From Syntrophobacterales bacterium (lineage in GTDB: Bacteria > Desulfobacterota > BSN033 > WVXP01 > G020346125), in assembly GCA_020346125.1 (NCBI GenBank), contig CP070774.1:2006290-2056775 (forward strand): a stretch of DNA of 50,486 bases, in the 5' to 3' direction. How positions within the stretch are numbered: the stretch's first letter is position 1; every line of letters starts with the position of its first letter. Below are positions 1 through 50,486 of the stretch, one piece after another. The translations under genes and the position numbers were made by a program. The notes below the pieces were generated by a model. That model made no database searches. It worked only from the letters and a program-made list of their open reading frames with translations, and had not been told where the DNA came from.

Positions 1-149
1 CCAAAAGAAAAGTTCCCATCTCCCACCAAGTAATCATCATACTTCTCTTTTCCCTTGGAATGGGATTGATAACCAATGCGCTTCGATCACCCCCCCTTCC
101 CTTAATTGGAAAGTGGTTTCAAGGGGCTTTATCGTTAAAAAGGGATTGA
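1..149 (+). pseudogene. Partial or truncated paralogue of the N-terminal membrane segment of the rhodanese gene (5' end outside the window)
   Basis: Frame 3 reads [48 protein letters not shown]; nt 24-112 are identical to 2067-2155. Confidence 0.6.
24..112 (+). repeat. 89-bp exact direct repeat, copy 1 (copy 2 at 2067-2155)
   Basis: Base-by-base identity at offset 2043, with similar but diverging flanks. Confidence 0.9.
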
Positions 150-435
150 GATTCATCCGGGGGCGACAATTGGCCGCCGCTTCTTCATCGATCATGAAAT
201 GAGGGTGGTGATCGGTGAGACGACCGAAATTGGAGACGATTGTTTGATCTATACGGGAAGCGGGGAGAAGGAGAAACGCCATCCTATGCTGGGAAACCGA
301 GTTGTGATCGGTTCCAACAGCACTGTCCTCGGGGCTATTACCAGAGGAGACGGGGCCAAAATTGGTTCGGGATCCGTGAATATATATGGATGTCTCCCCT
401 AGTGCTAGCGTTGTGGGAGTGCCAGGAAGGGTGGC
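142..435 (+). pseudogene. cysE: Serine O-acetyltransferase fragment
   Basis: [55 protein letters not shown], stop at 400-402, then ASVVGVPGRV in another frame; no N-terminus and the QGVTLGG segment is missing. Confidence 0.8.
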
Positions 436-438
436 GGA

Positions 439-696
439 TTCGGATGCGGCGCTGCCAGTACGACGAGCTCCATTATCACCGAAAAGATCAAGGGAAGGGA
501 CATTGAGGAAGCCTTAAGGATTTCAGGTGAAACGGCCAAGGACATATTGAGCCAATCGCCCAAGGATAAGGTTACCTGCTTCACCTTAGCCGCCAATGCA
601 TTGAGGCTGGCCATAGAGGAATACCGCTGCAACAAACAAGAAATCCATGAGAAGGGGGGGATGAGTTCGGAGGATCTGAAAAAAGCCATCTCTTGA
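439..696 (+). pseudogene. iscU: IscU/NifU-N Fe-S scaffold, C-terminal fragment
   Basis: Frame 1 reads FGCGAASTTSSIITEKIKGRDIEEALRIS..KVTCFTLAANALRLAIEEY, resembling FGCGAAIATSS..KMHCSVLAEEAL; no start codon or N-terminal half. Confidence 0.7.
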
Positions 697-778
697 GCTG
701 GAATTTGTTATATAATAGTATTGGTATAGTTTTTGCAAATTAATAGAATCAGAAGTCAGTAACGGAAAGGGAATCTCA

Positions 779-1897
779 ATGAGAAGGATGGTATTGCTGA
801 TCGTTATGTTTGGGCTGTTGGCCCTTTGCCAACCCATGGGAGCGGGTGAATTGACGATCATCTATTCCAATGATACGGGTGGAGTAATTGATCCCTGTCC
901 CACTTGAAGGAACAAGTTTATAGGTGGGCTGGCCCGGCGGGTCACCTTTATAAAGGAGCTCAAAAAAGAAGGAAAAGGGGCCCTCATCCTCGACGCGGGC
1001 AACCTTTTCTTTAAGGGCAAGGGCTCTCCCTCTTCTCCCGATAAGGATAAAGCCATATTGATCGCACGGGCTTATCACCGCATGGGATATCAGGTCGTCA
1101 ATATCGGCTCTGATGACCTTTCGGCCGGAATTGAATTCCTGAGGGAATTACAGAGGGAGATTCATGTACCCCTCATATCTGCCAACCTCCTGGATCAACA
1201 GGATGGAAAGCCGATCTTCAAATCCCATATGGTATTGGATTTAGGTGGGATAAGAGCCGGCGTTTTCGGCCTGACCTCTGATGTTCGCCACAATAAAGGG
1301 GTTACCCCTAAAGGATATGTTATATCCAATCCGATAACGGCGGCGAAGAGGGTTGTGGCCGAACTTGGGAAGGATTGTGATATCATCGTAGCCTTGAGCA
1401 ACCAGGGCTCTCTTAAGGAATATACCAAGCTCGTTCAACAGATGGAGGAGATTCAGTTCATCTTTGGGAGTGGAGGTAGGGGAACCTATCATCAAACCAT
1501 TCGATCCGATAGAAACTGGAAGGCATTTCTCTTTCGGGCTCGTACAAAAGGGAGGTACCTGGGAAGGATCGACTTGAAAGTACTAAAGGGATCCCGTGAT
1601 TTCGTTGACCTCAGCCGCAAGGCCAATATAGAGGGACAAATCAACATGATCGAAAAGCAATTAGATTCCTACCGAAGGGGAACGGGAAGGGCCAAATCCA
1701 TTCCCCGGGATAAGAGGGAGGAGTATATCAAGAAATTGGAGAAATTTATGAATAGGTCCGAGGCCCGATTAAGTAAGTTGGAGAGGGATGCTAGCTTGAA
1801 TAGCACCTTTACTAATACTATCGTTCCCCTCGATAATAAGGTAAAGGAGGATCCCGAGATGATAGAATGGGTAGATCAGTTCAAGAGGGGCCAATGA
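779..1897 (+). CDS. UshA-like (5'-nucleotidase fold) exported probable selenoprotein, 372 aa, Sec encoded by UGA at 905-907 (CPTU motif)
   Basis: ATG 779 with purine-rich RBS is in frame with ORF 1058-1897; signal peptide, then ELTIIYSNDTGGVIDPCPT-UGA-RNKFIGGLARRVTFIKEL..LILDAGNLFF, a continuous UshA N-terminal fold across the single UGA. Confidence 0.85.
918..953 (+). promoter_or_regulatory. Putative bacterial SECIS hairpin
   Basis: TTATAGGTG(918-926)...CACCTTTATAA(943-953) stem with GC-rich apical part, beginning about 11 nt after the UGA; folded by eye only. Confidence 0.55.
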
Positions 1898-2036
1898 ATA
1901 GGCGTGAATGTTACCCCCACGTGGGCTTTATGGAAAGAGCGGACAGCGAAATAATCCTCAAACTATGGGAATATAAGAAACCCATGATTACCTATTTCGG
2001 TTTTTTCAGTGGGATCTTTTCTTCCCTAAACAACTA

Positions 2037-2534
2037 ATGGCTGCAAAAGGGAAAGTTCCAATCTTTCACCAAGTAATCATCATACTTCTCTTTTCCCTTG
2101 GAATGGGATTGATAACCAATGCGCTTCGATCACCCCCCCTTCCCTTAATTGGAAATTGGTTTAAAGGGACTTCGTCATTAAACGTGGGAAGGAATATTTC
2201 CACGGTTTCCATAGAGGAGGCCGTGGTAAAATTTATAACCCAGGATGCCCTTTTTCTCGATGCTCGTTCAAGAGCTGATTACCAATTGGGGCATATAAAA
2301 GGAGCCTTGAATTTACCCGTTCATGATGAGGATTTCGGCGAAAGGCTTCATGAGTTCGTGTTAGAAGTGAATCATGACAGGGAACTAATCGTCTATTGCG
2401 AAGATATCGACCCTACCTTAAGCCCTGAACTTGCCTCCATATTAACAAGCATGGGATACAAGAAGGTTAAAATCCTTGCCAATGGGTGGAGCGAATGGAA
2501 TGTGGCGGCAATGCCTTTCGAAGTGGATAGATAA
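2037..2534 (+). CDS. Membrane-anchored rhodanese-like domain protein
   Basis: N-terminal TM helix; FLDARSRADYQLGHIKGALNLP, IVYC, LANGWSEW rhodanese motifs. Confidence 0.85.
   Translation: MAAKGKVPIFHQVIIILLFSLGMGLITNALRSPPLPLIGNWFKGTSSLNVGRNISTVSIEEAVVKFITQDALFLDARSRADYQLGHIKGALNLPVHDEDFGERLHEFVLEVNHDRELIVYCEDIDPTLSPELASILTSMGYKKVKILANGWSEWNVAAMPFEVDR
2067..2155 (+). repeat. 89-bp exact direct repeat, copy 2
   Basis: Identical to 24-112. Confidence 0.9.
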
Positions 2535-2543
2535 ATAGATAAT

Positions 2544-3029
2544 ATGAAGGGATTGATACGTTCCGTCGTTAACCTTTATACCAGCCCCTATGCTTCCGTC
2601 ATATTCCGCTGGGCCGTGGGCTTGATCTTCATCTATGCCAGCATGGATAAACTACTTCACCCCTCGGCCTTTGCAGTTGCTGTGTATAATTACAAGATCC
2701 TTCCAGGAAGCCTCATTAACCTGGTTGCGATAACGCTCCCCTGGGTGGAGCTGATCTGTGGAATCCTCCTTCTCATCGGTTTGTTTCCCCGAGCAACAGC
2801 CCTTATCCTGAGTATTCTGCTCTTACTCTTCTTCTCCGCTCTCTCGATAAGCCTCTACCGAGGCATCGATATCAGTTGCGGTTGTTTCGCAGTAACTACA
2901 ACTGTGGATAAAATTGGCATCTCCTACATGGTAAGAGACCTTCTTGTCCTGGCGATGAGCGTTCAAATCCTATTCTTCGACGGAAACCTCATGAGCATAG
3001 AACGTCTTCTCCCTACCAGTTACCGTTGA
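2544..3029 (+). CDS. MauE/DoxX family membrane protein
   Basis: Four TM helices; GLIFIYASMDK, LPWVELICG, RGIDISCGCF and RDL motifs. Confidence 0.85.
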   Translation: MKGLIRSVVNLYTSPYASVIFRWAVGLIFIYASMDKLLHPSAFAVAVYNYKILPGSLINLVAITLPWVELICGILLLIGLFPRATALILSILLLLFFSALSISLYRGIDISCGCFAVTTTVDKIGISYMVRDLLVLAMSVQILFFDGNLMSIERLLPTSYR

Positions 3030-3119
3030 TTGATACAAATTTCTTGAATTTTTTAATGTCTGAAGTTAACCTTTCGCCATGGTATCCGACGGATAATGCT
3101 AATCAGTATGGAGTCAAAC

Positions 3120-3911
3120 ATGAAGGATTTTTTTCGAAAATTAGCGGATATTGAAAAAGAGGGAAGACGGGCAGCCCTTGCCATCGTCGTAAGTACCAAA
3201 GGATCAACCCCGAGAAAGGCCGGGACCAAGATGATCATTATGGAGGATGGGAGTACCTTCGGAACCCTGGGAGGTGGCGGTCTGGAGAAAAAAGTTATCG
3301 AGGAATCCCTCGAGGCCCTGAAAGGGGGAGAAGCGAGACTGACATCCTTTAATCTGGATGGAACGAAGGGAAACCTGGACATGATGTGTGGGGGCGAGAT
3401 TGAGATCTACATCGAGCCAATTCACCAACCGGAGAAACTCATCATATTCGGTGCTGGTCATATTACAAAGGCTTTGGCACCTCTGATGCAGTCAGTTGGC
3501 TTTCGGCTAACCGTGGTAGAAGATAACCCGGAAGTGCTGGGAGAAGATCAGCTTGCGGATATGGAAGGGCTCATTTCGGAAAATATGGAGTCTTATGCAG
3601 AAAGGCTTCCCCCTGAAAGCAACACATATATCGTACTTCTTACCAGAGGCTTTTCAACGGACAGGGCCATTCTTGAACACCTCATCGGAAAGGACTTTCG
3701 CTATGTGGGGATGATCGGAAGCCGGAAAAAGATTAGGACCATCAAGGAGGAGTTGATCTCGAAGGGAATTGAAAAGGAGTATTTCTCCAAACTCTACGCT
3801 CCCATAGGCCTTGATATAGGAGCAGAGACGCCTGAGGAGATTGCCCTCAGTATCGCCGCTGAAATCATCTCTGTTAGAAAAGGCAAGTCCATGTATCGAG
3901 GAAAGGGGTAA
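3120..3911 (+). CDS. XdhC/CoxI family molybdoenzyme accessory protein
   Basis: GSTPRKAGTKM, GTLGGG, MMCGG, GAGHI, YVGMIGS, APIGLDIGAETPEEIALSIAAEI; GGAG RBS before ATG 3120. Confidence 0.9.
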   Translation: MKDFFRKLADIEKEGRRAALAIVVSTKGSTPRKAGTKMIIMEDGSTFGTLGGGGLEKKVIEESLEALKGGEARLTSFNLDGTKGNLDMMCGGEIEIYIEPIHQPEKLIIFGAGHITKALAPLMQSVGFRLTVVEDNPEVLGEDQLADMEGLISENMESYAERLPPESNTYIVLLTRGFSTDRAILEHLIGKDFRYVGMIGSRKKIRTIKEELISKGIEKEYFSKLYAPIGLDIGAETPEEIALSIAAEIISVRKGKSMYRGKG

Positions 3912-3921
3912 ATTAAACCTT

Positions 3922-4683
3922 ATGAGTCCGGAAATATTCAAAATTGGCCCCATGAGCATCCGATGGTATGGAGTGCTTATCCTTGCCGGGGTGATCCTCG
4001 GACTTTTCCTCGCGGGACGAGAGGCCAAACGACAGGAGATGCGCATCGAGGTAATCTATGATCTATTCTATTATATGCTTATAAGCGCCATTGTAGGAGC
4101 AAGGCTTTACTATGTCATCTTCTCCTGGGACCTGTACAGAAATAATCTGGGAGGGATCATTGCCTTTTGGCACGGGGGACTCGCAATTCATGGGGCAATT
4201 ATCGGAGGAACTTTTTCAGCGCTGATTTATACCCGCCTGAAGGGGATTTCCTTCTGGAAGGTTGCCGATTGCTGCGCCCCAAGCCTTATCCTCGGCCAGG
4301 CCATTGGGCGCTGGGGTAACTTCTTCAACCAGGAAGCTTATGGAAGGCCGACAGATTTGCCTTGGGGAATTTTCATCGATGAGGCCCACCGACCCTTTCG
4401 ATATATCCAACAGACCCACTTTCACCCTACCTTCCTGTATGAGTCCCTCTGGGATTTTTGCGTATTCCTCTTCTTACTGTGGGGCAGACGGAAAAAGGGC
4501 ATAATCCCGGGCGATGTATTTCTCGCCTATCTCATGCTGTATTCCCTCGGTAGATTCTGGATTGAAGGCCTCAGGATGGATAGCCTGATGTTCGCCGGGT
4601 TTAGAGTCGCCCAGATCGTAAGCCTTTTTCTCATTCTCTGCTCCTCAATAATCTTGATTCAACACCGTAGGGGAAGACAATAA
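3922..4683 (+). CDS. lgt: Prolipoprotein diacylglyceryl transferase
   Basis: IRWYG, GARLYYV, GGLAIHG, GQAIGRWGNFFNQEAYG, HPTFLYES, RFWIEGLR. Confidence 0.95.
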   Translation: MSPEIFKIGPMSIRWYGVLILAGVILGLFLAGREAKRQEMRIEVIYDLFYYMLISAIVGARLYYVIFSWDLYRNNLGGIIAFWHGGLAIHGAIIGGTFSALIYTRLKGISFWKVADCCAPSLILGQAIGRWGNFFNQEAYGRPTDLPWGIFIDEAHRPFRYIQQTHFHPTFLYESLWDFCVFLFLLWGRRKKGIIPGDVFLAYLMLYSLGRFWIEGLRMDSLMFAGFRVAQIVSLFLILCSSIILIQHRRGRQ

Positions 4684-5076
4684 CCTTGCAATCATCACCT
4701 ACATGCTCGAATCGTTTCCAGCATTGCCTTAGCACATAAGACTTTTATATGGAGGAGGAAAAATCGTCCGGATGGATATCCTTTTCCACCATCCTCACTC
4801 TCGGCATGATTTCATCTTTATCTTCGTATTAGATCCTCATCTTCCAAAAATCCTACCTCGAGTATACAGAAGGGAACATCTCATATAAACTCAAGATTCA
4901 GGGCCTGGTGTATCTTAATATCTTAAAATAATACATATTTGTATAGGCCTCTATTGATTGTGGTGGAATTATACAGGAGGCGATCTCGGGGACTCTGGCG
5001 AAAGGTGAATATTCGTTGAGCAGACTCTCTGAAGACTAGATATGAGCAGCCGTAAAGGGTGATTAGATCTCTTAAA

Positions 5077-5105
5077 TTGACTCATAAATTGAAATATATT
5101 ATAGT
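5077..5105 (+). promoter_or_regulatory. Sigma70-type promoter
   Basis: TTGACT-17 nt-TATAGT about 85 nt upstream of the ArnT-like gene. Confidence 0.55.
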
Positions 5106-5189
5106 CTACATCACTTTCCTACCCATTGATGAGTGAGAAAAGCGGGTGAAAATAACTCGAAAGTGTAGACCACCAGTATTAGGGTAAGT

Positions 5190-6851
5190 ATGAGATATCT
5201 ATTATTGAAAATGAGATACCTTGGGTATCATGAGCGAATGGTTATCTTTGTTGTAGGTATTTTGTTACTGCTCCCTTGCATCTGGTCTGAGATGAGCGTT
5301 ACCGGCCAGGATGAATACTTGCTTTCTCTCCGTACGCCCATGGAAACGCTGGAACGCGGCAGTTGGTTTGTGCCATGGGTGAATGGTGAGCCGCGTCTTA
5401 AGAAACCACCTCTGGTTTATTGGGTAATTCTTCTGAGCTACAAGTTGTTCGGAATTAATCTCATTGCCGCAAGACTCGTGGGGGTGCTGTCAGGTGCTGG
5501 GCTTGCTCTGTGCTCTTGTCTTTTATATCGAGAACTTTTTAAGAAAAGTGGCATGCTCGCAGGATTAATCACTTTAGCAACCGTAGCAGTTGCCATTGAG
5601 GGACGCAGGGCTATGCTTGATCTTCCCCTCGCTTTCTTCACATCTATGGCCGTATATTTTGCCCTTAGATGGGGAAAATCGGGGCGCTTGGATTGGATTT
5701 TGTTATCAGCCTTTTCCCTGGGGCTCTCGTTTCTGGTCAAGGGACCTGTAGGATTCATTTTTTTTGGAGCTGCGGCTATTACCGCATTGTTTGTGTTCAG
5801 GAAATGGCGTTTCGCCTTTTCACATTGGTCACAAATAGTGTGGGCGCTCGTTTTACTATTGGCCGTCTGTGCCCCCTGGCCACTAATAATGGCCCATCTT
5901 TGGCCGAACTTCCTTAGCGTTGTCGGTGGGGAAATAGCTGCCAGACGCTTTGGAAACATACGGGTTGGCTCCCCTCTTTCTACTGTGGGCGCAGCGTTAC
6001 TTCTTGTTTTTCCCTGGTCGGTAGTATTGATTGCAGCAGTAGTACGTTCAGTGTACTATGCTCAGCAGACCCCGGCCCGTAAAAATCTCTGGCTTGTGGC
6101 TTGGTTTCTGGGAAGCATAATTCCGTTCTTCTTCATGAAATCATTCGAGCGGTATTTGATGCCGATTATTCCTGCTGCAAGTGTGTTATGTGCTAACTGG
6201 CTTGATGAAGTTGAGGGGATATTGAAAACGAGCCTCTTGCGGATATCCATAACTCTGATTGCATTAGTCGCGGTATTCTTCTGCCTTGCCTTCATATGGT
6301 TTGCTCATGGGCTCCCTATCACATTAATGTGTCTGTTCTTCGTGGGTTTGATGTTTTGGGTCACCTTTGCCAGGGGTGATACACACATGGCCGTTGGCGC
6401 CGTGGCAGTATTACTTGCTTTGATAATGGGAGGTTTATATCCATTCATGGGAATAAATGCTATGCCACGCGATCTCGAGAAGATCGTAGGGCATTCCCCA
6501 GTAGTTGCTTACAATAGCCCACAACCATCCATGCTCTCCATCCGCCTGAAACGAAGCGTCGTTCGAATCCATAAAAAGGATATTCATCTGCTTAAGCACT
6601 TCGACGGTTTTGTTTTTATGAGAGAAATTGATGCTGAAGGATTCGAGGCTCTCGCCAGGGAATTAGATATTCATTACGAGAAGACAGGTCAATTCAAGAC
6701 CTTTTACGCGCGAAAGACATGGGTACGATTTGCCCGTGAGGATGCTACTCTCGATGACTGGAAAAAAGCCATAAAAATGCGATCTATGGAGGATTTGCAG
6801 CCCAGCATCTATTACTATCGCGTGTATCCTAAGATACATCCCGATGAATAG
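5190..6851 (+). CDS. ArnT/PMT-like GT-C membrane glycosyltransferase
   Basis: DE motif, GSWFVPWVNGEPRLKKPPLVYW, AARL, LVKGPVG, RYLMPIIP, many TM helices. Confidence 0.85.
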   Translation: MRYLLLKMRYLGYHERMVIFVVGILLLLPCIWSEMSVTGQDEYLLSLRTPMETLERGSWFVPWVNGEPRLKKPPLVYWVILLSYKLFGINLIAARLVGVLSGAGLALCSCLLYRELFKKSGMLAGLITLATVAVAIEGRRAMLDLPLAFFTSMAVYFALRWGKSGRLDWILLSAFSLGLSFLVKGPVGFIFFGAAAITALFVFRKWRFAFSHWSQIVWALVLLLAVCAPWPLIMAHLWPNFLSVVGGEIAARRFGNIRVGSPLSTVGAALLLVFPWSVVLIAAVVRSVYYAQQTPARKNLWLVAWFLGSIIPFFFMKSFERYLMPIIPAASVLCANWLDEVEGILKTSLLRISITLIALVAVFFCLAFIWFAHGLPITLMCLFFVGLMFWVTFARGDTHMAVGAVAVLLALIMGGLYPFMGINAMPRDLEKIVGHSPVVAYNSPQPSMLSIRLKRSVVRIHKKDIHLLKHFDGFVFMREIDAEGFEALARELDIHYEKTGQFKTFYARKTWVRFAREDATLDDWKKAIKMRSMEDLQPSIYYYRVYPKIHPDE

Positions 6852-7440
6852 ATGGGCTGTCATAATTCTCTCTTTTGCCAGTTTCCCTTTGTATGCTTGG
6901 AAGATGGGGCGTTGGCTTTCCACTGTTAACCAGGAGCCAGTTAAATTTGCCGCTTATTCACCATTCATTCGGGTCGATAATGATCCTCGCACATGACCGT
7001 GGAGTTCATAATCTCTGATTCTGGATTGGGAACGGTCCGTGTGGGTTCAATCTGATTATGTGATGCTAATTTACCATGAATGCTCGGGGAAATTTCCAGA
7101 AATGCTATGCATTCGGGAGGACCAGGCAAATTGGGGGATTATTTTCCGACGGACTAATCTGCATCATCTCTCCGTGCGCAGGAAACGCGTAAAGCATGTG
7201 GTATTTAATGAAAATTGGATCAACCCCCAAGCAAAAACGCCTCAAAATGATTCCGTTCGCCCCCTCGTCTTCTTTCCTATTTTTGCTCGTTATGGTGGCA
7301 TGCGACTCGAAGAAAGGACGCTTGAAAAACATGAGTAGAGTACACCTACCACGACCCGAGCAAGAAGAATCTTTCAGGAGGGCTAGCGGATTTGTAATCC
7401 CGTTAACGAAAATGATTCTCCTTTCCGAACGAGGCAGTCT
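6844..7440 (+). pseudogene. Probable decayed gene between the two glycosyltransferases
   Basis: ATG 6844 overlaps the upstream stop (ATGAATAG) and reads MNRWAVIILSFASFPLYAW before an early stop; only fragmentary ORFs follow. Confidence 0.3.
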
Positions 7441-8397
7441 ATGAGTGCACCTCTATCCCCCGAAATTTCCATAATCGTCCCTATTTACAATGAGGCGCCG
7501 AATCTCCAGTTGCTTATTGAAAGCATTCTGGATGTCATGCGTCCCATGGGACGTCCCTTTGAACTTATTTTGGTCGACGACGGAAGCACCGATGGCGGTC
7601 AGCAGATGCTCCGCGCTATGAAAACCGATATTTCTGAATTGCGCGTTATTTTCCTACGACGCAACTTTGGCCAGAGCGCAGCTATAACTGCCGGCTTTGA
7701 CTATGCGCGAGGTGAGCTCATTATTACAATGGATGGAGACCTTCAGAACGACCCCCGAAATATCCCTCAGATGATTGCCAAATTGGAGGAGGGATATGAT
7801 TTAGTCAGTGGATGGCGCCATAAACGCCAGGACCCTTTCTTCTCAAAACGATTCCCCTCGATGTTAGCTAACTGGCTCATAGGGAAAGTCACGGGGGTTA
7901 AGCTTCACGATTACGGCTGCTCCCTTAAGGTCTATCGAAGCGATGTGGCCAAGGGTCTCCTTCTCTACGGGGAACTGCACCGTTTTATCCCCGTCCTCGC
8001 CAACCTATACGGGGCCAGAATCACCGAGGTGGTGGTAACCCATCACCCCCGAAGAATGGGGAAAAGCAAGTATGGTATCAGCCGCGCATATCGGGTTCTC
8101 ATAGACTTACTTCTAATGTTATTCTTCCAGAATTTTTCCACTCGGCCGCTTCAGTTCTTTGGCCTGAACGGAGGACTCCTCTTCGGCATTGGATTGGTGA
8201 TTGAAATCTATTTGACATGGTTGAAGCTCTGGGGAGGTAAGGATATAGGTGGGCGGCCTCTCCTGCTATTGGGTGCTATATTGATAATCACAGGAATCGT
8301 TCTGGGAGGTTTAGGCCTGTTGGGTGAACTAGTGGTCCGGACCTATTACGAATCCTCTGGAAAACGGGTCTATACCGTGCGTGAGGTTTTGGAGTGA
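7441..8397 (+). CDS. GT2 polyprenol-phosphate glycosyltransferase (ArnC/DPM1-like)
   Basis: SIIVPIYNE, VDDGSTDG, RNFGQSAA, MDGDLQNDP, DYGCSLK, ELHRFIP, two C-terminal TM helices. Confidence 0.9.
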   Translation: MSAPLSPEISIIVPIYNEAPNLQLLIESILDVMRPMGRPFELILVDDGSTDGGQQMLRAMKTDISELRVIFLRRNFGQSAAITAGFDYARGELIITMDGDLQNDPRNIPQMIAKLEEGYDLVSGWRHKRQDPFFSKRFPSMLANWLIGKVTGVKLHDYGCSLKVYRSDVAKGLLLYGELHRFIPVLANLYGARITEVVVTHHPRRMGKSKYGISRAYRVLIDLLLMLFFQNFSTRPLQFFGLNGGLLFGIGLVIEIYLTWLKLWGGKDIGGRPLLLLGAILIITGIVLGGLGLLGELVVRTYYESSGKRVYTVREVLE

Positions 8398-8495
8398 GCA
8401 ACGATGTAAATCGATGGGGAGGATGGCTGATCTGGATTGGCGTCAGTGTGGGGTTTCTTTTGTGACGTTTCTCCTGGTTCGATAGAGAGGGCATC
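8394..8495 (+). pseudogene. Truncated N-terminus of a membrane protein (possibly flippase-like/LPG-synthase TM family)
   Basis: GTGA start/stop overlap; MSNDVNRWGGWLIWIGVSVGFLL*RFSWFD, then the frame is lost. Confidence 0.3.
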
Positions 8496-8599
8496 TTGAG
8501 GTTAAGAAGTTTATACTAAATTACACTCCCCTACAATGAGAACCCCGATATTCAATGGAATTCTCTCCCTCTGCTAACACCTTGTGGGTTACTTCGAAA

Positions 8600-8810
8600 A
8601 CCGAATGACTTGGTGTCCCTCCAGCAGCCCATGCATATCATCATGCCATGCAGCGTAATTCAATGTAACGGTGAATCCAAAAGTTCAGAAACAGGGAGCG
8701 TTTCGTCGTACAATCAGTAAATGCAATATATGGCCGTCGGAGGATGGGGTGACATCCAGTGCACCTGGAGTCGTTCGACAAATAGTGACAATGCACTTAC
8801 AATCGGGTTA
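8600..8810 (-). pseudogene. Possible eroded multiheme c-type cytochrome remnant
   Basis: Minus strand: C..VHCH (8785-8801, frameshifted), CTGCH (8749-8763), AAWH..CMGC (8624-8654, frameshifted). Confidence 0.3.
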
Positions 8811-9066
8811 ACCATAGAAGAGGAAAGTATTAAAGGCTTCCTCATAAATTGACATTGGCTATAATGAGCGGTCCCTTTGGCACATCGACATCAAGGGTAT
8901 CTTCTTAATTTTCAATAATTTAGCTCACCATAACCTAAAATTTTGCGAAACTCCACAAATGCAAATGCTATTGACTTTTTGCAAACATTTATACTATATT
9001 TCAATTTCCATAATTCTCTTTTTACGTCAATAGATTCAATAAGGGCCTGATTATCAGGGGGCTTTA

Positions 9067-9432
9067 ATGGATGAAGATAAGCGTTTGTACTTTAAAAGTC
9101 TTTTAGTAGAGAGATTAAACGCCTTATTAGAGGGAGCAGAGAAAACCGTCACCGGCATGTCCAATGATTACAAAGAGGAACTTCTAGACCCAACCGACAG
9201 GGCATCCCTTGAATCGGATCGCAATTTCACCCTTAGAATACGCGACAGAGAGAGAAGACTCATTCAAAAGTTAAACGAAGCCCTGGAAAGGATCGAAGAG
9301 GGTACCTTCGGCATCTGTGAGATGTGCGGCAAGAAGATCTCGGAAAAGAGGCTTATGGCAAGGCCCGTAACCACCTTGTGTATCGAGTGTAAAACCGAGC
9401 AGGAAAAAAGGGAGAAGATGAGGGGCGAATGA
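9067..9432 (+). CDS. dksA: RNA polymerase-binding protein DksA
   Basis: DPTDRASLESDRNFTLRIRDRERRLI coiled-coil tip; CEMC..CIEC zinc finger. Confidence 0.92.
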   Translation: MDEDKRLYFKSLLVERLNALLEGAEKTVTGMSNDYKEELLDPTDRASLESDRNFTLRIRDRERRLIQKLNEALERIEEGTFGICEMCGKKISEKRLMARPVTTLCIECKTEQEKREKMRGE

Positions 9433-9462
9433 AATCGCTCCCTTATTGGACTACAAAAAGAA

Positions 9463-10476
9463 ATGCCTGAATTAAGGAAAGATCCCATTATCGGCCGGTG
9501 GGTCATCATCTCCACCGAAAGGGGGAGAAGGCCATCGGAATTTTTCTCCGATGAAATTGAGGTGAAAGATGGCTTTTGCCCGCTATGCGAGGGCAATGAA
9601 GACAAAACCCCTCCTGAGGTATTCGCCATTCGAGAAAATGGATCTCCACCTGACTCCCCTGGATGGACGTTGAGGGTCGTTTCCAATAAATTCCCCGCCC
9701 TTAGAGTTGAAGGTAATCTAAACCGGCAAGGGGAAGGGCTTTACGACAAGATGAACGGAGTGGGTGCCCATGAGGTCGTCATCGAGACGCCCGAACATGA
9801 TGAGACCTTGACCACGCTTCCCATCCACAAGGTCATGAAGGTACTCACAGCCTATCGGGAGAGGATTTCTGACCTTAATCGGGACCCGCGGGTAAGGTAC
9901 GTCCTCGTCTTTAAGAATCAGGGTGCAGCTGCCGGGGCCTCCCTCGAACACTCCCATTCCCAGATAATCGCCTTACCCGTTGTGCCCAAAAGGGTAAGCG
10001 AGGAGATCGATGGTGCCAAGGCCTATTATAAGTATAAGGATAGGTGCGTATTCTGTGACATCATCCGGCAGGAGATTGGCCATAAAGCCCGGATAATCGA
10101 GGAAAATACGGCAGCCATTGCTCTAGCCCCCTTTGCCTCTCGTTTTCCCTTTGAGACCTGGATTCTCCCGAAGGACCATAGCGCTTATTTCCATCACACC
10201 GAAGCAGCACAATTCGAAGACATGGCTTCTCTCTTGTCTGATGCCCTAAGAAGAATAGATAGCACGCTGCCCAGTTCTCCATATAATTTTATGCTCCATA
10301 CCGCTCCTTCCAACAAAAATGCTGAAGAATTTTATCACTGGCATATCGAGATTATCCCGAAATTAACAAAGGTGGCTGGATTCGAGTGGGGAACAGGATT
10401 TTACATCAACCCAACCCCCCCGGAAGAAGCTGCAAAGTACCTCCGGGAGGCACGGCCCCAAGGAAACCGCGGTTGA
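9463..10476 (+). CDS. galT: Galactose-1-phosphate uridylyltransferase
   Basis: MPELRKDP, CPLCEGNE, NKFPAL, GASLEHSHSQ (HxHxQ), AGFEWGTG. Confidence 0.92.
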   Translation: MPELRKDPIIGRWVIISTERGRRPSEFFSDEIEVKDGFCPLCEGNEDKTPPEVFAIRENGSPPDSPGWTLRVVSNKFPALRVEGNLNRQGEGLYDKMNGVGAHEVVIETPEHDETLTTLPIHKVMKVLTAYRERISDLNRDPRVRYVLVFKNQGAAAGASLEHSHSQIIALPVVPKRVSEEIDGAKAYYKYKDRCVFCDIIRQEIGHKARIIEENTAAIALAPFASRFPFETWILPKDHSAYFHHTEAAQFEDMASLLSDALRRIDSTLPSSPYNFMLHTAPSNKNAEEFYHWHIEIIPKLTKVAGFEWGTGFYINPTPPEEAAKYLREARPQGNRG

Positions 10477-10481
10477 AATAG

Positions 10482-12401
10482 ATGAACTCCTTTGTCCAAA
10501 GGGAATGCGAAATTCTGGGAAAGATCATTCGGGTTTCCTATTCCACCCTTGAATTCGATGCATGCCTAAGCCGAATCGTTGGGATTCTCGCGGAGGCTTT
10601 TTCAACAGATCTCTGTGCCCTCTACGCCTTTCACGAGGATTCGAACTCCTTCACCTTAACGGCCTCCAGCTACCGCGACGGTATAGAGGCGGACTCCTCA
10701 GGCAGTTCCCGATGGGGGGGATTGATGGGAAAGGTCGCACGGTCTCATCGAGCCCTATTCCTCGCTGGAGATGATCAACCGGATAGCAACCTGAAGGGAA
10801 TGATGAAGGAGTTAACCGGTCCCTTTAGCCTTGCCCTAATCCCCATCGCCGATGATGGCTTTTTTTATGGAATCCTTCTCCTATACTACTGTCAGCCCAG
10901 GAGATTTGAGGATGAGGAAAGGGAATTTCTCCTGATCGTTGGGAGGGAGATATCTGGTCCATTTCGCAGTTCACAGTTCGCGCGGATCGATGCCACGAGG
11001 CTTGCAGAGGAGAAGGATCGCCAAGCTAACCAGCTCTCCCTATTGTACGAGATCAACAACGCCCTTTTATCCACGATGAAGTTCGAACAGATCCTCCACA
11101 TTATCCTCACCGCCATCACTATTGGGGATGGGATGGGGTTCAATAGGGCGATGCTATTCCTATCCGACGAGAGGAGAAATTGCCTCACGGGAATGATGGG
11201 GGTTGGGCCCGACAACGCCGAGGAGGCGGGAAATATCTGGAAAAAATTCGAGGGTAAACGGGATAAGCTTTCCGAAATGCTCTCCTCCTTATCCCATAAC
11301 TACTCCCCCAAGGGAACAAACCTGGATGAGAGGGTAAGAAGGGTAAGCATCCCCCTTGAGAAGGAGGGGTGTATCCTCGTCCGGACCGTAAGGGAACAAA
11401 AACCCTTCAATGTCGATTATGGACGAGATGGATTGACGTGCCGTGAGGATTGCGAACTCAACAAGGAGATCAATTGCATTTTAGGGTCAGAATCGAAGGT
11501 GGACCTTGTGTCCTATCGATTTGCCACGGTTCCCTTATGGGGCCGTGAAGGTACTATCGGGGTCATCGTTGTGGATAACCTCTATAACCAGCGTCCCATT
11601 ACGGAGGACGACATACAACTGTTGACCATGTTTACGAGACAGGCAGGCCTGGCCATCGAGAATTGCATCCTCTACAAATATCTAACGGATGCCCATTTGG
11701 AATTGAAGGCGACCCAAGAAACCCTCCTTCAGAGTGAGAAATTGGCGGCCTTGGGCGAAATGGCCGCTAGTGTGGCCCACGAGATTAAGAACCCACTGGT
11801 CTCCATCGGTGGTTTCACGAGGAGGCTCTATAAAAAGCTGGACAATGGCCTTTACGAAAAAGGTTATGCGGAGGTCATCATCAAAGAGGTGAATCGCTTG
11901 GAGGGTATTCTCAACGATATCCTCAGCTTTTCCAATGCTTCTAAAGTAGTGTTCGAAAAATTCGATCTGAATCGAATCATAGAGGAGACCTTGATTGGAA
12001 TGGAGGATGAACTGAAGTCCCAAGGGATTGAGGTTGAACAGTCCCTCGACAGTAATCTACCGGAGATCCCTTGCGACTACCGGCAAATTAAGCAGGTATT
12101 CATCAATCTTTGTTCCAATTCAAGGGATGCCATGGCAGGCGGAGGACGGTTGACGGTAAAGAGCTTTCCCCTCTCTCAAGAGGGACGGGATTACATCGGC
12201 ATCGAGATAGGGGATACGGGAGGGGGAATTCCCTTCGAGGTGCTCCATAACATTTTCAATCCTTTTTTTACTACCAAGGGGTGGGGTACAGGCCTGGGCT
12301 TAGCCATTTGCCATCGGATTGTAGATGGACATCGCGGTGTCATCGAGGTCGATAATGACCCGGGCCGAGGTGTAACCTTCATCGTCAAATTGCCTGTTTA
12401 G
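10482..12401 (+). CDS. Cytoplasmic GAF-GAF sensor histidine kinase
   Basis: Two GAF-like domains; AHEIKNPL H-box; N, DTGGG, FNPFFTTK and GTGLGL boxes. Confidence 0.9.
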   Translation: MNSFVQRECEILGKIIRVSYSTLEFDACLSRIVGILAEAFSTDLCALYAFHEDSNSFTLTASSYRDGIEADSSGSSRWGGLMGKVARSHRALFLAGDDQPDSNLKGMMKELTGPFSLALIPIADDGFFYGILLLYYCQPRRFEDEEREFLLIVGREISGPFRSSQFARIDATRLAEEKDRQANQLSLLYEINNALLSTMKFEQILHIILTAITIGDGMGFNRAMLFLSDERRNCLTGMMGVGPDNAEEAGNIWKKFEGKRDKLSEMLSSLSHNYSPKGTNLDERVRRVSIPLEKEGCILVRTVREQKPFNVDYGRDGLTCREDCELNKEINCILGSESKVDLVSYRFATVPLWGREGTIGVIVVDNLYNQRPITEDDIQLLTMFTRQAGLAIENCILYKYLTDAHLELKATQETLLQSEKLAALGEMAASVAHEIKNPLVSIGGFTRRLYKKLDNGLYEKGYAEVIIKEVNRLEGILNDILSFSNASKVVFEKFDLNRIIEETLIGMEDELKSQGIEVEQSLDSNLPEIPCDYRQIKQVFINLCSNSRDAMAGGGRLTVKSFPLSQEGRDYIGIEIGDTGGGIPFEVLHNIFNPFFTTKGWGTGLGLAICHRIVDGHRGVIEVDNDPGRGVTFIVKLPV

Positions 12402-12454
12402 GCATCGTATCGTACTTCGTACCTTGCCAGACGCCGGTGGAAATGAGGGGATCG

Positions 12455-12811
12455 ATGAAGAAGATACTGGTGGTTGACGATGAGGAAAACATCCGACTCC
12501 TCTATAAAGAGGAATTAGAGGAAGAGGGATATACTGTTGATGTGGCCATCAATGGCCAAGAGGCCTTGGATAAAATGAATACCTTTAAGCCCGACCTCAT
12601 CACCCTGGATATCAAGATGCCCGGAATGGATGGAGTCGAAACATTGCGGAGGATCAGGGAGGTCCAACGGAATCTGCCGGTCATATTGTGCTCTGCATAT
12701 GGCGAATATAAACAGGATCTCACAACATGGGCATCCGATGCCTATGTGATCAAGACATCGGATCTGAATGAATTAAAGGGTACAATAAGGATATTATTAT
12801 TAAATGATTGA
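12455..12811 (+). CDS. Single-domain response regulator
   Basis: ILVVDDE, LDIKMPGMDG, CSAY, YVIK. Confidence 0.9.
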   Translation: MKKILVVDDEENIRLLYKEELEEEGYTVDVAINGQEALDKMNTFKPDLITLDIKMPGMDGVETLRRIREVQRNLPVILCSAYGEYKQDLTTWASDAYVIKTSDLNELKGTIRILLLND

Positions 12812-12903
12812 TTTCCAGGTTCGATGTCATGGCAGAATTCGCTCAGAAGCATCCCGAACTTGTGCGGTCCGGATCTATTGGGAAAATTACACGATAAAAT
12901 GGA

Positions 12904-12978
12904 GGGGATGTAGCTCAGCGGGAGAGCATCGCGTTCGCAACGCGGGGGTCGGGGGTTCGAATCCCCTCATCTCCACCA
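12904..12978 (+). tRNA. tRNA-Ala(CGC)
   Basis: Cloverleaf with G3:U70, anticodon loop TTCGCAA, TTCGAAT T-loop and encoded CCA. Confidence 0.95.
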
Positions 12979-13194
12979 TAATACCTTGAATCCCAAGGAA
13001 ATAGAGGCCAATGTTAAAAGACAAAAAGGTCGGCGTTATCGGAACGGTAGAGGGGATCTTATGGTGGTATAAGGGCTACACAAGCAATTGCAAGAGTTTG
13101 CGGTTAAGTTTGGTTACGAAGACGATAACCTTCGCGCCTTGGTAAGGATTTTCATCGCTGGTATTTTAATGATCATATATATACCGTCAATACT

Positions 13195-13623
13195 TCAGGC
13201 TTCTATGGGTATTTGAGCCTTTTCGCCCAAGGATAAAAGCACCTTATTCCATATCGAACGATCATCCCTGTTCAGCCCTATGAAATGCATTCTAATCCTG
13301 AGATGGTTTTCCCCTTGCCTCTTAAACCACTCAATTTCACCGATGGCCTTGAAATTTACTCCCCCGGCTATGAGTTCAACGGCGACATCTACTCCAATCT
13401 TGTTCATCGCGGCTTCGACAAGGGAGGTAATATCGATATAATCATATAACCCCAGCTTGATACACCTCCCATCCAACGAGATACTAACCGTTTCCCCACT
13501 GATGAGGGTAGTTATGATTCCGGTTCTTCCCCGCACATAGAGCTTGAGCATAACGGGAAATGTAGTATTGAGTCGAAAGAATTGCCTTTTTTCTGGGCCC
13601 TTATCGATATTTGTCTCTTCCAT
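13195..13623 (-). CDS. PilZ domain protein
   Basis: EKRQFFR (RxxxR), SISLDG (degenerate DxSxxG), GEIEW..MHF. Confidence 0.7.
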   Translation of the reverse strand: MEETNIDKGPEKRQFFRLNTTFPVMLKLYVRGRTGIITTLISGETVSISLDGRCIKLGLYDYIDITSLVEAAMNKIGVDVAVELIAGGVNFKAIGEIEWFKRQGENHLRIRMHFIGLNRDDRSIWNKVLLSLGEKAQIPIEA

Positions 13624-13856
13624 CTTTCACCCATTATTTACAGTCTCAAATTAAACAATTTCAGTGCCAATGAATTAGTATGTGGGTGGTCACCTGGGTT
13701 CTCTTTGATGGAAGTTGGAGGACCTTACGGCATGGAAAATTTCTTATAACCCGCGAGCTTCGGAGGCATTTTTCAATAAGGGATAGGTATGAATTAGATG
13801 GTGGATCGGGAGGCGCTAGAGCTCATGAGTGTGCTACGACACAGAACATGATATCC

Positions 13857-16526
13857 TTAATGGGCCTCGTCCCAATTCCTCCCACAAGCGATGGAGACTT
13901 TCAAGGGGACTGAACACTTCATCACGCCTTCCATCCCTTCTCGAATAATCTGACTCGCCCGCTTCAACTCGCCCTCCGGGCATTCGAAGACCAATTCGTC
14001 GTGGACTTGCATGATCATCTTGGCGGAGAGGTTCAGGTCTTTGAGCCGCCTATGGATTTTGATCATAGCGCCCTTTATCAAATCGGCCGCAGTCCCTTGA
14101 ATCGGGGTGTTAATAGCCGTCCGCTCAGCGGCACTTCTCGCCATCTGATTCGAGCTGTTGATCTCGGGAAGATAACGCCTCCGTCCAAGAATGGTGGTTA
14201 CATACCCCTTTTCCCTCGCATCCCTTAGGGAGAAGTCGATGTAGTCCTTCACCCCCTGATATTTTTGGAAATACCCCTCGATATATGCTGAGGCCACCTT
14301 TGGTTCGATATCCAACTCCTTCCCCAGGCCGAAGGCACTCATACCATAGATGATCCCGAAGTTGATGACCTTAGCCTGTCTTCTCATCTCCAGAGTGACA
14401 TCTTTTAGGTGGACTCCAAAGATACTCGAGGCCGTTCGCGCGTGGATGTCCTCATCCCTATGAAAGGCTTCACAGAGGGTATCATCCCTTGTAAGATGGG
14501 CCAAAATCCTCAATTCGATTTGCGAATAATCCGCCGAGAGCATCAACCAGCCCTCTGCAGGGATAAAGGCTTGGCGGATCCTCTTCCCCTCCTCAGATCG
14601 AATGGGGATATTCTGGAGATTGGGATCGCTTGAACTCAGCCTTCCCGTTGCCGTAACCGTTTGATTATAGGAGGTATGTACCCTTCCAGTCCGAGGATTG
14701 ATCAACTTTGGAAGGGCATCGATATATGTTGATTTCAGCTTGGAAAGGCTGCGATATGCCAGCAACTCCAGGGGAAGATCATGCTGTTGAGCCAACTTAG
14801 TCAGGACCTCCGTATCCGTTGAAGCCCCCGTCTTGGTTCTCTTAATCTCTGGAAGCTGCAATTTTTCGAAGAGGATCTTGCCCAACTGCTGGGAAGAGTT
14901 AATGTTGAATTGCTCCCCGGCCAATCGGTAAATTCGATCCGCTACGAAGGCAAGTTGACTTTCGAACTCATTGGACATCTCCTCCAGCAGGGATCGATCG
15001 ATTTTGACCCCGTTCATCTCCATGTGGGCCAAGACCTCGATCAGGGGAATCTCTACCTCGTCGAAGAGGTCCTCAAGGCCCTCATCGGCCAACTTGGGAA
15101 GGAGGATGTGGCTCACGAGGAAGGTGACGTCGGAATCCTCGCACGAATAATTCTTCGCCGTGTTCAGGTCTACTTGATCAAAGGTCACTTCCCTTTTACC
15201 CGATCCCACCACGTCCTTGTAGCTGATCATCCGATGATCCAGATATTCCCGGGCTATTTCCTCCAGGTTGTGATTATGCTTTGTGGGGTTCAAGAGATAG
15301 GATGCCACCATGGTGTCGCACCCTATTCCCCTCAACTCGATGCCGTTCCGTTTGAGCAACACATATTCGTATTTGATATTTTGACCGTTTTTTTTGAGCT
15401 TCTCATCCTCGAAGAGGGGTTTCAACTGGCTGAGGACAAGCTCCTTATCCAATTGTCTCGGAACCCCCCGGTATCGATGTCCCAGGGGGATATAATATGC
15501 TTGATGGGGATTGAAGGAGAAGGAGAGTCCAACGAGCTCAGCCAACATGGGGTTCCTGGAGGTGGTCTCGAAATCAAAGGTAAATCCTTGGCACCCTTTT
15601 AACTCCCCTACCAAATTCGAAAATTGATCTTCCTCGGTGACTATGTGATAGTCTTCCATAGATAGGGTTCCGCTCGTTATCTCCTTGAGAAATTTGCTGA
15701 ATTCCAGCTCCCGGAAAAGCTCCTTGAGCATCTCCATATCGGGCTCGGATAAGACGAAATCCTCGAGGTTATATACAAGGGGAACATCCGTTGAAATCGT
15801 TGCCAGGCGTTTGCTCAACTTGGCCTGTTCCCCAAACTCGATAAGGGCTTCAATCAACTTCTTCTTGGGCACCCTCTCCCTGTTGGCGAGAAGGTTTTCG
15901 AGGGTCTTATACTGCTTTATCAACGTGACGGCCGTCTTCTCTCCTATCCCTGGAACCCCGGGGATGTTGTCTGTCGAATCTCCCATGAGGGCCATGATAT
16001 CCGTCATCTGCTCCGGCTTGACGGCATATCGCTCGACCACCTCCTCTGCTCCAAAGAAGCGACCCTTCATGGTGTCCAGGGTGCGAATATGCTCACCCAC
16101 CAACTGCAACATATCCTTGTCACCCGTCACGATGACGACATCCACTCCCTTTTTTGCCGTTTCCTTTGCGATGGTCCCTATGATATCATCGGCCTCGTAA
16201 CCTTCTTTCTCGATGACCGGAATACTATAGGCCTCGATGATTCGTTTAATATAAGGAATCTGATGCTCTAATCCCTCCGGCATGCCGGGACGGTTGGCCT
16301 TATAATCGGAATAGATCTCGTCCCGGAAGGTCGGGCCCTTGGCATCGAAGACCACTGCGACATATTCGGGCTTCATCTCTCTAAGGATCTTAAGCAGCAT
16401 GGAGGTAAAACCGAAGATGGCATTGGTAGGAAAGCCTTTAGATGTAGACAATTGGCCGATAGCATAGAAAGCCCTGTATATATATGAACTCCCATCAATG
16501 AGGAAAAGGCGCGGTATCTCGGGCAT
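13857..16526 (-). CDS. polA: DNA polymerase I
   Basis: LIDGSSYIYRAF 5'-3' exonuclease; DFETT 3'-5' exonuclease; TGRLSSSDPNLQNIP, DYSQIELR, QVHDELVFE. Confidence 0.98.
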   Translation of the reverse strand: MPEIPRLFLIDGSSYIYRAFYAIGQLSTSKGFPTNAIFGFTSMLLKILREMKPEYVAVVFDAKGPTFRDEIYSDYKANRPGMPEGLEHQIPYIKRIIEAYSIPVIEKEGYEADDIIGTIAKETAKKGVDVVIVTGDKDMLQLVGEHIRTLDTMKGRFFGAEEVVERYAVKPEQMTDIMALMGDSTDNIPGVPGIGEKTAVTLIKQYKTLENLLANRERVPKKKLIEALIEFGEQAKLSKRLATISTDVPLVYNLEDFVLSEPDMEMLKELFRELEFSKFLKEITSGTLSMEDYHIVTEEDQFSNLVGELKGCQGFTFDFETTSRNPMLAELVGLSFSFNPHQAYYIPLGHRYRGVPRQLDKELVLSQLKPLFEDEKLKKNGQNIKYEYVLLKRNGIELRGIGCDTMVASYLLNPTKHNHNLEEIAREYLDHRMISYKDVVGSGKREVTFDQVDLNTAKNYSCEDSDVTFLVSHILLPKLADEGLEDLFDEVEIPLIEVLAHMEMNGVKIDRSLLEEMSNEFESQLAFVADRIYRLAGEQFNINSSQQLGKILFEKLQLPEIKRTKTGASTDTEVLTKLAQQHDLPLELLAYRSLSKLKSTYIDALPKLINPRTGRVHTSYNQTVTATGRLSSSDPNLQNIPIRSEEGKRIRQAFIPAEGWLMLSADYSQIELRILAHLTRDDTLCEAFHRDEDIHARTASSIFGVHLKDVTLEMRRQAKVINFGIIYGMSAFGLGKELDIEPKVASAYIEGYFQKYQGVKDYIDFSLRDAREKGYVTTILGRRRYLPEINSSNQMARSAAERTAINTPIQGTAADLIKGAMIKIHRRLKDLNLSAKMIMQVHDELVFECPEGELKRASQIIREGMEGVMKCSVPLKVSIACGRNWDEAH

Positions 16527-16607
16527 ATCAAACCATTCCCGTGGGTTTGGCGAAAAGGGGCGAGGAAGACAGACGGGAGAAGAATCCTTCCTTCAGCGGA
16601 ATCCTCA

Positions 16608-17528
16608 TCATTTCATCCCAGCAAGGGTGTATATACGCATTCGATTTCCCCCTTGGCTTTTTGCCATATACATGGCATCATCAACGGATTTTACGAAATG
16701 CTTGATATCGCTATCGGAGTTATATTCGGCCAAGCCTATGCTGATGGTAACGTTCCCGAGCTTTGCCTTCTCCACTAACCCCCTTATCCTTTCGGCTATC
16801 TCAGAGGCGCGATCCGCCTCCACCCCGATGAGAATGACGGCAAACTCATCACCTCCGTATCGATAGCCCGAATCGACCTTCTGCCTGATGCATTGGTCAA
16901 CGATTTTCCCAATCGTCTCCAGTACCTTATCACCTTCGATATGGCCTCGGGTATCGTTGTATTTCTTGAAATTATCCACATCGAACATCATGAGCGAGAG
17001 GGGGATGTTTTGGCGTTGGGCCCGTATCGTCTCCTCCTCCAATTTTTTGTAGAAATACCTGTGGTTATAGAGTCCCGTCAGATCATCGGTAATGGAAAGC
17101 CTTCTCACCTCCTCCTCAAGGCGTTCCTTTTCCCTTACTATCCGGGTTTTTTCGATACATCGGTTAACGATATGGACCAGATGGTCCATCTCGAAGGGCT
17201 TTTTAACAAAATCTGAGGCCCCTTCTTTCAGGGCCTGAATGGCGTTATCCAAAGTCGCATATGCGGTCAGCATCACCACGGATTGACCCGGGGTTTCCCT
17301 CTTAATCTTTCGGAGTGCCATGTTCCCATCGATACCGGGAAGGTTGATATCCAAGAGGATGACATCGGGCTTTATCTGGGTTGCCCTCCGAACCCCTTCC
17401 TCTCCTGTGGACGCCGTGAATACCGCGTGTCCCTCGGATTTAAATAGTTTCTTGACGATATCGACGGTGTCCGGGATATCATCGATGATGAGGATCTTCG
17501 CTTTTTCACCCTTTTTTGACTTTTCCAT
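16608..17528 (-). CDS. Response-regulator diguanylate cyclase (REC-GGDEF)
   Basis: Receiver domain; DDLTGLYN, DVDNFKKYND, RYGGDEF. Confidence 0.92.
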   Translation of the reverse strand: MEKSKKGEKAKILIIDDIPDTVDIVKKLFKSEGHAVFTASTGEEGVRRATQIKPDVILLDINLPGIDGNMALRKIKRETPGQSVVMLTAYATLDNAIQALKEGASDFVKKPFEMDHLVHIVNRCIEKTRIVREKERLEEEVRRLSITDDLTGLYNHRYFYKKLEEETIRAQRQNIPLSLMMFDVDNFKKYNDTRGHIEGDKVLETIGKIVDQCIRQKVDSGYRYGGDEFAVILIGVEADRASEIAERIRGLVEKAKLGNVTISIGLAEYNSDSDIKHFVKSVDDAMYMAKSQGGNRMRIYTLAGMK

Positions 17529-17535
17529 TGTCCCT

Positions 17536-19203
17536 CTACCTAGCAAGTGGGACGGTGAAGTAGAAGGTGCTTCCCCTTCCGACCTCGGAATCTACCCAAA
17601 TCTTTCCCCCATGTTCCTCGACAATTCCCTTCACGATGGTCAAACCCAATCCCGTTCCGCCATATCGTTTCCGGTCGACCTGGTAAAATTCATCGAATAC
17701 CTTCTCGCGTTGATCCTCTGGGATTCCAACCCCGCTGTCGGAGACCTCTGCTAAAACCACATCGTTATCTCGCCGGGCCCCAATCTTCACCTCCCCACCT
17801 GGCGAAGTGAATCTAAAGGCGTTGGATAAGAGGTTGATATAGATATCGTGGAGCCGATTTTTATCCACTTCAACATGGATATCCCTGGGAATTTTAATCT
17901 TTATATCGATCCGCTTTTCAACGGGCTTGATCTCCTTTACGTACTCCTTGACCGCCTTCAGGAGATTTACCCTCTCCACGAGAAGGTCTATCTTTCCGGC
18001 TTTGATTCTGGCCATATCCAGCATCTTCTCCATGATCTCCTGGATTCGATTGGTATTTCTCTGAATGGTAACGAGGTACTGCCGAAAGTTCCTCGGCATT
18101 GGTCCTTCCCTTCCGCTGAGGATGAAATCGACGTTGGCCTTGATTGCGGTCAAGGGAGTTTTAAGCTCATGGGACGCGGTACCCAGGAACTTGGATTTCA
18201 TCTCATCCATTTCTATCAACTCCCTATTGGCCTTCTCCAACTCCTTCTTGGCCTCATTGATATCCTCCAAGATATTGAGCGTGGCCATTCGGGCCTCGGA
18301 CAATTCCGTCACATTGTGCTCCAGTTCCGTTGTCCTTTCCTCAACCTTCCTCTCCAGAGTAATGCTGTAATCCTCCAACTCCTTCCTCGAATCCTCCAAT
18401 TGTCTCACCATTTGGTTGAAAGACCTGGCCAGATCCCCGATTTCGTCGTTTGTGCTGATGGCCACGGGATGGCTCAAATCCCCCCTTGTGATCCTCCGCG
18501 TCGCCGATACCAACTGGCCTATGGGGTTGACGATAATATCCACGAGCAAGATGGTGATAAGAATTCCAATCCCCACCACCACAAGGATCAGAATTCCGAC
18601 ATTTCTCTTGACCTCAGCCAGTTCTCTATCCATCCGGTGCAGCGAAAGCCCCAAGTGAGCGACTCCGACCGCATTTTTAGCCACAGGCTTCCCTATCAGC
18701 CCTTGCCAAAGATTAGATAGCGGGTCTATTTCTACCCTTGAATCCCGGAAGGAGACGGGGTCTTTCTGTTGAGCAATCTCATCGCCCTCCAGCAATATGG
18801 TGTGAATGAAACTTGAGCAGACTAAAAGGTGAAGTTCCCTTTTCTTTCCTGCATTGGCCGCTGAATATGATTTGGCCAGCACGCCTCCTTGGGCATCTTG
18901 GATCAAACAGAATACCACTTCCTCCTCTCTTATGGCCCCCCTGACGAGGGTTTTTAGCATTTCTTGGTTATTAGTTATAACGGAATAGAGGCTGCTATTG
19001 GCCAGGGTACGGACCAGCGTCTCGCCCTTATGTCTCAGATTGGCCTGAATGAGATTGACCTCCCGTGTGATGAAAAACCAACTCATGGTGGTAGAGGTCA
19101 GCAAGATCAGAAGGACGGTTACCAATATGAACTTTAAATGGATGCCGAAACGTATCCTTCTTCTCAATACATCCGGTACTATTACTGAGAGCCCTTTCAC
19201 CAA
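17536..19203 (-). CDS. Membrane HAMP sensor histidine kinase
   Basis: Two TM helices, HAMP (DEIGDLARSFNQM), SHELKTPL, NAFRFT, GTGLGL. Confidence 0.92.
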   Translation of the reverse strand: MVKGLSVIVPDVLRRRIRFGIHLKFILVTVLLILLTSTTMSWFFITREVNLIQANLRHKGETLVRTLANSSLYSVITNNQEMLKTLVRGAIREEEVVFCLIQDAQGGVLAKSYSAANAGKKRELHLLVCSSFIHTILLEGDEIAQQKDPVSFRDSRVEIDPLSNLWQGLIGKPVAKNAVGVAHLGLSLHRMDRELAEVKRNVGILILVVVGIGILITILLVDIIVNPIGQLVSATRRITRGDLSHPVAISTNDEIGDLARSFNQMVRQLEDSRKELEDYSITLERKVEERTTELEHNVTELSEARMATLNILEDINEAKKELEKANRELIEMDEMKSKFLGTASHELKTPLTAIKANVDFILSGREGPMPRNFRQYLVTIQRNTNRIQEIMEKMLDMARIKAGKIDLLVERVNLLKAVKEYVKEIKPVEKRIDIKIKIPRDIHVEVDKNRLHDIYINLLSNAFRFTSPGGEVKIGARRDNDVVLAEVSDSGVGIPEDQREKVFDEFYQVDRKRYGGTGLGLTIVKGIVEEHGGKIWVDSEVGRGSTFYFTVPLAR

Positions 19204-19289
19204 ATCTCCTCCAAATCCCTATTGCCTTCTCACCCATTTCATTATAGGGGAAGAACCACCTTCCTCCTGAAACAACATATCCCAATGAT

Positions 19290-21337
<2,048 letters not shown>

Positions 21338-21422
21338 CTATCCCTCCCGAAGGGCCTTTAAGGCGCAACACTATATTTATAGCCCATTTTGACCATATTG
21401 TCCAGTGAAATTAATGAGATAG

Positions 21423-22217
21423 CTAACCACTCGTTGTCCCCGTGACATAATCAACGATAGCTTTGGTAAGGGCCTGTATGGTGAATGATTGGGGCATAAT
21501 ATCGGGGGTTATTCCATATCCCCGGAGAGTATCAGCAGTAATGGGACCAATAGCCGCTATGGCCACTCCAGCCAATGGGGGTTTTAATCCCACCCTTTCC
21601 TCATACATTTGGAAAAAGTGGTTCACCGTTGATGAACTGGTGAAGGTGATGAGATCAATTCTATCCCCCTTGAATATCCTTTCCAACTCGCTTTTGCTGA
21701 TAGTGGGCATTATCGCTTGATAGACCTCAATCACATCCACAACCGCCCCTAATTTGCGTAATTCCCTTGGAAGGAGGTCTCGTGCCCTCTTTGCCCTGGC
21801 CAACAATATTCGCCTTCCCTCCAGTTCCTCAATCCCCAATCTTTGAACCAAGGCCTCGGCACAATACTGGTCCGGAACCAAATCCACTTTCACCCCTGCA
21901 TTCTCGATCTCCTGAGCCGTTCTCGGTCCGATGGCACAGAACCGGAGACTCCTGAACTCCTTCAATCGCCGCTTTTTCAGTTTCAACCGTCTGAGGAAAA
22001 ATTTGACCCCGTTTCTGCTCGTGAAAATGATCCAATGGTAAGCTTCAAGGTTGCCTATTGCTTTGTCTGCGGGGTACCAGCTCTCGGGGGGGACGATCTT
22101 TATGGTCGGAAGTTCGACTACGTAGGCCCCATATCCCTTGAGCAACCGGGAGAGTTCCCCCGCCTGCTCTCGGGCCCTCGTGATAACTATCCTCCTTCCC
22201 AGCAGGGGTTTCTCCAT
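21423..22217 (-). CDS. hemD: Uroporphyrinogen-III synthase
   Basis: IVITRAREQA, IIFTSRNGV, AIGPRTA, FTSSSTV, AIGPITA. Confidence 0.9.
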   Translation of the reverse strand: MEKPLLGRRIVITRAREQAGELSRLLKGYGAYVVELPTIKIVPPESWYPADKAIGNLEAYHWIIFTSRNGVKFFLRRLKLKKRRLKEFRSLRFCAIGPRTAQEIENAGVKVDLVPDQYCAEALVQRLGIEELEGRRILLARAKRARDLLPRELRKLGAVVDVIEVYQAIMPTISKSELERIFKGDRIDLITFTSSSTVNHFFQMYEERVGLKPPLAGVAIAAIGPITADTLRGYGITPDIMPQSFTIQALTKAIVDYVTGTTSG

Positions 22218-22230
22218 ACTCCCTCTTCAC

Positions 22231-23175
22231 CTACAATGCGCGGGCGATTTCCCTTTCGTAAATCTCCCGCAATACCTCATCGGCTCCCTGCGAGAGAAGG
22301 CTTTCGGCTAAGTCCATCCCCAACTCCTCGGCCTTCTCAATTTCCCCCTCAATCCCGCCCTTGATCAACTTCCTCCCATCGAGGGTCCCCACGAGTCCCT
22401 TTAGCATCAACATCCCCCTATCCGATACCCCTCCCAAAGCGGCGACGGGAACTTGACACCCCCCCTCAAGCCTCCTCAAGAAGGCCCTTTCCGCTATGAC
22501 CGACATATGGGTGGCCTCGTGATCGAGGATACCGAGGTACTGATTAACCTCTTCATCGGCGATTCGGGTTTCAATCCCCAAGGCGCCCTGCCCAATGGCG
22601 GGAAGGCAGACTTCCGGCGAAATTGATTGAGAAATGCTCCCCTCCAATCTCATCCTCTTTACCCCAGCGGCAGCCAAGACAATGCCATCCAGACCCATCG
22701 AATCCAATTTCCTCAACCGGGTATCCACGTTCCCCCTCAGAGGGACGATATGAAAATCGGGGCGATAGGACAAGAGCTGAGCCTTTCTCCTGAGACTGCT
22801 CGTGCCGATTTTGGCCCCCAAGGGGAGCTCCTCTAAAGTGAGATGATCCCTGGAGATGAGAACATCTCCTGGATCCTCCCTCCGAGGAATGGATCGAATG
22901 TGGAGCCCTTTCGGTAATTGAACGGGAACATCCTTCATGCTGTGGACGGCCAGATCGATCTGCCCCCCCAGCAGCTCCTCTTCAATCTCCTTGACGAAAA
23001 GGCCTTTTCCTCCAACCTTTTCTAGATTGACATCGATGAGTTTATCACCCTTAGTTTTTATCTTGATGAGGGATATATTCAGTCGAGGATGGGCCTGGGT
23101 CAACCTCTCCTGCACCCAATTGGCTTGCCATACGGCCAGCGGAGATCCCCTCGTACCGATCCTAATCACCATCAT
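22231..23175 (-). CDS. hemC: Hydroxymethylbilane synthase
   Basis: IRIGTRGSPLA, GKGLFVKE, AVHSMKD, GTSSLRR, RGNVDTRL, GGCQVP; start may be 23175 or 23172. Confidence 0.96.
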   Translation of the reverse strand: MMVIRIGTRGSPLAVWQANWVQERLTQAHPRLNISLIKIKTKGDKLIDVNLEKVGGKGLFVKEIEEELLGGQIDLAVHSMKDVPVQLPKGLHIRSIPRREDPGDVLISRDHLTLEELPLGAKIGTSSLRRKAQLLSYRPDFHIVPLRGNVDTRLRKLDSMGLDGIVLAAAGVKRMRLEGSISQSISPEVCLPAIGQGALGIETRIADEEVNQYLGILDHEATHMSVIAERAFLRRLEGGCQVPVAALGGVSDRGMLMLKGLVGTLDGRKLIKGGIEGEIEKAEELGMDLAESLLSQGADEVLREIYEREIARAL

Positions 23176-24472
23176 CTCCCCCCTGTCTTTTCGCTCCTCC
23201 TCCCTCCTCTCCCTCGAGCCTGAAGAGCTTTCGTACCGCATCTACGTACACGTGGGTATCCATATTGAGGTCCGAACTTTTCAAAACGGTAACGGGATCA
23301 TGGAGGATCTTTTTTATGATGGCTGAGGTGAGTGACTCGAGTGATCTCCTCTCTTTTTCGGTGATTCGGGAAAACGACGAAAGGGCTTTGTCCAACTCCC
23401 TTCTCCTAATCTCCTCCAACTTCTCCTTAAGGGATACGACGGTCGGCACCACGTCCAGGGATTTATGCCAATGGTAAAATTTGAGCACCTCTTCCTCGAC
23501 AATTTCCTCCGCCCTCCTTGCCTCTCGTTCCCGGCGCTCTCTGTTAGTATCGACCACTTCTTGGAGGTCATCGATGTCGTAAAGGTAGACGTTCTCGATC
23601 CCGTTGACTTCTGGATCGATATCCCGGGGAACGGCGATGTCGATGAAGAACATGGGCTTGTATTTTCTGGCTTTTATCACTCCAAGGACATCTTCGGGGC
23701 GAAGGATATAATGGGGAGCCCCCGTGGAGCTGATGACGATATCCACTCCTTCCAATTGCTCATGAAACCCGTCGAACTCGATGGCCTCACCATTGAAGAT
23801 CATGGCAAGATTGACCGCCCTCTGATAGGTGCGACTCGCTACGACCACTCTCTTTGCACCAGCCGTAATCAAGTGCTTAGCCGCCAATTCAGCCATTTCC
23901 CCCGCACCCAGCAGCATAACGGCCTTGTCTTCCAGCGCCCCAAAGATCTTTTTTGCAAGTTCAACCGCTGCATAGCTTATCGAGACCGCGCTGTCGCCGA
24001 TTTTCGTCTCCGTCCTCACCCTCTTGGCTACGTGAAAAGCCCTGTGCAGAAGTTTATTTAAGATGATCCCCGAGGCGTTGTGGTAAGCCGCGATATTATG
24101 GGCCTCTTTGATTTGCCCCAAGATCTGGGGCTCACCCACCACCATGGAATCCAAACTGGAGGCCACTCGAAAGATATGCCTGATGGCAGTCCTTCCCAAA
24201 TGGACATAGAGGCTCTTCTCGAATTCCTCAAGGGAAACTCCATGGTATTCCGCCAGAAAGTTCTTCAAGGCGACAATACCCCTTTCCACATCTCGAGTGG
24301 TGGCATAGATCTCAACCCGGTTACAGGTCGAGAGGATCATGTTTTCCGCGAATTCGGGGAACTCCAACAGCCTGCTCAAAGACCTCCCCAGTTCCTCTCC
24401 TAAGAAGGACAATTTTTCCCTCAGTTCCACGGGGGCTGTTTTATGATTTATGCCAATAACAAGGATATCCAT
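23162..24472 (-). CDS. hemA: Glutamyl-tRNA reductase
   Basis: GINHKTAPVELRE, LSTCNRVE, SLDSMVVGEPQILGQ, GAGEM, DIAVPRD. Confidence 0.97.
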   Translation of the reverse strand: MDILVIGINHKTAPVELREKLSFLGEELGRSLSRLLEFPEFAENMILSTCNRVEIYATTRDVERGIVALKNFLAEYHGVSLEEFEKSLYVHLGRTAIRHIFRVASSLDSMVVGEPQILGQIKEAHNIAAYHNASGIILNKLLHRAFHVAKRVRTETKIGDSAVSISYAAVELAKKIFGALEDKAVMLLGAGEMAELAAKHLITAGAKRVVVASRTYQRAVNLAMIFNGEAIEFDGFHEQLEGVDIVISSTGAPHYILRPEDVLGVIKARKYKPMFFIDIAVPRDIDPEVNGIENVYLYDIDDLQEVVDTNRERREREARRAEEIVEEEVLKFYHWHKSLDVVPTVVSLKEKLEEIRRRELDKALSSFSRITEKERRSLESLTSAIIKKILHDPVTVLKSSDLNMDTHVYVDAVRKLFRLEGEEGGGAKRQGGDDGD

Positions 24473-24532
24473 CTATGACACACCATCAATGAAAGATTAT
24501 CCCCCAGTTTTCATAACGAAACCTTGGGCCAC

Positions 24533-25354
24533 TCACCAATTCGAATAAGCATGAAACCCCGTCAAGAGGAGATTCACGCCCAAAAAGGTAAAGACGATGG
24601 CCAAAAACCCGATTATTGCCATGATGGCTGCCTTTCTCCCCCGCCAGCCAACGGTCAGCCTCTGATGGAGGAGGGCCGCATAGAGGCACCAGGTGATCAG
24701 AGACCAGGTCTCCTTGGGATCCCAGCTCCAGTAAGATCCCCATGCATATTGAGCCCAGATAGAGCCCGTAATGATCCCAACGGTAAGGAGGGGAAATCCA
24801 AAGGTCAATGCCTTATAGTTGATTTCATCCAGTACTCCCAATGAGGGGAGGCGCCGAGAGAGAACCCCAATGTGTTTGGATTTAACCTGATGCTCTTGGA
24901 TTACATACATAATCCCCGTGCAGAAGGCCAAGGCGAAGACGGCATTGCCCAGAAAAGCGAAAATGACGTGGATGGGAAGCCAGTAACTCCTCAATACGGG
25001 GGCAAGGGGAAGGATCTCTTTGGGCAAGACCATTGCAGGAATCATCAGAATCAGTGCGAGGGTAGAAATGAAAGGGCCCAACACCTTGATTCTATATCTC
25101 CAATAAAAGGCCAGATACACCCCAATGATGGCCCACGCAAAAAAGGAGAGGGATTCATGGAGATTGGTAACGGGGGTATGCCCGGCTTCGAGATACCGGA
25201 GTACAAAGGCGACGCTGTGAAGGATAAATCCTGCAGACACGGAAAGAAAGGCGATTTTGGCCAACAATTCCCTCAACAGGATGATGAAGAGGAGGTATTT
25301 GAGGGTCGCCAATACATAAAGGGCGACGGTAAGGTTGAAAACCCAGACGTTCAC
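24533..25354 (-). CDS. ccsA: Cytochrome c biogenesis protein CcsA/CcsB family
   Basis: WLPIHV, WAQYAWGSYWSWDPKETW (WWD motif), conserved His residues. Confidence 0.9.
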   Translation of the reverse strand: MNVWVFNLTVALYVLATLKYLLFIILLRELLAKIAFLSVSAGFILHSVAFVLRYLEAGHTPVTNLHESLSFFAWAIIGVYLAFYWRYRIKVLGPFISTLALILMIPAMVLPKEILPLAPVLRSYWLPIHVIFAFLGNAVFALAFCTGIMYVIQEHQVKSKHIGVLSRRLPSLGVLDEINYKALTFGFPLLTVGIITGSIWAQYAWGSYWSWDPKETWSLITWCLYAALLHQRLTVGWRGRKAAIMAIIGFLAIVFTFLGVNLLLTGFHAYSNW

Positions 25355-25478
25355 AGAACCGACTCGCTTCGTTCTTCTTTATGGAATGATGGATTATCCA
25401 ATAATATCAAGTTTCTATCAGAATTTCATACGAGTGTCAATCAATGCGAAGCGAGGGTAAAAAATTTTAAAAAATGAA

Positions 25479-25507
25479 TTGACTTTTATTTATCATTAGG
25501 GTATTGT
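25479..25507 (+). promoter_or_regulatory. Distal sigma70-type promoter of the sigma factor gene
   Basis: TTGACT-17 nt-TATTGT. Confidence 0.5.
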
Positions 25508-25572
25508 TTATGTTTATTTAAAAAAAGAAAAATGAATAGCGGTCACTTTTTCAAGGTAAAGAGAAAAAAATA

Positions 25573-25601
25573 TTGACTTTAACGTAAATGTTTATTATAT
25601 T
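25573..25601 (+). promoter_or_regulatory. Proximal sigma70-type promoter of the sigma factor gene
   Basis: TTGACT-17 nt-TATATT. Confidence 0.65.
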
Positions 25602-25604
25602 ACT

Positions 25605-25623
25605 AGTAATGATTATCATTCTA
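25605..25623. promoter_or_regulatory. Fur-family operator
   Basis: AGTAATGATTATCATTCTA matches GATAATGATAATCATTATC at 14/19; perfect AATGAT-N-ATCATT palindrome over the expected +1. Confidence 0.65.
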
Positions 25624-25651
25624 ATTACTACCTTTTAGAGGAGATTGGGAG

Positions 25652-26950
25652 TTGAAAATAAAGAGGGGCAACAAAGGCGTAAAAGGCCTCATCGGCGTGA
25701 AAAAGAGGGGAAGATTTTTATCCTATCATCTGGCCAATTTTATGGGTCTTGATGAATCCGGTCAAGGGCAAGTCAATGAAATGACGGGATTGATCGAATG
25801 TGGAAGCAGCGAACCACAAATGGAGAAGGCCGAAATTTCCTCTGCTCGCGAGGAGGAGCCCCAAGGCGAGAACAGTGCCCCAAGCCTGGAAAATATTACC
25901 CTTGCTTATCTCAAGGAGATGCAAAAAATTTCCCTCCTCACCCGGGATAGGGAGATACAGCTCTCCAAAATGATCAGAGAAGGGGAGGATAGCATTCGCG
26001 ATCTCATCCTCAAGTTTCCCCAAGCGAGGGAAGAACTTGCCTCTCTGGGCGAAAAGGTAGAGGAAGGGAGTATCAAACCCAGAGAGATCATCAAAGCCAA
26101 AGAGGACTATATCCGCAGGATCATTAAGAAATTGGAGGAAACGGCTGAGGGGGAGAACGACTCAAACCCTGCTAAAGGGGAAATGCTCGAAACCCTGAGA
26201 CAAATCAAGAAGGCCGAATCGGTAGCGGGAAGGGCCAAAAGGGAGATGATTCAGTCCAATTTACGGTTGGTAGTAAGCATTGCTAAGGCCTATATGAACC
26301 GTGGGCTGTCTTTTTTGGACCTCATCCAAGAGGGGAATTTGGGACTAATCAAAGCCGTATCTAAATACGATTATACCAAGGGGTACAAATTTAGTACCTA
26401 TGCCTCCTGGTGGATAAGACAGGCAATAACCCGTGCAATCTCCGATAAATCCCGAACCATTAGAATTCCTAATCACCTCCTGGAAAGCAAAAGTAAACTG
26501 GCAAGGGCCTTCAATGTCCTTTCCAAGGAGTTGGAAAGGGATCCTACCCCCAAGGAGATGGCCAAAAAAGCCGGGCTACCCTTAAAGACGGTCAACAAGG
26601 TCATGGGATTGGCCAAAGAGCCCCTATCCCTTGAGACACCCATCGGAGATGATGATGGGCGCCTCCAGGATTTGATTCCCAATGAGGATTCCGAGTTGGC
26701 CTCTGAAAACTTTATCGAAAGCCTTGACCTTTCCAAACAAAGCCAGAGGTTATTATCAACACTAAATCCGAGGGAGGAAAAGATCCTGAGGATGAGGTTT
26801 GGGATAGGGGAAACGACGGATTATACTTTGGAAGAAGTCGGAAAGAGGTTCGGTATCTCCAGGGAAAGGGTACGCCAGATTGAAGAGAGGGCCCTGAGGA
26901 AGCTGAGGCATCCCTTGAAAAACAGGGAAATTCAACAGCGTACCGATTGA
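25652..26950 (+). CDS. Group-2 (RpoD/RpoS-like) sigma70 factor
   Basis: Region 1.2 AYLKEM..LLTRDRE; SNLRLVVSIAK, DLIQEGNLGL, FSTYASWWIRQAI; region 4 TLEEVG..RERVRQIE; no typical region 1.1. Confidence 0.9.
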   Translation: MKIKRGNKGVKGLIGVKKRGRFLSYHLANFMGLDESGQGQVNEMTGLIECGSSEPQMEKAEISSAREEEPQGENSAPSLENITLAYLKEMQKISLLTRDREIQLSKMIREGEDSIRDLILKFPQAREELASLGEKVEEGSIKPREIIKAKEDYIRRIIKKLEETAEGENDSNPAKGEMLETLRQIKKAESVAGRAKREMIQSNLRLVVSIAKAYMNRGLSFLDLIQEGNLGLIKAVSKYDYTKGYKFSTYASWWIRQAITRAISDKSRTIRIPNHLLESKSKLARAFNVLSKELERDPTPKEMAKKAGLPLKTVNKVMGLAKEPLSLETPIGDDDGRLQDLIPNEDSELASENFIESLDLSKQSQRLLSTLNPREEKILRMRFGIGETTDYTLEEVGKRFGISRERVRQIEERALRKLRHPLKNREIQQRTD

Positions 26951-27120
26951 ATTGTCCTCCAAGGCTTTAGCCCTTTAATACAGTAAAATTCCTCGGCAAG
27001 GGGGTTTATTAGGGATCTTCGTTGGAAGATCCTCCGCATTTCACCTACCTTAGAGGGTCTCATCCCACCCGAACAACAGGATTATTAGAGTTGCCGGCTT
27101 CGTAATAAGTCCATCTGCCG

Positions 27121-27196
27121 TTCGACAGGCTCATGGCCCTGAGTAAAGCCGAAGGGCCATTCGACATGCTCACGGCCCTGAGCAAAGCCGAAGGGC
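27121..27196. repeat. Two tandem REP-like units of about 37 bp (period 39)
   Basis: TTCGACAGGCTCATGGCCCTGAGTAAAGCCGAAGGGC and TTCGACATGCTCACGGCCCTGAGCAAAGCCGAAGGGC. Confidence 0.85.
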
Positions 27197-27217
27197 TGCG
27201 TTGGGCTTTATTCCCTG

Positions 27218-27310
27218 CCCTGTTAAATTGTAGGCAGCCATATCAAGAGATATGGGATATAGAAGCTGCTTGAAAACAGTAACATCAAACAAAGATAATA
27301 TTTAACAGGG
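27218..27310. repeat. Miniature element bounded by perfect 11-bp inverted repeats
   Basis: CCCTGTTAAAT (27218-27228) ... ATTTAACAGGG (27300-27310). Confidence 0.75.
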
Positions 27311-27448
27311 TAAATCATTGCACCGTACTGGTAAGTACGCCTCATTCCTAAAGATTCGCGCGCCTTGCTTCTGGAGCTTTTTACTATGCCGTCTGATTTA
27401 TGACTTTATGGGAGACCAACAGAGTTGAGCCAGCGCTATTTTCTTCCT

Positions 27449-28678
27449 CTAATCCTTTGCTACAATGAATAATCCTTGCTTTGCCCGAGTTACTGCGGTA
27501 TAGAGCCATCTCTTAGTGAATTCGGCATCCCAATACTGAGATCGTTCTTCGAAAAGCAGTACATTATCCCATTCCGATCCTTGGCTCCGATGAACAGAGA
27601 TGGCATATCCAAAATCGAATAGGTCAACTGCAGGGTACCCCGTATCATCCAGGATATACTCTACCTTTTTGAGTGAGACTTCATCATAGTATCCGTTGTA
27701 TTCCTTTTTCCCGAAACAACAGCTGTGTATTAAGGTATGGTAGAGCTCCGGCATACTGTCCATTTCAATGACCCCCCCATAGATGTGAGGGGGTACTTTA
27801 ATATTGATACTCCTGAGAGTCCCCAATTGGCCATTCATCAGTTTCGTGTACCGGTTATTCTTCAAGCAGATTATCCGCTCCCCTTCACAAGGTATCTCAC
27901 CGTAATAGTCAAGCTTTCTCCGGATTTGCCTGTTGAGTTGAACTCTAGTCCAGTTCATCCCGCACAGGGTAATGAAAGTCGGCTGTGAGAAATCAAGGCT
28001 CTCGAACAGATCGTTGAAATCGGAACTCGATTGACGCATCTTATAGATATCCCTCCCAAATTTCCCGAATGGAATTTCGCCTCTTGTTCTCAGCTCGACG
28101 GATAATCTGATTATCGGACTATCCAATGCCTGCCTGTGGATTTCATTGAGAACCATGTGAGGGCGATGGACAATACTGAACCTGTCTCCTATCGGTGGCA
28201 ATTGTCCGTGGTCGCCCGCTGCAATGATGGGGATCCTGTATGATGTCAGATCCCTCCATAGGTCTGAACTCACCATGGAGGCCTCATCCAGAATGATCAG
28301 GTCAAATGGCAATTCTGAACGCTTTTTCCACCCTACGATTTTCTGGCGCCCATTCTCATCCTCTGCTATGATTGGCCGATAGATCATGCCGTGGATGGTG
28401 CCTACGTAATCATCTCTATCCAGGCCTCCAATCGATTCCAATCTTTCCCTCAACACCGAGGATGCTTTCCCCGTGAAGGCACAGAATCCCACACGCATGG
28501 TCCGATTGAGACCTTTTAGCGATACTCTTACGGCGGTGGCCAGATGGGTCTTTCCAGTACCCGCATAACCGCCGACCGTAATATAATTACGATACCCCTC
28601 ATCTTCGTAGTGTTGGAGCCAACTAATAAGGTCATCATGGACTCGCTCCTGTTCGGGGGATAATAAAAAATGGCTCAC
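27449..28678 (-). CDS. Stand-alone SF1B (RecD/Dda-like) DNA helicase
   Basis: GYAGTGKT, TIH, DEASMV, GDHGQLPP, HRQ, YAISVHRSQGSEW, LYTAVTRA. Confidence 0.9.
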   Translation of the reverse strand: MSHFLLSPEQERVHDDLISWLQHYEDEGYRNYITVGGYAGTGKTHLATAVRVSLKGLNRTMRVGFCAFTGKASSVLRERLESIGGLDRDDYVGTIHGMIYRPIIAEDENGRQKIVGWKKRSELPFDLIILDEASMVSSDLWRDLTSYRIPIIAAGDHGQLPPIGDRFSIVHRPHMVLNEIHRQALDSPIIRLSVELRTRGEIPFGKFGRDIYKMRQSSSDFNDLFESLDFSQPTFITLCGMNWTRVQLNRQIRRKLDYYGEIPCEGERIICLKNNRYTKLMNGQLGTLRSINIKVPPHIYGGVIEMDSMPELYHTLIHSCCFGKKEYNGYYDEVSLKKVEYILDDTGYPAVDLFDFGYAISVHRSQGSEWDNVLLFEERSQYWDAEFTKRWLYTAVTRAKQGLFIVAKD

Positions 28679-28929
28679 AGCCGATATCCTCTCTTCAAAC
28701 GCTCATTGAATAGTTGAACAACCGAATAAATACCATATCTGGGGATGAGAAGCGTAAACGACCTGCTTGATGGAGATAGTATTGGAACCGGCCGTTTGCG
28801 GGTATGGGAGGGATAATAAGAGCTGAAAGATAACAGGGAAAGGAAAGACCCGATAATAACCTTTCTCATAATGTTACACTATTGAGGGAACGAATACAGG
28901 ACTTTGCTTCGGGAGGTGGCTCCATCGTC

Positions 28930-29283
28930 TCAAACGAAAGCAGTATCCCGGCCTACTACTAACCTGAGAATGTCATTGCCATGGACGAGGCCATCCAAAA
29001 AGAGAATTGCAGGACCGAGTGCTGTTCCGTCTTCTGCCATGGGCACCAGGCCGGGTGTAGTCACGGAAAGGGATATGACACCCACAGAGGGAAGAAATTC
29101 CCAAAAGTCCGCGCAGCAATCCCTGAGTGCCTGCCACCATTTCTCTGGTTCAATATCAGCCTTGCCCTGGTCATAGAGATTGATTTGGTAGTCTCGAGAT
29201 GTCTCGGCCCCTTTCTCCAAATTCGGACCGAACACGCCCATCTGAAAAGCCTTTGTGTTGACGTCAAACGCCAGAATGTCTCT
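28930..29283 (-). pseudogene. FGGY carbohydrate kinase N-terminal fragment
   Basis: ILAFDVNTKAFQMGVF..DIEPEKWWQALRDC..GVISLS..DGTALGPAILFLDG, then truncated; no in-frame start upstream of the conserved N-terminus. Confidence 0.7.
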
Positions 29284-29336
29284 CCTTGGAGAATTCCTTC
29301 ATCGAGGAACAGATCTCTGAGCTCATTCCTGATTCC

Positions 29337-30314
29337 CTATAGACCGGCCCTGCTTCTGCCCACTACCTCCTTGTTCACCACGGAATCGGGAAGCTTTCCC
29401 ATGAATACTGAAGTAACGTTTTCCGCCGTACGCCTTTTCAACTCTGACTTCGACTCCTCAGAATAGAACCCGATGTGAGGAGTGAGAATGACGTCCTCCC
29501 TCCTCATGAGGGGACTCTCCGAATCAGGAGGCTCCGTCTCCAACACATCGAGGCCCGCCCCACCAATCCACCCCTTTTCCAATGCCTCAATGAGAGCCGC
29601 CTCATCTACCACAGCCCCCCTGGCGAGATTCATCACTAAAGGTTTACGCCCCATCATCCGAAACTGATCCCTCCTAAAAAGGTGATGGCTCGATTCTGTC
29701 AGGGAACAGTGAATCGAAATGAAATCTGATTCAGCAAGGAGCCTCTCTAAGGGAACCATCTGAATTCCCGGGGCCTCGGTGAGATAGGGATCGTAGCCGA
29801 TCACCCTCAGGCCGAAAACGGATACTCTTCTGGCTATTCCCTGACCAATCTTTCCGCAGCCCACAATGCCATAGGTCATACCGTTCAGGCGGTGGATGGG
29901 AATAGCGACCCGAAAATCCCAGGTCCCTGATCTAATGGATCGATCCAGTAAAATGACCTTCCTCACTAAACAGAGAAAGAGGGCCAGGGTTTGGTCGGAA
30001 ACCTCGTCCACGCAGTAGTCTAGTACATTTGCAACGATGACCCCGAACTCGGTGGCAGCCTGCAGATCAATGGTATCCACGCCCACGCCGTATCGGGAAA
30101 TAACCTTACACCGAGCAAGGCGTTCCAATACCCCCCTGGTAATGGGGGCATATTGGATGATGAGACCGTCGGCGTCGTAGCATCGGGCCACGATCTCCTC
30201 CTCATTCACCATTTGAGCAAGGTCCAGATCGGCCCCGAATTCACTGAAGACGGCTTTTTCCTCTTCAATCGACCCCTGGTCGCAATCTGTAATGACGACT
30301 TTTGGCCGTTTCAC
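29337..30314 (-). CDS. D-2-hydroxyacid dehydrogenase, CtBP-like
   Basis: RYGVGVDTIDL, DYCVDEVSDQ, GCGKIG, NLARG, LDVLETEP, TPHIGFYSEES; AAGGAGG RBS before GTG 30314. Confidence 0.9.
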   Translation of the reverse strand: MKRPKVVITDCDQGSIEEEKAVFSEFGADLDLAQMVNEEEIVARCYDADGLIIQYAPITRGVLERLARCKVISRYGVGVDTIDLQAATEFGVIVANVLDYCVDEVSDQTLALFLCLVRKVILLDRSIRSGTWDFRVAIPIHRLNGMTYGIVGCGKIGQGIARRVSVFGLRVIGYDPYLTEAPGIQMVPLERLLAESDFISIHCSLTESSHHLFRRDQFRMMGRKPLVMNLARGAVVDEAALIEALEKGWIGGAGLDVLETEPPDSESPLMRREDVILTPHIGFYSEESKSELKRRTAENVTSVFMGKLPDSVVNKEVVGRSRAGL

Positions 30315-30769
30315 ATCCAACCTCCTTAATCCCGAGCAATTGCTCTATAGGAACTATAGCAAATAAACCTATGAGGAAATCATGATGCAGGCTCATTTTC
30401 GCTGTCAAGTCATCCAGCAGGAGTCATCCGATGCACGGTAAAGAAGTGGGTAGGTAATATCTCAAGAGACGCCAATTCTTCCCAAGGTTAATGGGGTAAA
30501 GAACCATCCCCCTGCCATTTTTGGAGTGAGGTAGACCGAATTGATGGGTTTTGTCCCTTTTGCGCCAATGGTAACCAATTTTAGGGAAAAATGCAAATTG
30601 AAGGATAGCGTTTTCCATAGGGGAAGGAGTCACTCATTTGACTCTATGGAAGCACTTACGTTCACAAAAACTCTACAATCTGAAGTAAGTCAATCAGGCA
30701 GAAATCTCGTAAGTTCTCGAAATCCACGGAGCCCATGGATTGATTTGAACCGATGAATACTATCTCTCT

Positions 30770-31918
30770 TTATGGCTTTCTCTTCTGGAGATACGCAAGT
30801 GCGTCAAGAGGGTGGGGTGGACAACCGGGAATGTATTCTCCTCGATCCCTGTATCGCCTGGTACACAGACCAAAATTCAAGAGTTTCCTTCTGATTGTTT
30901 CGGGAATTTTCACAGTCTGTCCGAATATGAGAGTACGATCTCTGAGGAGATTCACATTGTTTTTTAAATAATCGATAAGCAGAGCCTGTATCACGTGGCG
31001 ACAACCGCTGCATGCCCCCGCTTCATGGATTTCAATTCCCTGTTTCTTGTATGCTGCAAAATCCATTTCAATTCTCTGAAAAGGTCTCCTGACCTCCTCT
31101 ATAGATAGCCCAACCACTTCAATCTGGGAAAGATCCGCACATCCCAGGCCTTGTTCAGCGCCCAATTTGATGTATTCAATTTCCATGGGATCTATTCCCA
31201 TTATGCTCGCAGCTACCGCATCGGCAGCGAGGGTATCGAATGAGGAGACCATGGTTTCGAAGTTGACCGGAGTTCCGTGGCATGGTCCCATACCTTCCAT
31301 CGCGATTGTGCCATCAATGACCGTCAGCTGTGGTAAAACCAATTTGTTCAAATCAACGATCGATTGAGCGAGGCCCCATTTATGGAATCTTTTCTTATCC
31401 TTTTCCTGGATCACCCCTTTCATATTCTTCAATCCCAAGGTAGCAGGAAAAGCATCATGGGTCTTCATTACGGGAACGTTGATGATGACATCGGCCTGCA
31501 TAACAACCTCGGGAATCTCTATTCTATGAAAAATTTTACCATTGGGTATGCCCATGCGGATCGTCTTGGCCTTTTTGAGGTCGACCAGCTCGACGTTCTC
31601 TTCATCGGCAACTGTTGAAATGCCGCTCGCCACAAAGGCCTCATCGGTTTCCGAGCCTACAGCTGATCCCTCTCCTATGAGGAGTGTAGAAGCTCCCACC
31701 TGTTTGGCCGATCGGGATAAAGCTCTTATTACATGGGGATTGGTTACTGCACCTGTCTTATAATGGTAGGCGGAAAGGATATTGGGTTTCATGAGCACTG
31801 TGTCCCCTCGAGAGACCAGTGATTCTATTCCTCCAATGAGATGAAGTGCACTTTCAAGGGCTTTATTAATGCTATCAAAGTCATCGGTCTTGGAACACCT
31901 CACAACAGAAACCAACAT
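30770..31918 (-). CDS. DUF362 domain protein with C-terminal Cys cluster
   Basis: VLMKPN, VTNPHV, INVPVMKTH, LGLKNMKG, IDGTIAMEGMGP; C-terminal ACSGC..C..GCPP. Confidence 0.85.
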   Translation of the reverse strand: MLVSVVRCSKTDDFDSINKALESALHLIGGIESLVSRGDTVLMKPNILSAYHYKTGAVTNPHVIRALSRSAKQVGASTLLIGEGSAVGSETDEAFVASGISTVADEENVELVDLKKAKTIRMGIPNGKIFHRIEIPEVVMQADVIINVPVMKTHDAFPATLGLKNMKGVIQEKDKKRFHKWGLAQSIVDLNKLVLPQLTVIDGTIAMEGMGPCHGTPVNFETMVSSFDTLAADAVAASIMGIDPMEIEYIKLGAEQGLGCADLSQIEVVGLSIEEVRRPFQRIEMDFAAYKKQGIEIHEAGACSGCRHVIQALLIDYLKNNVNLLRDRTLIFGQTVKIPETIRRKLLNFGLCTRRYRDRGEYIPGCPPHPLDALAYLQKRKP

Positions 31919-32154
31919 CTTCTCTTCTCTCCGTCTGTGATCTATAGGATTTATAATAAAAAAAACCCAGGATCGGATCAAGGCCCTGGGAAATTAAACC
32001 AGGAAGAAAGGGGACGTTCGTGCAGAAATTACATAAATTTTAAATATAGATTTCGTTGTTGGATTCAATCTCTGCCCAGATAGCTCTGGTGAAACCTTAG
32101 GTTCTATCCAATAAAAAAGCCATCCGAAAAGGACAGCTAACTCTCCAAAATCAT

Positions 32155-32229
32155 TGGAGCCGACGGTCGGATTTGAACCGACAACCTACTGATTACGAAT
32201 CAGTTGCTCTACCACTGAGCTACGTCGGC
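32155..32229 (-). tRNA. tRNA-Thr(CGT)
   Basis: GCCGACGTAGCTCAGTGGTAGAGCAACTGATTCGTAATCAGTAGGTTGTCGGTTCAAATCCGACCGTCGGCTCCA. Confidence 0.95.
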
Positions 32230-32449
32230 CCTATCTGCGCCGCTATACACTCTTTACCACGGGGCATAGGGAAGTGTCAAGGGGGGGGAAGATCCTCCGC
32301 GGGTGTGCGGTGCTGCGGTGTTGCAGTCCCATAGTGTTACGGTCAGATTGGTTAGAAAATAATTCTCTGGTATCACGGTACCGGATAAACTCGCGCTAAG
32401 AGCGCGTTTTCCTCGTCTTACAGAGATCTCAGCCTGAGAAGTTCAATTG

Positions 32450-32471
32450 AAAAAGGCCCTCGGCGAGGGCC
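32450..32471 (-). terminator. Intrinsic terminator after the PxxKW gene
   Basis: GGCCCTC-3 nt-GAGGGCC hairpin followed by U5 on the minus strand. Confidence 0.65.
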
Positions 32472-32504
32472 CTCTCATCAATAATGGATTTGAAATACCC
32501 TTAA

Positions 32505-32792
32505 TTATTTATTTCGACTCTTCCTCTTCGAGGCTTTGAGAGGGTTGAGCTTCTTTTCCTCGGTAGTGCCGTTATTTCTCTTGACGTTAGTCGCAAGGGT
32601 ACAATGTCCTTTAATCCATTTCAGGGCGGGTTCACTGTAAGCCTTACAATAGAGGCCGGTGGGATATTTGGTCACCCGGTCGCAACCATTACAATTGTCG
32701 ACGATTGGGTGACATTTTCCTCCGTTGTAGCTACATCCTCTCTTGCTCATGAAAACACACTCCGTCCCTTCCTTTACCGTTTGACAAACCAT
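32505..32792 (-). CDS. PxxKW family cysteine-rich protein
   Basis: MVCQTVKEGTECVFM..C..C..C..C..C..PALKW..C..ATN, ending KLNPLKASKR; GGAGGAG RBS. Confidence 0.85.
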   Translation of the reverse strand: MVCQTVKEGTECVFMSKRGCSYNGGKCHPIVDNCNGCDRVTKYPTGLYCKAYSEPALKWIKGHCTLATNVKRNNGTTEEKKLNPLKASKRKSRNK

Positions 32793-32836
32793 GGGTATCT
32801 CCTCCCTTCTCTCTTTTATTGATTTGCTTAAAACGT

Positions 32837-32897
32837 AAAAAAAAACCGAGTCCCTCTATATGGTCAGCCGTACATTTCAGAAAGGAACTCGATTTTT
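32837..32897 (-). promoter_or_regulatory. Leader hairpin followed by U9 upstream of the PxxKW gene
   Basis: ATCGAGTTCCTTT pairs with AGAGGGACTCGGT; loop contains GGCTGACC; upstream promoter TTGACA-16 nt-TATAGT at 32989-32962. Confidence 0.5.
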
Positions 32898-33096
32898 CTT
32901 TAAAGAAAAAGCTAAGGGATTTTATCCCGAGCTCGAGGTTCCTTCAAATGATTGTCAAATAACTATATCAGTGATTTTTCAAATGTCAAGCGACGATCCG
33001 GAAATTTGAATTTTTTTTATCTCCTGGTGATTCGACCTTGACAGCAGAATCCGAGCAGATATATAAATGATGTATTCCCGAGGAAAAGGGGTATCC

Positions 33097-34185
33097 ATGA
33101 AGAAAGTGCTCTCCATATCGTTTGTGATAATGATTCTGGTCATGAAGGTCGTAGCCTTTTCAGCCGAGCCGAAAAGCAAGCTCTTCGTCTACAACTCCTC
33201 CTATGATCTCATGAAGGGAGATCTCTGGCATTACATAAAAGACCAGCAGATACTCCTGGATTTGGAATTGTACCCCAGGAACTTCGTTGTTGTCGGGTTG
33301 GGAAATACCAACCAAAGCTACTCCATTGGCGAAATGATGGCTATGGGAACGGTTGGACTGCCACGGTTTCTCTGGATCAGTCCCCAATATCCCAATAAGG
33401 CAGTGGAGATCTGGGACAGGGAATTTCCCTTCGCCGCCATCGCCGTATGCAACCCAAAGGAGGTCATCCGGTGGGAGGAAACAGGGGGAGAGATCCACAA
33501 AATACTCTCGGATCGAATTGAGGCGGAGGGAATAAAGGTGGCCGCCTTGAAGCTGAGGGGTACCCTTTTTGACGTCCAGTTCCATGTCTCATCCCATATT
33601 CCAAAAGAGGGGATAGGCATCTCTCGTAGCCCTCGTTTTGAGGGGAAAAGTCGCAAGGCATTCAGGATAGAGGGGCCATCAGAATGGGAGATCAACGGGC
33701 TCTATCTCCATTCCCAGGAATTACAGCTCATGGCCTCCACCGATGGACACCCCGTTCGCCTCCACGGCTATGAGGATAATTCGAGAAAGGGCGGCCATAT
33801 TAACTCCGCGCAGATCGATAGGCTATCCGTCCACGTCTATCCCCTTGAAGATGTAACGCTCTTCCAAAATGATTTACTGATAGAGGACGTGAAATGGAAT
33901 AAGGGGGGAATTGAAATCATCGTTGTCAACAATGGGAGAATGAACGTGAAACACGTTACGGTCAAGGCCTTCTTTCCCGAAATGGAGACGTGGACGGTTA
34001 CCATTGATCGCATAGAATCCATGTCCAAACGGTTCATCGGGTTTACCCCCTCCGTCGATCTCCTGGAAAGGGAAGGCTGGGTCGTGGTTGATCCCAATGA
34101 TGAAATAAAAGAACGCCGAGAGGACAATAACAGATTTCCATGGCCAATGAGAGGTGAGACAGCGACAGGGGAAACGCATCAATGA
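33097..34185 (+). CDS. Exported acetolactate-decarboxylase-like protein with C-terminal CARDB/Ig-like domain
   Basis: Signal peptide; GLG..GEM..FPFAA..LRG..NGLY..RLH..GGH in ALDC motif order; VVDPNDEIKERREDNN CARDB tail. Confidence 0.6.
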   Translation: MKKVLSISFVIMILVMKVVAFSAEPKSKLFVYNSSYDLMKGDLWHYIKDQQILLDLELYPRNFVVVGLGNTNQSYSIGEMMAMGTVGLPRFLWISPQYPNKAVEIWDREFPFAAIAVCNPKEVIRWEETGGEIHKILSDRIEAEGIKVAALKLRGTLFDVQFHVSSHIPKEGIGISRSPRFEGKSRKAFRIEGPSEWEINGLYLHSQELQLMASTDGHPVRLHGYEDNSRKGGHINSAQIDRLSVHVYPLEDVTLFQNDLLIEDVKWNKGGIEIIVVNNGRMNVKHVTVKAFFPEMETWTVTIDRIESMSKRFIGFTPSVDLLEREGWVVVDPNDEIKERREDNNRFPWPMRGETATGETHQ

Positions 34186-34384
34186 AGATGGTGGATCCAA
34201 GCCCCGAAATCGAAGGCCTCCTCCTTTATCCTCCCCTTCAAAATCCATCATTTTTCCCAATAGCATTACGAATTTCCAGAGTCGAAATCCCTTGACAAAT
34301 TAAAGATCTCCATACTATATGCCATGTAGTATAATAAAGACTTCTCTGCGAGCGGAACGAGTTTCATCGAAAAGGAGTTGATCG

Positions 34385-36118
34385 ATGCGTTATTCCCAGT
34401 TGATGCTACCGACCCTGAAGGAAGATCCCGCGGAAGCGGAGGTGATTAGCCATAGGTTGATGTTTCGGGCGGGAATGATTAGAAAAGTGGCAGCGGGGAT
34501 ATACTCATTTCTGCCCCTGGGATTGAGAGTCATTCAAAAGGTAGAGAGGATTATCAGGGAGGAAATGAATCGGGCGGGAGCTCAGGAGGTCTTGCTCCCC
34601 TGTGTCCAACCCGCCGAGTTATGGATGGAGAGCCACCGCTGGCAGGAATATGGAAAAGATCTCCTTCGCATTGAGGATCGCCATAGCCGGGATTATTGTT
34701 TCGGACCCACCCATGAGGAGGTCATCACTGATATCGCGAGGCGCGAGATCCGGTCATATCGCCAGATGCCGCTGAACTTCTATCAAATCCAGACCAAGTT
34801 TCGGGATGAAATCCGTCCCCGATTTGGGGTAATGAGGTGCAGGGAATTTATCATGAAGGACGCCTATAGCTTCGATACCGACGAGGTCGGCTTGGGGAAA
34901 AGCTACCAGAAGATGTATGAGGCCTATACGAGGATCTTCACCAGGTGCGGTCTGACCTTCGAGGTCGTCGAGGCGGAAACAGGCCTCATCGGGGGAACCG
35001 CCTCCCACGAGTTTATGGTGTTGGCCGAAACGGGGGAGGAGACCATCGTCAGCTGTCAATCCTGTAATTATGCGGCTAATATTCAAAAAGCGGAGGCCAA
35101 AAGGACCCGGCTTCGGGCTCGGTCAGCGAAAAAGATCATAAACCCCCTTAAAAAAGTGGAAACACCCGATAAGAAAACGGTTGAGGAGGTAACCAAGTTC
35201 CTGAAGGTGATGCCTGAGGATTTGGTAAAAACGCTCATCTTCGAGACAGAACAAGGGGTTGTTGCGACCTTAATACAGGGGGACCATGAGATCAACGAAT
35301 CGAAGCTCGGAAACCTCCTGGGTTGTGATGAGGTAAAACTCGCCTCGGATGATCTAGTTCTCGAGGTGACCGGAGCTCCCAAAGGGTATGCGGGGCCAAT
35401 AGGGCTTTCCGTTAAGGTCATCGGCGATTATGCCGTCGAATCAATGGTCAATTTCGTCACTGGGGCCAATGAGCAGGATGCCCATTATATCAACGTCAAC
35501 CTTGGCCGGGATGTCAAAGTCGATCAATTCGCGGACTTACGGATGGTAAAAGAGGGAGATCTCTGCCCCCGGTGCGGGAAATCATTGAACTTCTCCAGGG
35601 GGATTGAGGTTGGCCACATCTTCAAATTGGGGACGAAATACAGCAAGGCCCTAAGGGCAACATATCTTGATGAAAATGGTCGAGAGAGGGAGATTGTGAT
35701 GGGGTGTTACGGTATCGGTGTCGCGAGAACTGCTGCTGCCGCCATCGAACAGTATCATGACGAAGATGGGATCATCTGGCCAATGCCCATCGCCCCCTTT
35801 CAGGTCATCGTCGTTCCGGTAAATAGTAAAATCGAAGCGCTTATGGAAACGGCCGAGGAGATATACCGTCTTCTCGTGAATAATGCGGTGGAGGTATTGT
35901 TGGATGATCGTGACTCCAGCCCAGGGGTGAAATTCAAGGATGCCGATCTGATCGGCGTCCCCTTGCGGGTAACCATCGGGGAGAAGAACCTAAAAAAGGG
36001 ACTCGTTGAAATCAGGCGTCGAAAAAACGGGGAAACGACTGTAATAGAAAAGGATAGAATTGTGGAGGCCATTTCGGCCTTAATACATGAGGAGGTGAAG
36101 GGCTCATTGCATGCCTGA
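34385..36118 (+). CDS. proS: Proline--tRNA ligase
   Basis: GPTHEE, QTKFRDEIRPRFG, GIEVGHIFKLGTKYS, MGCYGIG; INS editing domain. Confidence 0.98.
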   Translation: MRYSQLMLPTLKEDPAEAEVISHRLMFRAGMIRKVAAGIYSFLPLGLRVIQKVERIIREEMNRAGAQEVLLPCVQPAELWMESHRWQEYGKDLLRIEDRHSRDYCFGPTHEEVITDIARREIRSYRQMPLNFYQIQTKFRDEIRPRFGVMRCREFIMKDAYSFDTDEVGLGKSYQKMYEAYTRIFTRCGLTFEVVEAETGLIGGTASHEFMVLAETGEETIVSCQSCNYAANIQKAEAKRTRLRARSAKKIINPLKKVETPDKKTVEEVTKFLKVMPEDLVKTLIFETEQGVVATLIQGDHEINESKLGNLLGCDEVKLASDDLVLEVTGAPKGYAGPIGLSVKVIGDYAVESMVNFVTGANEQDAHYINVNLGRDVKVDQFADLRMVKEGDLCPRCGKSLNFSRGIEVGHIFKLGTKYSKALRATYLDENGREREIVMGCYGIGVARTAAAAIEQYHDEDGIIWPMPIAPFQVIVVPVNSKIEALMETAEEIYRLLVNNAVEVLLDDRDSSPGVKFKDADLIGVPLRVTIGEKNLKKGLVEIRRRKNGETTVIEKDRIVEAISALIHEEVKGSLHA

Positions 36119-36376
36119 TGGACCGTACTTCTCCGTAAGTATCCTCCGAAACCTGGGGCGGTAGATCAGTTCAAAGGTTTCCTCCTTTCCGGGGAAAAGG
36201 CGGCATGCGTGACCCTTAACCCCTTCAACTACCTTGAGGGCCTCTTCATAAGGGAGATCGCCCTGGAGGATGAGATGCATGGAGAAATCCACCAATATCC
36301 TCAGGAACCTGATCCTCTTATTCTCTTCGGCTATCTCCTCCGGGGAAGCCATTGGGTTCATTTCCTTGTGATTCAA
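36104..36376 (-). CDS. Small hypothetical protein (start may be 36361 or 36352)
   Basis: EENKRIRFLRILVD..LFPGKEETFELIYRPRFRRI; protein-like helical composition, convergent with proS. Confidence 0.7.
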   Translation of the reverse strand: MNHKEMNPMASPEEIAEENKRIRFLRILVDFSMHLILQGDLPYEEALKVVEGVKGHACRLFPGKEETFELIYRPRFRRILTEKYGPSGMQ

Positions 36377-36471
36377 TATGATGTTCGCTGAATCAATTCA
36401 TCGGCTTTGAAGCCTATAAAAAAACTATACCAGGGGAAGAAGGGGTTGTCAAAGGAGGATTAGAATACCAG

Positions 36472-36592
36472 TTGGAATAGTGGAGTAATGGAATACTGGA
36501 ATGATGGGTAGAGAGGAATGAAAACAATAGATCCGTTTTTTCCGCTTTTTATTCCCCAATATTCCATTATTTCAACATTCCATTCATTCCAA
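36472..36592. repeat. Octamer-periodic inverted repeat element (TGGAATAN ... NTATTCCA)
   Basis: TTGGAATA GTGGAGTA ATGGAATA CTGGAATG ATGGG ... CCCAA TATTCCAT TATTTCAA CATTCCAT TCATTCCAA. Confidence 0.8.
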
Positions 36593-36772
36593 TTCTCTGA
36601 AAAATAACGCTCAGGGACAACGGTGTTCCCCAGAGCCTCAGGAAACCTCCCTCTCAGATGGGGTTGACTCTGGATCCGAGTTTCTAATATTAGGATGATA
36701 CCTCCGTGCAAATAGATTCCAAAGAGATTCGTTCCATGATTTTCTTCACCTTCGAAAAGACGGAGTGTGCTG

Positions 36773-37486
36773 ATGATGGAACCGCGGGAGAGGCTCATAT
36801 TTGCCCTTGATGTCGAACGTTTTGGCGATGCCCAAAAGCTTGCCGGCCTTTTGAAGGGCCATGTTGGCCTCTTCAAAGTAGGGAAACAGCTCTTTACCCA
36901 CGCAGGACCGAAAGTCATCGACATGATTCGAAATAAGGGGGAGCGGATCTTCCTGGACCTTAAGTTTCATGACATCCCCAATACGGTGGCAAAAGCGGCT
37001 GAGGAGGCGACCAAGCTCGGCTCAGCAATGTTTACCGTTCATTCCATGGGTGGATATGAGATGATGAAACGGGCGGTGGAATCCTCTAGAAATATTGCCA
37101 AACACCTCAATATACCAAGGCCCCTCATTTTGGCGGTGACCATCCTTACCAGCATGGATGAGGTGATCCTTGAAGAGGTGGGTATAAAGACCCCTTTAAA
37201 ACAACAGGTCGTGCGCCTCGCAACATTGGCCAAAAGGGCGGGAGTGAATGGAGTTATTGCCTCCCCGCGGGAAATCAGGCTTATACGCGATCATTGCGGG
37301 GCACATTTCCTCATCGTAACTCCAGGAGTGAGACCTGCCTCAGCGACCAAGGACGACCAGAAAAGGACCCTAACCCCTGGGGAAGCGGTCAGGGCAGGGG
37401 CAGACTATATTGTCGTGGGCCGACCCATTAAGGAGGCCGACGACCCCGTAAAGGCGGCGGACGAAATCGTCGAGGAAATATCGTGA
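36773..37486 (+). CDS. pyrF: Orotidine-5'-phosphate decarboxylase
   Basis: FALD, FKVG, FLDLKFHDIPNTV, VTILTS, VTPGVR, DDQKR, VVGRPI. Confidence 0.97.
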   Translation: MMEPRERLIFALDVERFGDAQKLAGLLKGHVGLFKVGKQLFTHAGPKVIDMIRNKGERIFLDLKFHDIPNTVAKAAEEATKLGSAMFTVHSMGGYEMMKRAVESSRNIAKHLNIPRPLILAVTILTSMDEVILEEVGIKTPLKQQVVRLATLAKRAGVNGVIASPREIRLIRDHCGAHFLIVTPGVRPASATKDDQKRTLTPGEAVRAGADYIVVGRPIKEADDPVKAADEIVEEIS

Positions 37487-38238
37487 CCCACATTATCCAC
37501 GGGCTTCACCCTATCTACCAAGCCCTCAAAGCCCACCGAAACCCCGTTAAAAAGATCATCATTTCCCGAGGAAACACACGGAGACCTCTGAAGGAAATCC
37601 TGCGATTGGCCGCGGAAAGGGGAATTTCCATCCAATGGGCTGGCAGGGATAATCTAACGCGTATGGCCAAAACCACATCTCATCAAGGTATTGTGGCCCA
37701 AATGGATGAATTCAAATACGTTGAGGTCTCTGACATCGTCCAGAGGTGGGAGGCAAGGGGAGACAAGGCCTTTCTCCTCATCGTCGATGGCGTTGAGGAT
37801 CCGCAAAATCTCGGGGGATTAATTCGAACGGCACATGCCTTCGGCGTTCATGGGATCGTTATCCCCAAGGATAGGGCAACCCCCATTACCCCCACCGTCA
37901 TAAAGGCATCTGTTGGGGCGGCCTTCCATACCCCCATCGCCCGGGTTACCAATATCGCCTCCTGCCTCGAATTTCTGAAAAAAAGGGGAATTTGGATCTT
38001 GGGCGCTGAGGGGGGATCTGAACGTCCCATCTATGATTGTGATTTGGATTTAGATTTGGCCGTCGTCATCGGAAGTGAGGGAAGGGGGATCCGGCCTCTG
38101 GTCAAAAAAAAGTGCGATTTCCTCGCCTCCATTCCCCTCCACGGAGAGATTACCTCCCTCAACGCCTCTGTCGCTGGAGCGCTGGTGATGTATGAGGTCT
38201 TAAGAGGGCGATTGCCGGTGAAGGGAACCCATGATTAG
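37483..38238 (+). CDS. rlmB: 23S rRNA Gm2251 methyltransferase
   Basis: HQGIVA, DGVEDPQNLGGLIRTA, GSEGRGIRPLV, SLNASVA. Confidence 0.92.
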   Translation: MTHIIHGLHPIYQALKAHRNPVKKIIISRGNTRRPLKEILRLAAERGISIQWAGRDNLTRMAKTTSHQGIVAQMDEFKYVEVSDIVQRWEARGDKAFLLIVDGVEDPQNLGGLIRTAHAFGVHGIVIPKDRATPITPTVIKASVGAAFHTPIARVTNIASCLEFLKKRGIWILGAEGGSERPIYDCDLDLDLAVVIGSEGRGIRPLVKKKCDFLASIPLHGEITSLNASVAGALVMYEVLRGRLPVKGTHD

Positions 38239-38473
38239 ATTGGACATCCCGGGAAGAGAGGCTTTTCGATTCGAGAACATCGTCCTCGATCTCAATAGAA
38301 CCCTCTCGTTCGACGGGAAAATCCAGCATAAGGCAAGGGGCAAAAATACCGCACTAACCGCTGACACCAGAGGCGGGGCAGAACAAATCCTGGGCAAACT
38401 CCAAACGGAGATTGTACTGCTTTCAGGCGACAATACATCTCGGGAGAAGGCGAAGGCGACGCTAAGGCGGTAA
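38231..38473 (+). pseudogene. HAD-family soluble P-type-ATPase-like hydrolase remnant
   Basis: LDIPGR..VLDLNRTLSFDGK..LTADTRG..EKA; internal segment and C-terminal motif missing. Confidence 0.6.
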
Positions 38474-38516
38474 TATGCTTATTCATGTCCGCACGGTATG
38501 TCTCATGATGATCGAT

Positions 38517-39734
38517 TCAGGAACGGTAGTGGGCGTTAATCTTTACATAATCGGTGGAAAGGTCGCAGGTAAAAATAGAGGTATGTGCATTTCCCTGGTG
38601 GAGGCGGATGGTAAGCGTAACCGTATTCCCCTTGAGCACCTGATCGGCCTCTTTCTGTAATGCCCCATTTGTCCCCATCCCACCTAAGGCAACGGGGACG
38701 TGGTTCAAGAGAATATCGAAGGTATTGGGGTTGATGGCAACGCCCGAGCGCCCGATGGCAGCGGCGATCCTTCCCCAATTGGCATCCCCGCCGAAGAAGG
38801 CCGTTTTAACGAGATTCGAGTTGGCTACGCTCAATGCCACTTTCTTTGCATCGGCTTCGCTCCTCGCCCCCTCCACCCTCACCTCAATGAATTTCGTGGC
38901 CCCCTCCCCATCCCTGATGATCATCTTGGCTAATTCATGCAAAACTGCGGTAAAGCGGTCCCTGAAGAGGGAATAGTCAGCGGATTTCAGTGATATTACC
39001 CGATTTTTTGCCATTCCATTGGCCAAAACCAAGACGGTATCGTTGGTGCTGGTATCCCCATCCACCGTGATCCGGTTAAAGGTGAGCTCTTGAACATCGG
39101 TAAGTGCCTTTTGGAGTGATGCCCCTTCAATGGCCGCGTCGGTCATCACAAAGCAGAGCATCGTCGCCATACGGGGCATGATCATACCGGCTCCCTTTGC
39201 CACCCCACATATTCTGATTTCCCTTTGGCCTATCGAGCACCTCTCCATTTTCACCTTGGGGAACGTATCGGTGGTCATAATGGCCTCGGCCGCATCCAAA
39301 AGGGTATGGGAGGAGAGATTGCCGATGAGGCGCGGGATTCGGGAGAGGATTTTATCGATAGGCAGTGGTCTTCCAATCACACCCGTAGAGGAAACCAACA
39401 CCAGTTGCCTTGGGATCCGAAGAGCCTTTGCTGTCGAATCGGCCATGGCCCTTGCATCCCGCATCCCTTTTTCCCCAGTGCAGGCATTGGCGTTTCCGCT
39501 GTTGGCGACGATCGCCTGACACCTACCCTTCCTCATCCTCACCCGATCCAGTAAGACCGGTGCCGCCTTCACCCTATTGGTAGTGAATACCCCCGCGACT
39601 GTGGCTGGAATCACGGAATAAAAAAGGGCGAGATCCCTCTGTTCGCCCTCCTTGATGCCCGCAGAGATTCCGGAAAACATAAACCCTGGAATGGAAAAGT
39701 CCCCACCCTGTTTCTCTCCAATACCGTTGCTCAC
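38517..39734 (-). CDS. argJ: Bifunctional ornithine acetyltransferase
   Basis: NSGNANACTG, STGVIG, IMTTDT, KGAGMIMPRMATML, DGDTSTNDT, DGEGATK, INAHYRS. Confidence 0.96.
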   Translation of the reverse strand: MSNGIGEKQGGDFSIPGFMFSGISAGIKEGEQRDLALFYSVIPATVAGVFTTNRVKAAPVLLDRVRMRKGRCQAIVANSGNANACTGEKGMRDARAMADSTAKALRIPRQLVLVSSTGVIGRPLPIDKILSRIPRLIGNLSSHTLLDAAEAIMTTDTFPKVKMERCSIGQREIRICGVAKGAGMIMPRMATMLCFVMTDAAIEGASLQKALTDVQELTFNRITVDGDTSTNDTVLVLANGMAKNRVISLKSADYSLFRDRFTAVLHELAKMIIRDGEGATKFIEVRVEGARSEADAKKVALSVANSNLVKTAFFGGDANWGRIAAAIGRSGVAINPNTFDILLNHVPVALGGMGTNGALQKEADQVLKGNTVTLTIRLHQGNAHTSIFTCDLSTDYVKINAHYRS

Positions 39735-39765
39735 CGTTCCCTCTCTATCGCCCTCCCTCTCCGAT

Positions 39766-42700
39766 TTACCGGCCGCAGCACTTTTTATATTTTCTCCCGC
39801 TGCCGCATGGGCATGGTTCATTTCGACCGATCTTCCTCCCTTCCCTCCTGAAGGTTACCACCTTTCCCCCCTCGGCCTCGGGCATTGCCATGGGGGCATC
39901 TTGCATCACTGGCATCTCACCCTCAAGGGGTGGCGAAAGCATCTCCCCCCGAGTGAGGACAAGCCGTTGTGGTCTCTCTCTGCTCCGACCCTTTGCCTCC
40001 CTTTCTGCCGCCAGTCGTATCGCGAAAAGCTGACGAATCGTATCCTCCCTGATCTCAGCCAACATATCCAAAAACATCTCGGACCCCTCTATTCTGAACT
40101 CCGTCAAGGGGTCCTTCTGGCCGTATCCTCGGAGTCCAATCCCCTCTTTCAAATAATCTATGCTGAGAAGATGTTCCCTCCAGTGTGTATCGATGGATTG
40201 CAATAAAATGACCTTCTCAAGATGGCGCACTATCTCTTGGCCGAGTTCCTGTTCCTTTATTGCATAAGCCTTCCGTACTCCATCGAGGATTTGTTCCCTC
40301 AATGCATCTTGGTCTAAACCGTCGGATTTCTCCTCTTCGATATCGAAATGGATCGAAAAATTCCTGAATAGTTCATCCTGGAGTCCCCTCAAGTTCCACT
40401 CCTCGGGGTAGGTCTTTCTATCGGTGTGGATATCTAAGATCTCCTCCACCAGTTCCTCCGCCATCTCCATAACCCGATCGCTCACGTTATCATTGCCTAA
40501 AACCTCCCTTCTCCGCCGGTAGATCTCCTCCCTCTGTCTATTCATCACATCATCGTATTCCAGCAGATGCTTTCTGATATCGAAGTTATGCCCCTCTACC
40601 CTCCGTTGAGCATTCTCTATGGCCTTCGTGATTAAGTTATGTTCGATGGGCTGATCCTCCTCAATACCCAATTTCGTCATCACAGTGGATATCCTCTCAG
40701 ACCCGAATAAACGCATCAAATCGTCCTCCAGGGAGAGGTAAAATCTCGATGACCCGGGATCTCCCTGTCTACCCGCCCTGCCCCTCAATTGATTGTCAAT
40801 ACGTCTCGCCTCATGCCGCTCGGTGCCGATGACGTGTAATCCCCCGTGGGTCAGGACCTCTTCCTTCTCCTTGACCGCAGTGGCACGGGTCCTTTCGTAG
40901 GCCTTCCGCTCCTCTTTCTCCGATGCCCCATCATCAACCATGGCCTTTGCCAAGAATTTCGGATTCCCTCCCAGGAGGATATCCGTGCCCCTTCCGGCCA
41001 TATTGGTGGATATAGTAACGGCACCCTTTCTTCCCGCCTGGGCAATGACCTCGGCCTCCCGCTCATGATTCTTGGCATTGAGGACGTGGTGTTTAATCCC
41101 ATTCCGCTTCAGCAGCCGACTTAACCTCTCCGATTTCTCAACGGATACGGTTCCAACCAGGACCGGGTGACCCTCCCCGTGTAATTGGGAGATATCCCTG
41201 AGAACGGCATTGAACTTCTCCCTCTCGGATTTGTAAATAACGTCGGGGTATTCCGTTCTGATCAAGGGCATGTTTGTGGGGATGACCGTGACCTCTAAAC
41301 CGTAAGTCTTATGGAATTCCATCTCCTCGGTATAAGCGGTACCCGTCATTCCCGCAAGCTTCTCGTACATCCGAAAATAATTCTGGAAGGTAATGGTTGC
41401 GAGGGTTTGATTCTCCCTCTCAATGGTCACCCCCTCCTTCGCCTCCAAGGCCTGGTGCAGTCCATCGCTATACCGCCGTCCGGGCATAAGCCTCCCCGTG
41501 AATTCATCGACGATGACCACCTGTCCGTTGCTCACCACATACGCCACATCCCTTTCGAATAGGGAATACGCCCTCAACAATTGCGACACATTGTGGATCT
41601 TCTCCGTCTTCTCGGAATATTCCGCCTCCAATTTCATCCTCAGCTGGGCCCTTTCTTGGGGATCAAGATCGGGGTCGGCATCTATCGAGCTCAAGTCCGG
41701 GAGCACGAAGAAATCGGGATCTTGGGGTGACAAAACCTTCCTCCCCCTTTCGGTCAAATCCGCTACGTTCGATTTCTCATCGATGACGAAAGAGAGGTCC
41801 TTATCGAGGAGATCCCAATTCTTATCCCTGAAGAAATCCAACTCCACACTATCTAGCAACTTCCTATATTTCCCATCCTCGAGAATTCTCAAGAGGTGTT
41901 TATGTTTAGGGACCCCCCTTTTGGCCTGAAGCAATTTGATGCCCGCCTCGTAATCCTCTCCCTCCCGGAGCAGCTCCTCGGCCTCACTCAGAGTCCGATT
42001 AATCGTCCTCGTCTGGCCTTGAAAGAGCCTCTCGACGGGACCCTTGAGTTCGTGGAATTTGTGTGTTGAACGCTCCACCGGCCCCGATATGATCAGGGGG
42101 GTCCTGGCCTCATCGATGAGGATGCTATCTACCTCATCCACGATGCCGTAGTGGAGTTCTCTTTGCACACATTCATCCAGGCTGAATTTCATATGATCCC
42201 TGAGATAATCGAACCCGAACTCGTTGTTGGTCCCGTAGGTGATATCGGCCCTGTAAGCCTTCTGCCTATCGAGATCATCCATTTCATGAACGATGACACC
42301 CACCGATAAGCCCAGGAATTGATAAATCGCGCCCATCCAATCCCGATCCCGTTTGGCCAAATAGTCGTTCACCGTGATAATATGAACACCCTTACTGGTA
42401 AGAGCGTTTAGATAGGCGGGCAGAGTTGCCACAAGGGTCTTCCCCTCTCCCGTGGCCATCTCAGCGATCTTTCCCTCGTGGAGTACAATTCCCCCCATCA
42501 GTTGAACGTCGAAGGGACGCTCTCCTAATGTCCTCTTGGAAGCCTCCCTCACGGCGGCGAAAGCCTCCGGAAGCAGGCTATCCAAATTCTCACCCCGATC
42601 GACCCTTTCCTTGAAATGGGTCGTCTTCGACCTCAAATCGGCGTCGCTCAATTTCTGAAACTCCGGCTCCATGTGATTGATTCGCTCCACCATGGGTTGG

Positions 42701-42774
42701 AGGCGGTTCAGTACCCTCTCGTTTTTCGTCCCCAGAATTTTGATGGCGGTCTTTTTGACGATAGAGCCAATCAT
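39766..42774 (-). CDS. secA: Protein translocase subunit SecA
   Basis: [53 protein letters not shown] motif. Confidence 0.98.
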
Positions 42775-42886
42775 TTTTGAGCCCCCAGTTCTATAAGTAC
42801 CCTCTTTCTTAGATTATTTTACAGTCTCGGGGTGAAGAATTCAAGCTATTCCTCGGCTTGTCCTGATCTCGGCCTGGGGAAGGGAC

Positions 42887-42921
42887 AAAAAAACCCGATA
42901 GAACTTCTTCATCTATCGGGT
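42887..42921 (-). terminator. Intrinsic terminator after the M23 gene
   Basis: ACCCGATAGA/TCTATCGGGT 10-bp stem followed by a U-tract on the minus strand. Confidence 0.7.
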
Positions 42922-42954
42922 ATCTGGATATTCCGGATAAAAAGGCGAATCTTC

Positions 42955-43866
42955 TTAATTTAAGATATATTTCATGGGGTTTACGGGAACCCCGTTCTCC
43001 CTTACCTCATAATGGAGATGAGGGCCTGTGGACTTTCCCGAACTCCCAACCTCCGCGATCTTCTGTCCCCTCTTCACCTTTTGGCCGATCTTAACGTTTA
43101 TCTTATGCAAGTGTCCGTAACGGGTGGAGAACCCGAATCCATGGCTGATAACCAAAATCTTGCCAAAACCCCACTCCCTGCCGATATTAGTGACCAACCC
43201 GTCCGCAGGGGCGAAGATGGGCGTGCCGGTACGGTTTGATATATCGATCCCCTCATGCATTTGTCGCAATCCCGTAAAGGGGGAAATTCGATATCCAAAA
43301 CCAGAGGTAAACCATCCCCTTGCCGGCCAAATAGATGGGGTATGGGTCAACTGAACCCTTTTGTTTTGCAGGAGGCTTTCCAGTTCCTTGAGGCTGCTCC
43401 CTTCCGCGGTAGCCTCCTCATCCAACCGTTCCAAGTCGTGCCTCATCTGTTTCATCAACTCCTCCTCATTCCTCTGGAGGAGCAAGGTCTCTCGAATATC
43501 CTCAGGTGAAGGCCCCCCAATTCCAAAGAACCGTCTGGTACTTCCCTCCGAAGCCTCGAGGTTGGCCAGAATCCTCAGCCTTCTATCAAATTCCCTCATC
43601 CCCGCGATCTTTCTCTCCAACTCCCCGATTTTCTCGCAGAAAAAATGAACCTGGGACCGCTGAAGCTGGGTTTCCTCCCGTAATCGGCTCAGTTCCATGA
43701 CCTTCTGCCTCATAATTACGTAATCAAAGCTAAAATACCCGAGGAGGATGAAGAAGATAGGAATGGCGAAACAGATCAATTTGGCTAAGAGTCGGGGCAA
43801 TCTGTATCTTCTGATTGCGGAAGCCTTCTTAGAGAAAATGAGGATATTGTAAAAGTTCCCTCCCAA
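42955..43866 (-). CDS. M23 family metallopeptidase
   Basis: TM anchor, coiled coil, HEGID, YGHL, STGPHLHYEV. Confidence 0.92.
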   Translation of the reverse strand: MGGNFYNILIFSKKASAIRRYRLPRLLAKLICFAIPIFFILLGYFSFDYVIMRQKVMELSRLREETQLQRSQVHFFCEKIGELERKIAGMREFDRRLRILANLEASEGSTRRFFGIGGPSPEDIRETLLLQRNEEELMKQMRHDLERLDEEATAEGSSLKELESLLQNKRVQLTHTPSIWPARGWFTSGFGYRISPFTGLRQMHEGIDISNRTGTPIFAPADGLVTNIGREWGFGKILVISHGFGFSTRYGHLHKINVKIGQKVKRGQKIAEVGSSGKSTGPHLHYEVRENGVPVNPMKYILN

Positions 43867-44412
43867 AAATTACCCCCTTTCACCTACCAAACGAACTACT
43901 CACCTGCTCAAATATCAAAAAGAAATTGAGATGTCAAGAATTTTTTTCATTAAACTCGTTCAGCGAGCACCGTTGTCATACTTGCTCATGAGGGCCCAAC
44001 TAAGGTGAATATATACCAGTACCCCCTTTTTGATCGGGACTAAATAGAAGCAAAACCCATACCAAAGAGATGTACTCATAGGAGCGTAAGCCTCACATTT
44101 CATCGATATTATGTTGCATATCCTATCGAAAAAACAGAAAAAATAGGAAATATGAAGATCAAAGGAAGAGTAATTCCCAGGCACGCTCTGTCCATCCTTG
44201 AATCTCATAATATCGCGATGTGTTATCTAACCTTTTTTCATAGATAGTACATTTTTTGCGCAGCCTTCATGTTACGAGGATCTTATCAAATCAATCTAGT
44301 GACAATCCTCTGAAAAATTGGCAAAAAGAGCTCTGAGCGCACATTAAACGTTCCGAATTATTGCAATATTGAAATCATAGGTTTTTTGTAACGACCGATT
44401 TGTGCTATTCAC

Positions 44413-44597
44413 ATGGAATGATGGAATAGACCATATGGAATATTAGAATGCTGGATTATTGGAATAGTGGGGGAAAATGCAATAACCATTCTCAATTGTT
44501 TTCATCCTTCTGGACCCATTATTCCACTATTCCAGTATTTCCCATCGTTCCATTATTCCAATCTTCCAATAATCCAGTTCGGTTATTCCAATATTCT
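44413..44597. repeat. Second octamer-periodic GGAATA/TATTCC inverted repeat element
   Basis: ATGGAATG ATGGAATA..TTGGAATA GTGGG ... CCCA TTATTCCA CTATTCCA..TTATTCCA ATCTTCCA. Confidence 0.8.
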
Positions 44598-44694
44598 GGC
44601 TAGGGCGAAGCCCCTGAATTCATATAATCGTCAGAAAATTATGACCATCCCTTGGAGGGAGCCAGCCCACGGTAGTTCGTTACTGGGCGAGGGA

Positions 44695-46053
44695 TCAACG
44701 GCCACTTATGGCGAGCTTGCTTGTTCTGAGGCTTGGGGACCCGAGTTTCCCCGTGAAACGAAAATCTGACCCCACCTCCTCGATGTTCTTAAATAGATCC
44801 AGGACGTTTCCTGAAATGGCGATCCCCTTCACCGGATGGATGGGCCTCCCACTTTCGATCCACGAACCAGCCGCCCCAAGAGAAAAATCGCCGGAGATGG
44901 GGTTTGCGGTATGGATCCCCATTACTTCCTCGATCACGATACCATTTTGGAGGCCTCCCAGAAGATCGCTAAAGGACCTATCCCCCCTCTCAATATAGAG
45001 ATTGGAAATGCCGAGCGATGGAGGGACCTTTATTCCTTCCCGGATGCAATTGCCCGTTGACCGTCCTTCCTCTCGGCTTGCCCAATAGAAATCGAACAGG
45101 AAGCCCGTGATCCTCCCGGAAATAACTACCGGCGTTCTTTGACTCTCGACTCCTTCGCCATCGAAAGGGGAGGTAACCATCCCCTGGGGATGTAACCCAT
45201 CATCATAAATATTTAGCTTTGAAGAGAATGCCCTTGAGCCTAACCCATCGGAAAACAATGACTTCCCCTTTCGAACGTTTTCTACCGCAAAGGAGGGAGC
45301 CAGGATCGATAGAAACTCACAGGCGATCTGATTTCTGATCAGGGTGGGATAGAAGGCGGTTTTAAGGGGCCGAGCCCCTAATTTCTCCCTCGCTTTTCGA
45401 GCCGCTTCCCTACCGATTCGAGCCACATCGAGCCCTTCGAACGAATGGTGGAAATCAAAATCCCATCCCATCTCTGATTCCGAGCCCTCTTCTGCGACTG
45501 CCATCACGCTCCCCATAAAGATTGAGGAGGTAAAGCCCTCCTCAACTCCCTCCGAATTCACGAGAAATACCATTCTCTCAGCATCCTCATAAATCGCCTT
45601 CCCCACCCTCTTTACCCGCTTGGGATCGGAGGCAAGGGCCATAGCTTCCAAGGCCATCGCCTTCTCTATTCTCTCTTGGGCGGAAATGCGCCTTATTCGC
45701 CCATCATAGATACCGGGGATGGGATTAAAATCCCTCGGAGGTGCGGGGAATCCATAAAATGGATCTGCCGAGAGGTTTGCTGCTCCATCTATGGCGGCTT
45801 CTATCATCCTCGCGATCTCAACCGCATCAAAGCTGGTGCAATAGGAGAAGCCGAGCCTCTGGCCCTTAATAATCCGGAGTCCGAGTCCCATTGACTGAGC
45901 CTTCTTAAAGGACTCCAACTCTCCATCCCGCACTTCGATGCTCGTTGAGACGGATTGGGAGAGATAGATCTCATATCCATCGACTCGTCGCTTTTTAATC
46001 CCTTGGACGCATTCGGCGGCAATCTCCCGGGGATTAAAGCGGTCATCAAACAT
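44695..46053 (-). CDS. pmbA: TldD/PmbA family protein (PmbA/TldE type)
   Basis: GLGLRI, PFDGEGV, STGN, SNLYI, ANPISGDFSLG, AISGN, GSPSL; no HExxH. Confidence 0.88.
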   Translation of the reverse strand: MFDDRFNPREIAAECVQGIKKRRVDGYEIYLSQSVSTSIEVRDGELESFKKAQSMGLGLRIIKGQRLGFSYCTSFDAVEIARMIEAAIDGAANLSADPFYGFPAPPRDFNPIPGIYDGRIRRISAQERIEKAMALEAMALASDPKRVKRVGKAIYEDAERMVFLVNSEGVEEGFTSSIFMGSVMAVAEEGSESEMGWDFDFHHSFEGLDVARIGREAARKAREKLGARPLKTAFYPTLIRNQIACEFLSILAPSFAVENVRKGKSLFSDGLGSRAFSSKLNIYDDGLHPQGMVTSPFDGEGVESQRTPVVISGRITGFLFDFYWASREEGRSTGNCIREGIKVPPSLGISNLYIERGDRSFSDLLGGLQNGIVIEEVMGIHTANPISGDFSLGAAGSWIESGRPIHPVKGIAISGNVLDLFKNIEEVGSDFRFTGKLGSPSLRTSKLAISGR

Positions 46054-46120
46054 CTTTTTTAAATCCTTGAACTGAGTCCCTAATCCCGCTGAGGAAGGTC
46101 CAATAAGGATAACCCCTCTT

Positions 46121-47116
46121 TTACCATCTGATCAATGAGCTTGCCCAGGTGAGACCGCCTCCAAAGGCCGTAAGGCAAAGCAAGTCTCCTGCTTGTATAC
46201 TTCCATCTCGCAAGGCCGAATCGAGGGTAATGGGAACGGTGGCCGATGAGATATTGGCGAATTTCTCGATAGTCAAATAAACCCTTTCCATGGGGACATT
46301 CAATCGCTTTGCCATTGACTGGAGGATTCTAATGTTGGCTTGATGGGGGATGATCCATTTGACATCTGAGATACTATAGCCATTATATGACACTGCTTCC
46401 TCACATGCCTCGGCGAAATATTTTACGGCAATTCGAACCGACTCGTTTGCCTTAATCATCTTCAAATAGTGGAGTTTCTTGTCCACGCTCTCATATGAGA
46501 TAGGTGTTGTCCTCGAACCCCCGCCTGGCAAGAGGAGATTTTCTCCTCCTGCGCCATCGGTATTGATGTGAGTCGATAAGATCTCATGGATATCTTCATC
46601 GGAATCAACCGCCTCCAATACTACGGCTCCTGCCCCATCTCCCCAAAGGATGCAGCTCTCCCTGTCCGTCCAATCGAGAGTTCGGCTCATGATCTCCGAG
46701 GCAACGATCAAGGCATTTCTATAGATCCCCCTTCGCAAATACTGCTCGGCTACCGATAAGGCAAAGATGAATCCGGAACAGGCCGCCAAGATATCGAATG
46801 ATACGGCCCGGTGTGCCCCCAATTTCGCCTCAAGCCAGTTGGACCCCGCTGGACATGCTGTATCTGGTGTCATCGTTGCCATGATGATGAGATCCAGGTC
46901 TTCAGCGGAATAACCACCCATCTCCATTGCTTTAAGGGATGCATCCTTGGCTAAATCCGAGGCGTCCACATCCGGAGCTGCGATCCGCCTTTCCTTGATT
47001 CCAGTCCTCTTGAAAACCCATTCATCATTGGTATCCAAGACCTTCCCGAGGTCAAAATTGGTCATCACTTTCTCGGGCAAATATGAACCCGTTCCCCGTA
47101 TGGCTATCCTCTTCAT
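46121..47116 (-). CDS. fabH: 3-oxoacyl-ACP synthase III
   Basis: GTGSYLPE, RTGIKERR, AACSGF, GDGAGA, PHQAN, ANISSA, FGGGLTW. Confidence 0.93.
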   Translation of the reverse strand: MKRIAIRGTGSYLPEKVMTNFDLGKVLDTNDEWVFKRTGIKERRIAAPDVDASDLAKDASLKAMEMGGYSAEDLDLIIMATMTPDTACPAGSNWLEAKLGAHRAVSFDILAACSGFIFALSVAEQYLRRGIYRNALIVASEIMSRTLDWTDRESCILWGDGAGAVVLEAVDSDEDIHEILSTHINTDGAGGENLLLPGGGSRTTPISYESVDKKLHYLKMIKANESVRIAVKYFAEACEEAVSYNGYSISDVKWIIPHQANIRILQSMAKRLNVPMERVYLTIEKFANISSATVPITLDSALRDGSIQAGDLLCLTAFGGGLTWASSLIRW

Positions 47117-47206
47117 TTCCGACTCCGCCCTCCACTGCTATTCTGAGATCTTATCCTTCTTGTTGCCATATTGTCCCGCCCTTTCAACGAGTTCTCCTCC
47201 CCTTGA

Positions 47207-48502
47207 TCAATCCCATGGATCTCCCTTTTCATATAATCCCCACAGAATATCGCACCTCTTCCCCGAAGCGTTACGTCCATATCGATATATCCTGTAAAGG
47301 GGAACCCAATTCCTCTCAAACCCCTCATCCTCAAAGGGGATCAAGTGGAGAAGAGAGAGGCTTACCTTATCTTCCGCCCTGGAGTATTTGAAAAAGGGCC
47401 AAATCGATACATGCTTCGATATCTCCTCCCCTTTACGGTTGAATACAGTCTTTGTTCGATTGATGAGGAGAAACCGACGAACCACCTCCCGCTGATCTCC
47501 GAAGAAATCCTCCTCACATTGATAGAGAGGCCATAAGATCCAGCGGCTTCGAGAATCCGGTGTCTCCTTACAACGATAAAAAGGGAATATTCTGAATTCC
47601 CGAACCTTATCCCCACGAGCAAAGCAGAGAAAAGGCCAGGGCACTTCCCACCTGCTCAATCGGTCCCGTTCATCCACCGTATGGGAAAAAAAGGGCCACA
47701 ATACCGTTACGTGCCTTCTCCTTTTCGACCGGACATCCCGATACAGGGGGAACACGATGCGCTCCCTTTCGGGATCCTCAGTATCTAAATCCCGAACCCC
47801 CTTAACGAAAAATGGCCAAAGGGCGAAATCGACCCTGGAGACTCCCTCCTCTTCCTTATAGCCCCATAAGGGCCAAAGGCGAAAACCCTTCTTCCCCCCG
47901 CCGCTCGTTGCCGAGAGGATAGGCCAAAGGAAATTCCAGGTATAAGCCCCTTCTTCACTCCAATCCGAATAGATGGGCCAAAGGTAAAAACGAATACGAT
48001 CCCGGCCGAATCGATCCACGAGTTGTCCGAAGAATGGAAAAATTCCCCAATATCGTTCACCCATCTCCGTTTGCCCCTTAAAGAAGGGAAAGAGGGCAAA
48101 GTCCTTCGACCGCCTCCCCTCACCCCATGCCTCGTCCCTCGATAAGAACAGGGGTACGAGGTAGTGTTTGGTCTCCCCCCCCTCCCGCCTGAATTTTCCG
48201 AGGGGGTAAAGGTATTCAACCCGAAGGAAGTTTTCTCTATCATTTTTTGTCCAATAAAACAAGGGACGAACGGCAAATTCTACTTCCTCAATCCCTCTTT
48301 CCCTATAAATCAGGGGCCCAAAGATCCTAAGCTTGCTCCTGGCCATTTCCGTATCGCTCCAATAGTGAAAGCAGGGCCACAACTTACGGACGAATCCCTT
48401 CCTTTCGCTGCATTTCGCACTTGGGATCGAAAAGAGAGAAAATAGAATAATTCCGGCGAGAATTAAACGTCCCGTCTCCAGCCCCTTTGAAAGATCTCTC
48501 AA
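47207..48502 (-). CDS. Exported hypothetical protein with about 17-19 aromatic 'LWPFF'-type repeats
   Basis: Signal-like N-terminus; recurrent h-[WF]-P-[FL]-[FY] motifs roughly every 17-22 aa. Confidence 0.8.
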   Translation of the reverse strand: MRDLSKGLETGRLILAGIILFSLFSIPSAKCSERKGFVRKLWPCFHYWSDTEMARSKLRIFGPLIYRERGIEEVEFAVRPLFYWTKNDRENFLRVEYLYPLGKFRREGGETKHYLVPLFLSRDEAWGEGRRSKDFALFPFFKGQTEMGERYWGIFPFFGQLVDRFGRDRIRFYLWPIYSDWSEEGAYTWNFLWPILSATSGGGKKGFRLWPLWGYKEEEGVSRVDFALWPFFVKGVRDLDTEDPERERIVFPLYRDVRSKRRRHVTVLWPFFSHTVDERDRLSRWEVPWPFLCFARGDKVREFRIFPFYRCKETPDSRSRWILWPLYQCEEDFFGDQREVVRRFLLINRTKTVFNRKGEEISKHVSIWPFFKYSRAEDKVSLSLLHLIPFEDEGFERNWVPLYRIYRYGRNASGKRCDILWGLYEKGDPWD

Positions 48503-48537
48503 CTTTTACCGGTTTCCCCTTCCATCCTGAAGGACCT

Positions 48538-49608
48538 TTAAAAAATCAAGCCCATCAACGTTCCCAATACCGTGATCGGTGTCTGTTCCCGCAACCCCTC
48601 CGCACCCTTTTGGACCTTCTTCAGGGTTTTCTCCGCCTCCTTTATTAGGTGATCATCCGTGAGAAGTTTTCCAACGGTCCCCTCTCCACTGTCCAGCTTT
48701 TCCGAGAAGCTTTTAAAGTTGGCCAGGGTGGCCCTGGCGTCCAGGTAAGCCTCTTCCTCGTTGATGAGCTTACCAAGGGTCCCCTCTCCCCTCTGAAGCT
48801 TCTCAGTCATCTCCCTCAAGGCCACCAGCGTCTCTCTGGCGTCCCGATAAGCCCCGTCATCATTGATGAGCTTGCCAAGGGTCCCCTCTCCCCTCTGAAG
48901 CTTCTCAGTCATCTCCCTCAAGGCCACCAGCGTCTCTCTGGCGTCCCAATAAGCCCCGTCATCATTGATGAGCTTGCCAAGGGTCCCCTCTCCCCTCTGA
49001 AGCTTGGTGCTGATGTTTCTAAAATTGCCAAACATCTCCCTTGCATCTGCTATCAATTGTGGAAAATCCCCGGAAAAGGTCTCGAAATTGGAGACCACAT
49101 TCCCCACCTTTTCGGGGTCGACCCCTTCAAGGATTTGACTGAGCGGCACAAGAACGCCCTTAATATCCTCCCCGATTCCGCTTAGACGGGAGAGGACCTG
49201 TTCGAGGCTGACAGGAGAGGCCCCCTGTTGTATCATGCCCTCCTCTTTTATTCTCGGCTTCTCCTCGGACCCCGGGAAAATCTCGATATATCTCTCCCCC
49301 AATAACCCCTCCGACCTCAAATAGGCCCTCGCATCCTCATAGAATTGAATATTGGGCGGGATTCGAAGGGCGAGCTTCGCCTTTCCCCGTTCAAGGGAAA
49401 TCCTCTCCACCGTGCCGACATTGACGCCGGCTATCCGGACAGGCGAGTTCCGGTTTACCCCTGCAGCGGAATCGAAGAGGGCATAAACCCTGTAGCCCGC
49501 CTCCTTACCCAGATGAAACTTCCCCACAGTTAGCGTCAAAAAGGCCAAAACGATGATGCCCAAAAGCACAAAGATACCTACCTTGGTCTCCGTCTCCATT
49601 TTTTTCAT
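48538..49608 (-). CDS. mlaD: MCE/MlaD family protein with helical repeat extension
   Basis: ETKVGIFV TM anchor; FDSAAGV..SPVRIAGVNVGTV..GLLGERYIEI MCE domain; GEGTLGKL repeats. Confidence 0.9.
   Translation of the reverse strand: MKKMETETKVGIFVLLGIIVLAFLTLTVGKFHLGKEAGYRVYALFDSAAGVNRNSPVRIAGVNVGTVERISLERGKAKLALRIPPNIQFYEDARAYLRSEGLLGERYIEIFPGSEEKPRIKEEGMIQQGASPVSLEQVLSRLSGIGEDIKGVLVPLSQILEGVDPEKVGNVVSNFETFSGDFPQLIADAREMFGNFRNISTKLQRGEGTLGKLINDDGAYWDARETLVALREMTEKLQRGEGTLGKLINDDGAYRDARETLVALREMTEKLQRGEGTLGKLINEEEAYLDARATLANFKSFSEKLDSGEGTVGKLLTDDHLIKEAEKTLKKVQKGAEGLREQTPITVLGTLMGLIF
48734..49005 (-). repeat. In-frame 102-bp (34-aa) tandem repeat within mlaD, about 2.7 copies
   Basis: TTGATGAGCT recurs at 48761, 48863 and 48965; unit KLQRGEGTLGKLINDDGAY(W/R)DARETLVALREMTE. 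Confidence 0.92.
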
Positions 49609-49630
49609 TCCCAACCTCCTTAAAAGATCC

Positions 49631-50398
49631 TCATCTTGCCTTGATTGGCCCTTCGGCCTTTCCTTGAATGAATTGCTGGACTATAGCATTGCTCGATTCC
49701 CTGATCTGTTTCGGAGTTCCGACCTCGATAATCTTCCCCTCATATAACATGGCGATTCGATCGGCGATCTTGTAAGCGCTGACCATATCGTGGGTAATGG
49801 CGATGGAGGTGACCTCCAGCTTCTTGCGCATCTGGACGATCAAATCGTTAATGGCATCGGCCATAATGGGATCGAGGCCCGTTGTGGGCTCATCATAAAG
49901 CAGTATCTCCGGCTCCATGGCAATGGCCCTTGCCAGGCTCACCCTCTTTCTCATTCCTCCGCTCAACTCCGATGGCATGAGATCCTCGACACTCCTCAAC
50001 CCCAATAGCCCTAACTTCTCAACGGCTATCGCCTTTATCTCCCCATCACCCAGGGAAGTATGGTGTTTCAAACCGAAGCCGACATTTTCCCAAACCGATA
50101 GCGAATCGAACAGGGCACCGGCCTGAAAGAGCATGCCGAACTTCTTTCTGATCTCATTGAGGGACCCTTCCTTTAGGGAGGTGATCTCTTGTCCATCGAT
50201 ACCTATGCTTCCGCTGTCGGGCTTGATCAATCCGATAACGCACTTGATCAGGACGCTCTTTCCCACCCCACTTCCCCCTATCACCACCATGCTCTCGCCC
50301 TTGTTTACCGTCAAATTTATTCCTCTGAGGACGTAGTTTTTGCCAAAAGACTTGTGAAGATCTACTACTTTGATTTTAACAGATGTATCCCCGATCAT
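49631..50398 (-). CDS. mlaF: MlaF/Mkl-type ABC ATPase
   Basis: GGSGVGKS, FQAGALFDSL, PSELSGGMRKRV, YDEPTTGLDP, ITHD. Confidence 0.92.
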   Translation of the reverse strand: MIGDTSVKIKVVDLHKSFGKNYVLRGINLTVNKGESMVVIGGSGVGKSVLIKCVIGLIKPDSGSIGIDGQEITSLKEGSLNEIRKKFGMLFQAGALFDSLSVWENVGFGLKHHTSLGDGEIKAIAVEKLGLLGLRSVEDLMPSELSGGMRKRVSLARAIAMEPEILLYDEPTTGLDPIMADAINDLIVQMRKKLEVTSIAITHDMVSAYKIADRIAMLYEGKIIEVGTPKQIRESSNAIVQQFIQGKAEGPIKAR

Positions 50399-50427
50399 AA
50401 ATCCCTTGATGGCAACAGTCCAAGGAT

Positions 50428-50486
50428 TTAAAACAAAATGGCCGTTATGAAGTAGTTGGAGATCAGGATGACCAGACAGGAGAGGA
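50428..50486 (-). CDS. mlaE: MlaE-type permease, C-terminal end (partial)
   Basis: LSCLVILISNYFITAILF* directly upstream of mlaF. Confidence 0.7.
   Translation of the reverse strand, partial: LSCLVILISNYFITAILF

Follow-up and report, generated by a model that had tools for sequence, protein, structure and literature searches.

UshA-like selenoproteins with a CxU motif are catalogued in the tables of PMC2398784 and PMC13188914, as the first-pass annotation of the DNA studied here had stated. The curated model NF041198 (PCGU type, CxU) corresponds to the 'UshA-like' entry of Zhang & Gladyshev 2008 (PMC2398784), which recurs in reviews of 2022 and 2026. A second model, NF049981 (UshA-like (seleno)protein family 2, CxxU), is marked 'GenBank annotated' in PMC13188914, so the CxxU arrangement, which had been put forward as a redox-type variant, was already listed. 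In the tables and text available from the literature searched, UshA-like selenoproteins appear as table entries and in one discussion sentence, and no function is given there for any of them.

The window (the whole stretch of DNA analysed, 50,486 nucleotides of contig CP070774.1 from a Syntrophobacterales bacterium) contains a gene related to both families, with the following features.

721..749, forward strand: weak promoter-like site TTGGTA-17-TAGAAT, ~30 nt 5′ of the start codon
764..771, forward strand: Shine–Dalgarno-like purine run GGAAAGGG, 7 nt 5′ of ATG 779
779..1897, forward strand: very probable selenoprotein coding sequence, 372 codons and a TGA stop; product with a modelled UshA fold
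779..844, forward strand: predicted Sec-type signal peptide, residues 1–22 (MRR, a 13-residue hydrophobic core, MGA then GE)
896..907, forward strand: C40-P41-T42-U43 motif, with Cys as TGT 896–898 and Sec as TGA 905–907
917..954, forward strand: SECIS-like hairpin, extended stem, from folding
930..944, forward strand: apical stem–loop UGGCCC-GGC-GGGUCA, with the GGC loop at 936–938, 28 nt after the UGA

A single frame spans ATG 779–781, the in-frame TGA at 905–907 and the terminal TGA at 1895–1897, and the UGA at 905–907 (motif DPCPT-U) is the only one within it. Translated with TGA as U, the frame gives MRRMVLLIVMFGLLALCQPMGAGELTIIYSNDTGGVIDPCPT-U-RNKFIGGLARR..., while table 11 gives a 42-aa ORF (779–907) and a 279-aa ORF from TTG 1058. 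The purine run was read from the sequence and may serve as a ribosome-binding site. The promoter scan of 500–3200 found 5 promoter-like sites compared to 3.8 ± 2.3 in shuffles, and the TTGGTA-17-TAGAAT site is thus not above chance. An Rfam scan of the window returned two tRNAs and nothing else. One sequencing-run contig is identical to the window over 609–1012, and contigs from two more runs cover 602–1125 with 11 differences each; among the differences listed for these two, none lies at 905–907, which we do not count as proof. The first 700 nt of the window, just upstream of the gene, appear damaged, apparently a contig-end assembly problem, as contigs from other runs disagree there.

We compared the product with the two curated models. 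NF041198 is the best-scoring model for the window protein, at 225.2 bits compared to a cut-off of 275; the window orthologues score 209–238 bits and true PCGU forms 420–484 bits. The two share the fold, the signal peptide, a helical hairpin and a Sec in the loop after strand 1, and most metal ligands are also lost in NF041198 (DxM, GN, GEKD, SQ, GGGG). They differ in the motif, PCPTU rather than PCGU, with C-P-T-U one residue longer than C-G-U, and in the SECIS-like hairpin, which in the window lies ~8 nt further downstream and is made of different codons. Beyond profile position 376 nothing is matched; the rest of the profile (377–519) carries a tetrahaem domain with four CxxCH motifs (loci L030, L059 and others). 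NF049981 gives 107.8 bits for the window protein and 114–121 bits for its orthologues, below its cut-off of 140. Here the motif does agree, as NF049981 has PCP[ST]U followed by GGLARR and C40-P-T-U43 is of the CxxU type; however, the window protein aligns over the N-terminal third only, the best stretch being positions 1–90 of the 262-position profile, to residues 25–113. True members of NF049981, found in two of 301 genomes of the phylum, differ in being short, with an open frame of 288 aa in L074 and, counted from its probable start codon, ~290 aa in L073. With its orthologues, the window protein forms a separate genus-level clade, below both curated cut-offs. This clade is a branch of the UshA-like selenoproteins that stands alone and is ligand-free, of a kind already catalogued.

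The argument for selenocysteine comes from the UGA column. An orthologue is present in all seven congeneric genomes (63–71% identity, near full length), each with exactly one in-frame TGA in the same column, within PCPTU, and the column is shared across 8/8 genus loci, window included. The best 69 matches, from 41 genomes, have one in-frame TGA in 58 loci and none in 11. The motif was read in 39 of the 58 TGA-bearing loci and in all 11 TGA-free ones: the TGA sits at the motif in 39/39, and the TGA-free loci have Cys (PCxTC) in eight, a nearby CC in one, Arg in one and a missing N-terminus in one. Homologues were thus found with UGA or with Cys at this position, as the first-pass annotation had suggested looking for. 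dN/dS is 0.15 over the 21 codons before the UGA compared to 0.28–0.30 after it. The stretch upstream of the UGA is therefore coding and under stronger purifying selection than the part downstream, which supports ATG 779 as the start codon rather than 1058, in agreement with the first-pass annotation. Genome-wide recoding of TGA was rejected because six of the eight orthologues terminate with TGA, with similarity stopping there, and because selA and selB of this genome have no internal stops.

The genome encodes selA and selB, which pass their cut-offs at 643.9 and 376.2 bits, and part of a selD gene, cut by a contig end, that has an in-frame UGA of its own (GUAAK). Of the selA/selB/selC/selD set, which the first-pass annotation had proposed to check, the tRNA-Sec gene (selC) was found by neither Rfam nor ARAGORN in this assembly, 75.9% complete, in 238 pieces and with 20 tRNA genes only. 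tRNA-Sec is over the cut-off in four of the eight genus genomes. Taken with the constant column in orthologues and Cys in paralogues, we are highly confident that 779–1897 is a genuine selenoprotein gene, hidden behind one in-frame UGA as first described.

A GC-rich hairpin following the UGA, also part of the initial description, was recovered at 917–954. Its apical stem, closed by a G-rich loop, is retained in 8/8 orthologues. The hairpin is no stabler than shuffled sequence (z = −0.13). All eight have the same stem codons, CGG CGG, no compensatory double changes were seen, and synonymous-site invariance of the hairpin within the genus (3/5 codons, P = 0.11) is not significant. Stem-forming codons are fixed in the Sec-bearing clades, where GGC serves as the first Gly codon in 16/17 and 13/14 loci; Cys or Sec-less forms have GGA there, which makes no stem, in 9/10 loci. 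Codon choice in the Sec clades thus departs from that in the Cys clades as would fit a SECIS element, and we infer that the segment around 917–954 is a candidate for this role.

The predicted structure agrees with the proposed UshA fold, and the alignments agree with a dismantled metal site. The AlphaFold model has a pLDDT of 87.4 and a pTM of 0.84, with lower confidence near the motif (mean pLDDT 74 over residues 41–50). Its top PDB matches by Foldseek are E. coli UshA, 1hp1 and 1ush (E ~4e-22, TMq 0.59–0.66), and the profile search against the PDB finds 2z1a at E 5e-35. The mature part is accordingly modelled with the fold of the UshA N-terminal domain. The metal ligands were compared via the superfamily alignment A1 and the profile-to-PDB alignment, and the five motifs and the additional helical element are as follows.

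Motif DxH: D32-T33-G34
Motif GD: G74-N75
Motif GNHE: G110-S111-D112-D113
Motif SH: S207-N208
Motif GGHxH: G230-S231-G232-G233-R234
1610..1798, forward strand: helical hairpin, residues 278–340 (model helices 278–300, 303–307 and 310–340)

The changes read in the first pass (DxH to DTG, GD to GN, GNHE to GSDD, SH to SN, GHxH absent) are all reproduced by the alignments: ligand residues are gone from four of the five metallophosphoesterase motifs, and the sole survivor is the first Asp of motif I (D32). Compared with E. coli UshA and other 5′-nucleotidases (1ush, 1hp1, 2z1a), the window protein keeps the N-terminal fold and the order of the motifs, and a periplasmic location is expected for it as well, but it lacks four of five metal motifs and has no Metallophos domain (PF00149) in a Pfam search. 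It also lacks the C-terminal domain, the substrate-binding part reported missing before, as there is no PF02872 match, the protein ends at residue 372 and its sequence matches to solved nucleotidases stop inside their N-terminal domains. With the metal ligands of four motifs and the nucleotide-binding domain missing, the window protein is very unlikely to be a phosphoesterase. What it has in addition to the nucleotidases is the Cys/Sec motif and the helical hairpin. The latter had been described as a coiled-coil insert of ~60 aa; the two long helices (278–300 and 310–340) are present in the model, but alignment A1 has the hairpin in all superfamily clades, so it is not peculiar to the window protein.

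Two further comparisons concern possible chemistry. The thiosulfohydrolase SoxB (TIGR04486; 2wdc, 4uwq), of the same superfamily, is a periplasmic sulfur-cycle enzyme whose substrates are cysteine-bound sulfur species. SoxB depends on a dimanganese site, which is absent in the window protein. The SoxB model gives 83–114 bits for basal CP[TSVG]U relatives and 44.5 for the window protein, compared to a cut-off of 550. As in the small CxxU/UxxC selenoproteins (SelW-like and AhpD-like, in the table of PMC2398784), the CxxU motif could form a selenenylsulfide; unlike them, the window protein is not thioredoxin-like, is predicted to be exported, and has relatives in which the Cys is dispensable.

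When 24 selected rows were used for a rooted tree, CP[TSVG]U forms came out basal in the superfamily, and the window clade, the PCGU clade and the Cys clade form a trichotomy (support 88/86). In a quick tree the window clade adjoined the Cys clade (SH-aLRT 91), which had suggested that Sec was gained independently by a lineage with Cys; this idea was dropped because the pairing is gone in the rooted tree. In the basal CP[TSVG]U clades, one former metal site still has three or four of its ligands (GD, G[DE]DD, SH, GGH). The PCGU paralogues are fused to a tetrahaem cytochrome c, with four CxxCH motifs, and adjoin genes for cytochrome b561 (9 loci) and NapC/multihaem proteins (7 loci), which gives these paralogues a redox setting.

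The N-terminus is signal-peptide-like, as had been noted, and a Sec-type signal peptide is predicted there from the sequence; a hydrophobic N-terminus is found in every row of alignment A1 that has an N-terminus. A lipoprotein was rejected, since Cys17 is replaced by Trp in two of the eight orthologues. The protein is probably exported and acts outside the cytoplasm. 3′ of the gene are the following, the rhodanese gene coming directly after it.

2037..2534, forward strand: membrane-anchored rhodanese-domain protein (PF00581, 62.9 bits)
2544..3029, forward strand: MauE/DoxX-family membrane protein (PF07291, 89.6 bits; PF07681, 37.6 bits)
3096..3911, forward strand: XdhC-family maturation factor, followed by lgt (3841–4683)

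The rhodanese gene follows the orthologue in four of the eight genus loci, and a fifth has a 38-aa remnant of it; the MauE/DoxX gene is in the same four; as they occur in these loci only, both neighbours count as weak functional support. XdhC is beside the orthologue in five of the eight.

As a whole, we favour, somewhat above even chances, an intact gene in which UGA encodes Sec and whose product is an exported UshA-fold protein that has lost its metal site and performs periplasmic selenol chemistry. The UGA at 905–907 would be decoded as Sec with the aid of the hairpin at ~917–954, giving a precursor of 372 residues that begins with a Sec-type signal peptide. The functional centre would be the selenol of U43, on the loop after former motif I and usually accompanied by C40, and its chemistry would be redox or the transfer of sulfur, selenium or metalloid species; we infer that the chances of such a selenol redox or chalcogen-transfer role are about equal either way. 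The first-pass annotation had described the motif as a redox-type CxxU, which is not supported as stated: Sec persists in two relatives that have no Cys in the motif (L063, PSGU; L074, PVPTU), which argues against an obligatory Cys–Sec redox pair, and one (L045, PSGR) has neither.

An alternative, unlikely in our judgement although the most probable of the rivals, is that the Cys/Sec motif is not a redox pair but a binding site for a metal or metalloid, with C-P-x-U/C-G as a knuckle that may resemble the rubredoxin-type CPxCG knuckles; the protein would then sequester, sense or hand over periplasmic As(III), Sb, Hg, Cu or Ni. The three or four ligands retained in basal CP[TSVG]U clades leave room for a mixed Asp/His/Cys/Sec site, whereas the window clade has neither any His ligand nor the motif II Asp, and only two soft ligands would be left. 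The Cys paralogue adjoins an ACR3 arsenite efflux gene (TIGR00832, 468.5 bits, cut-off 282.8) in three genomes and a UXX-star glutaredoxin-like selenoprotein (91.7 bits, cut-off 72) in four, but these arsenic-type neighbours belong to a paralogous clade and not to the window clade, and electron transfer is what the haem-fused PCGU paralogue suggests.

The possibility that the protein is an inert scaffold or binding module, such as a subunit of a larger partner or a protein that binds a ligand in the periplasm, with Sec kept for structure or history or with residual hydrolase activity, is much less probable. In its favour, the 5′-nucleotidase fold and several of its structural motifs (LSANL, GGxARR) are kept and weak SoxB and UshA model matches persist, but ligands are lost from four of the five catalytic motifs. 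Moreover, Sec is costly to encode and is nevertheless kept in 8/8 genus genomes, none of 57 close database clusters is long enough for a Cys-containing full-length form, and constraint is strongest in the motif region among the parts measured (dN/dS 0.15). Finally, a nonsense pseudogene or pair of ORFs, with a 42-codon peptide and a real start at TTG 1058 or ~codon 48–51, is hardly credible: gene callers do split the gene in this way (279 aa for the window protein, P0002, and 322–332 aa for relatives), no tRNA-Sec was found in the assembly by Rfam or ARAGORN and the upstream 1–700 appears damaged, but the damage looks like a contig-end problem, selA, selB and selD are present, the UGA column is constant in the 39 UGA-bearing loci read with Cys in paralogues, purifying selection is strong 5′ of the UGA, and strand 1, the signal peptide and the best-conserved motif would all be missing from the shorter product.

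The reading as a selenoprotein has a direct consequence for annotation. The proteins in all 57 close database clusters are truncated at the N-terminus, and gene callers cut every known copy of the window branch short at the Sec codon. Neither the signal peptide nor the active motif is part of the truncated calls, whose names include '2′,3′-cyclic-nucleotide 2′-phosphodiesterase' and 'hypothetical protein'. A whole branch of predicted exported selenoproteins from sediment Thermodesulfobacteriota is thus truncated in public protein sets. The branch scores too low with the two curated models through which it could be recovered; adding a third model or lowering the cut-offs would be the fix.

The comparison also offers testable functional leads, namely the stepwise loss of the metal site, the haem-fused paralogue with cytochrome b/NapC, and the Cys paralogue beside ACR3 and the glutaredoxin-like selenoprotein. 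A broad and decidedly speculative proposal, which we hold to be a long shot, is that UshA-like Cys/Sec proteins are an uncharacterised family of periplasmic selenoenzymes in which a selenol, with or without Cys, progressively replaced the phosphoesterase dimetal centre for chalcogen or metalloid reduction or transfer. The series in the rooted tree supports such a progressive replacement: basal CP[TSVG]U forms keep one metal site, and the site is lost in three derived branches, the CPTU form of the window, which stands alone, the PCGU form, which is haem-fused and quinol-linked, and the Cys form in ars-like clusters. If true, the family would reduce or transfer polysulfide/thiosulfate, selenium or arsenic compounds, and the window protein would be its minimal catalytic module, with the neighbouring pair of membrane rhodanese and MauE/DoxX protein serving it in some strains.

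The ATG at 779-781 and the TGA codons at 905-907 and 1895-1897 share one frame on direct reading of the window, and translation of the TGA at 905-907 as selenocysteine (Sec, U) gives a protein of 372 residues that starts MRRMVLLIVMFGLLALCQPMGAGELTIIYSNDTGGVIDPCPT-U-RNKFIGGLARR. The first-pass annotation had described a hidden selenoprotein here, with a UshA fold, a CxxU motif and a degenerate phosphoesterase site, and all the features it described were found. Calling with table 11 yields two ORFs, one of 42 aa (779-907) and one of 279 aa from the TTG at 1058; the public protein collection's entry for this contig, P0002, is the latter. In 5.8 billion proteins, 57 close clusters (P0003-P0059) of the window's clade, the genus-level CPTU group, were found at 59-73% identity. 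All are 228-332 aa, none long enough for a Cys-containing full-length form, and the four proteins read begin at residues 48-51, immediately past the UGA. One source assigns such a protein to a Thermodesulfobacteriota MAG; other sources label them '2',3'-cyclic-nucleotide 2'-phosphodiesterase (5'-nucleotidase family)'.

Six-frame searching covered 41 genomes (this one, seven of the same genus, five of the same order and 28 of the same class) and recovered relatives in 40. In all seven congeners there is an orthologue, 63-71% identical over essentially its full length, whose frame holds a single TGA. Of the 69 strongest matches, 58 have one TGA and 11 none; 50 were read, 30 fetched automatically and 20 hand-picked, including all 11 without TGA, a set in which Cys forms are over-represented. 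Cys or UGA had been proposed for this position in homologues, and this was borne out: UGA falls in the same alignment column in 39 of 39 UGA-bearing loci, and Cys (EPCxTCPE) occupies it in eight of the 11 others. The remaining three are L058, with Cys-Cys nearby, L045, with Arg in the column and the Cys also gone (DPSGRF), and L055, whose N-terminus is missing at a contig end. In more distant database proteins (P0060, P0068, P0070, P0073 and P0078), CGC replaces CGU. Across the eight genus orthologues, the 21 codons before the UGA (pS 0.43, pN 0.09) have a dN/dS of 0.15, against 0.30 and 0.28 over the first 60 and 125 codons past it. This frame is thus coding 5' of the UGA, with constraint stronger there than in any other part measured, and the selected frame is continuous through the UGA. 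TGA is otherwise a stop here; six of the eight orthologues terminate with it, similarity ending there, and neither selA nor selB is interrupted by a stop in its frame. A public-run contig identical to the window, from what is possibly the source sample, covers 609-1012.

The genome encodes Sec machinery. Both selA (643.9 bits) and selB (376.2 bits) score above their curated cut-offs, and an N-terminal fragment of selD runs into an inter-contig gap. Like the window gene, selD codes for a selenoprotein, with a UGA in its frame (..AKAAG-U-AAKIGPG..), at L009 (G000:C1:1446433-1449672), where the ORF runs from 1483 and ends after ~86 codons at the gap. Of the four genes expected, only selC was missing: neither Rfam nor ARAGORN found a tRNA-Sec in this assembly, which consists of 238 pieces joined by 100-N runs, is 75.9% complete and has only 20 tRNA genes. 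A tRNA-Sec above the cut-off (78 bits) occurs in four of the eight genomes of the genus.

The hairpin proposed past the UGA was recovered by folding. The 65 nt from the UGA fold at minimum energy with 917-923 paired to 948-954, 926-928 to 945-947 and 930-935 to 939-944, leaving a GGC loop at 936-938, 28 nt past the UGA; a SECIS usually has its G-rich apical loop 16-37 nt away from that codon. All eight orthologues keep the apical stem, GGCCC-GGC-GGGCC, with changes on one side only. We take this candidate hairpin to be the SECIS with three caveats: the 76-nt stretch is not stabler than shuffles (z = -0.13), the apical stem shows zero compensatory double changes among the eight orthologues, and synonymous-site invariance within the genus is not significant (three of five codons invariant vs a 25% background, P = 0.11). 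Codon choice between clades appears to be a better argument for a SECIS than these within-genus tests. In the other Sec-bearing clades, G-G-[LVI]-A is written GGC GGT xTx GCC, a stem-forming sequence. GGC encodes the first Gly in 16 of 17 loci of the CP[TSVG]U type and in 13 of 14 of the PCGU group (13 PCGU plus L063, a PSGU locus), and the third base of the Ala/Val/Gly codon is C in the same proportions (16/17 and 13/14). Nine of ten Cys or Sec-less forms have GGA at the first Gly, and the stem is absent. L045, a PCGU-clade member without Cys and Sec, is among these nine; its SECIS stem codons are gone and its tetrahaem domain is kept. The window's clade also has GGA, GGT or GGG there, and its hairpin lies a few bases further 3', built from GCC CGG CGG GCC. 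The two Arg codons are CGG CGG in 8/8 of this clade, mostly AGR in the CP[TSVG]U and Cys groups, and Lys in PCGU.

A Pfam search of the window protein gave no match. Its best NCBIfam models are NF041198 (UshA-like (seleno)protein, PCGU type; 225.2 bits, cut-off 275) and then NF049981, described below, with weak matches to UshA and SoxB models after them. An AlphaFold2 model from a 39-row alignment (mean pLDDT 87.4, pTM 0.84) matched E. coli 5'-nucleotidase UshA best in the PDB (1hp1 and 1ush; E ~4e-22, TMq 0.59-0.66), then other 5'-nucleotidases, and the alignment profile matched the Thermus 5'-nucleotidase 2z1a at E 5e-35. The window protein has the N-terminal UshA fold in common with these enzymes, whereas the full set of metal ligands and the C-terminal domain are theirs alone: family models and the profile-to-PDB alignment place no UshA C-terminal domain in it, in agreement with the first-pass annotation's missing substrate-binding domain. 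The dismantled metal site was likewise upheld by the printed 2z1a alignment and the superfamily alignment A1, four motifs being without ligands and the first Asp (D32) alone surviving.

Metallophosphoesterase motifs in 2z1a and the window protein
Motif I: D-T-H in 2z1a; D32-T33-G34 in the window protein
Motif II: DAGD; D72-A-G74-N75
Motif III: GNHEF; G110-S111-D112-D113-L114
Motif IV: LSHLG; L206-S207-N208-Q-G
Motif V: GGHSH; G230-S231-G232-G233-R234

In the model, C40 and U43 sit in the loop that joins strand 1, whose end is the former motif I, to helix 1 (GGLARR...), with short bridges 39-40 and 48-49 flanking the motif; confidence is lower here (mean pLDDT 74, residues 41-50). The proposed C-terminal coiled-coil insert corresponds to two long modelled helices (278-300 and 310-340), but these are common to all clades, some with ~36 extra residues, and are not peculiar to this protein. 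The N-terminus (MRR, a 13-residue hydrophobic run, MGA then GE) resembles a Sec-type signal peptide, as in all aligned relatives that have an N-terminus, and is putatively one.

Groups of the superfamily (length; ligands or motif; NF041198 score)
(a) CP[TSVG]U, other order and class members: 366-445 aa; retain GD, G[DE]DD, SH and GGH, the majority of one former metal site's ligands; 240-257
(b) PCGU: 511-540 aa; ligands lost, four CxxCH motifs in a C-terminal domain; 420-484, the sole passing group
(c) Cys forms PCxTC: ~370 aa; motif IV His alone kept; 211.9 (L049, the single one scored)
(d) Window's clade, eight rows: 372 aa; CPTU, every His gone; 209-238

A careful tree was built from 24 hand-chosen rows (4 + 5 + 8 + 4, plus three metal-site-bearing outgroups). 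The window's clade has 100/100 support on a long stem branch (0.9), and (b), (c) and (d) form one derived group, internally unresolved (88/86). Because the two CP[TSVG]U groups are basal in this tree, CxxU is the older state and the window's clade a derived form that lost the remaining ligands. True members of NF049981 (UshA-like (seleno)protein family 2, CxxU) are rare and short: two of 301 sampled phylum genomes pass the cut-off, and the two read are ~290 aa, against 372 aa and 107.8 bits (cut-off 140) for the window protein, which also differs from the NF041198 PCGU forms in having no tetrahaem C-terminal domain. Since its scores lie under both cut-offs, the window's clade falls outside both curated families, yet it is clearly of the same kind.

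The GOS analysis already lists UshA-like selenoproteins of the CxU type, in a table and one sentence of its discussion (PMC2398784), and they appear again in a 2022 table (PMC9312934); given these listings, the window gene is a genuine but unsurprising selenoprotein gene of a catalogued kind. The literature searched on UshA-like selenoproteins, COG0737 selenoproteins and NF049981 yielded nothing on function. In it we also found no account of the window's clade as one that falls outside the two curated models and is cut short in each database entry examined, of a metal site lost in steps, of a SECIS in a shifted position or of the contrasting gene contexts of the paralogues.

The gene order in the genus is cysE, an iscU/nifU-like gene, the UshA-like gene, XdhC and lgt. 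Two genes are inserted after the UshA-like gene in four of the eight loci, the window included, and a fifth locus holds a remnant of the insertion:
2037-2534, membrane-anchored rhodanese
2544-3029, MauE/DoxX protein
The rhodanese has an unusually acidic putative active-site loop (C-E-D-I-D-P), and its best NCBIfam matches, all far under cut-off, are the rhodanese-related selenoprotein families TsoB and LYCAU. Window 1-139, at the contig start right after an N run, duplicates the rhodanese start (2046-2182) at 92% identity; matching sequence in several runs' contigs breaks off at ~141-146 with other sequence upstream, which has the look of a misjoin where the contig ends. Upstream of the selenoprotein gene, cysE and the iscU/nifU-like gene are present only in part (142-451 and 439-696), corresponding to residues 65-173 (with six residues missing and a frameshift near 385) and 57-144 of the congeners' proteins. 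This damage probably reflects misassembly rather than decay of the genes, because in contigs from three runs one base is absent at 385 and the sequence takes a different course at 257-262. The synteny is short-range, confined to one genus, and says little about function.

The neighbourhoods of the paralogues are more telling. PCGU genes (L030-L040, L059-L062; NF041198-type with four CxxCH haem-binding motifs) adjoin a cytochrome b561-type membrane protein (nine loci), NapC/multihaem cytochrome (seven) and DUF1684 (eight); this domain and these neighbours hint at a redox module in the periplasm that is linked to quinol. A B12-binding radical SAM gene directly follows the basal CP[TSVG]U gene, at or next to its stop, in eight loci (L027, L029, L039, L041, L043, L046-L048), and an FdhE-like gene lies upstream of the order-level CP[TSVG]U group in four. 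The Cys-form gene adjoins an ACR3 arsenite efflux gene in three genomes and a UXX-star glutaredoxin-like selenoprotein (..GTGS-U-PHT..) in four, two of which have a CP[TSVG]U paralogue 3-4 kb away. Among these ars-like clusters (L069-L071), that of L070 (G030:C91, 3225-9607) includes a PhnD-like binding protein and a second SBF-family transporter as well.

The earlier interpretation stands in part. The Sec gene, the UshA fold and the ligand loss hold, and redox-type chemistry at CxxU is a candidate role; a strict Cys-Sec pair is disfavoured because L063 (PSGU) and L074 (PVPTU) keep Sec without Cys. The main rival reading, in which the Cys/Sec motif binds a soft metal or metalloid, draws on the half-site that basal forms retain and on the ars-like surroundings of the Cys paralogue, and is weakened by the complete loss (D32 excepted) of His and Asp ligands in the window's clade. 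We favour instead a redox or group-transfer reaction whose substrate would be a sulfur, selenium or metalloid species; for it the window protein, exported by its putative signal peptide, would have the U43 selenol as its reactive centre, usually with C40. In the haem-fused paralogue, a quinol-linked module would pass electrons through the c-type haems to this centre. In mycobacteria, DoxX and rhodanese proteins reportedly act together in envelope thiol homeostasis; the window's form would receive its electrons from a separate partner, for which the rhodanese and MauE/DoxX pair, where present, may be a candidate.

Follow-up and report, generated by a model that had tools for sequence, protein, structure and literature searches.

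A UshA-like selenoprotein, a rhodanese-like protein and MauE as a probable facultative periplasmic thiol/selenol redox module

Results

Five genes and a probable three-part module. Five genes in the window, which is the whole stretch of 50,486 nucleotides that was analysed, lie on the + strand in the order UshA-like selenoprotein, rhodanese, MauE/DoxX, xdhC, and lgt, and the products of the first three probably form a periplasmic thiol/selenol redox relay. For the locus as a whole, we see about an even chance that it is a facultative three-part module of this kind accompanied by two unrelated neighbours, xdhC and lgt. The exported CxxU protein, the TM rhodanese, the MauE/DoxX protein with its CGC motif, and xdhC, all of which had been named in the initial annotation, were each found in place. 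The features of the locus are as follows:

779..1897, + strand: UshA-like selenoprotein gene, short form (translation with TGA read as U; NCBIfam, AF2, and Foldseek)
905..907, + strand: in-frame TGA, Sec codon for U43 (present in the same column in all 18 homologues of alignment A1)
917..954, + strand: GC-rich hairpin 3' of the TGA, candidate SECIS (MFE folds)
2037..2534, + strand: rhodanese-like protein with a signal anchor, facing the periplasm; conserved MauE partner (PF00581, 62.9 bits, cut-off 22.2)
2397..2414, + strand: rhodanese active-site loop C121-E-D-I-D-P126 (Cys in at least 90% of alignment A3 at the C121 and P126 columns)
2544..3029, + strand: MauE/DoxX membrane protein, candidate DsbB-like quinone-linked thiol oxidase (PF07291, 89.6 bits, cut-off 27, E 2.6e-25)
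2877..2885, + strand: MauE CXC motif C112-G-C114 (invariant, together with K36 and E69, in the 30 sequences of alignment A4)
3096..3911, + strand: xdhC, neighbour outside the module (PF02625, 79.7 bits, and PF13478, 134.6 bits, both above cut-offs)
3922..4683, + strand: lgt, prolipoprotein diacylglyceryl transferase, housekeeping neighbour (PF01790, 1.2e-82; TIGR00544, 233.9 bits)

The selenoprotein and rhodanese genes are separated by 139 bases (1898-2036), and mauE starts 9 bases past the rhodanese stop codon. Short contigs from three studies span both the ushA-rhodanese and the rhodanese-mauE junctions, and the arrangement is therefore not an assembly artefact; "skip" joints among the spanning contigs were few, each a single low-depth contig, and were left out of the evidence. 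A promoter and terminator scan of positions 600-5300 gave counts not above those of shuffled sequence and placed no terminator-like sites in the + strand gaps between the five genes, and an Rfam scan of the window returned two tRNAs only, both distant from the locus.

A conserved rhodanese-MauE pair. Searching the genome for the MauE family returned this MauE protein alone (89.7 bits). Its CXC motif is followed by F115, and this residue, along with K36 and E69, agrees with the features given as conserved in the main text of a recent preprint on MauE, namely, CXC followed by Phe and a Lys and a Glu on helices 1 and 2 (bioRxiv 10.64898/2026.03.05.709764). According to the same text, MauE can replace DsbB, and the CXC motif is required. 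Because of this replacement, thiol/selenol-disulfide exchange appears more likely here than sulfur transfer, and the extracytoplasmic thiol/selenol redox role first proposed for the locus is consistent with the preprint. MauE would thus act as a DsbB-like membrane enzyme whose periplasmic Cys-Gly-Cys passes electrons to quinone; we infer the quinone step from complementation and docking that the preprint reports for other MauE proteins.

The gene immediately upstream of mauE encodes a rhodanese at 26 of 29 loci in the phylum and at 66 of 80 metagenome loci, or at 59 of the 68 metagenome loci with at least 500 nt of upstream sequence. The window rhodanese has both an N-terminal membrane anchor and this position directly upstream of mauE, in common with the rest of the group. 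A model of the MauE-rhodanese complex gave an ipSAE of 0.85, compared with 0.01 for the best control; this mark was attained in 116 of the 157 solved complexes and in 2 of the 215 mismatched pairs. Between runs of the model, at least 81% of the contacts were shared, and the pLDDT of the partner was 84 or higher. The confident interface comprises rhodanese residues 4-42, that is, the membrane anchor and not the Cys residues, and the model supports binding through this anchor. Such binding is predicted by the model and backed by the conserved adjacency of the genes, and within the relay initially proposed the pair stands out as a conserved unit with a predicted membrane-embedded complex. The rhodanese-like protein may accordingly be described as a putative dedicated subunit of MauE, with its N-terminal helix packing on MauE helices 2 and 3, an arrangement that would hold the rhodanese domain on the periplasmic side of the membrane.

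A selenoprotein on a 5'-nucleotidase-like fold. The open reading frames at 779-907 and 1058-1897 share a frame, and the product joined by reading TGA as U has 372 aa, with a hydrophobic N-terminus and the motif C40-P-T-U43. The columns of C40 and of residue 43 (U) are invariant in alignment A1, and each of the 18 homologues carries an in-frame TGA. Exactly one TGA was present in 140 of the 150 phylum matches listed (our own count) and one in each of the eight genus orthologues, and the relative at locus L056 has Cys in place of Sec. In the genome, which is 76% complete with 20 tRNAs, the Sec genes recovered were selB, above its cut-off, and part of selD, which contains an in-frame TGA and is cut by the edge of a contig; tRNA-Sec and selA are not among them. 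The alignment of the TGA with Sec or Cys in homologues, together with this Sec machinery in the genome, identifies the protein as a genuine selenoprotein. The candidate SECIS, a hairpin centred on GCCCGGCGGGC, appeared in the MFE folds of most of the eight orthologues from the genus, and relatives have a 7-bp stem and a GGUCUG loop; the fold energy after the TGA did not differ significantly from that of shuffled sequence (z = -0.20). The candidate hairpin also overlaps the conserved coding stretch GGLARR.

Two curated families cover UshA-like (seleno)proteins, NF041198 (PCGU, CxU) and NF049981 (family 2, CxxU), and "COG0737 UshA-like" appears in the GOS survey (PMC2398784); in the entries of that survey and of the tables in PMC13188914 and PMC9312934, the family is listed without function or partner. 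The window protein has in common with these proteins an exported 5'-nucleotidase-like nature, a Sec residue shortly after an N-terminal Cys, and a conserved TGA, but it scored below both curated cut-offs. With NF041198, it reached 225.1 bits (cut-off, 275) and differs from that family in its C-x-x-U motif. With NF049981, it reached 107.9 bits (cut-off, 140) in two stretches, the better covering profile positions 1-90 of 262, and its CPTU fits the C-x-x-U motif of this second family.

The AF2 model of the selenoprotein (pLDDT, 85.9) had E. coli 5'-nucleotidase as its best Foldseek match (E 7.8e-20; TM 0.63), and phmmer also matched the two proteins (E 6.1e-14). The motifs DxH, GD, and GNHE and a later His, which we take to be the metal ligands of 5'-nucleotidases, are replaced in the aligned selenoprotein by DTG, GN, GSDD, and Asn, respectively. 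In comparison with E. coli UshA and periplasmic 5'-nucleotidases (PDB 1ush and 2z1a), the N-terminal metallophosphatase fold is shared, whereas the C-terminal nucleotide-binding domain is lacking, since the protein ends at 372 aa, and the Cys/Sec pair is a gain. With its motifs replaced and this domain missing, the protein falls outside the 5'-nucleotidase/UshA metallophosphoesterases, and it also lacks the four-haem cytochrome domain of its PCGU relatives in alignment A1. The selenoprotein can be pictured as a 5'-nucleotidase fold in which the classical metal ligands have been replaced and a Cys-x-x-Sec motif occupies the loop after the first metal-binding motif. A distant likeness to SoxB, together with arsenic-type genes near the pair at other loci, makes thiosulfate, polysulfide, selenite, and arsenic species conceivable substrates.

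A recurrent but facultative link between the selenoprotein and the pair. A UshA-like gene was found within 400 nt of the rhodanese-MauE pair at 9 of 80 metagenome loci and at 6 of the 40 loci with at least 600 nt on both sides, which far exceeds a rough chance expectation of approximately 0.02 of 40 (our estimate, based on the 277 UshA-like matches counted across 401 genomes). All eight linked UshA-like genes whose N-terminus is on the contig contain the TGA, and locus L137 holds a C-terminal end only. The linked genes include CPTU short forms and two kinds of PCGU protein, one with a fused four-haem cytochrome and one resembling lipoproteins, and they occur in both gene orders. In a further lineage (G400), the UshA-like and rhodanese genes lie together where a contig ends, and part of a MauE gene lies at a different contig end; at a related metagenome locus, L138, the three genes are contiguous. 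Adjacency as a genus-specific coincidence was considered and dropped, given the nine metagenome trios, the several subtypes, and the two orders. In a quick tree of MauE, from which 6 of the 80 metagenome matches (L138 among them) had been dropped for a short translation or a stop, the proteins of the trio loci clustered, with 3 label changes, a result compatible with a single origin; the nine loci are therefore not nine independent events.

Within the genus, the pair is present in four of eight genomes and absent from the other four (G351, G445, G447, and G449), one of which, G445, has a rhodanese pseudogene remnant. No MauE-family match was found anywhere in these four genomes, each of which has a full-length selenoprotein orthologue with its TGA. 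A dependence of the selenoprotein on the pair is contradicted by these four intact orthologues, and the coupling is dispensable in this genus and facultative. Recurrence of the trio was borne out at the metagenome loci, in the G400 lineage, and in half of the genus genomes; of the UshA-like loci outside the genus, only 1 of 32 has the pair nearby. The outcome of neighbourhood and phylogenetic profiling was similarly divided, with adjacency above the chance estimate but no positive phyletic co-occurrence of the UshA-like and MauE families among 401 genomes (both, 66; UshA-like only, 125; MauE only, 90; neither, 120; odds ratio, 0.70).

The selenoprotein would be a recurrent client or partner of the pair, whose putative role is to oxidise or regenerate the Cys/Sec centre of the selenoprotein, thereby linking that centre to the quinone pool. 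A somewhat unlikely alternative is that the genes are neighbours without specific coupling, the pair being a generalist disulfide module and the selenoprotein an independent enzyme among envelope redox genes. The varied neighbours of the pair are in keeping with this alternative: a UshA-like gene is missing from the surroundings of about 85% of the pairs, and the pair adjoins thioredoxin-fold genes at 10 of 40 loci, DUF1573 at 6 of 40, SBF at 4 of 40, DsbD/CcdA-type genes (DsbD_TM) at 4 of 40, and ArsP_1 at 4 of 20. The abstract of the MauE preprint likewise describes MauE as a generalist (bioRxiv 10.64898/2026.03.05.709764), and the persistence of the selenoprotein in the four MauE-less congeners and the phyletic counts point the same way. 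Against it stand the excess of adjacency among the well-flanked loci and the spread of that adjacency over several UshA-like subtypes and both gene orders. In addition, searches of five genomes of the genus for DsbB and VKOR were negative, and three of the five have no MauE either, so that the pair does not serve here as an indispensable general oxidase.

Variation in the rhodanese loop. The window rhodanese has one Cys, C121, within YCEDIDP. This residue occupies the nearly invariant catalytic Cys column, which together with the PF00581 match places the protein among the rhodaneses; it departs from the C-x4-C pattern of its group in having Pro126 where at least 90% of the 28 sequences in alignment A3 have Cys. 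The loops of three congeners read YCDGIACT, YCDGIGCP, and YCDGIDCS, and a C-x4-C loop is present in 53 of 66 metagenome partner rhodaneses. The single Cys noted in the initial annotation is thus true of the window copy but peculiar to this genome, a second Cys being present in at least 90% of partner rhodaneses. In the cytochrome-fused type of trio, the rhodanese has no loop Cys at all; taken with the window copy, this indicates that the rhodanese Cys is not an obligatory step of the relay. Persulfide carriage by the rhodanese, also suggested at the outset, is not favoured, given that the usual loop is a C-x4-C dithiol and that several lineages lack the Cys altogether. In this genome, any exchange would have to proceed by a single-thiol route or directly from MauE.

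The window copy could also be a decaying remnant, in a genus that is losing the module, with Pro in place of the second Cys marking a relay that no longer works. We regard this as improbable, although the pair has been deleted in four of eight congeners, one of them with the pseudogene remnant, the window loop differs from the YCDGxxC of three congeners, and within the genus the rhodanese has diverged furthest among the five genes (59-65% identity, compared with 72-85% for MauE). Both open reading frames are intact, however, MauE retains its CGC, K36, and E69, and the anchor interface is predicted with high confidence. Moreover, 11 of the 64 assessable metagenome partners (of 66) lack one or both loop Cys residues and the pair is kept, so that loss of a Cys need not amount to loss of function, and strains approximately 95% identical from other studies share the rhodanese-mauE junction.

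xdhC and lgt as neighbours. XdhC scored below the cut-offs of two equivalog models (TIGR02964, 150.8 versus 161.6 bits; NF045664, 247.8 versus 350 bits). Its gene adjoins lgt in congeners with and without the pair, and it was not found beside the pair at any of the 80 metagenome loci, at 28 loci in other genera, or at a further 20, nor at any of the 32 UshA-like loci outside the genus. The inclusion of xdhC in the system was therefore given up, as the gene belongs to the locus in this genus only and stays with lgt regardless of the pair.

Elsewhere, both rhodaneses and proteins of the XdhC type are involved in sulfur handling. A sulfur/selenium transfer chain, in which the rhodanese would pass a persulfide or perselenide to XdhC for a sulfurated or selenated molybdenum cofactor, would draw on the co-orientation of the genes and the tight xdhC-lgt spacing, but it is highly improbable, being largely refuted by the lack of co-occurrence and further opposed by an XdhC with no signal-like N-terminal segment that is probably cytoplasmic while topology suggests that the other three proteins face the periplasm, by the lack of molybdoenzyme genes in the window, and by the absence of the selenium-dependent hydroxylase accessory family from the matches listed for XdhC.

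Discussion

UshA-like selenoproteins have been listed without function since the 2008 ocean survey, and disulfide formation by MauE has been shown only recently, with its natural periplasmic partner still sought. A conserved rhodanese-like subunit of MauE and a recurrent link to a selenoprotein would offer a testable handle on both problems. The genus provides a natural experiment: the selenoprotein is retained in related genomes whether or not they have the pair, and a Cys has disappeared from one rhodanese copy. These differences imply that the coupling is conditional and indicate residues to test. Our literature search turned up no publication in which MauE is paired with either a rhodanese or a selenoprotein.

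More speculatively, and with the odds against it, UshA-like selenoproteins might be a widespread family of redox enzymes in the periplasm that use a disarmed 5'-nucleotidase fold, and their Cys-Sec pair might be cycled by a multihaem cytochrome fused to them or else by a quinone-linked oxidase, made up of MauE and rhodanese, that is dedicated to this task; rhodanese-MauE would then be an unrecognised two-subunit alternative to DsbB-DsbA with a partner outside the thioredoxin fold. The DsbB-DsbA and VKOR-thioredoxin relays have the same proposed logic, a quinone-linked membrane oxidase with a periplasmic partner, but the protein families differ.

The closest comparison is the MauE pathway of Gonzalez et al. 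(bioRxiv 10.64898/2026.03.05.709764), with which the window protein shares PF07291, a CXC with Phe directly after it, and the two conserved helix residues, Lys and Glu. A DsbB-like oxidase role also fits the thioredoxin-fold and DsbD-type neighbours at other loci in our survey. In the preprint, the intermediary proposed has a thioredoxin fold (DsbA or MauD), whereas the conserved partner found here is a signal-anchored rhodanese-like protein and the selenoprotein is a recurrent neighbour; neither "rhodanese" nor any word beginning "selen" occurs in its main text.

The two best NCBIfam matches of the rhodanese were TsoB (NF045694; E 1.5e-12; 46.4 bits versus a cut-off of 805) and, about equal, NF041203. 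TsoB is entered in the table of PMC13188914 as a rhodanese/DsbD fusion-like selenoprotein with the motif UxxxxU. At the locus described here, the two functions reside in separate proteins, the partner is MauE and not DsbD-like, and the window loop has one Cys and no Sec. The combination in TsoB of a rhodanese that has a two-chalcogen x4 loop with a membrane thiol-redox module nevertheless parallels the usual C-x4-C rhodanese and MauE.

Gene layout around the selenoprotein gene

The UshA-like selenoprotein gene and a rhodanese-MauE gene pair form a trio that is a real, recurrent, facultative association of known families; no description of it was found in the published literature. In the window, which starts where its contig starts, five genes lie in one orientation downstream of a stretch of gene fragments:

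779-1897, co-oriented, UshA-like selenoprotein gene
2037-2534, co-oriented, rhodanese gene
2544-3029, co-oriented, MauE/DoxX gene
3096-3911, co-oriented, xdhC
3922-4683, co-oriented, lgt

The metagenome-assembled genome (49% G+C, 76% complete) is filed as contigs linked through 100-N spacers. The remaining window is housekeeping in character (glycosyltransferases, dksA, polA, haem synthesis, and secA), with no molybdoenzyme or selenium genes found there.

The UshA-like selenoprotein

With the TGA at 905-907 read as Sec, two ORFs become one, encoding a 372-aa protein whose motif Cys40-Pro-Thr-Sec43 is preceded by a hydrophobic N-terminus. Homologues were present in 191 of the 401 sampled phylum genomes, and by our own count exactly one in-frame TGA occurred in 140 of the 150 phylum matches listed. 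The TGA column and Cys40 were invariant in an alignment of 19 sequences, and one relative has Cys at the Sec position. A GC-rich hairpin 3' of the TGA appeared in the folds of most of the eight genus orthologues, with a 7-bp stem and a GGUCUG loop in relatives; its fold energy by itself was not significant. The window's genome contains selB and, at a contig edge, a selD fragment with its own in-frame TGA (G000:C1:1447933-1448172, matching profile positions 1-83 only and ending at a 100-N spacer). The selenophosphate synthetase is thus probably a selenoprotein too, cut off by the contig end. A tRNA-Sec was not found in this genome, where only 20 tRNAs were assembled.

Both NCBIfam UshA-like selenoprotein models matched the protein with scores under their cut-offs. 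The family was already included in a 2008 ocean survey (PMC2398784), and later tables list it (PMC13188914 and PMC9312934), in each case with no function given. The protein shares its fold with the N-terminal domain of 5'-nucleotidases, but the nucleotidase residues DxH, GD, and GNHE align to DTG, GN, and GSDD, and the C-terminal nucleotidase domain is missing; furthermore, C-x-U relatives in the alignment carry four CxxCH haem motifs at the C-terminal end, in a domain corresponding to Cytochrome_C554 (Pfam). Together, these sequence features point to a redox rather than a hydrolytic function for the family.

The rhodanese-MauE pair

The rhodanese gene lay directly 5' of MauE in 26 of 29 phylum loci; of the 80 metagenome loci whose MauE most resembles that of the window, 66 had this arrangement. 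Cys-Gly-Cys, Lys36, and Glu69 were invariant in MauE, and most partner rhodaneses had Y-C-x4-C, with each Cys column at least 90% conserved (C-x4-C in 53 of the 66 metagenome partners). A minority had lost one or both loop Cys, among them the window's rhodanese (YCEDIDP versus YCDGxxC in three congeners). The pair was kept in several such lineages (L063 in genome G006, L151, L152, L155, L159, L163, L185, and L211), which suggests that the rhodanese domain may be an adaptor and not a redox carrier. The modeled rhodanese-MauE complex had an ipSAE of 0.85, compared with 0.01 for the best control. Of 157 solved complexes, 116 attained the mark set by this model, as did 2 of 215 mismatches. Contacts agreed by at least 81% between runs, partner pLDDT was at least 84, and the confident predicted contacts joined rhodanese anchor residues 4-42 with MauE residues 37-88; the model thus supports binding of the rhodanese to MauE.

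Linkage between the selenoprotein and the pair

The three genes also cluster elsewhere: 9 of the 80 metagenome loci have a UshA-like gene no more than 400 nt from the pair. Among the 40 loci with at least 600 nt on each side, 6 do, against a rough chance estimate of about 0.02 of 40. The neighboring UshA-like genes represented several subtypes (CPTU short, C-x-U with four haems, and C-x-U lipoprotein-like), were located either 5' of the rhodanese gene or 3' of MauE, and contained the TGA in all eight cases with the N-terminus on the contig. The genes have stayed linked through rearrangement and changes of domain. The four-CxxCH domain on the C-x-U (PCGU) form occurred at L045, L047, L048, and L050 and at the metagenome loci L144, L148, L149, and L175, and at the latter four this form lay directly 3' of rhodanese-MauE, with a rhodanese lacking the loop Cys.

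Outside the genus, a rhodanese gene adjoined 1 of 32 UshA-like loci (in genome G400); the three genes were contiguous at L138, from a relative of the G400 lineage, which completes the G400 trio split between contigs. MauE proteins of trio loci grouped together on a quick tree (three label changes), indicating that these loci are not independent events; the tree is compatible with a single origin. No MauE gene was found at any of the 32 loci, and the UshA-like and MauE families showed no positive association across the 401 genomes. Also absent from the 32 loci was xdhC, which the initial annotation had put forward as a possible member of the system. It does not belong to the trio: it remained adjacent to lgt in every genus genome where the contig permits a view, and is simply the gene flanking the far side of the insertion/deletion site.

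Within the genus, a selenoprotein orthologue (63 to 71% identity, a single TGA each) was present in all eight genomes. In the window, G375, and G448, the pair separates this orthologue from xdhC; the contig end fell within mauE in G446; and the pair was absent from G351, G447, G449, and G445, the last of which still has residues 1-38 and 128-160 of the rhodanese as a remnant. No MauE-family match was found anywhere in the four pair-less genomes, which keep the selenoprotein, and the pair is therefore dispensable for it in this genus. DsbB and VKOR had no match in five genomes of 76 to 99% completeness (the window's own, G351, G375, G447, and G449), three of which also lacked MauE; the genus seems to get by with none of the three known enzymes that form disulfides in the periplasm.

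A proposed MauE-centered relay

MauE of two other species is reported to stand in for DsbB in Escherichia coli, dependent on the CXC motif, and to dock quinone (bioRxiv 10.64898/2026.03.05.709764); the main text of that preprint mentions neither rhodanese nor selenium. The most likely reading is a quinone-linked thiol/selenol-disulfide relay, in which MauE would be the quinone-linked center, the rhodanese-like protein would be a tethered subunit, and the pair would, we infer, act on the selenoprotein.

In the 40 well-flanked metagenome loci, neighbors of the pair also included thioredoxin-fold proteins (10 loci), DUF1573 (6), DsbD/CcdA-type proteins (4), and SBF transporters (4); ArsP-type permeases were neighbors in 4 of 20 phylum loci. 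With such company, and with the selenoprotein persisting alone in pair-less congeners, the pair could be a generalist without specific coupling to the selenoprotein; set against the excess of UshA-like adjacency, we regard this as less likely. That the window's module, with its altered rhodanese loop, is a decaying remnant is improbable beside the predicted interface, intact ORFs for both proteins, and the conserved MauE residues. The MauE-centered relay remains the preferred reading.

DUF1573 (Ig-like) was the immediate neighbor of the pair at L148, L149, L154, L182, L204, and L214.

The contig's opening bases (1-139) are a 92% identical copy of 2044-2182, the rhodanese 5' end including the membrane anchor. 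Contigs from three runs (X1, X4, and X6) agreed with the window from about base 141 on and diverged upstream of it; the duplicate could reflect a join made in assembly or a variant in the population. Positions 140-700 hold decayed gene fragments, including a frameshift-broken, cysE-like hexapeptide-repeat piece at 199-402 (PF00132) and a NifU/IscU-like C-terminal piece read by eye only, and bases 439-675 are 76% identical to another stretch of the genome at about 809,688.
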